Of a DNA stretch of 54,906 nucleotides, positions 1 through 54,906 are shown piece after piece. A model generated the notes under the pieces. It made no database searches. It was not told where the DNA came from and worked only from the letters and a program-made list of their open reading frames with translations. Source of the stretch: a virus (taxonomy: Duplodnaviria > Caudoviricetes); the IMG/VR virus record IMGVR_UViG_3300032303_000606, positions 1 to 54,906 of that record; one strand, written 5' to 3'. The position numbers and the translations under genes are program-made. Numbering within the stretch: the first letter of the stretch is position 1; each line of letters starts with the position of its first letter.

Positions 1-123
1 GATGCCATCAGACATGGTATTATTTATTTGAGGAACAGTAGGCACATGCCGACACTTAAGAAAGGATGGGCAGATAATGAGCTGTAAGCTTTGTACACTT
101 CTTCCAAACGAAGAACTAGAATC
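1..123. repeat. Terminal direct repeat (copy at 54784-54906); circular assembly overlap
   Basis: Bases 1-123 (gatgccatca...agaatc) are identical to 54784-54906, and the RuvC-like and metallophosphoesterase ORFs run through the junction. Confidence 0.97.
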
Positions 124-1381
124 AATGCTGGTAACAAAGTCAAGTCGCTACATTGCTGCTAGATTTGATATTGGTTCAACTACGGTAAATAAACATCGCA
201 AAAAATGCGCAAGTATTGTGGTTAAACTGGGTGTTGAAGATGATGAATATCAATCATTAAACTGGTCTGGGATATCCGGAACTTTTAATACCGGTGTGCT
301 CGCATCAGAACTAACTGGCATGAGCCATGAGCAAGTTCTTAAGATGTTTGGCCATGACCCTAAGACTGTTGAGATTGATAAAGTCCTACGTGAAAGCCAC
401 AAGCAATATTGGGATAGAGATAATCAGGAAATGCGCTGGAAGCATTCATATCTTTTTTCAGTTAAGAAGAAGAGCGAAGAGTTAGCTTCTGAAATTATTG
501 ATGTTGTGCAAATTTTAAAAAACATGAAGACTGGTCAGCCAATTGCTAAAGCTAGCAATAGGGCAGTAGAGTCTACGTTTGTGCTTGATTGGGCTGACTG
601 GCAATTTGGAAAAGCAGAGGGCGGTGGCACTGTTGCGTTGCTTGAAAGACTTGACCTAGCTTTTACTGGTGCAGTAAAGCGTGTAGAAGAACTACGCAGT
701 ATTGGCCGTAAGCTTGATGACTTAGTTATTATTGGTGGTGGAGACATGATTGAGGGTTGCGTAATTTATCCTAACCAGTCTTATAGCATTGATGGAAATA
801 GGCGTGAGCAAGTTCGCGGAACAGTAGCATCAATCTTGCATGGCATTACAACTCTTGCTCCGCACTTCAAAACTGTTAAGGTAGTTGTTGCCCCAGGAAA
901 TCATGGAGAACACCGCATCAATGGTAACCGTACTGAGATTGGTGACAATGATGACCTGCTTGTTTTTGAGATGGCTGAGTTGGCCTGCAGGAATGATGTA
1001 AGATTTAAGCATGTGTCATTTGAAATTTCTGAACGAGAGATGTCTGTAACAACTAATATCCTTGGCTGGACTTATGGTATCACTCATGGTGATGTCTATG
1101 GTAAGACTGGTGGTTCAGGAGTTCGTAATAAAGTTTTTAATTGGTTCAAAACTATGGCTGCAAATCGTCATCCTGTGGGCGGTTCTGACGTTTTAGTTAC
1201 ACATCATTTTCATCACGATGCACAGGAAGATTGGGGTAATACTCTATGGGTTCAATGTCCAACGATAGACGGCGGGAGTCACTATTTCAAAGAATTTTCG
1301 GGTCACGATACAAGGCCAGGGATGGCAAGTTGGGTCGTAACAAAGGCCGAAAGATATCAGGACAAACAGATTATCAGATAA
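77..1381 (+). CDS. Calcineurin-like metallophosphoesterase (Mre11/SbcD-like) with N-terminal CxxC/HTH-like segment
   Basis: Motifs ADWQFGK, GGDMIEG, PGNHG, THGD, HHFHH; ATGA-type overlap with the RuvC-like gene across the junction. Confidence 0.85.
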   Translation: MSCKLCTLLPNEELESMLVTKSSRYIAARFDIGSTTVNKHRKKCASIVVKLGVEDDEYQSLNWSGISGTFNTGVLASELTGMSHEQVLKMFGHDPKTVEIDKVLRESHKQYWDRDNQEMRWKHSYLFSVKKKSEELASEIIDVVQILKNMKTGQPIAKASNRAVESTFVLDWADWQFGKAEGGGTVALLERLDLAFTGAVKRVEELRSIGRKLDDLVIIGGGDMIEGCVIYPNQSYSIDGNRREQVRGTVASILHGITTLAPHFKTVKVVVAPGNHGEHRINGNRTEIGDNDDLLVFEMAELACRNDVRFKHVSFEISEREMSVTTNILGWTYGITHGDVYGKTGGSGVRNKVFNWFKTMAANRHPVGGSDVLVTHHFHHDAQEDWGNTLWVQCPTIDGGSHYFKEFSGHDTRPGMASWVVTKAERYQDKQIIR

Positions 1382-1572
1382 TCATAACTAGAACTATATA
1401 CGACTCTGAGATTGATGAGTTAGTTGAAGTTCCTATTTGGTGCGGATGTAAAAGACCTGCAATAATGCTAAGCCCAGCACTTCTTGGGTGTGAGCATTGT
1501 GATACTGTATGCACTGATGCTGATTGTGAAGATTGTCAAAAATTTAATAGGAGATTTGGTGCCGGTCTATAA
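1378..1572 (+). CDS. Small Cys-rich hypothetical protein (start uncertain)
   Basis: CGC..CEHC..C..C..C cluster fills the gap between genes; no canonical start is visible near 1378. Confidence 0.5.
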   Translation: MIITRTIYDSEIDELVEVPIWCGCKRPAIMLSPALLGCEHCDTVCTDADCEDCQKFNRRFGAGL

Positions 1573-1744
1573 TTATAAATGTCCAAAATGTGAGATAATA
1601 GTACAGCAAGAACATAAGATGGATATGAATCCTAAGATTCAAGATTGCCCAGATTGTAAGGTGTCTTTATTTAAAATGTTTACTTTTGGTGGCATATCAT
1701 TTAATGGCACAGGATTTTACTCTAACGATAAGAAAGAAAAATAA
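1559..1744 (+). CDS. FmdB-like zinc-ribbon protein
   Basis: GTG start after AGGAGA; PVYNYKCPKC...CPDC...ISFNGTGFYSND signature. Confidence 0.85.
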   Translation: MPVYNYKCPKCEIIVQQEHKMDMNPKIQDCPDCKVSLFKMFTFGGISFNGTGFYSNDKKEK

Positions 1745-1929
1745 TGCCTTACTATATAAGTAACACTCAAAAAGGTTGTAACAACCAGTGGGCTGTAATT
1801 AGTTCTGCTGGACATATCCATGGATGTCACGCAAATAAGCAGGCGGCTATTACACAAATGGTTGCAATTTCATTAGCAGAAAAAATAAGAGTTGGTGGAA
1901 CTTGGCCAGCAGATAAGAAGAAGAAATAA
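1744..1929 (+). CDS. Conserved phage hypothetical protein
   Basis: TAATG coupling on both sides; MPYYI..C..WAV....GCH....A..QM.A pattern common in phages. Confidence 0.75.
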   Translation: MPYYISNTQKGCNNQWAVISSAGHIHGCHANKQAAITQMVAISLAEKIRVGGTWPADKKKK

Positions 1930-2270
1930 TGGCAGAGAAAACATATAACCCACCTGTTGGTGTGCAAAACGCAGCTAAACGAGCATTAAAATGGATTTCA
2001 GATGGCAAGGCTGGTGGAGGTTTCACTAGCGTTGGACGACGCAGAGCATCACAGCTAGCTAGCGGCCAGTCAGTTAGTAGAGACACAATCGCTAGAATGA
2101 AGTCCTACTTTGCTAGACATACAGTTGATAAAAAGGCCACAGGCTTTAACGCTGGTGAAGATGGCTATCCAAGTCCAGGTCGCGTAGCCTGGGATGCTTG
2201 GGGCGGTTCAGCTGGTCAAGCATGGACTAACCGAATAAACTTAGATGATAAAAAAACCCCTACAAAGTAG
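1929..2270 (+). CDS. Conserved phage hypothetical protein (G-T-VG-RA-QLA / RM-S-FARH / AW-AWGG domain)
   Basis: Recognisable motif set; coupled start; ends in the terminator. Confidence 0.8.
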   Translation: MAEKTYNPPVGVQNAAKRALKWISDGKAGGGFTSVGRRRASQLASGQSVSRDTIARMKSYFARHTVDKKATGFNAGEDGYPSPGRVAWDAWGGSAGQAWTNRINLDDKKTPTK

Positions 2271-2281
2271 GGGCTTTTTTA
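2250..2281. terminator. Bidirectional intrinsic terminator between convergent operons
   Basis: AAAAAA-CCCCTAC-AAA-GTAGGGG-C-TTTTTT located between the convergent + and - gene blocks. Confidence 0.85.
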
Positions 2282-2298
2282 TTGTCGGGTAGTTCTAC

Positions 2299-2538
2299 CT
2301 ATGGTAGTAAAGCTAAAACAATTGAGACTATCATAGCCGCAACTGAAAGCCAAACAGCAAGCGCACTTGCTTTATTTTGACGCTGAGTTTTAAGTTCTTT
2401 TACATCTAATTCAATTTGATTAATTCTTTTGTCTTGTGCGTCTAGCTTCTTTTCCATACGCTCCTGCGATTCTCTAACAAATTTTACACCTTCTTCAAGG
2501 CGACCCAAGGCTACATATAGTTCTGGTGAATCAGTCAT
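2299..2538 (-). CDS. Coiled-coil plus C-terminal TM protein (holin-like/lysis accessory)
   Basis: Heptad-rich region followed by a hydrophobic C-terminus; last gene of the lysis cassette. Confidence 0.65.
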   Translation of the reverse strand: MTDSPELYVALGRLEEGVKFVRESQERMEKKLDAQDKRINQIELDVKELKTQRQNKASALAVWLSVAAMIVSIVLALLP

Positions 2539-2708
2539 TATTCGCCCTTATCTCGTCTTAGTGGGTAGGTTGCAACCCAAATAACAAGTGTAGCAAGAAT
2601 TAGTTTACCAACAACATCTTTAGCTGTACCTTCAAGCACAAGCCAACCTGTTGCAAGTCCAACCAAAGTCCATGCTTGGTCTAGCATATCTTTAAAAAAG
2701 TTTTTCAT
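2538..2708 (-). CDS. Small two-TM membrane protein, 56 aa (not in ORF track)
   Basis: MKNFFKDMLDQAWTLVGLATGWLVLEGTAKDVVGKLILATLVIWVATYPLRRDKGE; TAATG overlaps at both ends. Confidence 0.75.
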   Translation of the reverse strand: MKNFFKDMLDQAWTLVGLATGWLVLEGTAKDVVGKLILATLVIWVATYPLRRDKGE

Positions 2709-3931
2709 TATTTTCCATTTCTTCTCATTGCGGATAGTGATGCAGTGCCAGCAATTTGACCAACAACAATGGCCCCGACGACTACTTTTTGTGTTTCTTT
2801 ACGGACCTTAGGAGAAATATCTGCACCAATATTTCCTAAGAAATTTATTGCGTCAGCAAACGCGACAATAGCCGCACCAATGACTGGAGTGTTTGCTAAT
2901 TCTTCATCAATAATAATATCGTCTGCCTGCGCAGCAACAAATAATGCCTCAAGGGCTTGCTCATATTCGGGGCTGCCTTGTTCTGCAGTTTCAAGCACGG
3001 CATAAGCAGCTTCCTGTAACTGTTCTACCTGCGCATCAGTTAGTTCTGATGGTTGAATATCCACTAGCGCAGCTAATGATTCTTGTGCTGTAAGAACTTC
3101 TATTGGTGGTTCTACAATAGGGTCTACAGGCTCTATTGGGACGACTGGAGCTACAATAGGCGGCTCTGGTATAAATGGTGAGTCTGGAATCACAGGCTCT
3201 ACAGGAGGCTCTGGTATTACAGGGTCAACAGGGTCTACTACTGGAGGTTCTACTGGAGGGTCAACAGGGTCAACGGGTGGGTCAACAGGGTCAACGGGTG
3301 GGTCTACAGGGTCAACGGGAGGGTCTACTACTGGCGGTTCAACAGGTATTGGGGTTGGCTCAATTACTGGTGGCACCATGATAGCTGGCTCTGCAGACCA
3401 AGCAGAATCTGGGATTAGCGTAAATGCTGTGACTGGGTCAGTGTAATACAAATAGTTACAAGCCCCACCACCATACTCATACCACCAAATGTCTACCTTT
3501 TGGCTTACACCTGATTGGAATGTATGTGTACCACCACTACCGCTACAACCTTTTAGTGTCCAGTCATTGATTACATTCTGACCATCAATATCTAAATAAA
3601 AGCCATCATCAGCCATAGACTGAAAAGTAACTTCACCATCAATAGGCATAGTGATGTAGCCATACCAGTGAATAAGAACAAAGTCTTGCTGGCAGTTGGC
3701 AACAACATCGCCACCTACATCAAAGTTAATGTTTGGAACTATGCCTGTATTACAGAGAGTGTACTCAGTTCTATCTGGGGTAGATGCTGAATCGTATGTG
3801 TAAACATCTTGAGTAAGGCCAGCAACACTGTTGGCTTTTGCCAGTTGCCCAATAAATAATGATGATATAAAAATAAAGGCTGCTAGAAAAGTTCTAGAAA
3901 ATTTCAGCCCAAATGAGGGCTGCTTCATCAC
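2708..3931 (-). CDS. Exported PA14-domain protein with Pro-rich linker and C-terminal membrane segment
   Basis: Signal peptide; PA14 motifs (INFDVG, IHWYGYI, ADDGFYL, WWYEYGGGA); (PPVDPVD)n linker; hydrophobic C-terminus. Confidence 0.8.
   Translation of the reverse strand: MMKQPSFGLKFSRTFLAAFIFISSLFIGQLAKANSVAGLTQDVYTYDSASTPDRTEYTLCNTGIVPNINFDVGGDVVANCQQDFVLIHWYGYITMPIDGEVTFQSMADDGFYLDIDGQNVINDWTLKGCSGSGGTHTFQSGVSQKVDIWWYEYGGGACNYLYYTDPVTAFTLIPDSAWSAEPAIMVPPVIEPTPIPVEPPVVDPPVDPVDPPVDPVDPPVDPVDPPVEPPVVDPVDPVIPEPPVEPVIPDSPFIPEPPIVAPVVPIEPVDPIVEPPIEVLTAQESLAALVDIQPSELTDAQVEQLQEAAYAVLETAEQGSPEYEQALEALFVAAQADDIIIDEELANTPVIGAAIVAFADAINFLGNIGADISPKVRKETQKVVVGAIVVGQIAGTASLSAMRRNGK
3225..3335 (-). 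repeat. Imperfect 21-bp tandem repeat encoding PPVDPVD
   Basis: gggtcaacagggtcaacgggt-type units repeated. Confidence 0.8.
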
Positions 3932-4203
3932 TCTCTAGATTCTTCTACTTTTTGCACTGCATCTTGAGCTGCCTTAGCAACATCTTCTGTGCTAACTGAA
4001 CCAGTTACAGCAATTGCGTAACCAACTGCTCCAATAATACCCAGCATCAGAGTAACCCAAGCAATTAAAACACCTGTAAGTGCGCTACCTGTAATTACTG
4101 CGCCAGAACCAGCAGCACCACCAAGGATGAATAGGAATACTCCAAATCCACGCCAAGCTAGTGTTCCGACAATAGAGGCGATTTCTTTTATTCTTTGCAA
4201 CAT
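3928..4203 (-). CDS. Holin-like membrane protein
   Basis: Two TM segments; directly follows the endolysin. Confidence 0.65.
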   Translation of the reverse strand: MLQRIKEIASIVGTLAWRGFGVFLFILGGAAGSGAVITGSALTGVLIAWVTLMLGIIGAVGYAIAVTGSVSTEDVAKAAQDAVQKVEESRE

Positions 4204-4243
4204 TTTAGTCCATTCTCGCCCTATTAGTAATTATACAGTATAG

Positions 4244-4957
4244 CTATTCTGCTATCATTCCGCCAGTTCTAGGTGGGTTAACAACAACCTTTGCTTCAAC
4301 TACTGGGGGCTTTGCTGGCTCATGAACTTTAATGACAGGCTTTGCAACAACTTCGGCAGGCTTTGAAGCAACTACTTTTTTATTTATTTTTTCAACAATT
4401 ACTTTAGTAGCATTAACTGATGTCTTCTTCCACTCTGGGCGAAATACAGCAAAAACATTGCTATAGTTACGCACACGCTGAGCAACTTGTCCACCATTAG
4501 ACTTTGAACCATCGCCACGACTTGTGTTACCTTCACGACAAACCATAGTCTTCTTTTTAGGGTTGTTGCTTACAACAATACCTGTGTGGTCTGGGTCATG
4601 GTCATGCTCCCAGTCAAAGAAAATGATATCTCCAGGCTGAGCATCCTTAGCTTCAACTTGCTTCATGCCACGCTTTTTCATTGCAGCAATACCTGCAGTG
4701 CAGGATAGGTAGCCATTCTTTGTTTGAAGACCATTAACAACATGTCCAGCACCAGCTTTATTAAAGCAGTAACTTACAAACTCTGCACACCAATGAGTGT
4801 GGTTAGCTCCAAACCATTTGCCAAAAATATTGTCTTTGTTTGGTCCTTCTTCATATTTCATTTGTACAAAAACTTCAGCTACCTTCAATACAGCCTCTGG
4901 AGTTCCTGGAGTAATCCCTCTTTTTTCAAGGATTGGATGTAATTTTGTTTCTACCAT
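4244..4957 (-). CDS. Endolysin, CHAP-family amidase/peptidase
   Basis: HWCAEFVSYCF (catalytic Cys), PGDIIFFDW, DHTGIV (His), EGNT; Lys/Val/Pro-rich tail. Confidence 0.88.
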   Translation of the reverse strand: MVETKLHPILEKRGITPGTPEAVLKVAEVFVQMKYEEGPNKDNIFGKWFGANHTHWCAEFVSYCFNKAGAGHVVNGLQTKNGYLSCTAGIAAMKKRGMKQVEAKDAQPGDIIFFDWEHDHDPDHTGIVVSNNPKKKTMVCREGNTSRGDGSKSNGGQVAQRVRNYSNVFAVFRPEWKKTSVNATKVIVEKINKKVVASKPAEVVAKPVIKVHEPAKPPVVEAKVVVNPPRTGGMIAE

Positions 4958-4974
4958 TTTATTTTCTTTCTTTA

Positions 4975-5673
4975 TTATGCAATCGGGTATGAAGTATTTA
5001 AATAATAGTTTGGTGCATCAGTTGAACCAAATGCGGACACAATAGACATTGAGCCATCAGTTGCAATAAGTAGCCTTCCAGGCTTAAGCAAAGAGTCTGG
5101 TGTTCCTGTAGTTGCAAAAGAGTTTGACGCAATTGCCACACCAACAGCGTTACTTGGTCTAGCTCCGGCTGGGATGGTTCCAACGCTATAAGTAGTTCCA
5201 GCAACCGTAGTTCCAGTAGGCTGAACCATACCTTTAATATAAGCAATACCGTTTACTACTTTATATTGAGGGACCGGAGAGCCTGCTATAAAGTTTGGTG
5301 TGCCACCAGTCATTGTTATATTCGCCCACCCAATATCACCGTGAATTGGCTTCCACGCACCTTCATTATAAATATATAAAATATTATTTATAGAATCCCA
5401 GTTTAAAGAACCCTCAATGCCCGAGTTAGACGGAGCACCAGTTGGGGTTCCTGCTGAAGTTTGTAAATTTAATGCAAGTCTAGTATTTGTAGTTGTAATA
5501 GAAGAAGCAAGTGATGCAATAGTAGAAGAGCTATCTGTGCCTCTAATATTTGACTTTAAGGTAGACAATGCAGTATCCGCTGTTGTAGCAAGAGTTTGAA
5601 AGTGACTTTCAAGCGGAGTTAGGTTAGAGGTTGAGTCTGGATATGTTATAGTCCAGGTTGTTGTATTTGGCAT
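4975..5673 (-). CDS. Minor tail / fibre protein
   Basis: Thr/Ser/Gly-rich; C-terminal PQYKVVNG.AYIKG...IPAGARP fibre-tip pattern. Confidence 0.75.
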   Translation of the reverse strand: MPNTTTWTITYPDSTSNLTPLESHFQTLATTADTALSTLKSNIRGTDSSSTIASLASSITTTNTRLALNLQTSAGTPTGAPSNSGIEGSLNWDSINNILYIYNEGAWKPIHGDIGWANITMTGGTPNFIAGSPVPQYKVVNGIAYIKGMVQPTGTTVAGTTYSVGTIPAGARPSNAVGVAIASNSFATTGTPDSLLKPGRLLIATDGSMSIVSAFGSTDAPNYYLNTSYPIA

Positions 5674-5750
5674 TATTTAGCTTCCTCTTCTGGGCCTTCT
5701 CTTAAGATAATTCCCTCATCGACTGGTTGTGTAGTAGTTTGATTTTCCAT
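5673..5750 (-). CDS. 25-aa peptide coupled between two fibre genes
   Basis: MENQTTTQPVDEGIILREGPEEEAK; TAATG overlap at both ends. Confidence 0.55.
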   Translation of the reverse strand: MENQTTTQPVDEGIILREGPEEEAK

Positions 5751-6772
5751 TATGCTGACTTCCTTAGTGCTACTATTGGTGAACGAGTTCCAGAGCCTGT
5801 AGCTATTGTACCAGCAGTTGCCGGCATTACTCCTGGCGTGTTTGAAGTATAAGTACCATCATAAAGTTCTGGGTAATTTAAGTTTAGTCCGTTGTAAGCC
5901 ACGCTCCTAGGCATCCACCAACCTCCACCACCAGATGCGCCAACTGCAGTACTTACTGTGACTGGCAGTGCTGAACCATCAACAAAGCAGCCAATCCAAT
6001 ACCAACCAGGTTGAAGCACAAAACCAGTACCAAGCGTCACGGTTGCGGCAGCTCCAGTAGTGTTTGTTGCTACGCTAGCTTCAGAACTAGTAATTTTAGA
6101 GGTAGGAAGTCCAGTGGTTGTTGAAGAACTATACATTGCAAAAGTTATTGTTGAGCTTGTTCCAGCCGTTACGACGTTTATGCTATATGAGTCATAGGTT
6201 CCCTTAGTTGGGACATAAAAACTAGTATAGTAAATTCTATCAGTCAACTGTGTTGCCTGACTTGTGCCAAATACTGCTGGCCCATAGTAAGATGCAGAAA
6301 CAATTGCTTTAGGCGCAATTGCAGAACTCTGTGGCACCCAAGTTGAACCATCGTAAACAAAGTCCTGTCCACTATCTACAACATAGCAACCATCACCAAC
6401 TGCTATATCATCACTTGACATTAAATCTCTATTAGCATTGTTAGTAAAAGTAAATCTTTTAAGAGTTTGAGTCCAGGCTCCGGTTGCGCCATTTAAATTC
6501 CAAATAAAATATCTTTTGTTTTGACGTATGTAGCAAATATCTCCATCAACAAGAGCTGGCTTGCTAGAGTTAGTATCAACTGTTAGCCCAGTGGATTCAG
6601 TATATACTGCATCTCTATCTCCAGTAGTGCTATATGCAAGAATTTTATATTGAAAACGGTCGGTTACCGCTTGCTCAACACTGCTTGCCAATGTGGCAAA
6701 GTGGCTGTGCAAGGGTATAAGCACAGATGAAGCATCTGGCGATACAAGTTTCAGTGTAGATGTTTCGGCCAT
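5750..6772 (-). CDS. Minor tail / fibre protein
   Basis: Two RD...GD.CY....Y.W/YDG..W repeats and a beta-rich C-terminus; AGGAGA RBS. Confidence 0.75.
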   Translation of the reverse strand: MAETSTLKLVSPDASSVLIPLHSHFATLASSVEQAVTDRFQYKILAYSTTGDRDAVYTESTGLTVDTNSSKPALVDGDICYIRQNKRYFIWNLNGATGAWTQTLKRFTFTNNANRDLMSSDDIAVGDGCYVVDSGQDFVYDGSTWVPQSSAIAPKAIVSASYYGPAVFGTSQATQLTDRIYYTSFYVPTKGTYDSYSINVVTAGTSSTITFAMYSSSTTTGLPTSKITSSEASVATNTTGAAATVTLGTGFVLQPGWYWIGCFVDGSALPVTVSTAVGASGGGGWWMPRSVAYNGLNLNYPELYDGTYTSNTPGVMPATAGTIATGSGTRSPIVALRKSA

Positions 6773-6780
6773 TTTCTCTC

Positions 6781-7569
6781 CTAAGAAGTGTAAGTTATCT
6801 TTAGTTTTGGTGGATAAGTTTTTGTTGCGCCATCAAAGTATGCATAGTCATCTGGGTCTGCTGTTGCACCAATACCTATGGAGAAACCTTTAATTGTTCC
6901 ACCTGATATACCATTATACACTGTTGAGCTTAATGATATCCATTTACCTTCACCATAGCTAAATGTAGAGCTAAATGGGTTTGTGGTCGCGGTTGGTCTA
7001 GTGCTAGTCTGGTATGCATGAGTATCAAAATCTGCTGTGCCACCGGCATTATAATAAAAATGTCTGTTCTTAACATAGATTGACGCTGAAGTAATAGTTT
7101 TTCCAGCAACCTTGGCTAAGTCTGTAGAAGAGAACCAAAACGATGCTGTTTTTTGAGAACCTGCAGCAGGTCCTTGATACATCATTCCAGCATCAGTATA
7201 TGTTCCGCTACCTGTGATAAGGTTGCTTCCAGCCCAGGAGGCTGAACCGGAGGCAGTAAACGTAACTGTCGTTTCAGTTACAACTGGCGTTGTTACTGGA
7301 GCCGTTGTAGCAGCAATAGTGATTCCTTTTAAAGTATTTTGCAGTGAAGCAAAATCTGTTGCACTAGTAATAGTATCAGTCAAATATTTTATCTGATATT
7401 GCAAGGTTGCAATTTTTTGTTGATGACGAACATCATTTGCATCCATATTTGAAAGCTTTGAAATAATTCTTGACATAGCTGCATCGCCAAGTTCATCAAG
7501 TTGCTTATCTACCCAGCGAGCCCATTTCTGCATAGATTCCGGGGCGTTAGAGATTGGTTTAGTTGACAT
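6781..7569 (-). CDS. Minor tail protein
   Basis: N-terminal coiled coil; beta-rich C-terminus ending PKLKITY; position in tail module. Confidence 0.75.
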   Translation of the reverse strand: MSTKPISNAPESMQKWARWVDKQLDELGDAAMSRIISKLSNMDANDVRHQQKIATLQYQIKYLTDTITSATDFASLQNTLKGITIAATTAPVTTPVVTETTVTFTASGSASWAGSNLITGSGTYTDAGMMYQGPAAGSQKTASFWFSSTDLAKVAGKTITSASIYVKNRHFYYNAGGTADFDTHAYQTSTRPTATTNPFSSTFSYGEGKWISLSSTVYNGISGGTIKGFSIGIGATADPDDYAYFDGATKTYPPKLKITYTS

Positions 7570-9223
7570 AAGAGTTCAGTGTATCTCCTAACGGCATTAC
7601 TGCCATATCTGAAAAAGTCATAGCATTGTAGTATGAACCAATATCGGTAAAACTTTTTGCAGGATAATATGAATTAAAACTAGTAAAAGTATTAGCTCCA
7701 TATAAAGCTACAGCACCAGAAGTAAGAGTTGCAAAAGTTGTAAGTAAAGTTGTTGTAGTAAATGTTTGAAAATTTGTTGAATAAGTTGAAACAAGGTCAT
7801 CAAATATAGTATCAACTTTACCAGTTATACTAATTCCAGATTCAGAAATATTTGCGCTAGCAACACGATAGTAACCATTATTATAGAAAAATCTAGACCC
7901 AGCAATATTATTTATTTCATCTTCAAGTTTTGATGTGCCAATTGTTAAACTAACATCAACCGACGGCCCCGTAGCAAAAGCTGCTGACTGCGATAAATGA
8001 TATGAAGAATCTGATATAAATGGATTATCTACAGTGGCTTTAGAATCTCTTGAAATAAAGTTTTTATCCGCACCAGTAGAAACGGAACGCAAAATTTTAT
8101 TTACAACAACTCCTTCTCCGCAAATATAGAGGGCTGGTACATCGTCACTTGAGGATTCGGCAAGTTTAAAAGGTTCAACATATGCTGAATTAGCTTGATT
8201 TGGTGCTTGAATGTTTATTTCTAGTTGCATTGGATTATCTTCAGAAACCGATACAGAAACTTTACCACCATTACTATTCCACCAATCAGGTGGTACTGGA
8301 ATATTTAAGTTGTCTAAAACAACGTAGATAGATTTTCCTTGACCACCTTTAAACCCCTGAGGAATGCTTTGTACGCAAACAGGTTGAAAAATTTTAGAGC
8401 TAGTAGTTGAATTTTGAATATCAACTACTTCTTTACGCGTCTCCCCCATATTGACTGAATAAACTGTTTCAGCTTTATAAATTAAAGAATCTTGTTCCCA
8501 AGTTGTGTCATAATCATAAACTTCAATAGTTCGCGAAGTTCCAAGCAAAGTGACGTTTGTTGAGGTTCCGCTTCGTTCCGTAACCGGAATAGTATTTTTT
8601 CTAATTTTTTGTAGGCGGACATAGCCGTTAGCATCGGCATAAATATCTGCCTTATTTGCTATGCAAAACATTTTAATATAGTCCCAAACATTGCCTTTCC
8701 ATGCGGGATAGGCAACTGGTACATCAAAAGCAGTGTCAATAGTTACTTTAGTTATTCCAACAAGACTGCAGTAATACTTAAAAGCAGTAGATTGCGTTGC
8801 TGTAGCTCCAAAGTGTGGTTGAGCAGTTTTTTCAGAATTAAACTTAAATAGAATACTGTCAATGCTTAGCTGAAGGTTATCTCCATCGCTAACAGACATT
8901 GAACTTACCGTGCCGTTAAAAGTTCCACGCCCATAAGTTTGTTTTTGATAATCATATTTTGATTCTCCAGAAAACATTCCATAATCCATCAAAGAAACTT
9001 CGCGCCCCAAAAGGGCCGTACTTCTATTTGCCCCTGAAAGATTGACTCTATTTCCATTAGCATCAATTTTTGTTAAAGCTGCTGGTGCAGTAACATCCAT
9101 GGACCAAGTTGAGCCAGAAGCATCGGTAGCATCAGTTGGAATTGCTTCAATATTTACAGAATATGTTTGTACATCACCAATTCGGGCTAAGGTTGAGTCA
9201 ATTGTGGAAAGTTCTATAGCCAT
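7559..9223 (-). CDS. Minor tail protein (baseplate hub-like)
   Basis: Second gene after the tape measure; 554 aa; beta-rich. Confidence 0.7.
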   Translation of the reverse strand: MAIELSTIDSTLARIGDVQTYSVNIEAIPTDATDASGSTWSMDVTAPAALTKIDANGNRVNLSGANRSTALLGREVSLMDYGMFSGESKYDYQKQTYGRGTFNGTVSSMSVSDGDNLQLSIDSILFKFNSEKTAQPHFGATATQSTAFKYYCSLVGITKVTIDTAFDVPVAYPAWKGNVWDYIKMFCIANKADIYADANGYVRLQKIRKNTIPVTERSGTSTNVTLLGTSRTIEVYDYDTTWEQDSLIYKAETVYSVNMGETRKEVVDIQNSTTSSKIFQPVCVQSIPQGFKGGQGKSIYVVLDNLNIPVPPDWWNSNGGKVSVSVSEDNPMQLEINIQAPNQANSAYVEPFKLAESSSDDVPALYICGEGVVVNKILRSVSTGADKNFISRDSKATVDNPFISDSSYHLSQSAAFATGPSVDVSLTIGTSKLEDEINNIAGSRFFYNNGYYRVASANISESGISITGKVDTIFDDLVSTYSTNFQTFTTTTLLTTFATLTSGAVALYGANTFTSFNSYYPAKSFTDIGSYYNAMTFSDMAVMPLGDTLNSYVN

Positions 9224-19100: not shown

Positions 19101-21236
19101 TCCAGGCGTACCTGATGAATCTTTCTTTTTTGCCCCGACAGCACCTTCAATTGTTCCGTCAGCGCTTCTAATTCCGTATGGGCCAATAGCGTTAAGACCT
19201 ATAGATGGAGTTTCTTTTAGGCCAAGAATTTCTTGAACAAGTTTTGCAAATCCTCTATCAAAGCCTTTTTCAATTTCAGTTTGAGTAATACCGATTGGCA
19301 CAAGTTGCAGAGCTCTTCCAGCCTTGTCTTCTGCTGCAGCGTCAGAACTGCTTTCATCCCTTTCAGCTGAGGCACCTTTGGTAGTCTCACTGCTCCAAAA
19401 CATTCCATTATCTTTTATTTTAGTTAGTGGAGTAGATGGGGATAGAATTGACTTATTTCCAGCTGCCCTTAATTCCTTGGCTCTAGTATTTGCCTTTTCG
19501 ACAGCAAGCATTACAGCTTCAAAAACCATCTGCAATTCTTCAGCCGTTACAGCAGCAATTTCATCACTTAATCCTTTACTTGCAGCATCGCTACTAACTG
19601 TATATATACCAGCTTTTTTATCTTTAGACTTGCTACCAAGCGATAGGATGTCAGTTAATTCTTTTGTGCTTTGGTTTGCGTCTCGTAGGTTTTTAGCCAT
19701 GTCTTCGCTAGCAGTAACAATAGAACCACTTGCTTCACTAGAATCACCTTTAACAAACTCACTATTAACAGCAGCTTCTGCAGAGCCTTTTTGTTTTTTA
19801 GTAGACCCTTTTTCATCATCTTCGACATAATTGCCAAATTCATCAATTAAATCTTCTAGGGCCTGTCTAAGTTCTGTTTCGCTATCGCTAGTATTTTCAA
19901 GTTGGCCTTTTAGCTCATCAATCATAGAGCTAAAGTCAGCCTTAGTATCTCTAAGAATTACTGCAATTCCACCTTGACCCTTAGAGGCTTTGTCAGCTTG
20001 TTCTTGAGAAACTTTATTAGGAAGTAGAAGACGCAGTGCTGGAATCATGAAGTTAGCAATAGCACCACCACCAGCCATTTGATTATCAAAAATAGTGCCA
20101 ATACTACTAGCACCTCTAGCGGCAGCAGTTTCTCTTGCAAGCTTTAAAATCTTATCTGCAGCTTCGTTAATTGCACCATACTGCTTGCCACCAAGTGGAG
20201 CAGTTGACCTAGTAGCTGGAAGATTTCCAGGATTCTTAACACCACTTTCAGATGGCCCCCTAGAACCCCGCATACCTTTAGTAATTTCTTTAACACCACT
20301 AGTTTTGCTTGTGCTAGCGTCAGATAAAACATCTAGCTCATCTGTAACCCAAAGCAAGTAGTCATGAGTCTTTTTAATTTTTTTAACGTAGTCTTCAACA
20401 ATTTTCTTGTCAGCTGCGCTTCCAGTCTTGTCAAGCTGTTTCTTTGCATCAGCATATTCTTGTCGCATCTTCTTTAAGGCACTAGATGTACGTTTTTGAA
20501 CATCTTTAAAGTCTTGGACTTGCGCCTTCATTGCCGCTACTACTTCAGGGCCACGCTCTAGTTTTTCAAGTTCTTTTAGAAGCGCTATTCTTTCTGAGGC
20601 CGCTTTTCTATTAGCCTTTGCTCTAGCCTCATTGGCTTTTTTAGTCTCTTCATACTCAACTTTAATTGCATTAAGAATATCTGGTGATTCAATTAATTTT
20701 TGAAGTTCTTTTTGAGCAACAGCAATTTCATCCATTTGCTTTGAAACACTAGCAGTAAGCTCTCTTCTTTCCTTCTGAAGTTTACCTAAAGCAGTTTTTA
20801 TAACTTCAATCTGAGTATTGATTACAGGACCCGGAGAGCTAGACTTTAGAAGAGCTTGTAATGCAATTTGTCTGTCAGCAATAAAACCATCAAGCTGCTT
20901 AATTCTTTTTTGAATAGTACCAATAGCACTAGGTGCAGCTTTCTGCAAAGCTGCTGGCACTTTTTCGGAAGCAAGGCCAGTTGTCTTAGTGTTTTTATCT
21001 CCAATTGAAACTTTAAGTTTATTGATTCTAGCTACAGATGCCTCAACCTTATCAAGGTCTTTTTGATACTTAGTATCAATTTTTACCTTTATTGGAGCAA
21101 CTTTAAAATTGATAGACTTAAGCTCTTCACGTACAACTCTAGCTTTTTTGCGAGCATCTGCGACAAAGGCAGCAAGCTCCTTGCTTGCTGCGCTTATATC
21201 TAACCCAAGGGATATATTAAAGTCTTCGCCAGCCAC
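10140..21236 (-). CDS. Giant tape measure protein (~3,698 aa) with internal DEDDh exonuclease domain
   Basis: Follows the chaperone pair; TP901-type TMP core at ~14200-15200; GPG.TSDS.P.MLS.GEYV motifs at C-terminus; GTG start after AGGAGA. Confidence 0.9.
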   Translation of the reverse strand: MAGEDFNISLGLDISAASKELAAFVADARKKARVVREELKSINFKVAPIKVKIDTKYQKDLDKVEASVARINKLKVSIGDKNTKTTGLASEKVPAALQKAAPSAIGTIQKRIKQLDGFIADRQIALQALLKSSSPGPVINTQIEVIKTALGKLQKERRELTASVSKQMDEIAVAQKELQKLIESPDILNAIKVEYEETKKANEARAKANRKAASERIALLKELEKLERGPEVVAAMKAQVQDFKDVQKRTSSALKKMRQEYADAKKQLDKTGSAADKKIVEDYVKKIKKTHDYLLWVTDELDVLSDASTSKTSGVKEITKGMRGSRGPSESGVKNPGNLPATRSTAPLGGKQYGAINEAADKILKLARETAAARGASSIGTIFDNQMAGGGAIANFMIPALRLLLPNKVSQEQADKASKGQGGIAVILRDTKADFSSMIDELKGQLENTSDSETELRQALEDLIDEFGNYVEDDEKGSTKKQKGSAEAAVNSEFVKGDSSEASGSIVTASEDMAKNLRDANQSTKELTDILSLGSKSKDKKAGIYTVSSDAASKGLSDEIAAVTAEELQMVFEAVMLAVEKANTRAKELRAAGNKSILSPSTPLTKIKDNGMFWSSETTKGASAERDESSSDAAAEDKAGRALQLVPIGITQTEIEKGFDRGFAKLVQEILGLKETPSIGLNAIGPYGIRSADGTIEGAVGAKKKDSSGTPGSKDIAAVARIIGPDSALTKVIQNILQKVNEGLTNPKLEPQLSMLSEDFTPMEWKALGEQDIVDIHMSLQSLQEEFLNTVLYFAALTQDNKIRTDTGQTRQDTTTPDSMSLLPGSSQSNPQLDTFFKLFNSTRTSGTKKVTALNADGSPMLNDFGEPITKEIKNIFDDFTEGVSPVVTALRYLSKVFEDIYKIPMAGNLGKTGKFNELGLPSASGTESTYAQAFMKNRNGFIADMLKASAPMVSVGKKDSTDKAGGAELPIEKLNGILEKLDRTTDGPAYGLKGTMDDGSQVDVNNFLLNEMANIFAKSSAAVTQGRITTDTGVRQGPISYGPMDAIRAKYGETVNGLTAGLAPGVSRAEQAGADTAQGFIDGYEGTMEIESPSKRMKRSGDNTIDGLEEGLFDGIARLDKAGRELADSFHTGWSEEARVSAAELIQKLEKEGTDAAKARIQNGLKMMRSAPPVPEQQTSTLPSMRTEEERKRLADVGRAAGAGTPPYVPPAKSPGFKLSTQEEIERRNAENLKLLDIARAKAEDILVALDIETTGISRDKDTGKTNRARVFGYSVVAGAGEFSREPGALPGTPVVTPSMTGVAHGMLVPPKDGTRFSMGAADALGLLGTGKNITTDILPNLIKRITSLGYGKEKTTGSEQEYVNQLEDIAHILRKLYDESIPLAIHSQPLSDLTTLGKEFAHYGIAAPTAGQFKDKGLLVETQSMGKMLGGYMRDLSGKVAGKVGAMYELLTGKTMGAELIPPVGNTPKLADKTAVAHDPTIDTAATLVNAFTMRNAAGQAGMSKPDLLGKSVQLLGATWQKVSDAIWGSRKFAPKEDPQKYVTGSPTEMKSFKRQEAVHGGQLQPPYGPQQAPAPKPAVEPVVPAQDPQQAAQEAGDAAARQQKLIDDLEKEKARIRKLKAQAEFQYEVDLLEEDQSRLKLLLADLDNIMKTQGKSASPQQAKDVLALRAKIAKKMAERPDVADAYQRQIQANGGIRSMELDAGGDWQNRFRAKKPRIPKSDLQKQLEKQIKETQAEIDTQLGTQTQAQPKTPRIPGSVIAAPLAELQAAEQRIQKSLTSAVASGLGPTLISRLEQELAYVQKSIKSGPVGKRRMRDGNGQLTSAEVDVFAAEGVRGAKDRVAGKSQITNIKKQLLAELKVAEEKGYTETIQAVSQLIAELDASVASGPVGKYKNGRDAFELPDGIRKRKQKDDTKLPNLEGTAAPGAYDNVTHQSWMDQGIEAEAKKRKAASEMIKGQMKGEMTVMAQVEKYNRKMMDSWISGRYALYDVANTYQQFQRVLMSVGREFQKAVQTFASYETSFTSVERAMQPLPDEFAGMRNEIVKLTGELPVAFDELSKITTLGAQMGIKADGITNFTEQVTKFSAITGLASDTVAQKFGRIAQLAKVPSEDFDKLGSAVAFAGVNAVATDEEILTLTENIAAAANNSGFAADEVVGLATAMSSLGIAPEQARGVITRLFGDINRAVEGGGKPLDAYAKHLGMSASQAKELWKSDPQGFFKAMLDGLKNSKNMTGALDGLNIKETREVSTLQKLANNMDVYNQSMADAQESYANGSFLSDSYAKTQDNLATKMELMNNQLKMLQDAFGQALSPAVGLAVDAINWLITSMNEWSKNPMAKVAMQIIAGIAGLIAVMVTYKMISMKATAATLAFRTAQVSLSKISGQDTGLNGFRKMLMGQEQLIIRSNGRIEVASKKRIKEMEAAGEIKIAPRGSSEDLTLRAGADARRAGFDSTKGMIDQKSGMAQATLTSNQDTIATLENTDAKVANTTATEANGAAAMTEAEAKTASALATQEEIAVIGEQISIKQAALALLENEILVKEASLGATTGNTVATEASIAASRADAAAIQGEIIALESKQAALAGTNVAQAETVALMTAGESITNKFGGALTKLTMAAGAISVVLMAVSAISSYIEGLKVNLEEAGGGIASFREAIYKDTSAWKDGADAIGTYKSKVTTQQKQITTWAESMQNATGSVVELDDKVTHVTESVKNQTLALGENSKEWLAQAVMKDDVVQKKFESWFDQGLDLDALAQQANVKISDMIGMALADPGKGAQDYLSAWFADGLIPKQYRDQLYGDLNDIAAALDGTTEAGLRNTKIWKALKGATGAAGDGLDEFDNNLNETIKRVYTLTDYVGDLSTIIGAAFTIRYGSVEAVDKLETSWAGVSDRLSEAKKQMQAINQEISAMTADKNILEYQLNIALKYGDTLRADKIRAELDTKRSEITNKQAEYNKAAEDASTGLTGNSRGAIANRDTILGLVGDYNSELAALANEYSKYTGKNQKADRDRIKAKADSLKSEFKTKAMGLGFAENELAPYVKSFEDFKTIVNKLPNTLTLKVVADPGTRAFMEWWAKSSENPANQTSTKDTSKTDKKKKKGQSGKVVGYNPSTTPIEDLKPTAVRGPTQAQQAGGFWYDVGNVGLNAINLAVQPINFAASAFTPSSWNGESSYMGNVERNWYAGNGGSKDNIWGSNKGKSKWTGYDAEYQQADYEKRLATWNKKHALPTGYKESDRAGLAAKHRKMYPGHYNPYDGSVNFYKEPPIVKKFGRPLADLASVHAALNPGKYNPYTQVVNPINLSAAQKKAASAWKDAKSLAELGKEHEKLYPGEYNPYTHSVNAGVIDISKSNNKQFADYLQHGGKSTDPMYVKNVNEALYKNAKDSPKDGWGNMREGWKLAGYNERGDAVYEYEKKAMGGFVGKRYESGGKVFGPGSGTSDSVPAMLSSGEYVIKADAAKALGPYVLNAINKGNLPANKKPNPVGKDWTQILGEWFGKQMDSKWKARNNKDQNRGETHGELGRIKSLDKYSNARIDSSLHSWRQQMRSTGEISMRPTRMPSFVGGMLGGSFGGGGLLDRNNMSSGGLVTGPGSSTSDSVPKMLSNGEYVVNARAVKTYGIDFLNALNRMQSYRQSYGSQQSASSGSGNIVVELSPEAVNQLMAMSNRPINLYSDDRQIATSANRGNRLLAMRGSN

Positions 21237-21271
21237 GCTTCTCCTAAATGGATTCAATATGTATACACATA

Positions 21272-21694
21272 TTATACACTATCTCTTTCCATTAAAGATT
21301 GCAAATATGACCTGCGAGTAGGCATAGGCCCATCATCATAGGTATAAGCAACAATATATGGAGTCTCACCATAACTCTTACGTGTTTTCTTGTTTTCTTT
21401 TTCACTCCACTTATCAAGCTCAGCTTTAGCAAAGCATTTGCCAACTTTAACTTTAAAGCCAACATTATTTGCTTCTTCATTTCTGCACACCCAGATTGGA
21501 TTACCACACTCATTACAAGTTTCATCCTCAAGCATTTGATAAGCTTCAAGAAGTAAAAAGTCAAAAGGAACCCAAGGGTCGCTAGGCTGTTCATGGAACA
21601 GCATAGCGGATGGGCGAATACCGTTTATTACACCAGTTTTAATCTTAACAAGGTAAGGGCGATTGCCCGGCCATGTTAAGACCTCGGTAAAAAA
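21272..21694 (-). CDS. Tail assembly chaperone, -1 frameshift extension (gpT-like)
   Basis: The -1 frame is open from the slippery site at 21688-21694 into the 21272..21604 ORF. Confidence 0.8.
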   Translation of the reverse strand, partial: FFTEVLTWPGNRPYLVKIKTGVINGIRPSAMLFHEQPSDPWVPFDFLLLEAYQMLEDETCNECGNPIWVCRNEEANNVGFKVKVGKCFAKAELDKWSEKENKKTRKSYGETPYIVAYTYDDGPMPTRRSYLQSLMERDSV

Positions 21695-22314
21695 CCTGCG
21701 TCAGTTAGCTGTTCAAAATAGCCGCTAGCAAGAGTTAGCTTTTGCATGTTCTCAACAAGCACATTCCAAGAATCTGCAGCAACAAGCTCACGCATCTCAA
21801 GCATCTCTTCAGTAGTAAAAACATGCTCGTCAACATTACCATCAGCATCAATTACTCTAACAATGTTTTGTGCTACTAGAGCTGAAATATAGTACTTAAC
21901 CCAATCAGGATTATCAGTTGCTTCGCGACGACCTTCTTCTGGCGGATATTTTTCATTAGTCTTCTTTATGACATCTTCAACAATCTTCTGACTTACTCCA
22001 CGCATCACAAAAGTAACAGCAGACTTCTTTAGCTTTTCAGCAAGCTCTTCAGACTTAGCTTCATTTTTCGCTAGCTCTTCTTCATCAATATAACCATTCA
22101 TTAGGTCATTAAGTTCAGCAAGCTGGAATGCTGTATCCGAGTCAAGGTAAATAGTAGCTTCCTTAGTTGGATATCCTCTACCTTTAATAACTTCACTCAA
22201 GTTAAATACGCCCTGTGACTGTGCTGTGTCGACAATTTTTAGAATCTGCTCAGCAGCTTCATTTGGCTGTGGGATTGCTGCAGTCTCTTCTGCAGTAGTA
22301 ATTTCTTCGCTCAT
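21676..22314 (-). CDS. Tail assembly chaperone (gpG-like)
   Basis: Lies between major tail and tape measure genes; acidic; slippery site at 3' end. Confidence 0.82.
   Translation of the reverse strand: MSEEITTAEETAAIPQPNEAAEQILKIVDTAQSQGVFNLSEVIKGRGYPTKEATIYLDSDTAFQLAELNDLMNGYIDEEELAKNEAKSEELAEKLKKSAVTFVMRGVSQKIVEDVIKKTNEKYPPEEGRREATDNPDWVKYYISALVAQNIVRVIDADGNVDEHVFTTEEMLEMRELVAADSWNVLVENMQKLTLASGYFEQLTDAGFLPRS
21688..21694 (-). promoter_or_regulatory. Programmed -1 frameshift heptamer U UUU UUA
   Basis: GGT TTT TTA at the end of the chaperone ORF; downstream stem TCTTAACA/TGTTAAGA enclosing GGGC-AATC-GCCC. Confidence 0.82.
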
Positions 22315-22362
22315 TATTGCGCCTTTCAAAATAGTTTATTCGCACATTAAGGGGGGGTTTAA

Positions 22363-22403
22363 GGTCGGAGCAGGGCAAATGGGCGCAAGTCCCTGCCCCG
22401 ACC
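22363..22403 (-). promoter_or_regulatory. Stem-loop whose loop is complementary to the chaperone RBS
   Basis: GGTCGGGGCAGGGAC-TTGCGCCCATTT-GCCCTGCTCCGACC; loop complements AAAGGCGCAA at 22317-22326. Confidence 0.6.
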
Positions 22404-22415
22404 AGTCTAATTAGA

Positions 22416-23726
22416 CTAAGCTAGAACAACATTCTTGCCAAGCTTACCCTGTGGGGCAAAGTTGACCATGAACTTAATGCTGTCTTCACCTTCGGTGTTT
22501 TCTTTTACAGCGTCTGCAGTAAACTTGTAAATAGATACAACATCAGAAGCAGCATAAACGCTTGTAGCAGTCTTGTTTACACGTACAGTCAAGTAGCCAG
22601 TAGGACGAGTTGAACCTGTTGAAAGGTAGAAAGTGTCCCATGCTAGAGTCTGTGCGTTGAAGAAAGTTGCAATGTCGCCAGCTACAAGTAAAGTAGCATT
22701 TGCTCCGCTTAGGGTAACGGTTGTATTTGGGCTTGAGTAGCTAACAGCAGTAACAGTTAGGTCCTTGAATCTGGTAGTCAAGCCATCAGCAGACATAACT
22801 TTAACGCTCATACCAACTTCAACCTTAGAGGTGATGTCAGTAGAAACAACAAAGGTACTTGCTGCAGCAGCACCGGAAACAACAGTTGCTGTGCTAGTTG
22901 ACTTAGGGCTACGGAAGAAGTTCAGCATACCTGACATCTGAGCAAAACCACGAGTCTGAACCTGTCCTTCATCCAAAATTGAACGGTCTTCAATCTTGTT
23001 TGAGTCCTGGTTACCAAGCTCAAAGCTATCCCAAGCAATAGCTTCGGTTAGGTCATAAGACTTAGTAGTATCTGCAAGGATAGTCAAAGCAGTACCAGTT
23101 AGGAAAGTTGATTCAGTAGTTACGTTAGCAACAGGAGTCCAAGAAACCTTAATCTTACCGTTAGAAGTAGTCTTAGTTCCAGTTGTTGCAGCAGTAGTAC
23201 CAAAGGCAGTTGCAGTACCAGTTGGAACAGTGTAGTTAAGCTTAACCTTACCAGTTGTCAAGAATCTTGCACCAAAGCGAATCATTTCGCCATCGCCAAA
23301 AATATCTACTGGATAGTCTGTCTTAACACCAAAGATGCTAATAAGGTCACCACCAACAAGGGTATCACTGTGAAGCTTTCCAACGCGCTTGATTAGGTAG
23401 TACTCAGTATCTACAGTGTTGAACAAGTCGCGGAACTTGTTGTAAACAGAAGTTGCTGTAAGACTCTGGTCACGGAAGCCATCAAGAGATGCCTCGTAAT
23501 TAAAGTAGGTTGGAGTTGTTACGTCAGCATTGTCAACCAAGCTGAGTGAGTTATCTGACTGTGAATCTGTTTGGTTTAGAGTGTAGTCATCTGTAACTGC
23601 GGCAGAGATGTTGAAAACCTTAGTTGAGCTTGTGAGTTCTGCAAAAGTTGGGTTCTTCCAGTCAGCAAAAGCATCTGAGCTTGCAACGTATATGCCCACA
23701 TTTGGGCGTAGCATTTTACTAGGCAT
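22416..23726 (-). CDS. Major tail (tube) protein with tandem-duplicated tube domain
   Basis: Position in tail module; two homologous halves; codon usage typical of high expression. Confidence 0.85.
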   Translation of the reverse strand: MPSKMLRPNVGIYVASSDAFADWKNPTFAELTSSTKVFNISAAVTDDYTLNQTDSQSDNSLSLVDNADVTTPTYFNYEASLDGFRDQSLTATSVYNKFRDLFNTVDTEYYLIKRVGKLHSDTLVGGDLISIFGVKTDYPVDIFGDGEMIRFGARFLTTGKVKLNYTVPTGTATAFGTTAATTGTKTTSNGKIKVSWTPVANVTTESTFLTGTALTILADTTKSYDLTEAIAWDSFELGNQDSNKIEDRSILDEGQVQTRGFAQMSGMLNFFRSPKSTSTATVVSGAAAASTFVVSTDITSKVEVGMSVKVMSADGLTTRFKDLTVTAVSYSSPNTTVTLSGANATLLVAGDIATFFNAQTLAWDTFYLSTGSTRPTGYLTVRVNKTATSVYAASDVVSIYKFTADAVKENTEGEDSIKFMVNFAPQGKLGKNVVLA

Positions 23727-23729
23727 TAT

Positions 23730-23915
23730 TTATTCCTCGTTCTCGGTGGATGTTCCAAAGGAGAAACCCTTGGCTTTTTTAGTTTTTGTTTCAGCTCCTG
23801 GAGCGTCAACGTCTGAATCTAGCGGAGCAAGGTAAGCACCTAGAATTGGGTGCTCTAGGTAATGCTCTGGTACTTCTACCTCTTCGCCAGTAAGTGTGTT
23901 AATATAAGTTGCCAT
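23730..23915 (-). CDS. Small hypothetical protein upstream of the major tail gene
   Basis: AGGAAAGG RBS; preceded by TGGTATCAT extended -10. Confidence 0.75.
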   Translation of the reverse strand: MATYINTLTGEEVEVPEHYLEHPILGAYLAPLDSDVDAPGAETKTKKAKGFSFGTSTENEE

Positions 23916-23936
23916 TATAGACCTTTCCTATCTTTA

Positions 23937-24368
23937 CTATGATACCACATCTGTATTAACATAATAAATAAATGTTATTTCAGATATGTATTTTATTGGT
24001 TTTACGGAGTTATCAAATACTAGGGAACCAGTATTTGGAGCCGGTGTTAGTTCACTGGCATTTACTGGCTTGAATCCAGTAAGTTTATTTAAAACAAGGT
24101 CAGCTACCTGCCTTGCAGAACGTTCTGTTGGCCCAACGCAGGCTACTGAAACAAAGCTTTCACCTAAGTCTTGGCGCACAGATAAAATTCCTCTACCAAC
24201 CATAGCTCTAGAATATCCGCCAAAAAGTGGCACAATAAAAGGAAGCATTTGACCGGCAGAGTATTGAAGTATGTCATCTGTTGGAAAAGTATTTTCATAA
24301 ACAGTTTGTGGAAGCTCTTTAAGCTTCACAGTTATAGCATCTTGGGTAGGAAGTAGGGATAAACTCAT
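23937..24368 (-). CDS. Tail terminator-like protein
   Basis: Synteny, size, and V.CVG....AR..AD.V...L.G pattern. Confidence 0.65.
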   Translation of the reverse strand: MSLSLLPTQDAITVKLKELPQTVYENTFPTDDILQYSAGQMLPFIVPLFGGYSRAMVGRGILSVRQDLGESFVSVACVGPTERSARQVADLVLNKLTGFKPVNASELTPAPNTGSLVFDNSVKPIKYISEITFIYYVNTDVVS

Positions 24369-24904
24369 TTCTTACCTTTCTTATAAAATCTAGACATTTC
24401 TGAATCAATCTGTTTACGAACAACAATCATAGCTCGCCTTGTTGCATGCATACCACGCTTAACATTGCTTCCAGGCATTTCAGAACCATATTCCTGCATT
24501 GCAAAATAGTTCTTGTCGCTAGCCCAAGGTTTAAAGTTAGGACTTCTCATCATATCAATTTTAGCAGAATATTTGCTTGAAGGTCGAACATTTCTAATGT
24601 TACCAAATGTTCCTTCAGCATATGGAAAACCAAAACTAGCTTTATATGCCTTAGTTGCTGGGTCCCACTTAGGTCTACTAAATGAAACAGACTCCAGCAT
24701 TTTTCCCGTCTCAACACGTGCACCATAAGCATTACCTCGTCTACGGTTAGCCTGCACATGCCATTGCGTGCCTGTAGGTGAGCCACCTAAAATAAATTTA
24801 CGTGTCTCAATAGCACCGGTTCTAGCAGCACGTCCAATAATGCGTCTAATCTTCTCAACTTCTTGCTCAAGTTTTTCCTCAAGCCCAAATGAACTCTTAG
24901 GCAT
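24365..24904 (-). CDS. Neck protein (HK97 gp10-like)
   Basis: Basic; ARVETGKMLES and YF.MQEYGS motifs; synteny. Confidence 0.65.
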   Translation of the reverse strand: MPKSSFGLEEKLEQEVEKIRRIIGRAARTGAIETRKFILGGSPTGTQWHVQANRRRGNAYGARVETGKMLESVSFSRPKWDPATKAYKASFGFPYAEGTFGNIRNVRPSSKYSAKIDMMRSPNFKPWASDKNYFAMQEYGSEMPGSNVKRGMHATRRAMIVVRKQIDSEMSRFYKKGKK

Positions 24905-25370
24905 AGTTAGGCTTTATGTCTTGATTAACTTCACAAACAATACCACGTGACCATGTATTTGAGCTGTTAATTACTGATTTAACTGAATATGTAAAATTTA
25001 ACATTTGCGCGTCAGCTGGTGAAGCAGTTACTTTAACTTCATGGCCTGGGCGAATATCTGCAATGGTGTGATTAAATCCTGTAATATCATTTCTCATGAT
25101 ATTAAAAAACATTGCAACATCTTTAGTTGATGCTGGAAGAAAATCATTACTACCTTCAGCTGCAGTAAAAGGTCGGTTTGGCTGTATTCTAGCCCAGCCT
25201 TTATAGAGTATGGTTGGAGTACCGCTCCAAGTATTGTTTGTTGCATTATAAACTTTATCAACATTGTTTGGTTTAAAAATTTGTATATATGCTAAAGCAA
25301 ACCCATCCTCAACTGGACGATGATGAGTTGTCCAACGTGGGTCCAAAACTGGACGACTATTTAAAGCCAA
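24897..25370 (-). CDS. Head-to-tail stopper-like protein
   Basis: LYKGWARIQP motif; synteny. Confidence 0.65.
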   Translation of the reverse strand: MALNSRPVLDPRWTTHHRPVEDGFALAYIQIFKPNNVDKVYNATNNTWSGTPTILYKGWARIQPNRPFTAAEGSNDFLPASTKDVAMFFNIMRNDITGFNHTIADIRPGHEVKVTASPADAQMLNFTYSVKSVINSSNTWSRGIVCEVNQDIKPNYA

Positions 25371-25756
25371 TCGTTATCCCACTTTTCTGTAGGGCTAGCA
25401 ACAATAAATGTTTCAAATGAATCATACATATCATCTTCGCGAGCCTCGTCTTGAAGCTGCTTAGCCTGTGCACGAAGTTCAGCGCCTAGCTTAGCTCCAT
25501 CAGTAGAGAAGTCATAGGTCTTAATAACTTTGCTAATTAAGGCTTCAGAGGTTGCCAAGGCAAGCTTTGCGGCAGCGGCAGCTCTTTTAATATTGTTGCT
25601 ATAAAGCGTAATGAAAGCTTGAATTTGAGCATCATTAAAAATATAAGACGAAGCCGCAGTAAGGTCTTTAGGATTTTCTAACTGTTCCGTATCTGGAATA
25701 AGTAGGCGAACCTGACCAATAGCAGTTGAATAATTTGGGGGAGTAGTATCTGACAT
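25361..25756 (-). CDS. Head-to-tail adaptor
   Basis: GQVRLLIPD...FNDAQIQAF...AAA pattern; likely leaderless (TACAAT-6 nt-ATG). Confidence 0.75.
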   Translation of the reverse strand: MSDTTPPNYSTAIGQVRLLIPDTEQLENPKDLTAASSYIFNDAQIQAFITLYSNNIKRAAAAAKLALATSEALISKVIKTYDFSTDGAKLGAELRAQAKQLQDEAREDDMYDSFETFIVASPTEKWDNDWL

Positions 25757-25779
25757 GTATCTATTGTACCTTATCTTTT

Positions 25780-25971
25780 TTAACTAATGATTGCATTAAT
25801 CTCATCTTCAGTTAAACCTAATTTTTCTAATTTAGCTAAAGCTGATTGCCTAATAGCTAATGCTTCAGTTTCTTGTCTAGTAGATTCTTCTCTTGCTGCG
25901 ATTTCTTCTAGAGTTTCATCTCTTTCAGTTATTTCTCCAGTTTCACAGTTTATATCAGTTATTTTATTCAT
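25780..25971 (-). CDS. Small fibre-associated protein (chaperone-like)
   Basis: N..TGE..ER..T.EE and KL.KLGLTEDE pattern commonly found after fibre genes. Confidence 0.65.
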   Translation of the reverse strand: MNKITDINCETGEITERDETLEEIAAREESTRQETEALAIRQSALAKLEKLGLTEDEINAIIS

Positions 25972-28292
25972 TAATTAACTCCATAAATAGTAGCGGTTCC
26001 GGTAGCACCGGTCCATGTATTAGTTGTTGCTTGAAATGAAATTTGACTTATTGCTGATGTGGTAGTTCCTACTCCCCATCTTGATGCGTTTGTTGTAGCA
26101 CCAATTCCACCAGAAAGCCACATGGTTGGGTTTGGTGAATTGTAGTTTGGTATTTCAACTGTGTATATGTTAGTTATTGTTGGTGAAGTTGCGATTGTAG
26201 TTAGCGGCATTCCATTAGCAGAACCTGCTGACGTTGAAGATGTGGTTGAACCAGTTGAGTATGTTGTATAAGCAACAGTAGAACCAGAGTTTACGCTCAT
26301 GGAAAATGTTCCAGCTAGGCTAGGAACATTTGTAAATGATATTTGTACAACAAGCTTTTTGTAAGTTTGAGGAATTGAAGAAAATGATGGCTGTGTTCCG
26401 CTAAATATAGATTCAGCAATTTTAGTATATCCTTTATCTGCCCAAGTAGGGGTAACGCCAGTACCAGAGGATGTAAGCACTTGTCCGGCACTACCAGCTG
26501 AAGTGTTCATTCGAAGTTCTCTGGTAGTTCCAGAAAGGTCTAAGTTTCCAGTAATGCTTCCACCGAATGTTGAGAAAAAAGAACTCCAAGCCCAACCACC
26601 ACTGACTGGTGCATAAACTGGCGCTTGACCATAAGATGGTGACACATACTGCATGAAATCTGATGGTGAAATCGCTCTAAATGATGGTACTCCAGCAGCT
26701 CCTGTTGGTGCAGCAAAAAACCTTGATGCTGTTTGACTTGGAAGAGTAATGCTATTAAGAGTTAAGTCAGATGACCATTGAGTGTTATAGCTTGTGCCGT
26801 CAATCTTTGATAAAACTTGATTAGCAGTTCCGAGGGCAGGTACGCCCTGACCGTTAGTTCCGTTAGAGCCATTAGTTATAGTAAAAGTAGTAGTAGTTGC
26901 ATCGGTAAAAGTAATCGTATAAGTATCAACTAAACCTGCTGTTGAAGTTTTAACTACTGTAGATATTCCTTTACCAGTAGTACCTGTCGCACCATTATTG
27001 ACTGTGAATGTTGATGTTGTCGAATCAGAATAGGTAATTGTATATGTATCAACTAAGCCAGCAGTATTAGTTTTAGAAATTGTAGAAACTCCACGACCAG
27101 CAGCACCATTAGCACCATTAACTACAGTAAAAGTGGAAGTTGAAGCATCGGAGTAAGTTATTGTATAGGTATCGGTAGAACCCGCAAGCCCAGTACCAGA
27201 AGTTCTAGCGATAGATGTAATACCACGACCAGTACCACCATTAGTGCCATTTGAACCATTATATACAGTAAAAGTAGTTGTAGAACCGCTCGTATAAGTA
27301 ATAGTAAAAGTGTCTGTTGTTCCAGCAGCACCAGTTCCAGATGTTCTAGCAATCGAAGTAATGCCATTACCTGTTGCACCAGTAGCCCCAGCAGGTATTC
27401 CAAAGTTAAATGTTGCTGCACTAGAATTTCCCACATTGGTAATAGTTGGAGTTGAACCAGCAGATAGTCCTGTGACAGTTCCTACTGCAATAGTTGCGGC
27501 AGCACCGTTAGTTCCATTAGTTCCATTGACTACTGTGAAGGTGGAAGTTGTAGAATCAGAATAACTTATTGTATAAGTATCAGTAGAACCAGCAAGTCCT
27601 GTGCCTGAGGTTCTAGTAATTGATGTAATACCACGACCAGCAGCGCCATTAGACCCGTTGTAAACACTGAAAGTACTTGTAGAACCACCTGTATAAGTAA
27701 TAGTGAAAGTATCTGTTGTTCCAGCAGCACCAGTTCCAGAGGTTCTGGATATAGATAAAACTCCATTTCCAGTAGCACCAGTATCGCCTTTTAGGCCAGT
27801 ATCGCCAGTTAAACCAGTATCTCCTTTAGGACCTTGCAGACCAGTGTCGCCTTTTGGACCTTGTAGACCAGTATCACCTTTAGAACCGGTTAAACCAGTA
27901 TCACCTTTAGCTCCAGTAGAGCCAGTAGCTCCAGTAGGTCCTGTAGGGCCCGTAGGGCCGGCTGGTCCTGTAGCGCCCGTTGCTCCAGTAGCACCTGTAG
28001 CTCCAGTAAAGCCCATTGGGCCCTGTGGGCCATCATCACCAATAAGCCCCTGTAAACCCCTAGGTCCAGTAGGCCCTGTAGCGCCCGTAGGGCCAGTTGG
28101 TCCGGCTGGACCAGTAGCACCTGTAGCACCAGTTTCTCCACGCTCTCCTTGAGGCCCCTGTAGCCCCCTTGAGCCACCTCCGCCATCTCCAGAGCTATTA
28201 GGTTTTTTATCAATACGCTTAATTTCGCGTTCAACAGTATCAGCCCAATCTTGAGCTGGGTCTGGTAAATTATTATTTGGAAAAATTATCAT
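25971..28292 (-). CDS. Collagen-like fibre protein with ~42-aa Gly/Thr repeats
   Basis: Long G-X-Y tract, then six G.GI.SI..T...G..DT.TITY....STFTV.NG units; ATG at 28292 follows TATAAT. Confidence 0.85.
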
Positions 28293-28313
28293 GATGCCTT
28301 CATTATACCCTAT

Positions 28314-28376
28314 AAAAAGTCCACCCCGGAGCAAAAGCTCAACAGGGTGGACGGCCACGAAGGAGGGAACGTGACA
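28314..28376 (-). ncRNA. Putative stand-alone sRNA with anti-Shine-Dalgarno loop
   Basis: TGATATAAT promoter (28382-28390); hairpin GTCACG-TTCCCTCCTT-CGTGGC; then terminator GTCCACCC...GGGTGGAC-TTTTT. Confidence 0.62.
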
Positions 28377-28395
28377 ACTAAATTATATCAGCAAT

Positions 28396-28423
28396 AAAAA
28401 ACCCCGCCTTTTGAGCGGGGTTT
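28396..28423 (-). terminator. Intrinsic terminator after the major capsid gene
   Basis: AAACCCCGC-TCAAAAG-GCGGGGTTTTTT. Confidence 0.88.
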
Positions 28424-28439
28424 CTTAGTTGGTTAAATG

Positions 28440-29567
28440 TTATGAACCAGCACCAGTAGAAGCAATTGTTCCGGTAGGAAGCAAGAATCCACCAGTAGCA
28501 ATGTGACGAATTCTCATTTCAAAGTCGTCATTGTCGAATCCACCCTCGCGAGCAGGAACGGCACCGCCACCTAGGTATAGACCACCACTAGCCTTAACAC
28601 GAAGCTCAGGAGTCTCGTATCCACGAAGGAATCCAAGAACCAAACCTGGGTTTAGCGTGTCAGCAGGTACAGGAAGTAGGAACCAGTAGTTGTCTGAGCT
28701 AGAGTTAATCTTCTTCAACCATGGGTTTACAACAATTTCGATTGAAGCTGCAAGCGGGTTGCCTGTAATAGTAGACTTAACAACTGAACCAGTTGTAGTC
28801 TCTGTACGAACCTGCTGGATAGCAAGAATCTTCTTAGCTGTTAGCTCTAGACCAGCATTTACAACAAGCACGAAACGGCTCAAAGGCACAGCGTTACGAG
28901 AGTTGTAAGTCTGTAGGTTAGCCTGTGTAATCGCAGCCTCAAGAGCTTCAAGGCTTAGAGGTGCGTTAACGGCAGTACCAAGAGCAGAGTTAGCTGTTAG
29001 AAGGTTCTGGTTAGCAGTCTTGAAGTTAGTGGTGTTTAGACCACCAGAAGCAACAAGCTGCTTAGTAACTTCTTCATCTTCCTTACCGGCAGCCTTACGA
29101 GCAAGCTCGATAGGTAGACGTTCTAGAATAGAGATGTTTCCATCATTGATGATAGATTCCCATGAGAAGCGGATACGCGCACCGGCCTTCTTTACGTTGA
29201 ACTGAGCTTCGGTGAAAGAGAACCAACCAGCAGTTGGGTACTCATCATATTCAGCAACAGTTGCAAGTGAGCCATTACGGAATGTATCACCAGCGTTGTC
29301 ATAACCTTCATCGTCATAAGCCATGTTCATATACTTAACTGGACGGAAGTCGTCTACAACAATCTTTTGTGCAAGCATGTCCCAAATCTTAGGCTGTGCA
29401 GCATAGTTTTGGAGCATGATTTTGTTAATAACAGGAGCGAGCTGTGTAGGTAGGTCGCTTGTGGCAATACCTTCCTGAAGTCTTAGCTTGGCAGTGCGGT
29501 CACCTTGGATAGCACCTTCAAGAATCTTCGCAGCTTCGACCTGACGTGGAGTAATATTTTCAGTCAT
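28440..29567 (-). CDS. Major capsid protein (Mu gpT-like)
   Basis: V.DFRP, V.EY.EY, K.GARI..SWE.I.ND, FDNDD...RIRH motifs; followed by terminator. Confidence 0.88.
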   Translation of the reverse strand: MTENITPRQVEAAKILEGAIQGDRTAKLRLQEGIATSDLPTQLAPVINKIMLQNYAAQPKIWDMLAQKIVVDDFRPVKYMNMAYDDEGYDNAGDTFRNGSLATVAEYDEYPTAGWFSFTEAQFNVKKAGARIRFSWESIINDGNISILERLPIELARKAAGKEDEEVTKQLVASGGLNTTNFKTANQNLLTANSALGTAVNAPLSLEALEAAITQANLQTYNSRNAVPLSRFVLVVNAGLELTAKKILAIQQVRTETTTGSVVKSTITGNPLAASIEIVVNPWLKKINSSSDNYWFLLPVPADTLNPGLVLGFLRGYETPELRVKASGGLYLGGGAVPAREGGFDNDDFEMRIRHIATGGFLLPTGTIASTGAGS

Positions 29568-29580
29568 TTTTTACCTTACC

Positions 29581-29925
29581 TTACGCAGCCGACTGCACTA
29601 GAATAACTGGAACATAACCAGCGGTGCTGGTTGTCTTAGCTTTCAATGCGTGACCAATGAATTTGTTGCTTGTTGCAGTTGTGGTAACAACACCTGCAGA
29701 TGTAACATACATGTTAGCGCCTACAGTTGTAGTAACTAGAGTTGAGAATTCGAACACGCCTGTACGTCTAAGAGTAGCGTAGTAGCTACCATTATCTCCA
29801 GCTTTTGCATCAACCTCAGCAACGCCAATAACCTGACCAACCTGAACCAAGTCGCCTGACTTAACAGTGCTTGCTACAGGAAAGACTAGGGAATCGGCTT
29901 TGATATAAATTTCGTTATTAGCCAT
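29581..29925 (-). CDS. Head decoration/cement protein (DUF2190-like)
   Basis: VKSGDLV.VG..IGVA..DA..G....L...GVF pattern; located between scaffold and capsid. Confidence 0.78.
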   Translation of the reverse strand: MANNEIYIKADSLVFPVASTVKSGDLVQVGQVIGVAEVDAKAGDNGSYYATLRRTGVFEFSTLVTTTVGANMYVTSAGVVTTTATSNKFIGHALKAKTTSTAGYVPVILVQSAA

Positions 29926-29937
29926 GATTTACCTTTC

Positions 29938-30894
29938 TTACTTTCCGCTAATGCGAGCTGCAATTGCAGAAAACTCGTCTAGCAGGTTAGATGATTTAGC
30001 AACAGATTCATGGATAACTCCAACTTCCTCTGATGCGGGGGCGAATGCCTCACGAAGAGAGGTAGCATAAGCCTTCTCATCTGCGATTAGCTCGTCAAGA
30101 GACTTGACGTTGTTATCTGACTTAAGGCTTTCAGCAACACGCTGAAGAGCAATCTTAGGTAGACCTGATTCGTTGAACTTTTCCGCAATGTCTACAGCAT
30201 CAAGAGCAGGAGCCACATCGGCCTCGTCCCCTTCAACCTCAACAGGCTTAGCGGATTCGACCAGTACAGAGACTGACTCTACAACTGGCGACAGTGCCTC
30301 AACGAAGGCATTTTTGAGGTCAGCAATTGCTGCATCAAATTCTTCCTTAGTAATGGACATACCATTTCCTTCCGATAGTGATTCGCTAACTTCAGTCAGC
30401 GATTTTCTTGAATAGCTTTCAAGGAGGTTAAGAAACTTACCGCCCGCTCCAGCCACCGTTACGACATCGACGCTAGTCAAAGGGTCTTCAATAAGCGATT
30501 CGATAATTGGGCCTTCACGACCCTCTGCCTCACCATGTTGGGCATCCCCAAAAGCATGGATTGACAAACCAATGTCTCCAGCCATTTCCTTAATAATAGG
30601 AGCATAACTAGAGTAAAATTCAATGTCAGCGTAAAGCGCACCTTCAGAAAAAGCTGCATCAGTAATTAATTTACCTGCAAGTTTTTGCACATCACGCTCA
30701 GGGCGAGAATTAGCGTCTGGGTGGTTCATAAATACCTTTGTGCCAGCTTTAAAAACGCCAGGACCAAAATTTGAAAGCAATGATTCAGAATAATAACCTG
30801 AAGAACCCCATCCAGATTGGATGATTTTTACACGCCATTTATTCTTACCTTCACTGGCATTAAAGCCAAGTGACTCACTTAGAGTAATTGTCAT
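29938..30894 (-). CDS. Capsid maturation protease/scaffold
   Basis: GWGSSGYYS, FMNHP, IGLSI, SVDVVTVAGAGG motifs; acidic helical C-terminal half. Confidence 0.82.
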   Translation of the reverse strand: MTITLSESLGFNASEGKNKWRVKIIQSGWGSSGYYSESLLSNFGPGVFKAGTKVFMNHPDANSRPERDVQKLAGKLITDAAFSEGALYADIEFYSSYAPIIKEMAGDIGLSIHAFGDAQHGEAEGREGPIIESLIEDPLTSVDVVTVAGAGGKFLNLLESYSRKSLTEVSESLSEGNGMSITKEEFDAAIADLKNAFVEALSPVVESVSVLVESAKPVEVEGDEADVAPALDAVDIAEKFNESGLPKIALQRVAESLKSDNNVKSLDELIADEKAYATSLREAFAPASEEVGVIHESVAKSSNLLDEFSAIAARISGK

Positions 30895-30942
30895 AAAATC
30901 TCCATACATTTAACATTCGCTATATGTAATGATACCATACTA

Positions 30943-32364
30943 TTATGCAGTTGGTTGATTATCCATACTTCTCAAAGAATTATCACTATTAGACATTTGA
31001 CCTACAGTTCCTGTATTACCTTTTGATGGTGTAGCACTGCTGCTAGAAGTAGCGGCAGGTGCGGTTGTAGCCGTAATATTATTTACTTTATCTTGAGCAA
31101 AAGGTGAAATCCCCTTGTGCATTGGTACAACATCAAGTTCATCAAGGATAGCATCACGATATTCATCTTCCCACAAAGCACCAGCCTCGTAAGCTAATGA
31201 GATAGCTTGAATCTGTCGGTAAGTAGCTTCAGACTCCATCTTAGGCCATTTAACCTCAACGCTACGCGCACCCATAAACTTTAGAACACGCTTAAACATT
31301 TGCTCCCAAATCTTTTGACGAGCCTGCATAGCCTTAATAGTTGGAACATCCAAAGTCTGTGCAGTGCCATAAGCACCAGAAGAACCAGGGTCAGACATAA
31401 GTGTAACAACAGAAACTTCCAAAGCAGAAGCAACCATAGCGGCTAAGGCGCGGCCACTACTCAAGTCAACACTACCAGCTCTAGGCAAAGAAGAAAGTTC
31501 CATGTCAGCACCAAGAATAGCTGTAGAACCTGCAGAATTAGGTGTAGCAATGGTTGCGGCCGCAGCAGTGGCACCAGTTTTTGAACGAGACTTTAACTGC
31601 CAAGCAAACATAGCCAAAGATTTTAGAATGCGAGAACCATCTTTAAGATACTCATTATATGCGTGAGCCCAAGGATAAGCAGAGAAAGCATCGGGCACGC
31701 CCCAAATAGTTCCAGTTCGTTTGTTGACCATAGAAGAAAACATTACCTTAGTTGAATCAACTGGCTGGTTTTGAATGCGTCTAGCATAGTTGCCAACAGG
31801 GGTATAAAGGTCTGAAGGATACCAGACAGAAACTTGCACAGGTTGCGCACCAGTTTCTTGACTGTGACGAGTCCAAGACCTGCGATAATAGCGAACAAAC
31901 TCACTGTCATCTGGGTCAGTAACCCAACCAGTAATCTCGCTAAAAGGAATTCTTTGAACTTTCTTAGAAGATATATCACCTAGGATAAAAAATTGTCCAG
32001 CAGTAAAATGCGCATGCTCATTGATGGCCATAGCCTGTGAACTAAACAAAACTGTTTGCGCATTATCAGATTCTAATATCTCACGAACACGGGCAGAAAG
32101 ACCCTCAAATTCAACACCTTTACCAAATACATAGCTAGTTCTAAGGCCCAAACCACGTTTCAATAAAGGATTACCGTCAACACGCTCACTCAACTGTGTA
32201 GCCAAAGTATGCAGGGATTCAAGGCTAAAAGCATCTAAAGAGTTTAGATACTCACCAAAAGGGGCCCAACCCTTATCATCCATAGACAAAATAACGTCAG
32301 CCATACGCTGATATGATTCAGAAAATCGCTCTGAATTGTTAGAAAAATCTTCAAAATCGTCCAA
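30943..32364 (-). CDS. Portal protein
   Basis: Follows terminase; NPL.KRG..LR..YVFG.G and GVPDA motifs; TTG start after GGAGA. Confidence 0.85.
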   Translation of the reverse strand: MDDFEDFSNNSERFSESYQRMADVILSMDDKGWAPFGEYLNSLDAFSLESLHTLATQLSERVDGNPLLKRGLGLRTSYVFGKGVEFEGLSARVREILESDNAQTVLFSSQAMAINEHAHFTAGQFFILGDISSKKVQRIPFSEITGWVTDPDDSEFVRYYRRSWTRHSQETGAQPVQVSVWYPSDLYTPVGNYARRIQNQPVDSTKVMFSSMVNKRTGTIWGVPDAFSAYPWAHAYNEYLKDGSRILKSLAMFAWQLKSRSKTGATAAAATIATPNSAGSTAILGADMELSSLPRAGSVDLSSGRALAAMVASALEVSVVTLMSDPGSSGAYGTAQTLDVPTIKAMQARQKIWEQMFKRVLKFMGARSVEVKWPKMESEATYRQIQAISLAYEAGALWEDEYRDAILDELDVVPMHKGISPFAQDKVNNITATTAPAATSSSSATPSKGNTGTVGQMSNSDNSLRSMDNQPTA

Positions 32365-32397
32365 AATATCTCCAAATCAATTAAATATAATTATATT

Positions 32398-33909
32398 CTA
32401 CCATGTCCAGTCAGAATAAAAAGGATAAATGTTATCCATCATGTTAGCATCAACCAAAACAGTATCACCAGGTTTAGAATTACCATAAGGAGAATTCAAC
32501 AACTTAGACATATCTAGCCCTGCATACATAGCAGCATCCAGTCTGTCAGGAGATTTCATACCCCTAGAACGCATATCATCTTTAGATTCAATTTGAATAG
32601 AACCTTTAGCACTAAACTTATATTTAATTGCCATCATCTCATCTAAAAGGTCTTTATCGGTTAAATCTAAGTCAATTCGACCCATAATCATGCCTTCACG
32701 TAAAGAATCATATCCACAAGCACGGGCATTAAGCCATCTCATGTTATCTGGAGAAGCAGCAGAACCAATAATGCTAATAACAAAATACTTACCCTGACAC
32801 ATAGTTGCCAACATATCTACAACAGGCGCTCCAAGGCCAGTAGCATCCACACGAACCTCAGACGCACCCAAAGCTACAGCCATCTCATGCACACGGTTAG
32901 CCGACTCTACAGCATTAGCTTTAGACCATGTAGACATGTGACGTAAACGGCCACCCCTATTCGAATAAACAACAGAATCATCATCACCAAAACGTGCCAA
33001 GTCAACACCCAACACCACCGGAATATTCATATCCTCTTCAATCTCACAATCGATAGCCTTATCGATAGCTTGCTGAGAGAAAAATGTGGTGTCATCTTCT
33101 TCAGGGAACTCAGCCAAAATTTTTGAGCGATATCTAGCTGAATCAATACCCCAAGCAACCTTCTGACGCTCAACCCAAGCTGGTTGAATAAGCAGAGGCT
33201 TCAAATCATCTGGAACTTTTTCACCAGTAAAATTTGGTGTATCAAAAGCAGAAATTTTTATTTTATTCCAAGTCTCATCCTCACGCATAATTCTATGAAA
33301 TTCAGTACCCCTACGGTCTGGGTTACCAATAGCCAAAACTCTAGAATCCGCAGTAGTAGTAACAGCTTCAGCAGCAGTATACAAGTCAGCAGGAATACCA
33401 CCAGCCTCATCCAAAACCACAAACACATACCTTCTGTGAATACCTTGGAAAGCAGAAACAATATCAGTATCAGCAGGACGACGGCCAAAGCCAATCAGCG
33501 TGCCATACTCATCATCAAGCTTCCACTCCTCAGACTGATTAATATGACCTGGAAGACTAAAGCCATTAACCGCAGCCAGCTTATGATTATCTTTCAACTC
33601 ACGAAACAACACACGCGCAATCTGAGGATAAGTAGGCGCAGAACAAATCAAAGCAACCTCATACGGGTCATGGACAGCAATCCACCAAGCACCCAAAATA
33701 CCAGCAACCGCAGACTTACCAGCACCATTACAAGACACCACGGCAGTGTGCGTATGGTCTACTAACGACTGACCAATCTCAGCCTGCTTAGACCACAATG
33801 TCTTACCCAAAACATCAGAAGCCCAAGCTGCAGGGTCAGTCAAATAAACTGAGTTCTTAGAGCGATTACGCAAATCCTGAATCACACCATCAATCACGTC
33901 ATCAATCAT
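32398..33909 (-). CDS. terL: Terminase large subunit
   Basis: Walker A SCNGAGKS, Walker B VVLDEA, GNP; nuclease motifs GVDLARFGDD and SPDRLDA. Confidence 0.95.
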   Translation of the reverse strand: MIDDVIDGVIQDLRNRSKNSVYLTDPAAWASDVLGKTLWSKQAEIGQSLVDHTHTAVVSCNGAGKSAVAGILGAWWIAVHDPYEVALICSAPTYPQIARVLFRELKDNHKLAAVNGFSLPGHINQSEEWKLDDEYGTLIGFGRRPADTDIVSAFQGIHRRYVFVVLDEAGGIPADLYTAAEAVTTTADSRVLAIGNPDRRGTEFHRIMREDETWNKIKISAFDTPNFTGEKVPDDLKPLLIQPAWVERQKVAWGIDSARYRSKILAEFPEEDDTTFFSQQAIDKAIDCEIEEDMNIPVVLGVDLARFGDDDSVVYSNRGGRLRHMSTWSKANAVESANRVHEMAVALGASEVRVDATGLGAPVVDMLATMCQGKYFVISIIGSAASPDNMRWLNARACGYDSLREGMIMGRIDLDLTDKDLLDEMMAIKYKFSAKGSIQIESKDDMRSRGMKSPDRLDAAMYAGLDMSKLLNSPYGNSKPGDTVLVDANMMDNIYPFYSDWTW

Positions 33910-34108
33910 CATCATCCCCCCTAAAACCAATATGCATTTCTGGAATATGATAATCAGGAGCAGGCTCCGATAATGAAGTCAAAGCCAAATTACCCCGCTC
34001 AGGCTTAGGACACTTGTGCATTTTACGCCACTCATTTAACAAATTCAACTCATCATCTCGCTCAGCAGAAAAAGCTGCACCACAACTACACGCCTCAGAT
34101 AAACTCAT
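33902..34108 (-). CDS. Small Zn-binding hypothetical protein
   Basis: E.CSCGA.F...WR..HKC motif; overlaps its neighbours. Confidence 0.7.
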   Translation of the reverse strand: MSLSEACSCGAAFSAERDDELNLLNEWRKMHKCPKPERGNLALTSLSEPAPDYHIPEMHIGFRGDDDD

Positions 34109-34613
34109 CAGAATCAGACTCCGCCAACAACTCGGCCTTAGCCATCAAAAGCCCCTGGCCCACCAAAGAATCAAGGTCATCAATAGCAACATCTGGAAAA
34201 CGTTCACGCAACTCCTTCTTAGCAAAATTTAATGCAGCATCCATAGCTCGCAACATAACAGTCTGCTGATAAGAAGACAAACGCAAAACATCAGCATCCA
34301 AACTAGACTTCTGAGAATCCAACCTACGACCCAACTCCTGCAAAGTTTGTAGCAAAAGACGAGCCGAAGTTGGGTCCTTAAACTCAACAGCATTCTGCAA
34401 CAAAGAATCCTTCAAACCATTCAACTCATGCACAAGCAACTGACGCTGCTCAACCTCAGTCCAAACATCACGGCGCGAGAGGAGGTTCTTAACATGCACA
34501 AGAGCCTGAGCAGCAGGAATACCAGTAATACGCTCAATCTCCTCACCAGACTTACCAGAAGCAGCAGCCCTCAACAAAGTCTCATCAAGAAGAGAAACCT
34601 CACCTCTTGCCAT
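34095..34613 (-). CDS. Probable terminase small subunit (HTH protein)
   Basis: N-terminal HTH-like GKSGEEIERITGIP; helical; lies upstream of terL. Confidence 0.55.
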   Translation of the reverse strand: MARGEVSLLDETLLRAAASGKSGEEIERITGIPAAQALVHVKNLLSRRDVWTEVEQRQLLVHELNGLKDSLLQNAVEFKDPTSARLLLQTLQELGRRLDSQKSSLDADVLRLSSYQQTVMLRAMDAALNFAKKELRERFPDVAIDDLDSLVGQGLLMAKAELLAESDSDEFI

Positions 34614-34752
34614 TCAAAACCTCATCCAACTTAAGATGCAAAGACTTAATCTCATTAAACACAATAAAAATCATCTCAGACAAATCCCCATTAGAAATCT
34701 CTTCAACTTCTTCAACTGCATCCTCAGGCTCATCAGCAATACCACGGGACAT
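34600..34752 (-). CDS. Hypothetical 50-aa acidic protein (not in ORF track)
   Basis: GGAGG-TTTTT-ATG; MSRGIADEPEDAVEEVEE...LNGKR. Confidence 0.65.
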   Translation of the reverse strand: MSRGIADEPEDAVEEVEEISNGDLSEMIFIVFNEIKSLHLKLDEVLNGKR

Positions 34753-34783
34753 AAAAACCTCCAAAAACTATACGAAAAATTTT

Positions 34784-34999
34784 TTACAAAGACTCATTCA
34801 ACAAATCAAATTCCACCCTGAAAGAATCGGCAGCCGCAGAAATAATATCCCACACCTCAAAATCCCCATGAAGCTCAAAAAACACCTCAACATCAGGACT
34901 ACAAGTAGCACGAAATACAGACGACGACTCATCCGAATCATACAAAGAAATTTGCATGTTCAAAGAACCCTTACCAAAATTAGAAACAATAATATTCAT
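34784..34999 (-). CDS. Hypothetical protein, first gene of the packaging/structural operon
   Basis: ORF follows a TGTATGAT -10-like element at ~35011-35018. Confidence 0.5.
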   Translation of the reverse strand: MNIIVSNFGKGSLNMQISLYDSDESSSVFRATCSPDVEVFFELHGDFEVWDIISAAADSFRVEFDLLNESL

Positions 35000-35029
35000 A
35001 AAGACATACTATCATACAAAAGCTAGAAA

Positions 35030-35260
35030 AATGGTTACGATACGAGCGTGGGGGGAGAACCCTACCCCGTGTCCTAGTTTCTGGTATAAAGTGAAGGATT
35101 TGGTGAGTGGGAAACTCGTGGCTGGAAGGTGGGCGAAGTGGATGCTGCGGAGCGTAGCGGAGCAGCTGAACGAGTCCCGCCTGAACAGACGCGACCTGCC
35201 TGGACTAAAAAAAATACCCACCCCCGACACCGAAGGTGTCGAGGGCAGGCTTTACATTTT
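35030..35260. other. Candidate replication origin or genome-end region
   Basis: Non-coding; strand-skew switch; hairpin CGACACC-GAA-GGTGTCG at 35225-35241. Confidence 0.4.
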
Positions 35261-35562
35261 TACCAAGTATCGGCTGTGCCGTTCCAATCGTCTAGGTTTG
35301 GTTCGAACTTTGCCTCTGGTTCTGGCTCTTGCCGAGCGAAGCGAGCCAAGATTCCTTCGAATGACCAAACGAAAACTGCTACTGCTAGGGCAACGAACAC
35401 CCAAGTTAGAGCAACGAACTGACCATAGTTTTGAACTCTGTCCACTCTGTCGTAGACGTTGATGTCAAACCAAATTGTGTCGGTTATTTCTTTGGTTAGC
35501 ATTGCTGCCATGCCGAGTACGGCTGATAGTGCGAAGCGTGTTCCTCTTTCGATTCCGTTCAT
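35260..35562 (-). CDS. Two-TM membrane protein
   Basis: GAAAGGTAAGGAA RBS; two hydrophobic segments and an acidic tail. Confidence 0.75.
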   Translation of the reverse strand: MNGIERGTRFALSAVLGMAAMLTKEITDTIWFDINVYDRVDRVQNYGQFVALTWVFVALAVAVFVWSFEGILARFARQEPEPEAKFEPNLDDWNGTADTW

Positions 35563-35628
35563 TTCCTTACCTTTCTAGTAAGTTGTTTAGGGGTGAGTCA
35601 GTTTATCCACTTGACTCAGGTGGTGTTT

Positions 35629-36099
35629 TTAGAACTGAGCGATGTCGTCCGCTAGTTCTGCGATGAGTGTCTCCACTGCTTCTGGCTTCACAAGGTTTAC
35701 CTTGTGAGCCTTGAATGTGCGTACATCGTTGACGGCTTCTCCTGTGTTCTTTGGTGTCCACTGGATTACATCAATGTTCAGCATAGCCCCGACTAGTACT
35801 TCAGGGTCGGCTGGCAGGTACACGCCACCGATGTGGCTTGCTACTGCTGTGATGAGTGCCTTGGTCTTGTACGCTGACTTGGCAGCGTCGCTGGTTGGGC
35901 AGAGTGTGGTGATGAAGCGTCCTGTCTGCTTTGGTCCAAGGATGCGGATACCAATCCATAGGCGGTTGGTTCCGTCTGGCATGTCAACGAACTTGCTCTG
36001 TTCGATGACTCCCGAGTAGTTGCCTACTGGGATGAGTGTTACTTCGGCTTCGGCTGTTGAGCCGAAGTTGAACGGTAGTGCTTTTGGCTTATTTGCCAT
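35629..36099 (-). CDS. DUF669-like single-stranded DNA-binding protein (second copy)
   Basis: AAAGGAG RBS before ATG 36099; LIP.G.Y...I..., L.G....I.V, N.VR.F pattern parallels 51010..51489; acidic tail ending in F. Confidence 0.6.
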   Translation of the reverse strand: MANKPKALPFNFGSTAEAEVTLIPVGNYSGVIEQSKFVDMPDGTNRLWIGIRILGPKQTGRFITTLCPTSDAAKSAYKTKALITAVASHIGGVYLPADPEVLVGAMLNIDVIQWTPKNTGEAVNDVRTFKAHKVNLVKPEAVETLIAELADDIAQF

Positions 36100-36119
36100 G
36101 GTGGACTCCTTTAGTCCTA

Positions 36120-36410
36120 GTGATTTAGGTAGAAGATTATCTACCTGAGGGGGTTGCCCCCCTCGCAGATGGGGGAGCAACCCACTCCTCTCTTGACCTG
36201 ACCTGTTAGGCTTGGACCGGAGGGGGTTTGGGGGTGTAACCCCCAAGGTTTTGATTTTGACCCTCAAAGCGCTTTGCGAAGCAAAGCAAGACAACTGGTT
36301 AGGGGAGGAAGGGGGGATTGTAAGGGGGGAGGGCGGCCGAGCGTAGCGAGGTAGGGGCGCCCCCCTTACGTGCCGTGGCGAAGCCACGGTTGCAGCGCAG
36401 CTAAGACTAT
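36120..36410 (+). other. GC-rich hairpin cluster with GNA triloops (ssi/sso-like)
   Basis: TTGGGGGT-GTA-ACCCCCAA, GCTTTGC-GAA-GCAAAGC, GCCGTGGC-GAA-GCCACGGT, and GCGTAGC/GCGCAGC motifs. Confidence 0.6.
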
Positions 36411-36529
36411 TGTTCTCACTCTATACACACTCGCAACTTTCTGAAAATATGGGCGGCTTTTGTTCAACTTTGATGAACATAAAAAAATGGGAATCACGCC
36501 ACTATATGCGCAATTCCCATTCTTTATTA

Positions 36530-36721
36530 CTATCCTTGTACCCGTTCAGCTCGCCACTTCTCGTTAGCAATGATAGTTTCAATAGCAATAATGTAATTAC
36601 TTACATTGAATGCTACACCGTAGATACCAATCTCTTCTACATCATTGAGCAAATGATGACGATAAGATTCCATCTTGTTTACAACGTTGTGCAATTCTTC
36701 CATAACCTCTGGACTAATCAT
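36530..36721 (-). CDS. Hypothetical protein
   Basis: Overlaps the upstream ORF stop; plausible helical protein. Confidence 0.6.
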   Translation of the reverse strand: MISPEVMEELHNVVNKMESYRHHLLNDVEEIGIYGVAFNVSNYIIAIETIIANEKWRAERVQG

Positions 36722-36932
36722 CTAAGTTGTCTTCCACGTCAAGCCACACACTCTCAAGCTCCCACATACGGCTACGCAGGAACTCCATAGCCTTCTTGCG
36801 GTTTTTGTCACCCTTACGTGTGTAACCGATGTCCTGTTCCAAATCGCTATGCACAAGTGCGTACGCTTGTATCAGCTTTTTGGTTTGTGCGATAAATGCC
36901 TTCTGCATTGCTGCTTTATCTTGTTTACCCAT
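36714..36932 (-). CDS. Hypothetical protein
   Basis: AAGGAGA RBS before ATG 36932. Confidence 0.65.
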   Translation of the reverse strand: MGKQDKAAMQKAFIAQTKKLIQAYALVHSDLEQDIGYTRKGDKNRKKAMEFLRSRMWELESVWLDVEDNLDD

Positions 36933-37020
36933 AATTAGGTTATATCTCCTTGTTGGATTTCCATGGCTAGGCCATGTATTTTGGATTTCACACACACGGA
37001 TGTGTATGCGAAGGGTGTTT

Positions 37021-37048
37021 TGAGCCTTTTTGACACATGCTCAGGTGT
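37021..37048 (-). ncRNA. H-type pseudoknot motif, copy 1
   Basis: ACAC-C-TGAGC-AT-GTGT-CAAAAAG-GCTCA; covaries with 51500-51527. Confidence 0.6.
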
Positions 37049-37064
37049 TTTGGCAAACGCAAGT

Positions 37065-37262
37065 CTATTCGACTGGGGGATGCCTTTTCCCGACCAAAGG
37101 AAACTTTTTGACTACTTCTGTTTCGATTAGTTTATCTGCAAACATGCATTCACCTTTTTTGAATGCTTCAAATGCCATATTCATTGCTTCTTCTTGGCTT
37201 TTTGCTTCAAAGAATCCTGATACGTATTCAATGATTTTTCCGTTGATTTCGTATTCTGGCAT
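37065..37262 (-). CDS. Small protein of the 'EA.S.EEA' (DpnD/PcfM-like) family
   Basis: FEAKSQEEAMNMA; TAATG-coupled to the amidotransferase gene. Confidence 0.65.
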   Translation of the reverse strand: MPEYEINGKIIEYVSGFFEAKSQEEAMNMAFEAFKKGECMFADKLIETEVVKKFPLVGKRHPPVE

Positions 37263-38428
37263 TAGTCCCAATCCTCAAATAGGCTTGTGTGACGTGCTTT
37301 GCTTGACCAATGTTCTTCGTAACGCCAGTGTTCGTAGTCTTCGTAGAGTTGTTCTTCGTCTCCGACTACTGCTCCTGTTTCTGAATCGTGGTAGAATCCG
37401 GTTACTTCGTCATATGTGAATGATGCAAGATAGTCTTTGAAGCCTTTTATGAATCCTTTGTCTTCATCATAGTCGATGTCGTCTTCATGTGTTGCTTCTT
37501 CTTGCATTGTGATTTCGTAACCGTCATAGTATGACCATGTTTTACCTACTAGGTTCCAACCTATTTTTAGGTTCTTGTAGTTCCAATCATCTATTTCTTC
37601 TTGTTCCCACTTGTCATAATCGACTGGTTCACAGACTCCATCTCCGTAACCATCCCACTTTGACAATGCACGACTACCATTTGTGATTGAGCGATAGTCG
37701 TAATATGGCTTTTTGTAGGTTACTGGCTCTTCGTAGATTGGGTTTGTTTGTGGTACTGTATCCCAATCTGTGATTATGCCGTTTGCTACTGTGATTGCTG
37801 TGTGTTCTTTTAGGTCCAGAACCCATTCGTATTCTAGTTTCATGCGTTTTAGCGCTTTGTCTAGAATTAGTTCTGTTGATGCGAATACGAATGAACCGTC
37901 CATTAGGTTTGCTATTACTAATGGTGAGTGCTCGATTCTTGCTACATGCAGTTTGCCTGCAGCTCTTTCGTCTAGCCATGCGATTGCTGCGTCGCCTTCA
38001 ATCATCTCTAATCCTTGTAGGCCGTTTTGTTCCAGTGTGGCCGGGATTACTGATGTGTCGACTTCTGGCAGCCATCCTGTTACGTGCTTACGCACGATGT
38101 TGTGGTTCCAGATAACTCCGTTATGCACTAATGCAATGTTGAGGTCTGGTGATATTACTGGATGGTTATTGCGCATGTCTTTGATTGTGCCGTGTGTTGC
38201 CATTCTGGTATGCAGGATAACGTTTTGTGCACGTTTAGGCATTCCGAATGTTTTGAGTTTTGAACCTGGAACATCTTTTTTGAAGATGCCTGATTCTGTT
38301 CCTCTTGACCAAGCAAAGCCTGATGCTTGGTTGCCGCGCGTTTCTAGTTCTGCAAGCATTGCATGACTGAGTTTGCGGGCGTTTACTTTGCTTCCTGATG
38401 CGAGGCTAAATCCGCCAATTCCGCACAT
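37262..38428 (-). CDS. Class II (Ntn) glutamine amidotransferase with acidic C-terminal extension
   Basis: MCGIGG N-terminus (Cys2), RG..ASG, HTRMATHG, NNHP, VHNGVI, VDT. Confidence 0.92.
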   Translation of the reverse strand: MCGIGGFSLASGSKVNARKLSHAMLAELETRGNQASGFAWSRGTESGIFKKDVPGSKLKTFGMPKRAQNVILHTRMATHGTIKDMRNNHPVISPDLNIALVHNGVIWNHNIVRKHVTGWLPEVDTSVIPATLEQNGLQGLEMIEGDAAIAWLDERAAGKLHVARIEHSPLVIANLMDGSFVFASTELILDKALKRMKLEYEWVLDLKEHTAITVANGIITDWDTVPQTNPIYEEPVTYKKPYYDYRSITNGSRALSKWDGYGDGVCEPVDYDKWEQEEIDDWNYKNLKIGWNLVGKTWSYYDGYEITMQEEATHEDDIDYDEDKGFIKGFKDYLASFTYDEVTGFYHDSETGAVVGDEEQLYEDYEHWRYEEHWSSKARHTSLFEDWD

Positions 38429-38565
38429 ATGTTTTTTCCTTCTTTTTGTAGTGGGGGAGCCAGATTGTTCTGACTCCCCCGGTTGGATTTCAGGTTATGC
38501 TAGCATTCCTGCGAATACGATAAACAGGAATACCGTGAGCGCTATAGTCGATGCTATAGCGTCTT

Positions 38566-38904
38566 CTATTTGCTTGTTTTTACCAGCTTAGTTACCTTCT
38601 TCCTTTTATTCCCTGGCGTTCTTTCGAACTCAGGGTTGAACCGCACATATACGGTCCAAGCTTTTTTGTCAGGATGACTGTTTGCTAGGTTGTTTCCTCC
38701 TGTTTGAACTACTTCAATGTTTTTGAAGCTGTCCATTAGACGATAACCCCATGTGTGTTGCCCGATTGTTGCTGGGAACTTACCCCAGCGCATTGGGTTT
38801 GCATACAGCTCTTCAATGAATGCTGTTACGTCGTACTTGGGCTTGCGTCCAAGTCTTGTTTTGGCGATTTCTAGGTCGTCAACCCATTCTACTGCTGGTT
38901 TCAT
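38566..38904 (-). CDS. Hypothetical protein
   Basis: GRKPKYD...LYANP.RW...VYVRF pattern; ATGA overlap with the amidoligase gene. Confidence 0.75.
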   Translation of the reverse strand: MKPAVEWVDDLEIAKTRLGRKPKYDVTAFIEELYANPMRWGKFPATIGQHTWGYRLMDSFKNIEVVQTGGNNLANSHPDKKAWTVYVRFNPEFERTPGNKRKKVTKLVKTSK

Positions 38905-40424
38905 GCTATTGCTATCCTGTTCCGAGACTGGTTGTAACGTGAACCCATTGGGTCATCTACGATTTCTGTCTCTTTGAATGTGGTAAAACCATACTTTGCG
39001 TATAGTTTGATGAATCCTTCTACATCTACGATGTTGAAGAACTCTGTGATTACTGCTCCACGTTTTGCAACTTCTACTAGGCCACGAACCATCCATGCGA
39101 AGAATGTGATTCTGTCATAGTCGAAGTTACAGTTCATTTGACGGAACTCTAGTGTTCCGCGGTCTGATGTAACGTGTAGCGTGTTTACTGCGGTGAACTT
39201 ACCAACGCTGTAAAGTGTTTTGTGACGCAAGGTGTGTGATACTGCTACTCCTGGCACAAGGTCTGCATACTGCTTGCAGCGGTTGTCATTCTCTACATCG
39301 CGACCTGAGATTACATCCCATACACGCTGTGTTAGAGCGTATGCACCTAGAACTACACCAATCTGTACTGCTTCTAGGTCTTTAGCGTATACGTGAATGT
39401 GTGTACCTGCTGTCTCATTCTTTTCTGTATCATCGATTTGAGCCAGAAGTTTCTTGAGTCCTGGATGCTGAGCTCTAGGAATACCGCCTGTTGTACGGTA
39501 TTCGTATGATGAGCATGATGCACAGTCGTCGTAGCCACAGTGTTGTGGGTCGTCGTTTCTGTTGTCACAGTCATCACAGTCGCAGTCGTGATATCTGCAG
39601 TCTGAGCAGCTGCAGTCGCATTCTGAATGGTCACTGTCATATGATTCTACAGAGCCATCTGAACCTCTTTCTACGCCTGGTGGAACTACAACATCTTCAC
39701 CTGGGTTTGGAGCTTCTACTTCCCATCCCCATGTACGAGCTACAAGCATGTTTTCGACTTGACCTTGCCACATTTGAATTTGATTTTCTATGGCTTCTGC
39801 ATCAACTTTTTTGTTTCTGTTTTTGTTGATTTTGTCGCTTAGGCCTCTGTCGCCTGCTTGTTCTTTTGCTTGCCTGTCTTCATATCTTTTGATATTTGCG
39901 ACAGTGTTGTTCCAATACGCTAATGCGTTTCTTAGCGTTTCTGATTCAACTTCTAGGTTGATGATTAATGCTAGCAGTTCTTGATACTGGTAGTAGTTAG
40001 CTACACTGAACTGAGCATATGTGTCATCTTGTCCTGTCCCGATGTTTGCGCTGTGTCTGTCAATCTCGTTTATTAGAGATACTGTCACTGCTCTGTGAAT
40101 CATTGCGTTTACACGGTTTAGTGTGTAGTATTCTGCAACGTTTTGGCCGCGGTTTGCTGTTAGCAAGTTACCTTGTGTATCTAATGCCCATACTCTAAAT
40201 CTCAATGAGTTTCCGTAGACTACATTGATTTCTAGTGCGTCTGTGTCTGGCAATTGATAGAAGGTTCTAATGTTGTCATTAGACCTTTGGTCAGACATTT
40301 CTTGAAGCCAAACTCCGTTTAGCGCTTCTGAGTCAACGAATTGCTCGATTATTGCTGAGACTCGTTGCATTTCTTTTGAGGCCCATTCACTCATGACCTG
40401 CCTTAATGACATTGTTGTTGTCAT
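38901..40424 (-). CDS. Putative amidoligase (COOH-NH2 ligase, Amidoligase_2-like)
   Basis: TWGWEVE, DGSV, YEYRT, TAGTHIHV, KF.AVN, TLEFRQ motifs; adjacent to the GATase gene. Confidence 0.8.
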   Translation of the reverse strand: MTTTMSLRQVMSEWASKEMQRVSAIIEQFVDSEALNGVWLQEMSDQRSNDNIRTFYQLPDTDALEINVVYGNSLRFRVWALDTQGNLLTANRGQNVAEYYTLNRVNAMIHRAVTVSLINEIDRHSANIGTGQDDTYAQFSVANYYQYQELLALIINLEVESETLRNALAYWNNTVANIKRYEDRQAKEQAGDRGLSDKINKNRNKKVDAEAIENQIQMWQGQVENMLVARTWGWEVEAPNPGEDVVVPPGVERGSDGSVESYDSDHSECDCSCSDCRYHDCDCDDCDNRNDDPQHCGYDDCASCSSYEYRTTGGIPRAQHPGLKKLLAQIDDTEKNETAGTHIHVYAKDLEAVQIGVVLGAYALTQRVWDVISGRDVENDNRCKQYADLVPGVAVSHTLRHKTLYSVGKFTAVNTLHVTSDRGTLEFRQMNCNFDYDRITFFAWMVRGLVEVAKRGAVITEFFNIVDVEGFIKLYAKYGFTTFKETEIVDDPMGSRYNQSRNRIAIA

Positions 40425-40425
40425 T

Positions 40426-40773
40426 TTAGTTTCCAATCTCGAAGAAGTATTCTTCGCCTAGTTGATTATTTATTTTTGCTGCATGCATCATTTGAGCGAA
40501 AGTTCCGACAATGAATTCCATGTGTCCGACTTGTATCTCATTTGATGGTATTTCTGTTACTGCTTCTACAGTTTCTAGAAGCTCTAACGTTTTGACAAAT
40601 TGGTAGAAAGAGTATTTTCTTTCTTGCACATTATTTGTAACCCATAGGTTTACCCATGTATTACCTTTTTGCCATGTGAAGAGATATTCTGGCAGTTGTT
40701 TTACCATGAAGTCTTTGCCATCCTCATAGCATTCGATGTCCTGAATTTCTTCATATGTGTACAGTTGTCTCAT
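40426..40773 (-). CDS. Hypothetical protein
   Basis: AGGAGA RBS; tight gene packing. Confidence 0.75.
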   Translation of the reverse strand: MRQLYTYEEIQDIECYEDGKDFMVKQLPEYLFTWQKGNTWVNLWVTNNVQERKYSFYQFVKTLELLETVEAVTEIPSNEIQVGHMEFIVGTFAQMMHAAKINNQLGEEYFFEIGN

Positions 40774-40782
40774 TGTGTTCTC

Positions 40783-41157
40783 CTATTTGAACGTGAGTGG
40801 TGAGTAGTTTGGGTAAGCAAACGCTCTTGTTTGGTAGAAGTAATGCATTGCATCTAATGTTGCTTGATTGAATGCACTTTGATGTTCTAGAGGTATGAAA
40901 TCTACTTCTCTAGTTGCGTACTGGTCTTTGCGTATTGGATACCGCATTTCCAATGTTCCTGAATCACTGATTTGATTTGCTAGCCAGTTTTCTCCAATGA
41001 ACTGAGCAATTTGTTCATTGTCTACATTGTTTGTCTCAATGTATCCGAACCATGTTCCTGTTTCTTTTAGAATGACTGAATGGTATTGCCATTCACCTTC
41101 TTGTTTGTCAACTGCTATTTTGAACAGTTTTCTTGTATCAGCTAATGTTAGCGACAT
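40783..41157 (-). CDS. Hypothetical protein
   Basis: AAAGGA RBS; tight gene packing. Confidence 0.75.
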   Translation of the reverse strand: MSLTLADTRKLFKIAVDKQEGEWQYHSVILKETGTWFGYIETNNVDNEQIAQFIGENWLANQISDSGTLEMRYPIRKDQYATREVDFIPLEHQSAFNQATLDAMHYFYQTRAFAYPNYSPLTFK

Positions 41158-41353
41158 GTTTTTCCTTTGTTATTCCTAACCCGGAGCCGGCTGGCGGGGG
41201 GTCGCAGACTCCCCCTGTCAGTTGGCCTATCGTCACATGCATTTGTTTTAACTCTTTATCTATCTTGTCGAGTTCTTTTCCAATCCGCTTGTATTCTTTT
41301 TTGATTGGACGCATTTTCCACCAGTATATGATTGCTGATTTTTTGATTTTCAT
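41138..41353 (-). CDS. Basic hypothetical protein
   Basis: AGGAGA RBS and ATGA overlap at 41353; 3' part runs through a hairpin. Confidence 0.55.
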   Translation of the reverse strand: MKIKKSAIIYWWKMRPIKKEYKRIGKELDKIDKELKQMHVTIGQLTGGVCDPPPAGSGLGITKEKHVANIS

Positions 41354-41757
41354 TTTTCTCCTATGTTTTTGACCCATGCGAAGGTCAGGATGTAATCATT
41401 GTTGTTGATTACGATTTTGTATGCTGGGTCAACGATTTCTACTAGCTCTCCGTCTTTTCCGTTGATACTTACGTTTTGCATTGTTGAGCCATTGAATTCT
41501 ACTACTTCTCCAATTGACTGCATTGGAACTATCCCTGCGTAATTCATTTTCATCTCTACGCTTGCTGTTATTTGATTTGCTGGGATTATTCCTCCATCCA
41601 TTCTTACAATTCTTGCTGCTTCTGCGAATTGTTTTGTGATGGTGTATGTTGCTGAAATTACTCTAGATTCTAAGAGCGCATTATTTTTTTTATGAGCTTC
41701 TCTTAGGTATCCTTCTAGTGTAATTATTTTTTCTTTGAGTCTGTCTAACTCATCCAT
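41350..41757 (-). CDS. Hypothetical protein with N-terminal coiled coil
   Basis: AAGGAGA RBS before ATG 41757. Confidence 0.75.
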   Translation of the reverse strand: MDELDRLKEKIITLEGYLREAHKKNNALLESRVISATYTITKQFAEAARIVRMDGGIIPANQITASVEMKMNYAGIVPMQSIGEVVEFNGSTMQNVSINGKDGELVEIVDPAYKIVINNNDYILTFAWVKNIGEK

Positions 41758-41819
41758 GTTTATCTCCTTATCCCCCCCTTCCGAGGGCTCGCCGACGCTT
41801 GAAGGAAGGGGGGCATCCA

Positions 41820-42360
41820 TATTTACAAATTACAAATACAAATTACTGATTACTAGAACAATGTAGTTACAGCGATTGATATTGTATGCATCTGCTGATG
41901 AGAATGGCGAGGTTTCAAAATATGGGCGGGTTTGCGATTTGTGGGTGAGAATGGGGGTTGTCGGTGAGATGGGCGACTTTTTTGGATATGCGCGGTTTTG
42001 GTTTTCACTCTCTATCTATGTTATTTATATATATATTATTATATATAATAACTAGTATAGATACTACACTTTGAAAACCGGCCTTTTCTCGATTGAATAT
42101 GGTAGAAATACCCCTCTTTTTACCATATTTGATTACTCTCACTAGCTCCCCAAAGGTCTTATCCGACATTTTTCAAGAAAAAAAATAGTGTTTTTTTTTA
42201 GTTTTTTTGTTGTATTCCTTCATGTCATGCGATAGACTGGTGGTTGAATGTGGTGAGTTTGGCTATATTCAATCTCAAAAAAAAGTTTGAAAAAAGTTGG
42301 TTTTCAACTTGACAAACGAAGAAACACTCCACTAGTATTGGAGTATCAAGAAAAAAGGAG
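41820..42360. promoter_or_regulatory. Divergent control region
   Basis: Non-coding; AT-rich core at 42020-42065; TTGACA-18 nt-TAGTAT at 42309-42338 overlapped by inverted repeat ACTCCA-N7-TGGAGT; TAGACT at 42233. Confidence 0.7.
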
Positions 42361-42365
42361 GCTCA

Positions 42366-42617
42366 ATGCACATCATCAGAAGCGGGGTTTACGACCTAGC
42401 AGTTCAAGAAGTCATGGAAGAACAAATTGTTATAGATATGGTAAATGAACTAAAAGAAATGAACCCAAACATAACACTAGAACAGTTAGAGGGATTCGAG
42501 TTTACACAAAAAGCAAACGCAGAATACCATAACAGAGGTGGCAACAAAGCAAAATATATTGGAACAGTTCCAGAAGCAATCAGAAAACTAATCAAAGGAG
42601 AAGATAACAATGACTAA
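42366..42617 (+). CDS. Early hypothetical protein
   Basis: AAGGAGG RBS; first gene of the rightward block. Confidence 0.8.
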   Translation: MHIIRSGVYDLAVQEVMEEQIVIDMVNELKEMNPNITLEQLEGFEFTQKANAEYHNRGGNKAKYIGTVPEAIRKLIKGEDNND

Positions 42618-42807
42618 AAGATATTCATTTTGGTACTCAGAAGTAGATACATTCAAAGGATACTTTGATGCAGAAAACATAGAGCAAGCAGATGAAATGC
42701 TAAAAATGCTAAATAATGGAGACATTGGTTTAGATGACCTTTCTAATTTTACAAAAGTTTCTAAAGATTATGAACTAATTGCTGAACAAGCAGAATTGGA
42801 GGGATAA
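42610..42807 (+). CDS. Small acidic 'EA.S.EEA'-family protein
   Basis: FDAENIEQADEML; AAGGAGA RBS. Confidence 0.78.
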   Translation: MTKRYSFWYSEVDTFKGYFDAENIEQADEMLKMLNNGDIGLDDLSNFTKVSKDYELIAEQAELEG

Positions 42808-43016
42808 TGCCTAAATACGCATTCAACTTATGGGAAGAAAGTAAGTGGGCTATTTCTTTTGAAGCAGATAGCCTAGAACACGCGAAAGAACTTTTGCAGG
42901 AAGCAGAAGAAGACATGAGCATAGATGACCTACCAGAGATGGAGCGCTATTTTAGAAAAGGTAGCGAAAACTGGGACATTGAGACACTTCAAGAATATAA
43001 CATAAAGGATAACTAA
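42807..43016 (+). CDS. Small acidic 'EA.S.EEA'-family protein
   Basis: FEADSLEHAKELL; TAATG coupling. Confidence 0.78.
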   Translation: MPKYAFNLWEESKWAISFEADSLEHAKELLQEAEEDMSIDDLPEMERYFRKGSENWDIETLQEYNIKDN

Positions 43017-43207
43017 TGAGCGAAATGAAAGCGCTACAAGCACTAGTAAATGAAACAGTCCTAAACGCTAAGTATGTGGAACAGTTTGGTGAGCCAGAGG
43101 TAAATACAATTCCTTTACTTGTAAAACACCTAACAGCACTACAAGCGTCTAGCACTTTTGCACTAAAGCGTGCAGAAAATCTATTGAGGAGGAAAAATAA
43201 TGACTAA
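43016..43207 (+). CDS. Hypothetical protein
   Basis: Coupled start. Confidence 0.7.
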   Translation: MSEMKALQALVNETVLNAKYVEQFGEPEVNTIPLLVKHLTALQASSTFALKRAENLLRRKNND

Positions 43208-43382
43208 ATATGTAAAGCACCTAACACTAGAAGAACTTGCTGAAAGATTGGCAGGCGAATTAGTTGACACACACAGGGATACTGGTATAGACTTAGGCTA
43301 CTGGGAAACCGCAAGAGAACTCGTAGAGCGATTTTACGATGTCCGAGTACACCTAACCATTTCTAAAAAGGAGGCAAAATAA
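43200..43382 (+). CDS. Hypothetical protein
   Basis: GAGGAGG RBS. Confidence 0.72.
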   Translation: MTKYVKHLTLEELAERLAGELVDTHRDTGIDLGYWETARELVERFYDVRVHLTISKKEAK

Positions 43383-43468
43383 TGGGTAAGATGAAAGATA
43401 TTTACACAGACCTACAAGATGTAGAAGTAATTCTATTGGAGGAGGCTCAAAGTAGCGAGCAAGCGTAA
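43382..43468 (+). CDS. 28-aa peptide
   Basis: AAGGAGG RBS with TAATG coupling; MGKMKDIYTDLQ... Confidence 0.6.
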   Translation: MGKMKDIYTDLQDVEVILLEEAQSSEQA

Positions 43469-43580
43469 GTGTGGCTTTTGCATGACTGGCCATCACCAGA
43501 ATTGCAAGCCCACTATTATATATTATGATAAGATATGGCATTGTGAATGCGAGTGCCGAGAGACAAAGGAGAACGAATGA
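43452..43580 (+). CDS. Cys/His-rich mini-protein with non-canonical (GTA) or mutated start
   Basis: KCGFCMTGHHQNC...WHCECEC; GGAGG RBS before GTA; ATGA overlap with the next gene. Confidence 0.5.
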   Translation, partial: VASKRKCGFCMTGHHQNCKPTIIYYDKIWHCECECRETKENE

Positions 43581-43762
43581 GTATATATACAATCCACCAG
43601 CGAGCCGAAATTTGGTACGAAGTCAAAGTTGAGGCAGACTCACCAGAAGAAGCCAGGCGAAAGGCTTGGGAAAATGATGTCCTAGATGGCTGGGAGCAGT
43701 TGCCAGATAGTCTAACTTTTCAAGATGAATTTGACATCATGGAAGTAGAGGAGGTAGAATGA
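43577..43762 (+). CDS. Small acidic 'EA.S.EEA'-family protein
   Basis: VEADSPEEARRKA; AAGGAGA RBS before ATG 43577. Confidence 0.78.
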   Translation: MSIYTIHQRAEIWYEVKVEADSPEEARRKAWENDVLDGWEQLPDSLTFQDEFDIMEVEEVE

Positions 43763-43899
43763 CTAACCAAATATACTGCCCACAATGCGACGAGATAACT
43801 TCTCAGGGCGCATTAGATAAATGGGGCATGTGTCACAACTGCGAAAAGCAGACATGCCCAGAATGCGGACAAGTGTTCTGCAACCACAACTATTCCTAA
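43759..43899 (+). CDS. 46-aa zinc-finger mini-protein (not in ORF track)
   Basis: GAGGAGG RBS; CPQC...CHNC...CPEC...CNH. Confidence 0.7.
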   Translation: MTNQIYCPQCDEITSQGALDKWGMCHNCEKQTCPECGQVFCNHNYS

Positions 43900-43912
43900 G
43901 GAGGAACAAAAT

Positions 43913-44290
43913 ATGAAAAATACATACAGCATTGAAAGGGCTCTAGTAGCCACTACACCACGCCACCTAGTAACTGCGACAGGTTTGCCTATTACCAGTT
44001 TTAGAGTGGCACACGCGTTCACTAAGCCGTCTCACGACGGGGGTAGAGAACAGTCACACACTAACTGGTTCACTATCACATCTTTTGGTGAACTAGCCAC
44101 AGAGATGGCAGAGAAAGTCTCTAAGGGTAACCGCATAGACCTTACTGGGCTATTGTTTATTAGGGATTGGGATAATGGCGAAAGGGCTGGAACTTCTGTT
44201 GAAGTTGAAGTTACAGAATACGCAATTCGCTACCCTGAGCCACCAGCAACACGCACACACGACTGCAACTGCGTAGATTGCGTAAAGTAG
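43913..44290 (+). CDS. ssb: Single-stranded DNA-binding protein, host-like OB fold with Cys-rich tail
   Basis: LVATTPRHLVT..GLPITSFR.A, TNWFTIT.F..LA, KG.R....G.L.IRDWDNGE; AAGGAGG RBS. Confidence 0.85.
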   Translation: MKNTYSIERALVATTPRHLVTATGLPITSFRVAHAFTKPSHDGGREQSHTNWFTITSFGELATEMAEKVSKGNRIDLTGLLFIRDWDNGERAGTSVEVEVTEYAIRYPEPPATRTHDCNCVDCVK

Positions 44291-44370
44291 TAAAGTGTGC
44301 TATGCTTTTCATCCAAGCAAAAGGTTTGGATGTCAACACACAGGCTTTGCCTGTAAGATATGGAGGAAAT

Positions 44371-44682
44371 ATGAATAAATCTATTCTAAAAATCAACGGA
44401 GAAGTAAACGATGTAGTGGTAGTCGCACAGCCCTTTACTCACGAAGCACCATCAGGATTCTTTGATGGGCTTGGTGACTATGAGGTAGTTGGCGTGGAGA
44501 TTGGCGAATCAGCCGGTAGCGGTCTATTTGTTGCTAAGGTAATTCTAAAGTCAGATAACGAGCCAACTGTCGAAAACATGAACACCCTTATCGAGGAGTT
44601 CCCAGACAGCAAGGTTGTATTACTGCTCGATACCGATACTGGCGTTTATGTTGCTAGCGCTGATGGTGCGGTAGCGGTATAG
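44371..44682 (+). CDS. Hypothetical protein
   Basis: GGAGG RBS before ATG 44371. Confidence 0.75.
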   Translation: MNKSILKINGEVNDVVVVAQPFTHEAPSGFFDGLGDYEVVGVEIGESAGSGLFVAKVILKSDNEPTVENMNTLIEEFPDSKVVLLLDTDTGVYVASADGAVAV

Positions 44683-44683
44683 T

Positions 44684-45160
44684 ATGACACGATTATCGCC
44701 ACACGCAAAGGCCAGTTTGGATGCTCTGGCAGAAAAACATGTTGCCTACACTATTGCTAAGGCGACTATCGAAGCCCAGCTAAAGCAGGAGTTAGCCGAG
44801 AGACTGTCTAGTTATAAACAAGAACGAGACATGGCTCTCAGGCTAGCCTGCGAAGCAGGTGTGCCACGCACACAGTTGGGTAAAGCGATTGGCACTAGCA
44901 ACTATGCTACTGTTCAAGAGATTTTGGCTTTGACCGAAGTTGTTGAACATAGTTCAAGTGGCAACGGCAATTGGAGTCTAGTACAGGTATCATCAAATGT
45001 TTGGAGTCTATCCGTCAAGAACATTGGTGTCCAGAATCTTTCTGGTGTCGCTGAAGTTGATTTGACTGGGGATGAAATCGTTTATGTGTCTGGTGACGCT
45101 TTTGTTGTTCCACAAATATATATGAATGGTTATGCTGATGAAGTATTGGAGAACCGATAA
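44684..45160 (+). CDS. HTH-containing DNA-binding protein
   Basis: ACEAGVPRTQLGKAIGTSNYATVQEIL is HTH-like. Confidence 0.65.
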   Translation: MTRLSPHAKASLDALAEKHVAYTIAKATIEAQLKQELAERLSSYKQERDMALRLACEAGVPRTQLGKAIGTSNYATVQEILALTEVVEHSSSGNGNWSLVQVSSNVWSLSVKNIGVQNLSGVAEVDLTGDEIVYVSGDAFVVPQIYMNGYADEVLENR

Positions 45161-45162
45161 CA

Positions 45163-45318
45163 ATGTTTAGAGTCATGGTCGTATTGCTTATATTTTCGCC
45201 TTTATGGCTTCTTTTACCTATCGCCATCTGGTGTATTAGAAAAGAGCGTAAACGAGATGTAGCACTTTACGACCATGGTTCAGACATTGGTATTTCAGCA
45301 AATTATTGGGCAGACTAA
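45163..45318 (+). CDS. Small membrane protein, 51 aa
   Basis: MFRVMVVLLIFSPLWLLLPIAIWC then basic residues; fills the gap exactly. Confidence 0.6.
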   Translation: MFRVMVVLLIFSPLWLLLPIAIWCIRKERKRDVALYDHGSDIGISANYWAD

Positions 45319-45330
45319 AGGAGAAAATAA

Positions 45331-45606
45331 ATGACATGGTATGAATATGAAGAAGATGATTTTATAGATAGTTCAGAGTATGTTGATTACGATGAAATCA
45401 GGGAAGACCTTGTTTGGTTACAGGGTGTTGTTGACGACAATTTGGGTCAAGGCAATCTGTATGTCTATCTAAATGTTACTAGTCCTAACGAATATGAAGT
45501 ATGGTTTGAAAGCCATCTTCTTGATGGTCATGTTTTTGAGGCAACTGTTGATGATTTGTTTACTCAAATCAAACTAAATTTCCCTGACTACGACTGGGAC
45601 ATCTAA
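45331..45606 (+). CDS. Highly acidic hypothetical protein
   Basis: AAAGGAG RBS; rich in Asp/Glu and aromatic residues. Confidence 0.75.
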   Translation: MTWYEYEEDDFIDSSEYVDYDEIREDLVWLQGVVDDNLGQGNLYVYLNVTSPNEYEVWFESHLLDGHVFEATVDDLFTQIKLNFPDYDWDI

Positions 45607-46991
45607 TGGATAATCCTTTGATACCTTATGAGTATCAAGAGGGCGATATTCAAAAGATTGTAGCAAACTCTGGTAATGGTATTGTTGCCACTCAAGTCGG
45701 TGGTGGCAAAACCCTTATTGCAGTTGAAGCCTCTAAGCGTTTAGGCTATAAGGTCAATCTTGTTATCGCACCTAAGGGTACTCATAAAAGGGCTTGGGAG
45801 CGCACCATTATGCGTCAAATACCTAACGCTAAGGTATTTTACATTTCTTCTAGCAAGGACGGCAAGCAGGCTTACAGCAATCTTTATGATGGTGTGGCTG
45901 GCTGGTATCTTATTAGCCCAGAGTTTTTCAGAAAGATGCATTGGGGTCTTATGCCAGTAGAGTTTGCTGTGTTTGATGAAGCACACCGTGCCTCTAATCG
46001 TAAGAGTAAGACTGCGAGCGCTCTCAACACATTGAAGTCTCGTGGAAAACTGGCCATGTCTGGAACTATTGCAGGCAATAAGATTGAGGGCTTTTACAGT
46101 ATTATTCGCTGGGTTTACCCAGAGGTTGCTGGTCGTTCTTATTGGTCTTGGGTTGATAAATATATGGCAACTAAGATGGATTTCTTTGCTGGTAAGCAAC
46201 CTGATGGTGAGAAAAATCCAGGAATGATTGTAAATAGTATTCCTTGCTATATTCGCCACCTAAAGCGTGAACGCTGTTGCGACTTGCACCCTAATGGTAT
46301 TGACAATCAGTTGCCACCGGTAACTACTGAGCAGAGAACTGTAACGCTATCTATGGAGCAAAAGCGTATCTATAAGAAGTTAGAAAAAGATTTGCTTGTT
46401 TGGCTTGGAGATAACCCTATGGTTGTTGAAGTCCCTGTTGCTATGCGTGTCAGGTTGCGTCAGATTACTTTAGGTGTGCCTACTGTGGCTGAAGATGGCT
46501 CTGTGGGCTTTGCTGATGATTGTGTTTCATCTAAGTTGGACGAGTTGTTTGAAATTATTTCTGACAGCCCTAGTGGTGAGCCTATGCTCATTTTGACACA
46601 TAGCCAAAAGTTTGCTAGAGTAACTACTAAGCGTTTGCAAAAGGCTGGGTTCTATGCTGTTGAATGGTCTGGTGCTACTCCACAGAAGTTTCGTGATGGT
46701 TATCTAGAAGACTTTATCGCGGGTAAAATTCAGTTTATTGTTGCAGTTATTTCTGCTATCGGTGAGGGTACTGATGGCTTGCAGGAGTCTTGCTCTACTG
46801 TTGTGTGGTTGTCTAAAGATGATAATCGCTTGATGAACGAGCAGGCTTCTGGGCGCTTAGACAGGCAGGGTCAGAAAGGCTCAGTAATCTCTTACGAGAT
46901 TATTGCCGAAGATACTTACGATGAGGGTCAATTGTCAAAACTTGTCAAAGACCAGTTGGCTATGAATAATAGTCTACGAAATAAAGAATAA
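45606..46991 (+). CDS. SF2 (SNF2-like) DNA helicase
   Basis: YEYQ, GGGKT, DEAH, SGT, GEGTDGLQ, QASGRLDRQGQ. Confidence 0.92.
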   Translation: MDNPLIPYEYQEGDIQKIVANSGNGIVATQVGGGKTLIAVEASKRLGYKVNLVIAPKGTHKRAWERTIMRQIPNAKVFYISSSKDGKQAYSNLYDGVAGWYLISPEFFRKMHWGLMPVEFAVFDEAHRASNRKSKTASALNTLKSRGKLAMSGTIAGNKIEGFYSIIRWVYPEVAGRSYWSWVDKYMATKMDFFAGKQPDGEKNPGMIVNSIPCYIRHLKRERCCDLHPNGIDNQLPPVTTEQRTVTLSMEQKRIYKKLEKDLLVWLGDNPMVVEVPVAMRVRLRQITLGVPTVAEDGSVGFADDCVSSKLDELFEIISDSPSGEPMLILTHSQKFARVTTKRLQKAGFYAVEWSGATPQKFRDGYLEDFIAGKIQFIVAVISAIGEGTDGLQESCSTVVWLSKDDNRLMNEQASGRLDRQGQKGSVISYEIIAEDTYDEGQLSKLVKDQLAMNNSLRNKE

Positions 46992-46999
46992 GAGGTAGT

Positions 47000-47197
47000 A
47001 TGTTGAGTAAATATGATATAGAAACAATGACTGATGGCCAGCGAGAAATTCTGGCTGTCGGCATGAAGATGGAGCAAGATAGAATCCTAAAGATTCTTGA
47101 AGAGCAAAAGATTGAGTTAGCGGAACTAAACAATGGCATAATTTCAGCGACCCTTGCTTTGATTGAGGCTAGGATAAAGATGGGTGGTCTTATATGA
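47000..47197 (+). CDS. Hypothetical protein
   Basis: G...EQDRILKILE pattern; RBS present. Confidence 0.7.
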   Translation: MLSKYDIETMTDGQREILAVGMKMEQDRILKILEEQKIELAELNNGIISATLALIEARIKMGGLI

Positions 47198-47658
47198 ATG
47201 TAAAAGGTGTTGCTATTGTGCTTTGTGCTTCAATGTTATGCTTCAATGTCGGCCCCCAACACATGGCTCATAAAGAAAAAAGTGGGCAGACTGTTCATGC
47301 AAAAGATTTTTTTAAATCTTTTATAGACAAAGTAGTAACAAAAAATAATCGTAAGCCTGAAAACATAAAAGCTTACACATTATCTTCAATAAAAGAATAT
47401 GGCTGGAATTCTACACAGTATTCTTGCTTGTATTCTTTATGGAAGAAAGAGTCTAACTGGCATTGGTATTCGTATAATAAAAGTTCTGGCGCTTATGGTA
47501 TTCCACAGGCAACTCCAGGACGCAAGATGCGCCATGCTGGTAAGGACTGGAAAACTAATCCTTTTACTCAAATTAAATGGGGTCTTAGTTACATCAAGCG
47601 CAACTATGGAACTCCATGCAATGCTTGGCAACACTCAAAAGTTCATAACTGGTATTAG
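47194..47658 (+). CDS. Exported lytic transglycosylase-like (SLT-family) protein
   Basis: Signal peptide; CL..LW.KESNW, SSGAYGIPQA, NP.TQI.WG..YI...YGTPC.AW. Confidence 0.88.
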   Translation: MNVKGVAIVLCASMLCFNVGPQHMAHKEKSGQTVHAKDFFKSFIDKVVTKNNRKPENIKAYTLSSIKEYGWNSTQYSCLYSLWKKESNWHWYSYNKSSGAYGIPQATPGRKMRHAGKDWKTNPFTQIKWGLSYIKRNYGTPCNAWQHSKVHNWY

Positions 47659-47666
47659 GAGGTTAA

Positions 47667-47756
47667 ATGTCAGAGGTAAATGTTATTATGGTAATTGTTG
47701 GTTTTCTCTTGCTTATGTGGTTTGCAAGAGTTATAGATAGGAGAGATGATGAATAA
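47667..47756 (+). CDS. 29-aa single-TM peptide
   Basis: AGGAGG RBS; MSEVNVIMVIVGFLLLMWFARVIDRRDDE. Confidence 0.6.
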   Translation: MSEVNVIMVIVGFLLLMWFARVIDRRDDE

Positions 47757-48030
47757 ATTTGAAGTAAATCTTGCAAAAAAGTTTGAGGAGGCACATAGCC
47801 TTTTAGTGCGCAAGCATGAAGATTATGGACCAAAAAACATTGCACAAGCTCCAGGCGGAGCAATCAATGGCTTGCGTGTGAGAATGCATGATAAGATGGC
47901 TCGTATCAACCATTTGTTTGATAACAGCCTTGACCCAAAAAACGAGAGTTTGCGAGACTCTTTTATTGACCTTGCAAACTACGCTATTATTGCACTTATG
48001 GTGCTAGATGAGGAGTGGCCTAATGAGTGA
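47746..48030 (+). CDS. DUF1599 / nucleotide-modification-associated domain 1-like protein
   Basis: RKHEDYG..NI, RMHDKMAR, ESLRDSFIDLANYAII. Confidence 0.85.
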   Translation: MMNKFEVNLAKKFEEAHSLLVRKHEDYGPKNIAQAPGGAINGLRVRMHDKMARINHLFDNSLDPKNESLRDSFIDLANYAIIALMVLDEEWPNE

Positions 48031-48307
48031 GTATGAGATTATAAACGAAGATACCGGTGAGATAGAAACTTTTAAAACTGGTATTGACATTAAGCAACTT
48101 GAAGAGTATAATCAATGGAAGATTGACCAAATGCTGAATCCTCCTACTTATTCTCCACAAGAGTATGCTAGGTTTGTGGAATCAGAAGAAGCAAAGAAAA
48201 TTATAGCTGAGGCTAAGGATTATTTATCTTTCTATAACAGGGGGACTGATTGGCCACCAGAGTTAATTGAGACTTTAGATAGGATTTTAGATGGCAGAGA
48301 AAAATAA
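48023..48307 (+). CDS. Hypothetical protein
   Basis: GAGGAG RBS before ATG 48023. Confidence 0.72.
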   Translation: MSEYEIINEDTGEIETFKTGIDIKQLEEYNQWKIDQMLNPPTYSPQEYARFVESEEAKKIIAEAKDYLSFYNRGTDWPPELIETLDRILDGREK

Positions 48308-48839
48308 CATAACTGGGTTTGAGCCAGTTTATAATGAAATTAAACATGAGTTTCAGGAGGAGAACATGGAAGAACCTATTGTTATACCAGTACCTAAGGC
48401 GAAGAAAGATTCGCCACGAATAAATCCTGACGCTAGACCTGTGCTTTATACAGCGATTACTTTAGTTTCAATCCTGATGATTTCATCTTTTGCTGTATCT
48501 TTTACTGGAATCTATGAAGTCTCAGCATGGACTGGGCTACCAACATTCCTGCAGTGGCTACCAGCATTATTTATTGATGCTGCAATTCTTGCTTACACGA
48601 TTGCTTTGATTGTGTTTAAGGCTAGAGGTGAATCTGTTTGGAGAACTCTTGGCGGACTTACCGGTTTTGCTTTGATGTCTGTTATTGCAAATGTCAGTCA
48701 CACTTTATCTTTTTGGAATGGAAGTTTGACAGATTTTCGCGCTTGGATTGGTGTGCTAATTACGGCTTCAGCTCCAATTGCTGTTCTTTTGGCTTCAGAA
48801 GAAATTACTCGACTTGCATTTGAAAAGAGCGAGGACTAA
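48291..48839 (+). CDS. Four-TM membrane protein (DUF2637-like)
   Basis: F.VSF....., WL.ALFIDAAI, S..ANV.H, AP..VL pattern. Confidence 0.72.
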   Translation: MAEKNNITGFEPVYNEIKHEFQEENMEEPIVIPVPKAKKDSPRINPDARPVLYTAITLVSILMISSFAVSFTGIYEVSAWTGLPTFLQWLPALFIDAAILAYTIALIVFKARGESVWRTLGGLTGFALMSVIANVSHTLSFWNGSLTDFRAWIGVLITASAPIAVLLASEEITRLAFEKSED

Positions 48840-48840
48840 A

Positions 48841-49254
48841 ATGGGTAGACCAAGAGGAGCGATTAGTCACAAGGAGAATAAAGGTAGGGGTAAGGGTGGC
48901 TACACCATAAGCACATTTGATTATGCGGTTATGGGCATTAAGCCCGAAGCCATGCCTGCTCAAAGAAGACTTCACTCTGCTATGCAAGAATTAGCAGATG
49001 AGGGTTTATACGCAAAGTGTTACGGCAATTCATATTGGTATACCGATTATGATGGCCGTGGCTTTGAGGATGAAAATGGTAATGGGGCTTTAAGAAGTTT
49101 AACTGTTGATGAGTGTGAAGAGCTCTGCAATGGTTGCCCTTTGCTAAAAGTATGCTATGATTTTGCAGTAGCAAACGATGAAAAACATGGTATCTGGGGT
49201 GGCATTAACTTTGGTGCTGACTACGATGCTTTATTTGATATGGAGGATGATTAA
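48841..49254 (+). CDS. whiB: WhiB-family Fe-S transcription factor with N-terminal GRPR extension
   Basis: C...C..CP....C...A...DEKHGIWGG. Confidence 0.85.
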   Translation: MGRPRGAISHKENKGRGKGGYTISTFDYAVMGIKPEAMPAQRRLHSAMQELADEGLYAKCYGNSYWYTDYDGRGFEDENGNGALRSLTVDECEELCNGCPLLKVCYDFAVANDEKHGIWGGINFGADYDALFDMEDD

Positions 49255-49256
49255 CA

Positions 49257-49994
49257 ATGATTGCAGATTCAAGAATTAAAGAAATGACTCTCGGCTTATT
49301 TAAGTTAGAGTCAGAGCGTGACCAGCAGAAGAAAGTCGGTGCATCTGACTTCTCTGACCCTTGTGAATATCACTTGGCAAAGAAGCTTCTGGGCATTGCG
49401 CCAAGCGAGTTTAAATACTTCCTTGGGGCTAAGATTGGCACAGCCACCCATGAGTTCCTAGAGGCTCGTATACCGCAGATTAACCTAGAAGATTATCCAG
49501 AGTTTGCGTCCGCTCAAATCGAGCAAACTATTACTATCGGTGAACTTGAGGGTTATGGTGTTATAAAGTCTAAGCCTGACCTTGTGCTCGTTGATGGTAA
49601 GCACCTAATTGACTGGAAGACTAGCAAGCGTGACAAGTCTAAGCAGATGCAGGCAGTCATTGATGGTATCGCCAAGGATACTAAGGTTGCGGCTGAGGCT
49701 AAGTACTCCTTATCTAAGTATTATGCTCAGGCACAGATTTATGCTTATGGCCTAAACAAGTCTGGAACTGAAGTTGATGCTTGTTCTCTAGTATTTATTA
49801 ATCGTGATGGAACTTATGACCCAGATATTTGGACTTGGACTTTCGCTTATGACGAGAGTGCTGGTCAACAGATGTGGGATAGACTTGAGCGTATCTGGAA
49901 TGAAGTTTCGGGTGACCGTGATATTGAGGACTTCCCTAGAGACCCTGAGTGTTTTACTTGCAAGGTTCTAGAACCAGTGGAGGAAACAGCATGA
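49257..49994 (+). CDS. Cas4-like PD-(D/E)XK exonuclease
   Basis: GASD...C, GTATH, PDL....IDWKT, Q...YA, C-terminal CFTC. Confidence 0.85.
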   Translation: MIADSRIKEMTLGLFKLESERDQQKKVGASDFSDPCEYHLAKKLLGIAPSEFKYFLGAKIGTATHEFLEARIPQINLEDYPEFASAQIEQTITIGELEGYGVIKSKPDLVLVDGKHLIDWKTSKRDKSKQMQAVIDGIAKDTKVAAEAKYSLSKYYAQAQIYAYGLNKSGTEVDACSLVFINRDGTYDPDIWTWTFAYDESAGQQMWDRLERIWNEVSGDRDIEDFPRDPECFTCKVLEPVEETA

Positions 49995-50221
49995 TAATAC
50001 CCAAGTATTTTGCAAAGCGTTTTTTCTTGGTTGTGATTCTTCCAAGAACTTTGTGGAGAATTTTTGTTGGCTCAATATTCTTAACCTTAGTTCCAGAAAT
50101 AGAAAACACAACTACTAAACAGTTTATTGCTGTGCTAGGTACTGGCATCATGATTGGTGCAGTTTTTGGTATTTACAGAGCAATAAGAGTCTTATTCGCC
50201 GATGGTGAACAAGCAAAATAA
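49991..50221 (+). CDS. Two-TM membrane protein
   Basis: ATGA overlap; hydrophobic segments. Confidence 0.65.
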   Translation: MIIPKYFAKRFFLVVILPRTLWRIFVGSIFLTLVPEIENTTTKQFIAVLGTGIMIGAVFGIYRAIRVLFADGEQAK

Positions 50222-50281
50222 TTGGTCAAACAGACCGATTGAATATGATATACTCTATTTACAGACACTAAGGAGGTCCAA

Positions 50282-51010
50282 ATGAGTAATTTACTACCAC
50301 TGCCTTTCGAGGCACATATCAAAAAAGCACAAGCGCTTAACACACCTAAAACTATTCTGATTTATGGTGACCCTAAGCGTGGCAAGTCTTGGCTTGCCGC
50401 ATCAGCCGCAGAGATTGCTGAACTGTCACCGGTTCTTGTAATCGATACTGAGGGTGGTTCTTCTGCTATTGCTAGAGACTGGAAAGATGTTGATGTCGTT
50501 GAGGCTGATACGCATGAAAAGTTCCAAGCAATTGTTACATCTCTAACATCACAGCCACACAAGTATAAGACAGTTATTGTCGATACACTTGGCGTATGTA
50601 TGGATAGAGCAGAAAAATTCTTTGGCGAAAAGCCTGAGAATAAGAATAACAAGTTTGGCCGTTGGGGCGACTTGAAGAACTGGACGAATGATTTTATTCG
50701 TGCATTCCATGGCGCACCATTCCTGTCAATCATTGTTACTCACGCACAGGATGAAAAGGACGAGAACACTGGGGCAGTAAAGACTATCCCAATGCTCCCA
50801 GGCTCATCTAAGGGAACGCTTCCAGCAATCCCAGACATCATTGGTTACATGACCAGTGAGAAGACCGAGGACGGTGTACAGCGTGTGCTATACTTGCAGT
50901 CCTCAGACCGATTGGTTACTGGTAACCGCTTCGGCCTTGCACCAAAAATGTATGCACCAAGCATCAAAAAAATCATCGATGAAATCAAAACCGTAGGAGG
51001 TAAAAAATAA
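50282..51010 (+). CDS. Sak4-like AAA ATPase (recombination)
   Basis: IYGDPKRGKS, IDTEGG, VIVDT, VTHA; lies between exonuclease and SSB. Confidence 0.85.
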   Translation: MSNLLPLPFEAHIKKAQALNTPKTILIYGDPKRGKSWLAASAAEIAELSPVLVIDTEGGSSAIARDWKDVDVVEADTHEKFQAIVTSLTSQPHKYKTVIVDTLGVCMDRAEKFFGEKPENKNNKFGRWGDLKNWTNDFIRAFHGAPFLSIIVTHAQDEKDENTGAVKTIPMLPGSSKGTLPAIPDIIGYMTSEKTEDGVQRVLYLQSSDRLVTGNRFGLAPKMYAPSIKKIIDEIKTVGGKK

Positions 51011-51489
51011 TGACAATTATTAACATTTCAAGTTCAGACCTAGCAACACAGTCAACTGGACAGTATGACGCACTACCTAAAGGCACATACTCAACCACAA
51101 TTTACTCAGCAGAACTTGTTGAAGTAAAGAGCGGTGAGAACGCAGGCAAGCCACAGCTAAAGCTTCAGCTAAAGGTTGCCGACGGTGAGGAATTTGCAAA
51201 CCGTCGTCTGTTTACTTATGTTCCACTTTACACAGGTAAGGCATTCTGGAAGACACAGGCTTTCTTCACAGCCCTTGGCTATGACATGAAAGCAGGTAAC
51301 TTCCAAGTTCCATCAATCGAGGAACTACTTGGCCAGTCTATTGGGGCTAAGGTTACTGTTGTCACTAACAGCGTTTCTGGTGACGACGAAAACAATGTGG
51401 GTGGGTTCACAGCCGCAACCACAGGCAACATTGATGCAGTTCTAAAGTCAATGGGCGCAACACCTGCTTCTACTGGGGATATTTGGTAG
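51010..51489 (+). CDS. DUF669-family single-stranded DNA-binding protein
   Basis: LPKG.Y...I...E......GKP.L.L...V..GE...R.LF; follows the Sak4-like gene. Confidence 0.8.
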   Translation: MTIINISSSDLATQSTGQYDALPKGTYSTTIYSAELVEVKSGENAGKPQLKLQLKVADGEEFANRRLFTYVPLYTGKAFWKTQAFFTALGYDMKAGNFQVPSIEELLGQSIGAKVTVVTNSVSGDDENNVGGFTAATTGNIDAVLKSMGATPASTGDIW

Positions 51490-51499
51490 AATAATGGGC

Positions 51500-51527
51500 A
51501 ACCCTGAGCATGGTTTAAAACTGCTCA
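51500..51527 (+). ncRNA. H-type pseudoknot motif, copy 2
   Basis: AACC-C-TGAGCA-T-GGTT-TAAAAC-TGCTCA just downstream of TGGTAGAAT extended -10 (51484-51492). Confidence 0.6.
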
Positions 51528-51530
51528 TAA

Positions 51531-51602
51531 GCCCCCACTGGTGTAGTATTGGTTTTCACTCCTTTATCTGATACAGTTCGAGTTCGATTCTCGGCCGGGG
51601 CA
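51531..51602 (+). ncRNA. tRNA-like RNA with anti-SD loop (not a canonical tRNA)
   Basis: GCCCC/GGGGC-A terminal stem; T-arm TCGAG-TTCGATT-CTCGG; central stem GTATTGG/CTGATAC with loop TTTTCACTCCTTTAT. Confidence 0.6.
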
Positions 51603-51634
51603 CTTAAAAAGGAATAGTAAATTGGAGGTATTGA

Positions 51635-54906: not shown

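Follow-up and report, generated by a model that had tools for sequence, protein, structure and literature searches.

A conserved phage small RNA with an anti-Shine–Dalgarno loop, a candidate regulator of early-gene translation

Temporal control in phages is, to our knowledge, almost always put down to transcription, i.e. to sigma factors, antiterminators, and repressors. Among phage RNAs, sar of P22 is an antisense RNA that occludes a ribosome-binding site (RBS), the lambdoid late promoter yields a short terminated transcript, and the put RNAs of HK022 form two adjacent stem-loops. Phages also counter RNase toxins with RNA mimics. For actinobacteria, excerpts of PMC6486639 describe the cellular 6C sRNA, whose C-rich loops bind G-rich RBSs without the help of chaperones. 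The excerpts of PMC2790875 report that the UCCC loops of RsaE and RNAIII bind Shine–Dalgarno (SD) sequences, that binding of the UCCC motif to the SD in Firmicutes prevents formation of the initiation complex, and that stable Gram-positive sRNAs are laid out as a 5′ hairpin followed by a 3′ terminator. In excerpts of a 2025 review on phage sRNAs (PMC12197685), no passage deals with actinobacterial phages or mycobacteriophages, and SD sequences come up only for FnrS/AsxR. The predicted phage RNA described here follows the layout of the Gram-positive sRNAs in the excerpts of PMC2790875, which is in line with a putative transcription unit of its own.

The window analyzed here, i.e. the whole stretch of 54,906 bases, is a complete virus record with direct terminal repeats. 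A siphovirus structural module occupies the minus strand from ∼2.3 to 34 kb and comprises genes for the terminase, portal, protease, decoration protein, major capsid protein, collagen-like fibre, and major tail protein. On the plus strand, small early genes and genes for replication (SSB, SNF2 helicase, AAA_24, DUF669, and DUF3987 primase) extend from 42.3 kb to the window end. No tRNA gene was found in the window, and DNA similarity to deposited phages amounts to short collagen-repeat matches in five records. At the tape-measure position of the tail module lies a 3,698-amino acid ORF (10140–21236, minus strand), unusually large for a 55-kb phage. The leftward middle region (37262–40424, minus strand) contains a glutamine amidotransferase (GATase_6/7) gene and an amidoligase_2 gene ∼140 nucleotides apart, with one 112-amino acid ORF between them; the pair may represent a nucleotide- or DNA-modification module.

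The predicted sRNA of ∼62 nucleotides lies on the minus strand at positions 28314–28375, with the base of hairpin 1 and the last letter of the U-run as its boundaries. Its upstream neighbor is the major capsid gene (28440–29567, minus strand; 375 amino acids; PHROG head/major head protein, best E-value 5e-46), which is followed by a terminator at 28396–28420 (minus strand; stem CCCCGC/GCGGGG, then a T-run) that was read from the sequence. A GC hairpin with a T-run is also found 3′ of the capsid gene in those relatives whose downstream DNA was printed. The putative sRNA promoter P1 (28382–28390, minus strand) is a TG-extended −10 box, TGATATAAT, without a −35 element, and is separated from hairpin 1 by six bases. 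Hairpin 1 (28354–28375, minus strand) consists of a 6-bp stem, formed by GUCACG (28375–28370) and CGUGGC (28359–28354), and a 10-nucleotide anti-SD loop, UUCCCUCCUU (28369–28360); all six stem pairs show compensatory changes among relatives. A single base connects it in the window to hairpin 2 (28319–28352, minus strand), a terminator stem for which covariation delineates an outer part that varies and an inner core that does not (G-UU-GAG ... CUC-C), followed by a run of five U (28314–28318, minus strand). As a bulged, GC-rich hairpin of 34 nucleotides and 14 bp directly ahead of these five U, hairpin 2 has the features of an intrinsic (Rho-independent) terminator. A preliminary description had assigned the extended −10 box, hairpin 1, the terminator, and the U-run to the minus strand right after the capsid terminator, and all of them are indeed located there.

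A 67-nucleotide stretch folds into both hairpins with −31.9 kcal/mol (z = −6.35), and none of 200 shuffles was as stable. Our simple promoter and terminator scan overlooked the −10 boxes, since it needs a −35 element, and hairpin 2, owing to its loop-size rule; the capsid terminator is likewise absent from its listing. The sole plus-strand frame that follows the antisense AAGGAGG has eight codons, and its start falls inside a stem that covaries in relatives. We therefore rejected an antisense ORF, in agreement with the earlier claim that the locus has no coding capacity.

To follow the element in related phages, we collected 80 related loci from IMG/VR via the capsid protein (66–95% identity). 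In the DNA 3′ of the capsid gene of these relatives, the two-hairpin unit recurs with altered stem letters. A covariance model (R1) built from 37 sequences matched 62 of 81 sources once each, always on the strand of the capsid gene (E ≤ 1.9e-7), and found one copy in each of five further complete genomes. It also matched four of five records whose 3-kb flank had missed the RNA, the fifth of which ends at the capsid gene. Every sufficiently long relative thus carries exactly one copy at the same place. In the window, R1 has its only match at the sRNA itself (74.3 bits, E = 6e-15).

Across the 44 distinct sequences, 98.2% of the cells pair and 16 of 19 pairs changed on both sides, in an alignment fitted to the model, which favors the structure. 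The covariation score is 0.704 versus 0.176 in shuffles, none of 500 of which reached the observed value, and pairing falls to 37–50% in controls with slid partners. RNAalifold independently predicts the same two-hairpin structure. Every stem position of hairpin 1 varies, its pairs occurring as four to six pair types each. One pair is a U–G wobble in 21 of the 44 sequences, and further G–U pairs are found in hairpin 1. On the opposite strand these would be A–C mismatches, which argues for pairing at the level of RNA and against a DNA operator.

In hairpin 2, eight of nine outer-stem pairs show compensatory changes, and the core (window positions 28329–28343) has G58, U59, G63, A64, U84, C85, and C86 invariant in 44 of 44 sequences. 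Unrelated phage contigs (L111, L120, L159, L171, and L184) have terminators with the same core. About two-thirds of the family carry a GU-rich linker of 10–25 nucleotides (UGUGUUGUGUG-like) between the hairpins (columns 25–49 of alignment A3).

The preliminary description had proposed a covariance search against Rfam, and no family matches the RNA. At gathering scores, none of the 4227 models of Rfam 15 matched anywhere in the window. Between positions 28250 and 28450, an E-value cutoff of 10 returned 62 rows, all far below gathering and most of them on or spanning the capsid terminator, and 6C/B11 (RF01066) is absent from these 62 sub-threshold rows. A scan of viral contigs with a degenerate pattern gave mostly chance matches; among the 80 loci listed, 20 match R1 (E ≤ 0.001), and 15 of these score at least 42 bits. 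Three (L141, L158, and L168) are new members of the clade that carry the fibre gene. Others (L120, L159/L184, L162, L171, and L111) have the terminator core alone in common with R1 and lie in other contexts. In two unrelated contigs of ∼58% GC (at L159:6296–6378 and L184:2478–2540, both minus strand), a hairpin with a loop of the GCCUCCUUAG type and a second CACCUCC stretch accompany the same terminator core. These RNAs reach ∼32 bits with R1 and may represent a distant or convergent anti-SD RNA of another phage group.

Judged by its covariation and by its constant position, the RNA is a real, conserved, and undescribed phage sRNA family, and the same comparisons mark it as a core element of an uncultured, probably actinobacterial, clade of lake siphophages. 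Should the mechanism proposed below prove wrong, there would still be a well-supported new family of structured RNAs, with strong covariation among more than 44 distinct members, that is suitable for Rfam.

Within hairpin 1, conservation is highest in the loop, whereas the stem covaries among the 44 distinct relatives. CUCCU is present in 44, CCUCC in 34, and CCUCCUU in 32 of the 44 sequences, so that the preliminary description, which had staked its reading on conservation of the loop in relatives, holds on this point. The RNA has the hallmark of the anti-SD or C-rich-loop class of sRNAs, a conserved unpaired motif complementary to the SD. The 16S rRNA of one actinobacterial genome ends with ...GGAUCACCUCCUUUCU, and the loop matches seven nucleotides of this 3′ tail. 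On the 5′ side of CCUCC, the sequence departs from that of the 16S rRNA, with mixed C, U, and A in alignment columns 8 and 9. This divergence points to selection for pairing with AAGGAGG and not for mimicry of the full tail. As read from the alignment, the loop is under selection.

The signals flanking the hairpins are conserved as well. In 34 of the 44 distinct relatives, a TAnnnT box ends 5–7 nucleotides upstream of the first hairpin-1 base, and 26 have the TG extension; from this fixed spacing, the RNA would begin inside the stem of hairpin 1. In the eight nucleotides after hairpin 2, at least five T are found in 30 of 44 relatives and three or four in the other 14, in which the weak U-tract makes some read-through likely. 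The −10 box and the T-run thus agree with the earlier view of the locus as a putative stand-alone unit of promoter, hairpin, and terminator. A search for sequencing runs listed 17, among them no RNA run containing the stretch, a result that does not bear on expression. The candidate promoter of the rightward early genes (42290–42365, plus strand) has a −35 element (TTGACA) and a −10 element (TAGTAT) and lies ahead of the first early gene with its AAGGAGG RBS. It is preceded by a long, AT-rich, and repeat-rich control region (41760–42290). With its −10 box only, the putative P1 is of another type than the early promoter, a difference that does not tell early from late timing and lends no support to the late expression proposed in the preliminary description.

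The window contains seven copies of AAGGAGG, all on the plus strand, versus 5.75 expected on both strands. The genome-wide count proposed earlier thus reveals no overall enrichment. Three copies are the RBSs of called plus-strand genes and candidate targets of the loop: at 42355–42361 before the first rightward early gene (42366–42617), at 43898–43904 before ssb (43913–44290; SSB Pfam match), where the loop duplex is predicted at −13.4 kcal/mol, and at 50270–50276 before the AAA_24 replication gene (50282–51010), whose orthologs are among the high-ranking predicted targets in four of five relatives. A fourth copy at 43368 precedes a 28-amino acid ORF (43382–43468, plus strand) below the usual gene-calling length. 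All four had been named as RBSs before, and all four do precede starts. The 28-amino acid ORF and the gene before it overlap at the stop codon of the latter (TAATG).

For a comparison of gene classes, we used a crude ORF picker that sets starts partly by SD energy, applied one rule to all classes, and scored GGAGG within 22 nucleotides upstream of the start. By this measure, GGAGG is present at 14 of the 27 early rightward genes, at none of the 26 late genes, and at 1 of the 17 leftward middle genes (early versus late, Fisher p = 1.2e-5). The late genes have RBSs of the types GAAAGG, AAGG, and GGAGA, which bears out the earlier statement that the structural-gene RBSs inspected there lack AAGGAGG. 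The mean SD energy is −9.46 kcal/mol for early, −6.25 for late, and −7.59 for middle genes (early versus late, Mann–Whitney p = 1.9e-5). Predicted duplexes between the 12-nucleotide loop and the RBS average −9.60 kcal/mol for early versus −5.87 for late genes (p = 1.1e-5); equally strong binding of late RBSs, which the preliminary description had named as evidence against its model, is therefore not what we find. In five complete relatives (G001–G005), GGAGG lies ahead of 47 of the 228 ORFs that are encoded opposite the sRNA versus 6 of the 211 that share its strand (p = 2.5e-9), in ORF calls that include spurious ones. The asymmetry between early and late genes is real in this phage, and the same bias exists in the five relatives.

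We ranked groups of orthologs present in at least four of six genomes by mean duplex energy and considered the best 12. The groups with the best mean predicted loop duplexes are replication genes (DUF669, DUF3987 primase, and AAA_24). In this ranking, none of the genes stood out as a sole target through extended or covarying complementarity. Strong predicted binding by the loop is simply a strong SD. The best match in the window, the leader of 41350–41757 (−19.2 kcal/mol), lies outside the best 12 groups, and we rejected a single dedicated target.

The best explanation for these observations, to which we give about an even chance, is a trans-acting sRNA that masks the GGAGG-type SD sequences of early and replication genes of the phage. 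Transcription would start at the −10-only promoter P1, at the base of hairpin 1, and would end at hairpin 2 and its U-run. Hairpin 1 would then display CCUCCUU, the letters of the core of the 16S rRNA 3′ tail, and the loop would pair in trans with GGAGG-type SD sequences and hinder binding of the 30S subunit. Because the strong sites are, in this phage and five relatives, nearly confined to the early and replication genes of the opposite strand, and late structural genes have weaker, different, or no sites, accumulation of the RNA would selectively down-regulate translation of early genes. A pairing of seven nucleotides competes with ribosomes that bear the same sequence, and a high dose of the RNA would therefore be required. 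More tentatively, and with the chances rather against it, the RNA may be a class switch made of RNA only, in which a 62-nucleotide mimic of the 16S rRNA tail silences early and replication genes with “super” GGAGG sites, and late messages with weak SD sequences or no leader, among them that of the neighboring fibre gene, take over the ribosomes. If true, a conserved core sRNA sorts messages by the type of their RBS in a protein-free translational switch from early to late expression, and the differing SD registers of early and late genes in one phage are explained.

An unlikely, if credible, alternative is that the unit is a cis-acting module of the fibre gene, insulating or tuning a leaderless fibre promoter located 16–35 nucleotides downstream. 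The collagen-like fibre gene (25971–28292, minus strand; 773 amino acids beginning with MIIFP...; PHROG tail fibre and collagen-like matches) directly follows the sRNA. Nine nucleotides before its ATG lies a second −10 box, P2 (TATAAT, 28302–28307, minus strand). In relatives, a −10-like box is found 6–9 nucleotides before the fibre ATG in 37 of 43 cases (34 by script, 9 read from the printout), with no conserved SD in between. RNA polymerase usually starts 6–8 nucleotides past the −10 box, so the fibre message is probably leaderless. The ATG of another late gene (25361–25756, minus strand) is located six nucleotides after a TACAAT box (25756–25768), and this gene appears leaderless, too.

The linkage of sRNA and fibre gene, which the preliminary description had not noted, is very tight and speaks for the cis-acting alternative. 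Both occur side by side in 58 of 80 loci, the fibre gene never occurs alone, two records are cut within the fibre start, and there is one exception (L080). The newly found clade members L141, L158, and L168 keep the adjacency. Where relatives have extra genes in this region (NrdH-like, small basic peptide), these separate the capsid gene from the RNA but in no case the RNA from the fibre gene. A global regulator that acts purely in trans would not require such a linkage, and the invariance of the linkage leaves room for a cis- or module-specific role. With two tandem terminators ahead of P2, the unit might stop polymerases that leave the highly transcribed capsid gene; read-through would otherwise occlude P2 and yield an untranslatable fibre RNA with a leader. 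Alternatively, it might be a short terminated leader that awaits an antiterminator, comparable with the short transcript ahead of the late genes of lambda. However, an insulator has no need of a promoter of its own at constant spacing, or of a CUCCU loop that stays invariant while its stem covaries freely. Moreover, in the exceptional locus L080 the RNA and a P2-like box precede a different gene with a 44-nucleotide leader, and Pfam and PHROG scans of 38 ORFs recognized no antiterminator gene. Masking of SD-like motifs inside the fibre gene was rejected, since these are not enriched there (2.15 motifs per kb versus 1.80 for all genes).

The slot between capsid terminator and sRNA is an insertion hot spot in relatives (L006–L009, L013, L028, and others; 0–1.5 kb past the capsid gene). 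The inserts include an NrdH-like glutaredoxin (beginning with MVTVYTLPSCVQCD...), a Lys/Arg-rich peptide of ∼28–45 amino acids, and other small genes. In the relative L060, a stretch ∼60–200 nucleotides 3′ of the capsid gene, between this gene and the sRNA, contains a T-arm-like GTTCGATTC motif and looks like a tRNA or tRNA-like gene.

The loop might also serve as a decoy of the 16S rRNA 3′ tail that titrates a host or phage factor recognizing or cutting the anti-SD, e.g. a MazF-type abortive-infection toxin, and so protects ribosomes late in infection; we regard this as improbable. The identity of the loop with the 16S tail core of one actinobacterial genome and the RNA mimics that phages direct against RNase toxins fit such a role. 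So does the actinobacterial MazF-mt11, which according to excerpts of PMC12274833 cleaves 16S rRNA at CACCU, immediately 5′ of the anti-SD, and halts translation of leadered mRNAs. Yet CACCU is present in only 3 of the 44 distinct loops, the letters 5′ of CCUCC are not conserved toward the 16S rRNA, and the conserved part is the exact complement of AAGGAGG.

Equally doubtful is a host shut-off RNA, the loop of which would mainly mask the SD sequences of host messages instead of those of early phage genes. An anti-SD loop would indeed pair with any GGAGG or AGGAG site. The only cellular match of the capsid protein is a 94%-identical capsid fragment on a 1.86-kb contig of an Actinomycetota metagenome-assembled genome (MAG) of ∼1.3 Mb, which is a weak host link. 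In 60 kb of this host-like MAG (47% GC), GGAGG precedes just 3 of 48 called genes, and the mean SD energy is −6.0 kcal/mol, like that of the late genes of the phage. The blocking of host mRNAs put forward in the preliminary description thus finds no support in the only host-like genome. If the MAG is the host, strong GGAGG sites would be peculiar to the early genes of the phage. Searches with R1 of the MAG and of 151 genomes sampled from its order, both run with no positive control, gave no match.

That there is no RNA gene at all, and the locus is a chance hairpin beside two terminators or an operator acting at the level of DNA, is barely conceivable: CTCCT-loop hairpins are common (358 in ∼1.1 Mb of related DNA, both strands, by script) and the simple scan lists no promoter here, but covariation above all 500 shuffles and all slid controls, G–U pairs specific to one strand, an invariant loop, and a single copy that keeps its position in all relatives of sufficient length speak against it, and it is this conservation, not the fold of a single sequence, that excludes chance.

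Compared with known systems, the locus resembles the lambdoid late transcript and the put RNAs of HK022 in that a promoter, a short structured RNA, and a terminator are located ahead of late or tail genes. Those RNAs act in cis on RNA polymerase, whereas the locus described here has a second promoter past the terminator and a conserved anti-SD loop, and no Q-like gene was recognized. The antisense RNAs c4 and sar are dedicated to a single target (ant), to which they show extended complementarity, whereas no such target was found for the present RNA. Like c4 of P1/P7, in which loops of a phage sRNA pair around the RBS and block translation (excerpts of PMC12197685), the RNA is predicted to act through loop–RBS pairing.

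Among cellular sRNAs, 6C/B11 (RF01066) shares with the phage RNA the pairing of a C-rich loop with a G-rich RBS and the probable host phylum, and its targets include the replication gene dnaB (excerpts of PMC6486639). 6C is a cellular RNA of greater length with several C-rich loops; the phage-encoded RNA differs in its fold, gives no match to RF01066, and has one loop with the exact CCUCCUU. The hairpins of RsaE/RoxS and RNAIII from Firmicutes (excerpts of PMC2790875) resemble it in having a hairpin at the 5′ end, a terminator at the 3′ end, and a conserved C-rich motif that is unpaired. In those excerpts, the sRNAs with UCCC motifs are cellular regulators of metabolism or virulence, each with specific targets, whereas the phage RNA matches no Rfam family, and its predicted targets are the early genes as a whole class.

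Follow-up and report, generated by a model that had tools for sequence, protein, structure and literature searches.

A covarying tRNA-like RNA with an anti-Shine-Dalgarno-like loop between the SSB-like and primase genes of uncultured phages

What kind of RNA is encoded on the plus strand at 51531-51602, where a 72-nt element resembling a tRNA has a DUF669 gene on its 5' side and a primase gene on its 3' side? The window referred to throughout is the whole stretch of DNA that was analysed, 54,906 nt of a virus record (IMG/VR IMGVR_UViG_3300032303_000606) that is complete, with terminal repeats. An earlier note made from the sequence of this window had described the element as a tRNA-shaped RNA whose D and anticodon arms are replaced by one stem with an anti-Shine-Dalgarno (anti-SD) loop, and had proposed that a tRNA scaffold is used here for a regulator of ribosome-binding sites (RBSs).

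The tRNA-like RNA and its surroundings

The features of the locus were located as follows.

51010-51489, plus strand: DUF669 (SSB-like) gene (Pfam PF05037, 27.6 bits against a cut-off of 21), with its stop codon TAG at 51487-51489
51484-51492, plus strand: TGGTAGAAT, the '-10' box of the earlier note, overlapping the Trp and stop codons of the DUF669 gene
51493-51499, plus strand: AATGGGC motif just 5' of the pseudoknot, recurring in most relatives
51500-51527, plus strand: H-type pseudoknot, with stem S1 AACC/GGTT (51500-51503 with 51512-51515), loop L1 C51504, stem S2 TGAGCA/TGCTCA (51505-51510 with 51522-51527), loop L2 T51511 and the A-rich loop L3 TAAAAC (51516-51521)
51531-51602, plus strand: tRNA-like RNA (TLS), 72 nt from acceptor nucleotide 1 to discriminator A, matched by covariance model R1 and not called as a tRNA
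51531-51537, plus strand: 5' strand of the acceptor, GCCCCCA, pairing with 51595-51601 (CCGGGGC)
51538-51545, plus strand: single-stranded linker CTGGTGTA with a near-invariant GG at 51540-51541, the putative D-loop analogue for the T-loop elbow
51546-51574, plus strand: long arm, with the stem GTATTGG/CTGATAC (51546-51552 and 51568-51574, two wobble pairs) and the 15-nt loop TTTTCACTCCTTTAT (51553-51567)
51578-51594, plus strand: canonical T arm TCGAG-TTCGATT-CTCGG, with a 5-bp stem and the loop TTCGATT
51603-51634, plus strand: primase leader, with an SD-like box AAAGGA (51608-51613) and the working SD GGAGG (51624-51628)
51635-53839, plus strand: primase/helicase gene (DUF3987; Pfam PF13148, 59.7 bits)

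The acceptor-like stem, canonical T arm and loop-presenting stem that had been read in the 72-nt element are thus all present. In the window the acceptor-like stem consists of five Watson-Crick pairs (51531-51535 with 51597-51601) followed by two mismatches, while relatives form six to seven pairs; the discriminator A is followed by C in 54 of 71 homologues. The T arm is that of a tRNA (G53-T54-T55-C56-R57-A58...C61 with a 5-bp stem), and the window element has neither a D arm nor a 5-bp anticodon stem with a 7-nt loop. Position 3 is a C-G pair, with no G3.U70. Judging from what is known of tRNAs, the GG of the linker probably touches the T loop in an elbow-type tertiary contact. A search of the whole window with R1 gave one match (51529-51604, 73.1 bits, E 1.5e-16), the window sequence itself being among the 71 used to build the model. 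The element has every part that defines the R1 family, namely the acceptor, the GG linker, the pyrimidine-loop helix, the T arm, the position between the DUF669 and primase genes and the H-type pseudoknot upstream.

Folded as a single sequence, the window element is unremarkable in stability (z -1.74), and its minimum free energy (MFE) structure lacks the long-arm stem (-21.4 kcal/mol, against -17.6 kcal/mol for the comparative fold). The stem that is missing there is conserved and covarying in relatives; in the nearest relative, L082, it reads GTATCGG/CCGATAC.

As the earlier note had anticipated, ARAGORN gave no canonical call, reporting 0 genes in the whole window and nothing on 51450-51680 in any mode (including the tmRNA and mitochondrial modes). 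No Rfam 15 family reached its gathering score in the window, and no tRNA match was returned around the element even at E<=10. Nor are the homologues ordinary tRNAs, an outcome that the note had named as counting against its reading: they keep the non-canonical architecture, 0 of the 71 family members were called by ARAGORN in standard mode, and no TLS was called in 60 loci. Across 20 loci the Rfam tRNA model matched true tRNAs only, with no known family at the TLS positions, and true tRNAs stay below the R1 threshold.

The pseudoknot that had been placed ahead of the element was confirmed as an H-type, covarying structure. Of 67 distinct homologous stretches, 65 can be parsed as this pseudoknot, S1 and S2 each occurring in 26 different sequences; any pseudoknot at all was found in only 41 of 1340 shuffles. 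Whether a TLS or a true tRNA follows, the spacing is 2-7 nt, and in the Arthrobacter phages Amigo and Molivia the pseudoknot lies 2 nt upstream of a true tRNA-Gly. A role as a readthrough or frameshift signal was considered and dropped, as the frame after the stop codon closes again after five codons; the role is further disfavoured by the spacing of the pseudoknot, which is constant relative to the tRNA or TLS and not to the stop codon.

The promoter proposed ahead of the pseudoknot was not supported. A consensus promoter scan showed no sigma-70-like site upstream of the TLS, the closest promoter-like site on the plus strand with 12 of 12 matches being at 48084-48112, and TGGTAGAAT overlaps the Trp and stop codons that close the DUF669 reading frame, a place at which relatives retain a coding TGG-TAA/TAG. 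Neither a promoter nor a terminator was called next to the TLS, and its position between two plus-strand genes fits a tRNA-like fold inside one transcript. No RNA run with this sequence was present among the 20 sequencing runs listed.

A covarying family in one slot of the replication operon

Matches to R1 were obtained in 79 of 80 related primase loci on viral contigs; the sole miss (L076) is a contig without DNA upstream of the primase, so that all 79 loci with upstream DNA are positive. A further 25 loci were found by pattern and 18 of them match R1, 16 with Sak4 and DUF669 genes upstream and 12 with the primase downstream within the available sequence. A DUF669 gene lies upstream of the TLS in all related loci checked, and the slot is always DUF669 (SSB-like) gene, TLS, DUF3987 primase gene (79 contigs and the 16 contigs of the same gene order). 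The operon as a whole reads Sak4-like ATPase, DUF669/SSB-like gene, pseudoknot, TLS, optional true tRNAs and primase.

Sixty distinct TLS copies, down to 58% primase identity, keep one non-canonical architecture, consisting of the acceptor stem, the GG linker, the canonical T arm, the discriminator A and one helix in place of the D and anticodon arms. This replacement, the central claim of the earlier note, is borne out by covariation in all three helices. Among 71 distinct homologues the paired share of pair cells is 81.1%. Shuffles give 58.1% (0 of 500 reach the observed value) and slid controls 36-46%; the covariation score of 0.626 compares with 0.156 at most. RNAalifold, run on an unfitted alignment, recovers the same three helices, with compensatory changes in 14 of 15 pairs. 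Changes on both sides occur in all seven pairs of the acceptor helix, of which pairs 1-5 are mostly paired and the seventh is unpaired in 58 of 71 sequences. On the unfitted MAFFT alignment the long-arm helix is 72.6% paired and each of its pairs shows 22-32 double-sided changes. The T stem is 100% paired in all 71 sequences, and four of its five pairs show 30-36 such changes.

The equivalents of G53, T54, T55, C56, A58 and C61 in the T arm are invariant in the 71 sequences, and the linker GG (G12 and G13 of the first alignment row) is conserved at >=90%. The acceptor sequence differs between clades. In seven of the 71 copies ACCA is encoded after the acceptor, every copy with ACC at that place reading ACCA; this would fit maturation of a tRNA-like end. 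The TLS keeps the parts of a tRNA that are read by maturation enzymes (acceptor, GG/T-loop elbow, T arm, discriminator A and, in some lineages, CCA).

When R1 was run on the cultured relatives Amigo, Molivia, Nonagon, Yappy, CMP1, CN1A and Jojan60, no TLS was detected, the sole match being a weak one to the tRNA-Leu of Jojan60 (29 bits). In cultured relatives the counterpart of the window primase is annotated 'DNA primase' (37% identity). The window showed no DNA similarity to phage records. Among bacterial and archaeal genomes the primase scan gave no relative and 0 of 29 pattern matches was a TLS; a 25-bit R1 match was noted elsewhere in one member of this pattern-match set (L185). The carriers are uncultured freshwater phages whose hosts are probably actinobacterial, and the WhiB protein encoded by the window phage likewise suggests an actinobacterial host.

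The family appears to be undescribed so far, and phage tRNA-like RNAs that display an anti-SD loop did not turn up in a literature search. One study of this virus collection predicted 8,495 structured RNA candidates, some of them tRNA-like (PMC10690425). The main text of that study does not mention Shine-Dalgarno or primase, and its supplementary tables may list the family as an unnamed candidate (PMC10690425).

The pyrimidine loop and its candidate partners

Loops across the family are pyrimidine tracts of 11-30 nt around a CUCC(UUU) motif. As the filter for alignment A1 required a pyrimidine-rich run upstream of the T arm, motif frequencies were taken from the unfiltered census of R1 matches. 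In that census the loop proved to be conserved, against the possibility raised in the earlier note that it might not be: CUCC occurs in 55 of 60 distinct copies, compared with 4.6% of random 35-mers, and UCCUU in 43, leaving 17 without it. Five distinct copies lack CUCC (L018, L020, the L030 group, L041 and the L048 group), so the scaffold can persist without the anti-SD motif. Comparison of the copies supports the view that the loop displays a conserved anti-SD-like pyrimidine tract.

Complementarity between the loop and the leader of the adjacent primase gene was measured as the longest complementary stretch, for which both the low complexity of the partners (pyrimidine versus purine) and the phylogenetic relatedness of the loci limit the statistics. 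With 29 primase-defined clades this stretch was 7.8 nt, against 6.5 nt for shuffled pairings (p<0.0003), and with 13 clades 7.5 against 6.5 nt (median p 0.004, maximum p 0.086 over random representatives). With eight primase clades p reached up to 0.21 among random representatives, permutation tests of loop-leader pairing were not significant under coarse clustering (5-8 groups), and clustering that lumps nearly all loci into 1-6 groups gave p values of 0.11-0.76.

In 11 of 13 clades the loop is more complementary to its own leader than to a parallel decoy matched in composition (Wilcoxon p 0.0007). In 29 of 49 loci (about 5 expected) none of the called plus-strand genes offers the loop a better partner than the primase leader, and in 24 of 58 loci the longest match of the whole locus sits inside the 45-nt primase leader. 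In L056, L064 and L080 a loop with two pyrimidine blocks stands opposite a leader with two SD-like boxes. In relatives the complementarity spans 8-14 bp; loop-leader pairing is part of the joint MFE structure in 19 of 25 loci with a short gap, and the joint fold of L037 pairs loop and leader at -37 kcal/mol (z -4.17, 0 of 200 shuffles); the L037 and L006 types belong to the strongly complementary clades. In several clades, 10-12-nt complements also lie at two other RBSs, that of the Sak4-like gene and that of a gene for ~240 aa. Taken across the family, these sequence comparisons point mainly to the adjacent primase leader and other RBSs of the replication module, and not to a separate class of genes. 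In the 5' UTR of the Amigo primase gene, masking of the SD by the stretch CUCCUUUC was not supported by the MFE fold (z -0.02).

The window copy is the weakest case for loop-leader pairing. Its loop pairs with the box in its own primase leader over 6 nt only. Loop and leader together give -7.1 kcal/mol, a value that 44% of shuffles match or better; nothing was gained in their joint fold, and the duplex z was +1.35. The sites elsewhere in the window to which the earlier note had assigned the loop are the following.

36105-36113, minus strand: 9-nt loop complement TAAAGGAGT, ahead of gene 35629-36099; the longest complement located at an RBS in the genome
45316-45323, plus strand: 8-nt loop complement TAAAGGAG in the RBS of gene 45331-45606

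Gene 35629-36099 is a weak DUF669 paralogue (PF05037, 19.2 bits, below the cut-off of 21), and AAAGGAG is also found ahead of 42610 and 43577. All of these sites exist as described, at a frequency close to chance: genome sites with at least 9 nt of complementarity to the window loop number three distinct non-self sites, where our own arithmetic expects about three by chance, and the RBS complements of 6-9 nt are likewise at chance frequency. With its ACUCCUUUAU core, the window loop fits the AAAGGAG-type RBSs of small early genes and of the DUF669 paralogue better than the phage's own GGAGG-type replication genes.

Possible roles and related RNAs

The most likely reading, which we place at about an even chance, is that the TLS is a tRNA-processed anti-RBS RNA, or a cis element, that tunes the translation of replication genes. 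The scaffold and the loop envisaged by the earlier note have stood up as a conserved tRNA-like body and a conserved anti-SD-like tract, while the trans targets it named are found at about chance frequency. The TLS would be transcribed as part of the replication operon and its 5' end cut by RNase P, the pseudoknot remaining as a protective 3' end of the upstream mRNA. The other end would be trimmed as in tRNA 3' maturation, by RNase Z or exonucleases followed by CCA addition, and the product would persist as a stable RNA of ~72 nt. Its loop would then base-pair with purine-rich SD-like boxes of phage mRNAs, preferably in the primase leader and after that at other RBSs of the replication module. 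Such pairing could take place in cis before cleavage or in trans afterwards and would lower or time translation, repression being assumed as the direction of the effect.

Two groups of RNAs resemble the regulator proposed here. The C4 RNAs of phages P1 and P7 and the CI RNA of phage P4 are small phage RNAs with exposed loops complementary to RBS-overlapping sites of phage mRNAs, a feature seen across the TLS family but at chance frequency for the window loop. They are reportedly cut from a longer transcript by RNase P, whose substrate features (acceptor, T arm and GG elbow) can be read in the TLS sequence. The TLS differs from them as a tRNA mimic with a T arm and GG elbow, in its position in a replication operon and not in an immunity region, and in its probably actinobacterial host; the Rfam library, in which curated phage families are represented, gave no gathering-score match in the window and none of relevance at E<=10 near the element. 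In sRNAs of the RsaE/RoxS type, an unpaired C/U-rich loop pairs with a G-rich SD and blocks initiation, as proposed here. These are simple hairpins followed by a terminator and chromosomal in origin, whereas the TLS has a different fold and comes from a phage, and the window contains no Rfam match to them. A separate hairpin RNA at 28.3 kb in the window looks closer to the RsaE/RoxS class than the TLS does.

A more elaborate version, which we regard as unlikely, is a translational switch gated by tRNA maturation, in which processing enzymes fix the choice between the tRNA-like fold and a loop-leader helix and release a portable anti-SD RNA. During transcription the tRNA-like fold would compete with a long helix of the anti-SD loop and the primase leader; in relatives the energetic advantage of this helix reaches 18 kcal/mol. 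Only the tRNA-like conformer would be recognised by the RNase P, RNase Z and CCA enzyme of the host, whose action would make the decision irreversible. The released RNA, CCA-tailed and possibly chargeable, would rival the 16S tail for the phage's own SD boxes, and the tRNA-processing capacity of the host would set the primase-to-SSB ratio and the timing of replication. Such a switch would represent a new class of riboregulator with the tRNA maturation machinery as its effector.

Were a regulatory role to prove correct, a widespread group of uncultured freshwater phages would carry a compact RNA device joining tRNA mimicry (for processing and stability) with an anti-SD seed (for translational control), a combination of which we could not find an earlier description. 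It would amount to a natural 'tRNA scaffold' showing a regulatory loop, a kind of construct that has until now come mostly from engineering. It would also add a covariation-supported RNA family beyond Rfam 15, explain the clustering of tRNAs and tRNA-like RNAs between SSB-like and primase genes in a large actinophage lineage, and make phage control of replication-protein stoichiometry inside one operon testable.

As improbable in our estimate as the switch is a role in processing alone, in which the tRNA-like body recruits RNase P and the 3' tRNA nucleases to separate the SSB-like and primase mRNAs, the pseudoknot guards the new 3' end and the pyrimidine loop is a by-product or a minor cis mask. 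True tRNAs do occupy the same slot in cultured Amigo, Molivia, Yappy and Jojan60 and in many metagenomic relatives, and the pseudoknot keeps its short distance to either kind of RNA. The copies lacking CUCC also fit such a role, as does the SD that begins a few nt past the discriminator in L048 and L041. Precedent is offered by tRNA punctuation and by the t-elements of plant mitochondria, reportedly tRNA-like processing signals, which share with the TLS a tRNA-like fold between coding regions, where cutting by RNase P and RNase Z could set the mRNA ends. Such elements are not known to carry a conserved regulatory loop, whereas the TLS keeps an anti-SD-like tract that follows the downstream leader. 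Processing alone leaves unexplained the CUCC in a large exposed loop of nearly all copies, the tracking of the own phage's primase leader and the two-block loops facing two-box leaders. Moreover, since true tRNAs often sit downstream of the TLS (L006, L009, L014 and L071), the TLS would be superfluous for punctuation.

Less probable still is a decoy of the 16S rRNA 3' tail, by which the loop would mimic the anti-SD and soak up a host nuclease, toxin or tail-binding protein, protecting ribosomes during infection. The loop core CUCCUU does resemble the CCUCCU anti-SD, UCCUU is frequent in the family, and the host suggested by WhiB belongs to a group with toxins that act at this site; RelE1 is reportedly one that cuts at or beside the anti-SD. 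Other actinobacterial toxins on record are MazF-mt3, which cuts U/CCUU, MazF-mt6 (UU/CCU) and MazF-mt11 (C/ACCU) (PMC12274833). The host tail is essentially constant, yet the loops vary widely between clades (CUUCUUCUCCUUUC, CCUCCCUCCUCUUUC, UCCUCCCCUCCUCCC and others) and follow the leader sequences of their own phage beyond the SD core, and for this reason RNA-RNA pairing fits better than protein mimicry. The 17 copies without UCCUU also speak against a decoy.

A working but aberrant tRNA or ribosome ligand, charged and entering the ribosome as, for example, a D-armless decoder or a tmRNA-like rescue factor, is very improbable. The acceptor, the discriminator A and the seven encoded CCA ends would suit it, and the architecture is that of the tRNA-like domain of tmRNA (RF00023), in which the acceptor is stacked on the T arm, a single-stranded GG serves as D-loop analogue and one long helix follows. 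A true mini-tmRNA-like element, 81 nt long and consisting only of this domain (61.4 bits), even occupies the TLS slot of L006. The TLS itself is matched as tmRNA neither by Rfam nor by ARAGORN (option -m), has C-G and not G.U at position 3, and contains no tag frame or internal pseudoknots, its long arm ending only in the 15-nt anti-SD-like loop. With canonical tRNA (RF00005) it shares the invariant T-arm nucleotides, the 5-bp T stem, the acceptor stem, the discriminator A and the length of 72 nt, but it has no D stem, its pyrimidine loops replace a 5-bp anticodon stem with a 7-nt loop, and the acceptor has just the five Watson-Crick pairs in the window. The mitochondrial mode of ARAGORN and the Rfam tRNA model fail as well, and acceptor sequences differ from clade to clade, so that the family has no common identity set.

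A decayed tRNA pseudogene without function, suggested by the tRNA-like length, by a 5' part (CUGGUGGAA in relatives) that recalls class II tRNAs and by the weak R1 match to the tRNA-Leu of Jojan60, is scarcely credible and was rejected, because ARAGORN and Rfam call no copy a tRNA and because a pseudogene would not covary, whereas the 60-71 distinct copies show compensatory changes in all helices of a shared non-canonical architecture. The idea that the element is what remains of a prophage attachment site, namely a host tRNA's 3' half, was also dropped, the virus being complete with terminal repeats and the element having both acceptor strands and compensatory changes.

The arrangement of a pseudoknot directly 5' of a viral tRNA mimic is shared with the 3' tRNA-like structures of plant RNA viruses of the TYMV type. 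Those structures are 3'-terminal on RNA genomes, aminoacylated and equipped with anticodon-like arms, whereas the TLS is internal to the operon transcript of a DNA phage and its pseudoknot also precedes ordinary tRNAs. As this pseudoknot is common to cultured Arthrobacter phages, it is open to study in a tractable system.

A tRNA-like RNA family beside the primase gene

The virus genome is complete (54,906 bp, with terminal repeats), and a 145-nt gap between its DUF669 and DUF3987 genes houses two RNA elements, predicted from the sequence together with their linker:

51010-51489, + strand, DUF669 (SSB-like) gene
51500-51527, + strand, compact H-type pseudoknot
+ strand, 3-nt linker between the pseudoknot and the 72-nt element
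51531-51602, + strand, 72-nt tRNA-like RNA (TLS)
51635-53839, + strand, DUF3987 primase/helicase gene

In the window, the acceptor-like stem of the TLS has five Watson-Crick pairs followed by two mismatches, and its 5' strand is succeeded by the linker CTGGTGTA. A long arm (stem GTATTGG/CTGATAC) displays the loop TTTTCACTCCTTTAT, the T arm is textbook-like (TCGAG TTCGATT CTCGG), and A then C lie directly 3' of the acceptor 3' strand. ARAGORN, used in all modes, called neither tRNA nor tmRNA in the window, as the earlier note had anticipated; Rfam gave zero matches there at gathering score and no tRNA-like match around the TLS at E<=10. Folded alone, the 72-mer is of ordinary stability (z -1.74, equalled by 11 of 200 shuffles), and its minimum free energy (MFE) structure (-21.4 kcal/mol, versus -17.6 kcal/mol for the fold with the stem first proposed) lacks that stem; the single window sequence is thus insufficient to decide the fold.

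Protein searches with the primase and DUF669 returned 80 (58-93% identity) and 36 viral contigs, respectively. Across these relatives the same layout recurs, in differing letters, within the 170 nt 5' of the primase start. Seventy-one distinct TLS copies were aligned by MAFFT with no structure fitting (alignment A1), from which RNAalifold yielded an acceptor, a long arm and a T arm, with compensatory changes in 14 of 15 pairs. Over these three helices 81.1% of cells are paired, compared with 58.1% after shuffling (0 of 500 shuffles reach the true value) and only 36-46% with partners slid; the covariation score is 0.626, with controls at or below 0.156. All 71 copies pair the T stem throughout, and four of the five pairs there show 30-36 double-sided changes. 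The invariant columns of A1 are precisely the universally conserved T-arm nucleotides of tRNA, and the linker GG is at least 90% conserved; the tRNA elbow requires both. ARAGORN called a tRNA in 0 of 71 copies, and Rfam called no TLS a tRNA in 20 loci searched. Since its homologues covary and none is an ordinary tRNA, the finding that would have overturned the earlier note, the TLS is a tRNA-like RNA under selection that departs from the canonical form. The support for a family of structured RNAs is good, and in it one stem indeed replaces the D and anticodon arms.

The covariance model built from A1 (R1) finds a single copy in the window (73.1 bits) and matches 79 of the 80 primase loci, the sole miss (L076) containing no upstream DNA; true tRNAs in these loci score below its threshold. 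Scanning the whole virus collection for the motif turned up 51 stretches, 25 of them new, and 18 of these 25 match R1. Of the 18, sixteen are again preceded by Sak4-like and DUF669 genes, and 12 have the primase downstream (within the DNA available); the operon position is fixed. Second, weaker R1 matches (24-31 bits, all + strand) were seen near the main copy at L062:2729-2784, L074:2576-2631 and L159:8491-8576; in L062 and L074 the main copy is without the usual upstream pseudoknot.

Gene order and the upstream pseudoknot

A dedicated promoter had also been proposed, which was not borne out: the site scan found no promoter-like or terminator-like sites flanking the TLS. As the closest perfect promoter-like site on the + strand lies at 48084-48112, the TLS is most simply read as co-transcribed with the replication genes. 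The best cultured relatives by primase (29-39% identity), which are Arthrobacter, Curtobacterium and Clavibacter phages and one Stenotrophomonas phage, have the same gene order: exonuclease, Sak4-like ATPase, SSB/DUF669, tRNA slot, primase, DNA polymerase. In these phages the slot holds true tRNAs or is empty, and R1 found no TLS among them. Curtobacterium phage Yappy (L123:1770-1945) has an annotated tRNA-Leu(caa) of 75 nt, short for a class II tRNA, with an unannotated acceptor and T arm element upstream; R1 matches neither.

Further genes of the window bear on host and targets:

35629-36099, - strand, weak DUF669 paralogue among late genes
43913-44290, + strand, classical SSB-family gene (PF00436, 42.7 bits)
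48841-49254, + strand, WhiB-family gene in the replication region (PF02467, 38 bits)

Given the WhiB gene and the occurrence of the window sequence in freshwater metagenome runs of several studies, a freshwater actinobacterium is the probable host; species-representative bacterial genomes yielded no relative.

The pseudoknot reported 5' of the TLS was confirmed: 65 of 67 distinct upstream stretches parse as one H-type pseudoknot (S1 of 4-5 bp, S2 of 5-7 bp, A-rich third loop), despite 26 different S1 and 26 different S2 sequences, versus 41 of 1340 shuffled stretches giving any such structure. Arthrobacter phages Amigo (L117:2050-2083) and Molivia (L120:1575-1608) carry a matching pseudoknot after the SSB gene, ending 2 nt 5' of a true tRNA-Gly. 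It is thus a tRNA-linked element that is not specific to the TLS and is accessible in cultured phages. Because its spacing to the 5' end of the tRNA or TLS is constant, while that to the stop codon varies, we infer that the pseudoknot is part of the RNase P cleavage site, where it would most likely form a protective 3' end of the upstream mRNA after excision. Immediately 5' of it, at 51493-51499, is an AATGGGC(A) motif kept in most relatives, for which no pairing partner was found.

The pyrimidine loop and its candidate partners

In an unfiltered census of R1 matches (arm and loop region), the exposed loop carries an anti-Shine-Dalgarno (anti-SD)-like CUCC in 55 of 60 distinct copies (71 of 79 loci), as against 4.6% of random 35-mers from the same loci, so the loop is not unconserved; CUCCUU occurs in 43 and CUCCUUU in 38 of the 60. 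The pyrimidine tract is 11-30 nt long and, outside the CUCC core, loops diverge strongly from clade to clade. Five distinct copies are without CUCC (L018, L020, the L030 group, L041 and the L048 group).

In many clades the loop complements purine boxes of the primase leader (the stretch between TLS and primase start) over 8-12 nt, or up to 14 bp with one bulge, and this persists where true tRNAs intervene, with as much as 819 nt between loop and leader. The paired box is often an upstream SD-like box, about 20-30 nt 5' of the start, rather than the working SD, and two-block loops face two-box leaders in L056, L064 and L080. Loops match their own leaders better than those of other clades, the longest complementary stretch being 7.8 vs 6.5 nt for 29 primase-defined clades (p<0.0003) and 7.5 vs 6.5 nt for 13 clades (median p 0.004, maximum 0.086); with 5-8 groups this test was not significant. 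Antiparallel complementarity exceeds that of a parallel decoy of equal composition in 11 of 13 clades (p 0.0007). Among the called + strand genes (mean 10.6 per locus), no partner surpasses the primase leader in 29 of 49 loci (about 5 expected), and in 24 of 58 loci the longest match of the whole 4-8-kb locus falls within the 45-nt leader. Complements of 10-12 nt also occur, in several clades, at the ribosome-binding sites (RBSs) of the Sak4-like gene and of a gene of about 240 aa farther upstream. When TLS and leader were folded jointly, loop and leader paired in 19 of 25 loci with gaps of at most 40 nt, with gains of 0 to 18 kcal/mol (L037: -37 kcal/mol, z -4.17). Given the relatedness of the loci and the low complexity of both partners, these comparisons make a good, but not conclusive, case for RNA-RNA pairing across the family. 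In Amigo and Molivia alike, the long 5' UTR of the primase retains a CCGCUCCUUUCGC stretch (L117:2355-2375, L120:1858-1878); in the MFE fold of the Amigo UTR this stretch does not pair with the SD.

The window's own loop complements only AAAGGA (51608-51613) of its leader; the best duplex (-7.1 kcal/mol) is equalled by 44% of shuffles, and joint folding brings zero gain. The surrounding replication genes carry GGAGG(T)-type SDs, which the ACUCC of the loop complements over just 4-6 nt; AAAGGAG-type sites, mostly of the small leftmost + strand genes, match better. Complements at RBSs in trans, those of the earlier note among them, do exist:

9 nt, before gene 35629-36099 (the weak DUF669 paralogue)
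8 nt, before genes 45331 and 43016
7 nt, before genes 42366, 42610, 43577 and 48023

Matches of at least 9 nt number three distinct non-self sites against about three expected (seven windows, about 110 kb, both strands), so the target list is plausible but not demonstrated. The other small RNA proposed, a hairpin RNA at 28.3 kb, is real in sequence:

28312-28390, - strand, second anti-SD-type small RNA candidate (-10-like box, hairpin, terminator-like hairpin)

It comprises a -10-like TGATATAAT, a CACG/CGUG hairpin whose 10-nt loop reads UUCCCUCCUU, and a hairpin and U run that resemble a terminator. As the UUCCCUCCUU loop complements RBSs of the GGAGG type (over 7 nt at genes 42366, 42807, 43913 and 50282), it is conceivable that the two RNAs divide RBS types between them.

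Possible function and known counterparts

By analogy with tRNA biology, RNase P and the 3' pathway of tRNA maturation would excise the TLS, and CCA would be added to it; all seven ACC-encoding copies read ACCA. The loop could pair with SD-like boxes, chiefly those of the primase leader, either in cis while the transcript is uncut or in trans once the TLS has been released, and so lower or time translation, which would suit an operon needing bulk SSB-like protein and little primase. This mechanism is plausible for the family, where loop and leader are complementary, and weakly evidenced for the window copy with its weak leader pairing; the earlier note thus holds as observation, except for the promoter, and in part as interpretation. 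Alternatively, the TLS may act as processing punctuation alone, and it does resemble tRNA punctuation and t-elements in position, or as a 16S-tail decoy for anti-SD-directed nucleases, which are described in mycobacteria (PMC12274833). An aberrant working tRNA is unlikely, and a pseudogene, which would not covary, is more unlikely still.

In proposed function, P1 C4 and P4 CI antisense RNAs and C-rich-loop SD-targeting sRNAs are closest, although the TLS belongs to none of the curated families. It combines known kinds, a tRNA mimic and an anti-RBS RNA; no phage tRNA-like RNA with an anti-SD loop was described in the literature searched, and the supplements of a catalogue of candidate viral RNAs (PMC10690425) may include it unnamed. 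The closest architecture is the tRNA-like domain of tmRNA, but the TLS falls outside tmRNA by every membership test, and it lacks the cloverleaf of a canonical tRNA. One relative, L006, has an 81-nt stretch (2531-2611, + strand) that matches the Rfam tmRNA model at 61.4 bits (gathering 47) without the entire mRNA and pseudoknot middle. This mini-tmRNA is a tRNA-like domain only (acceptor with G.U at position 3, D-loop analogue, short helix and T arm), and it occupies the SSB-primase slot, flanked by true tRNAs.
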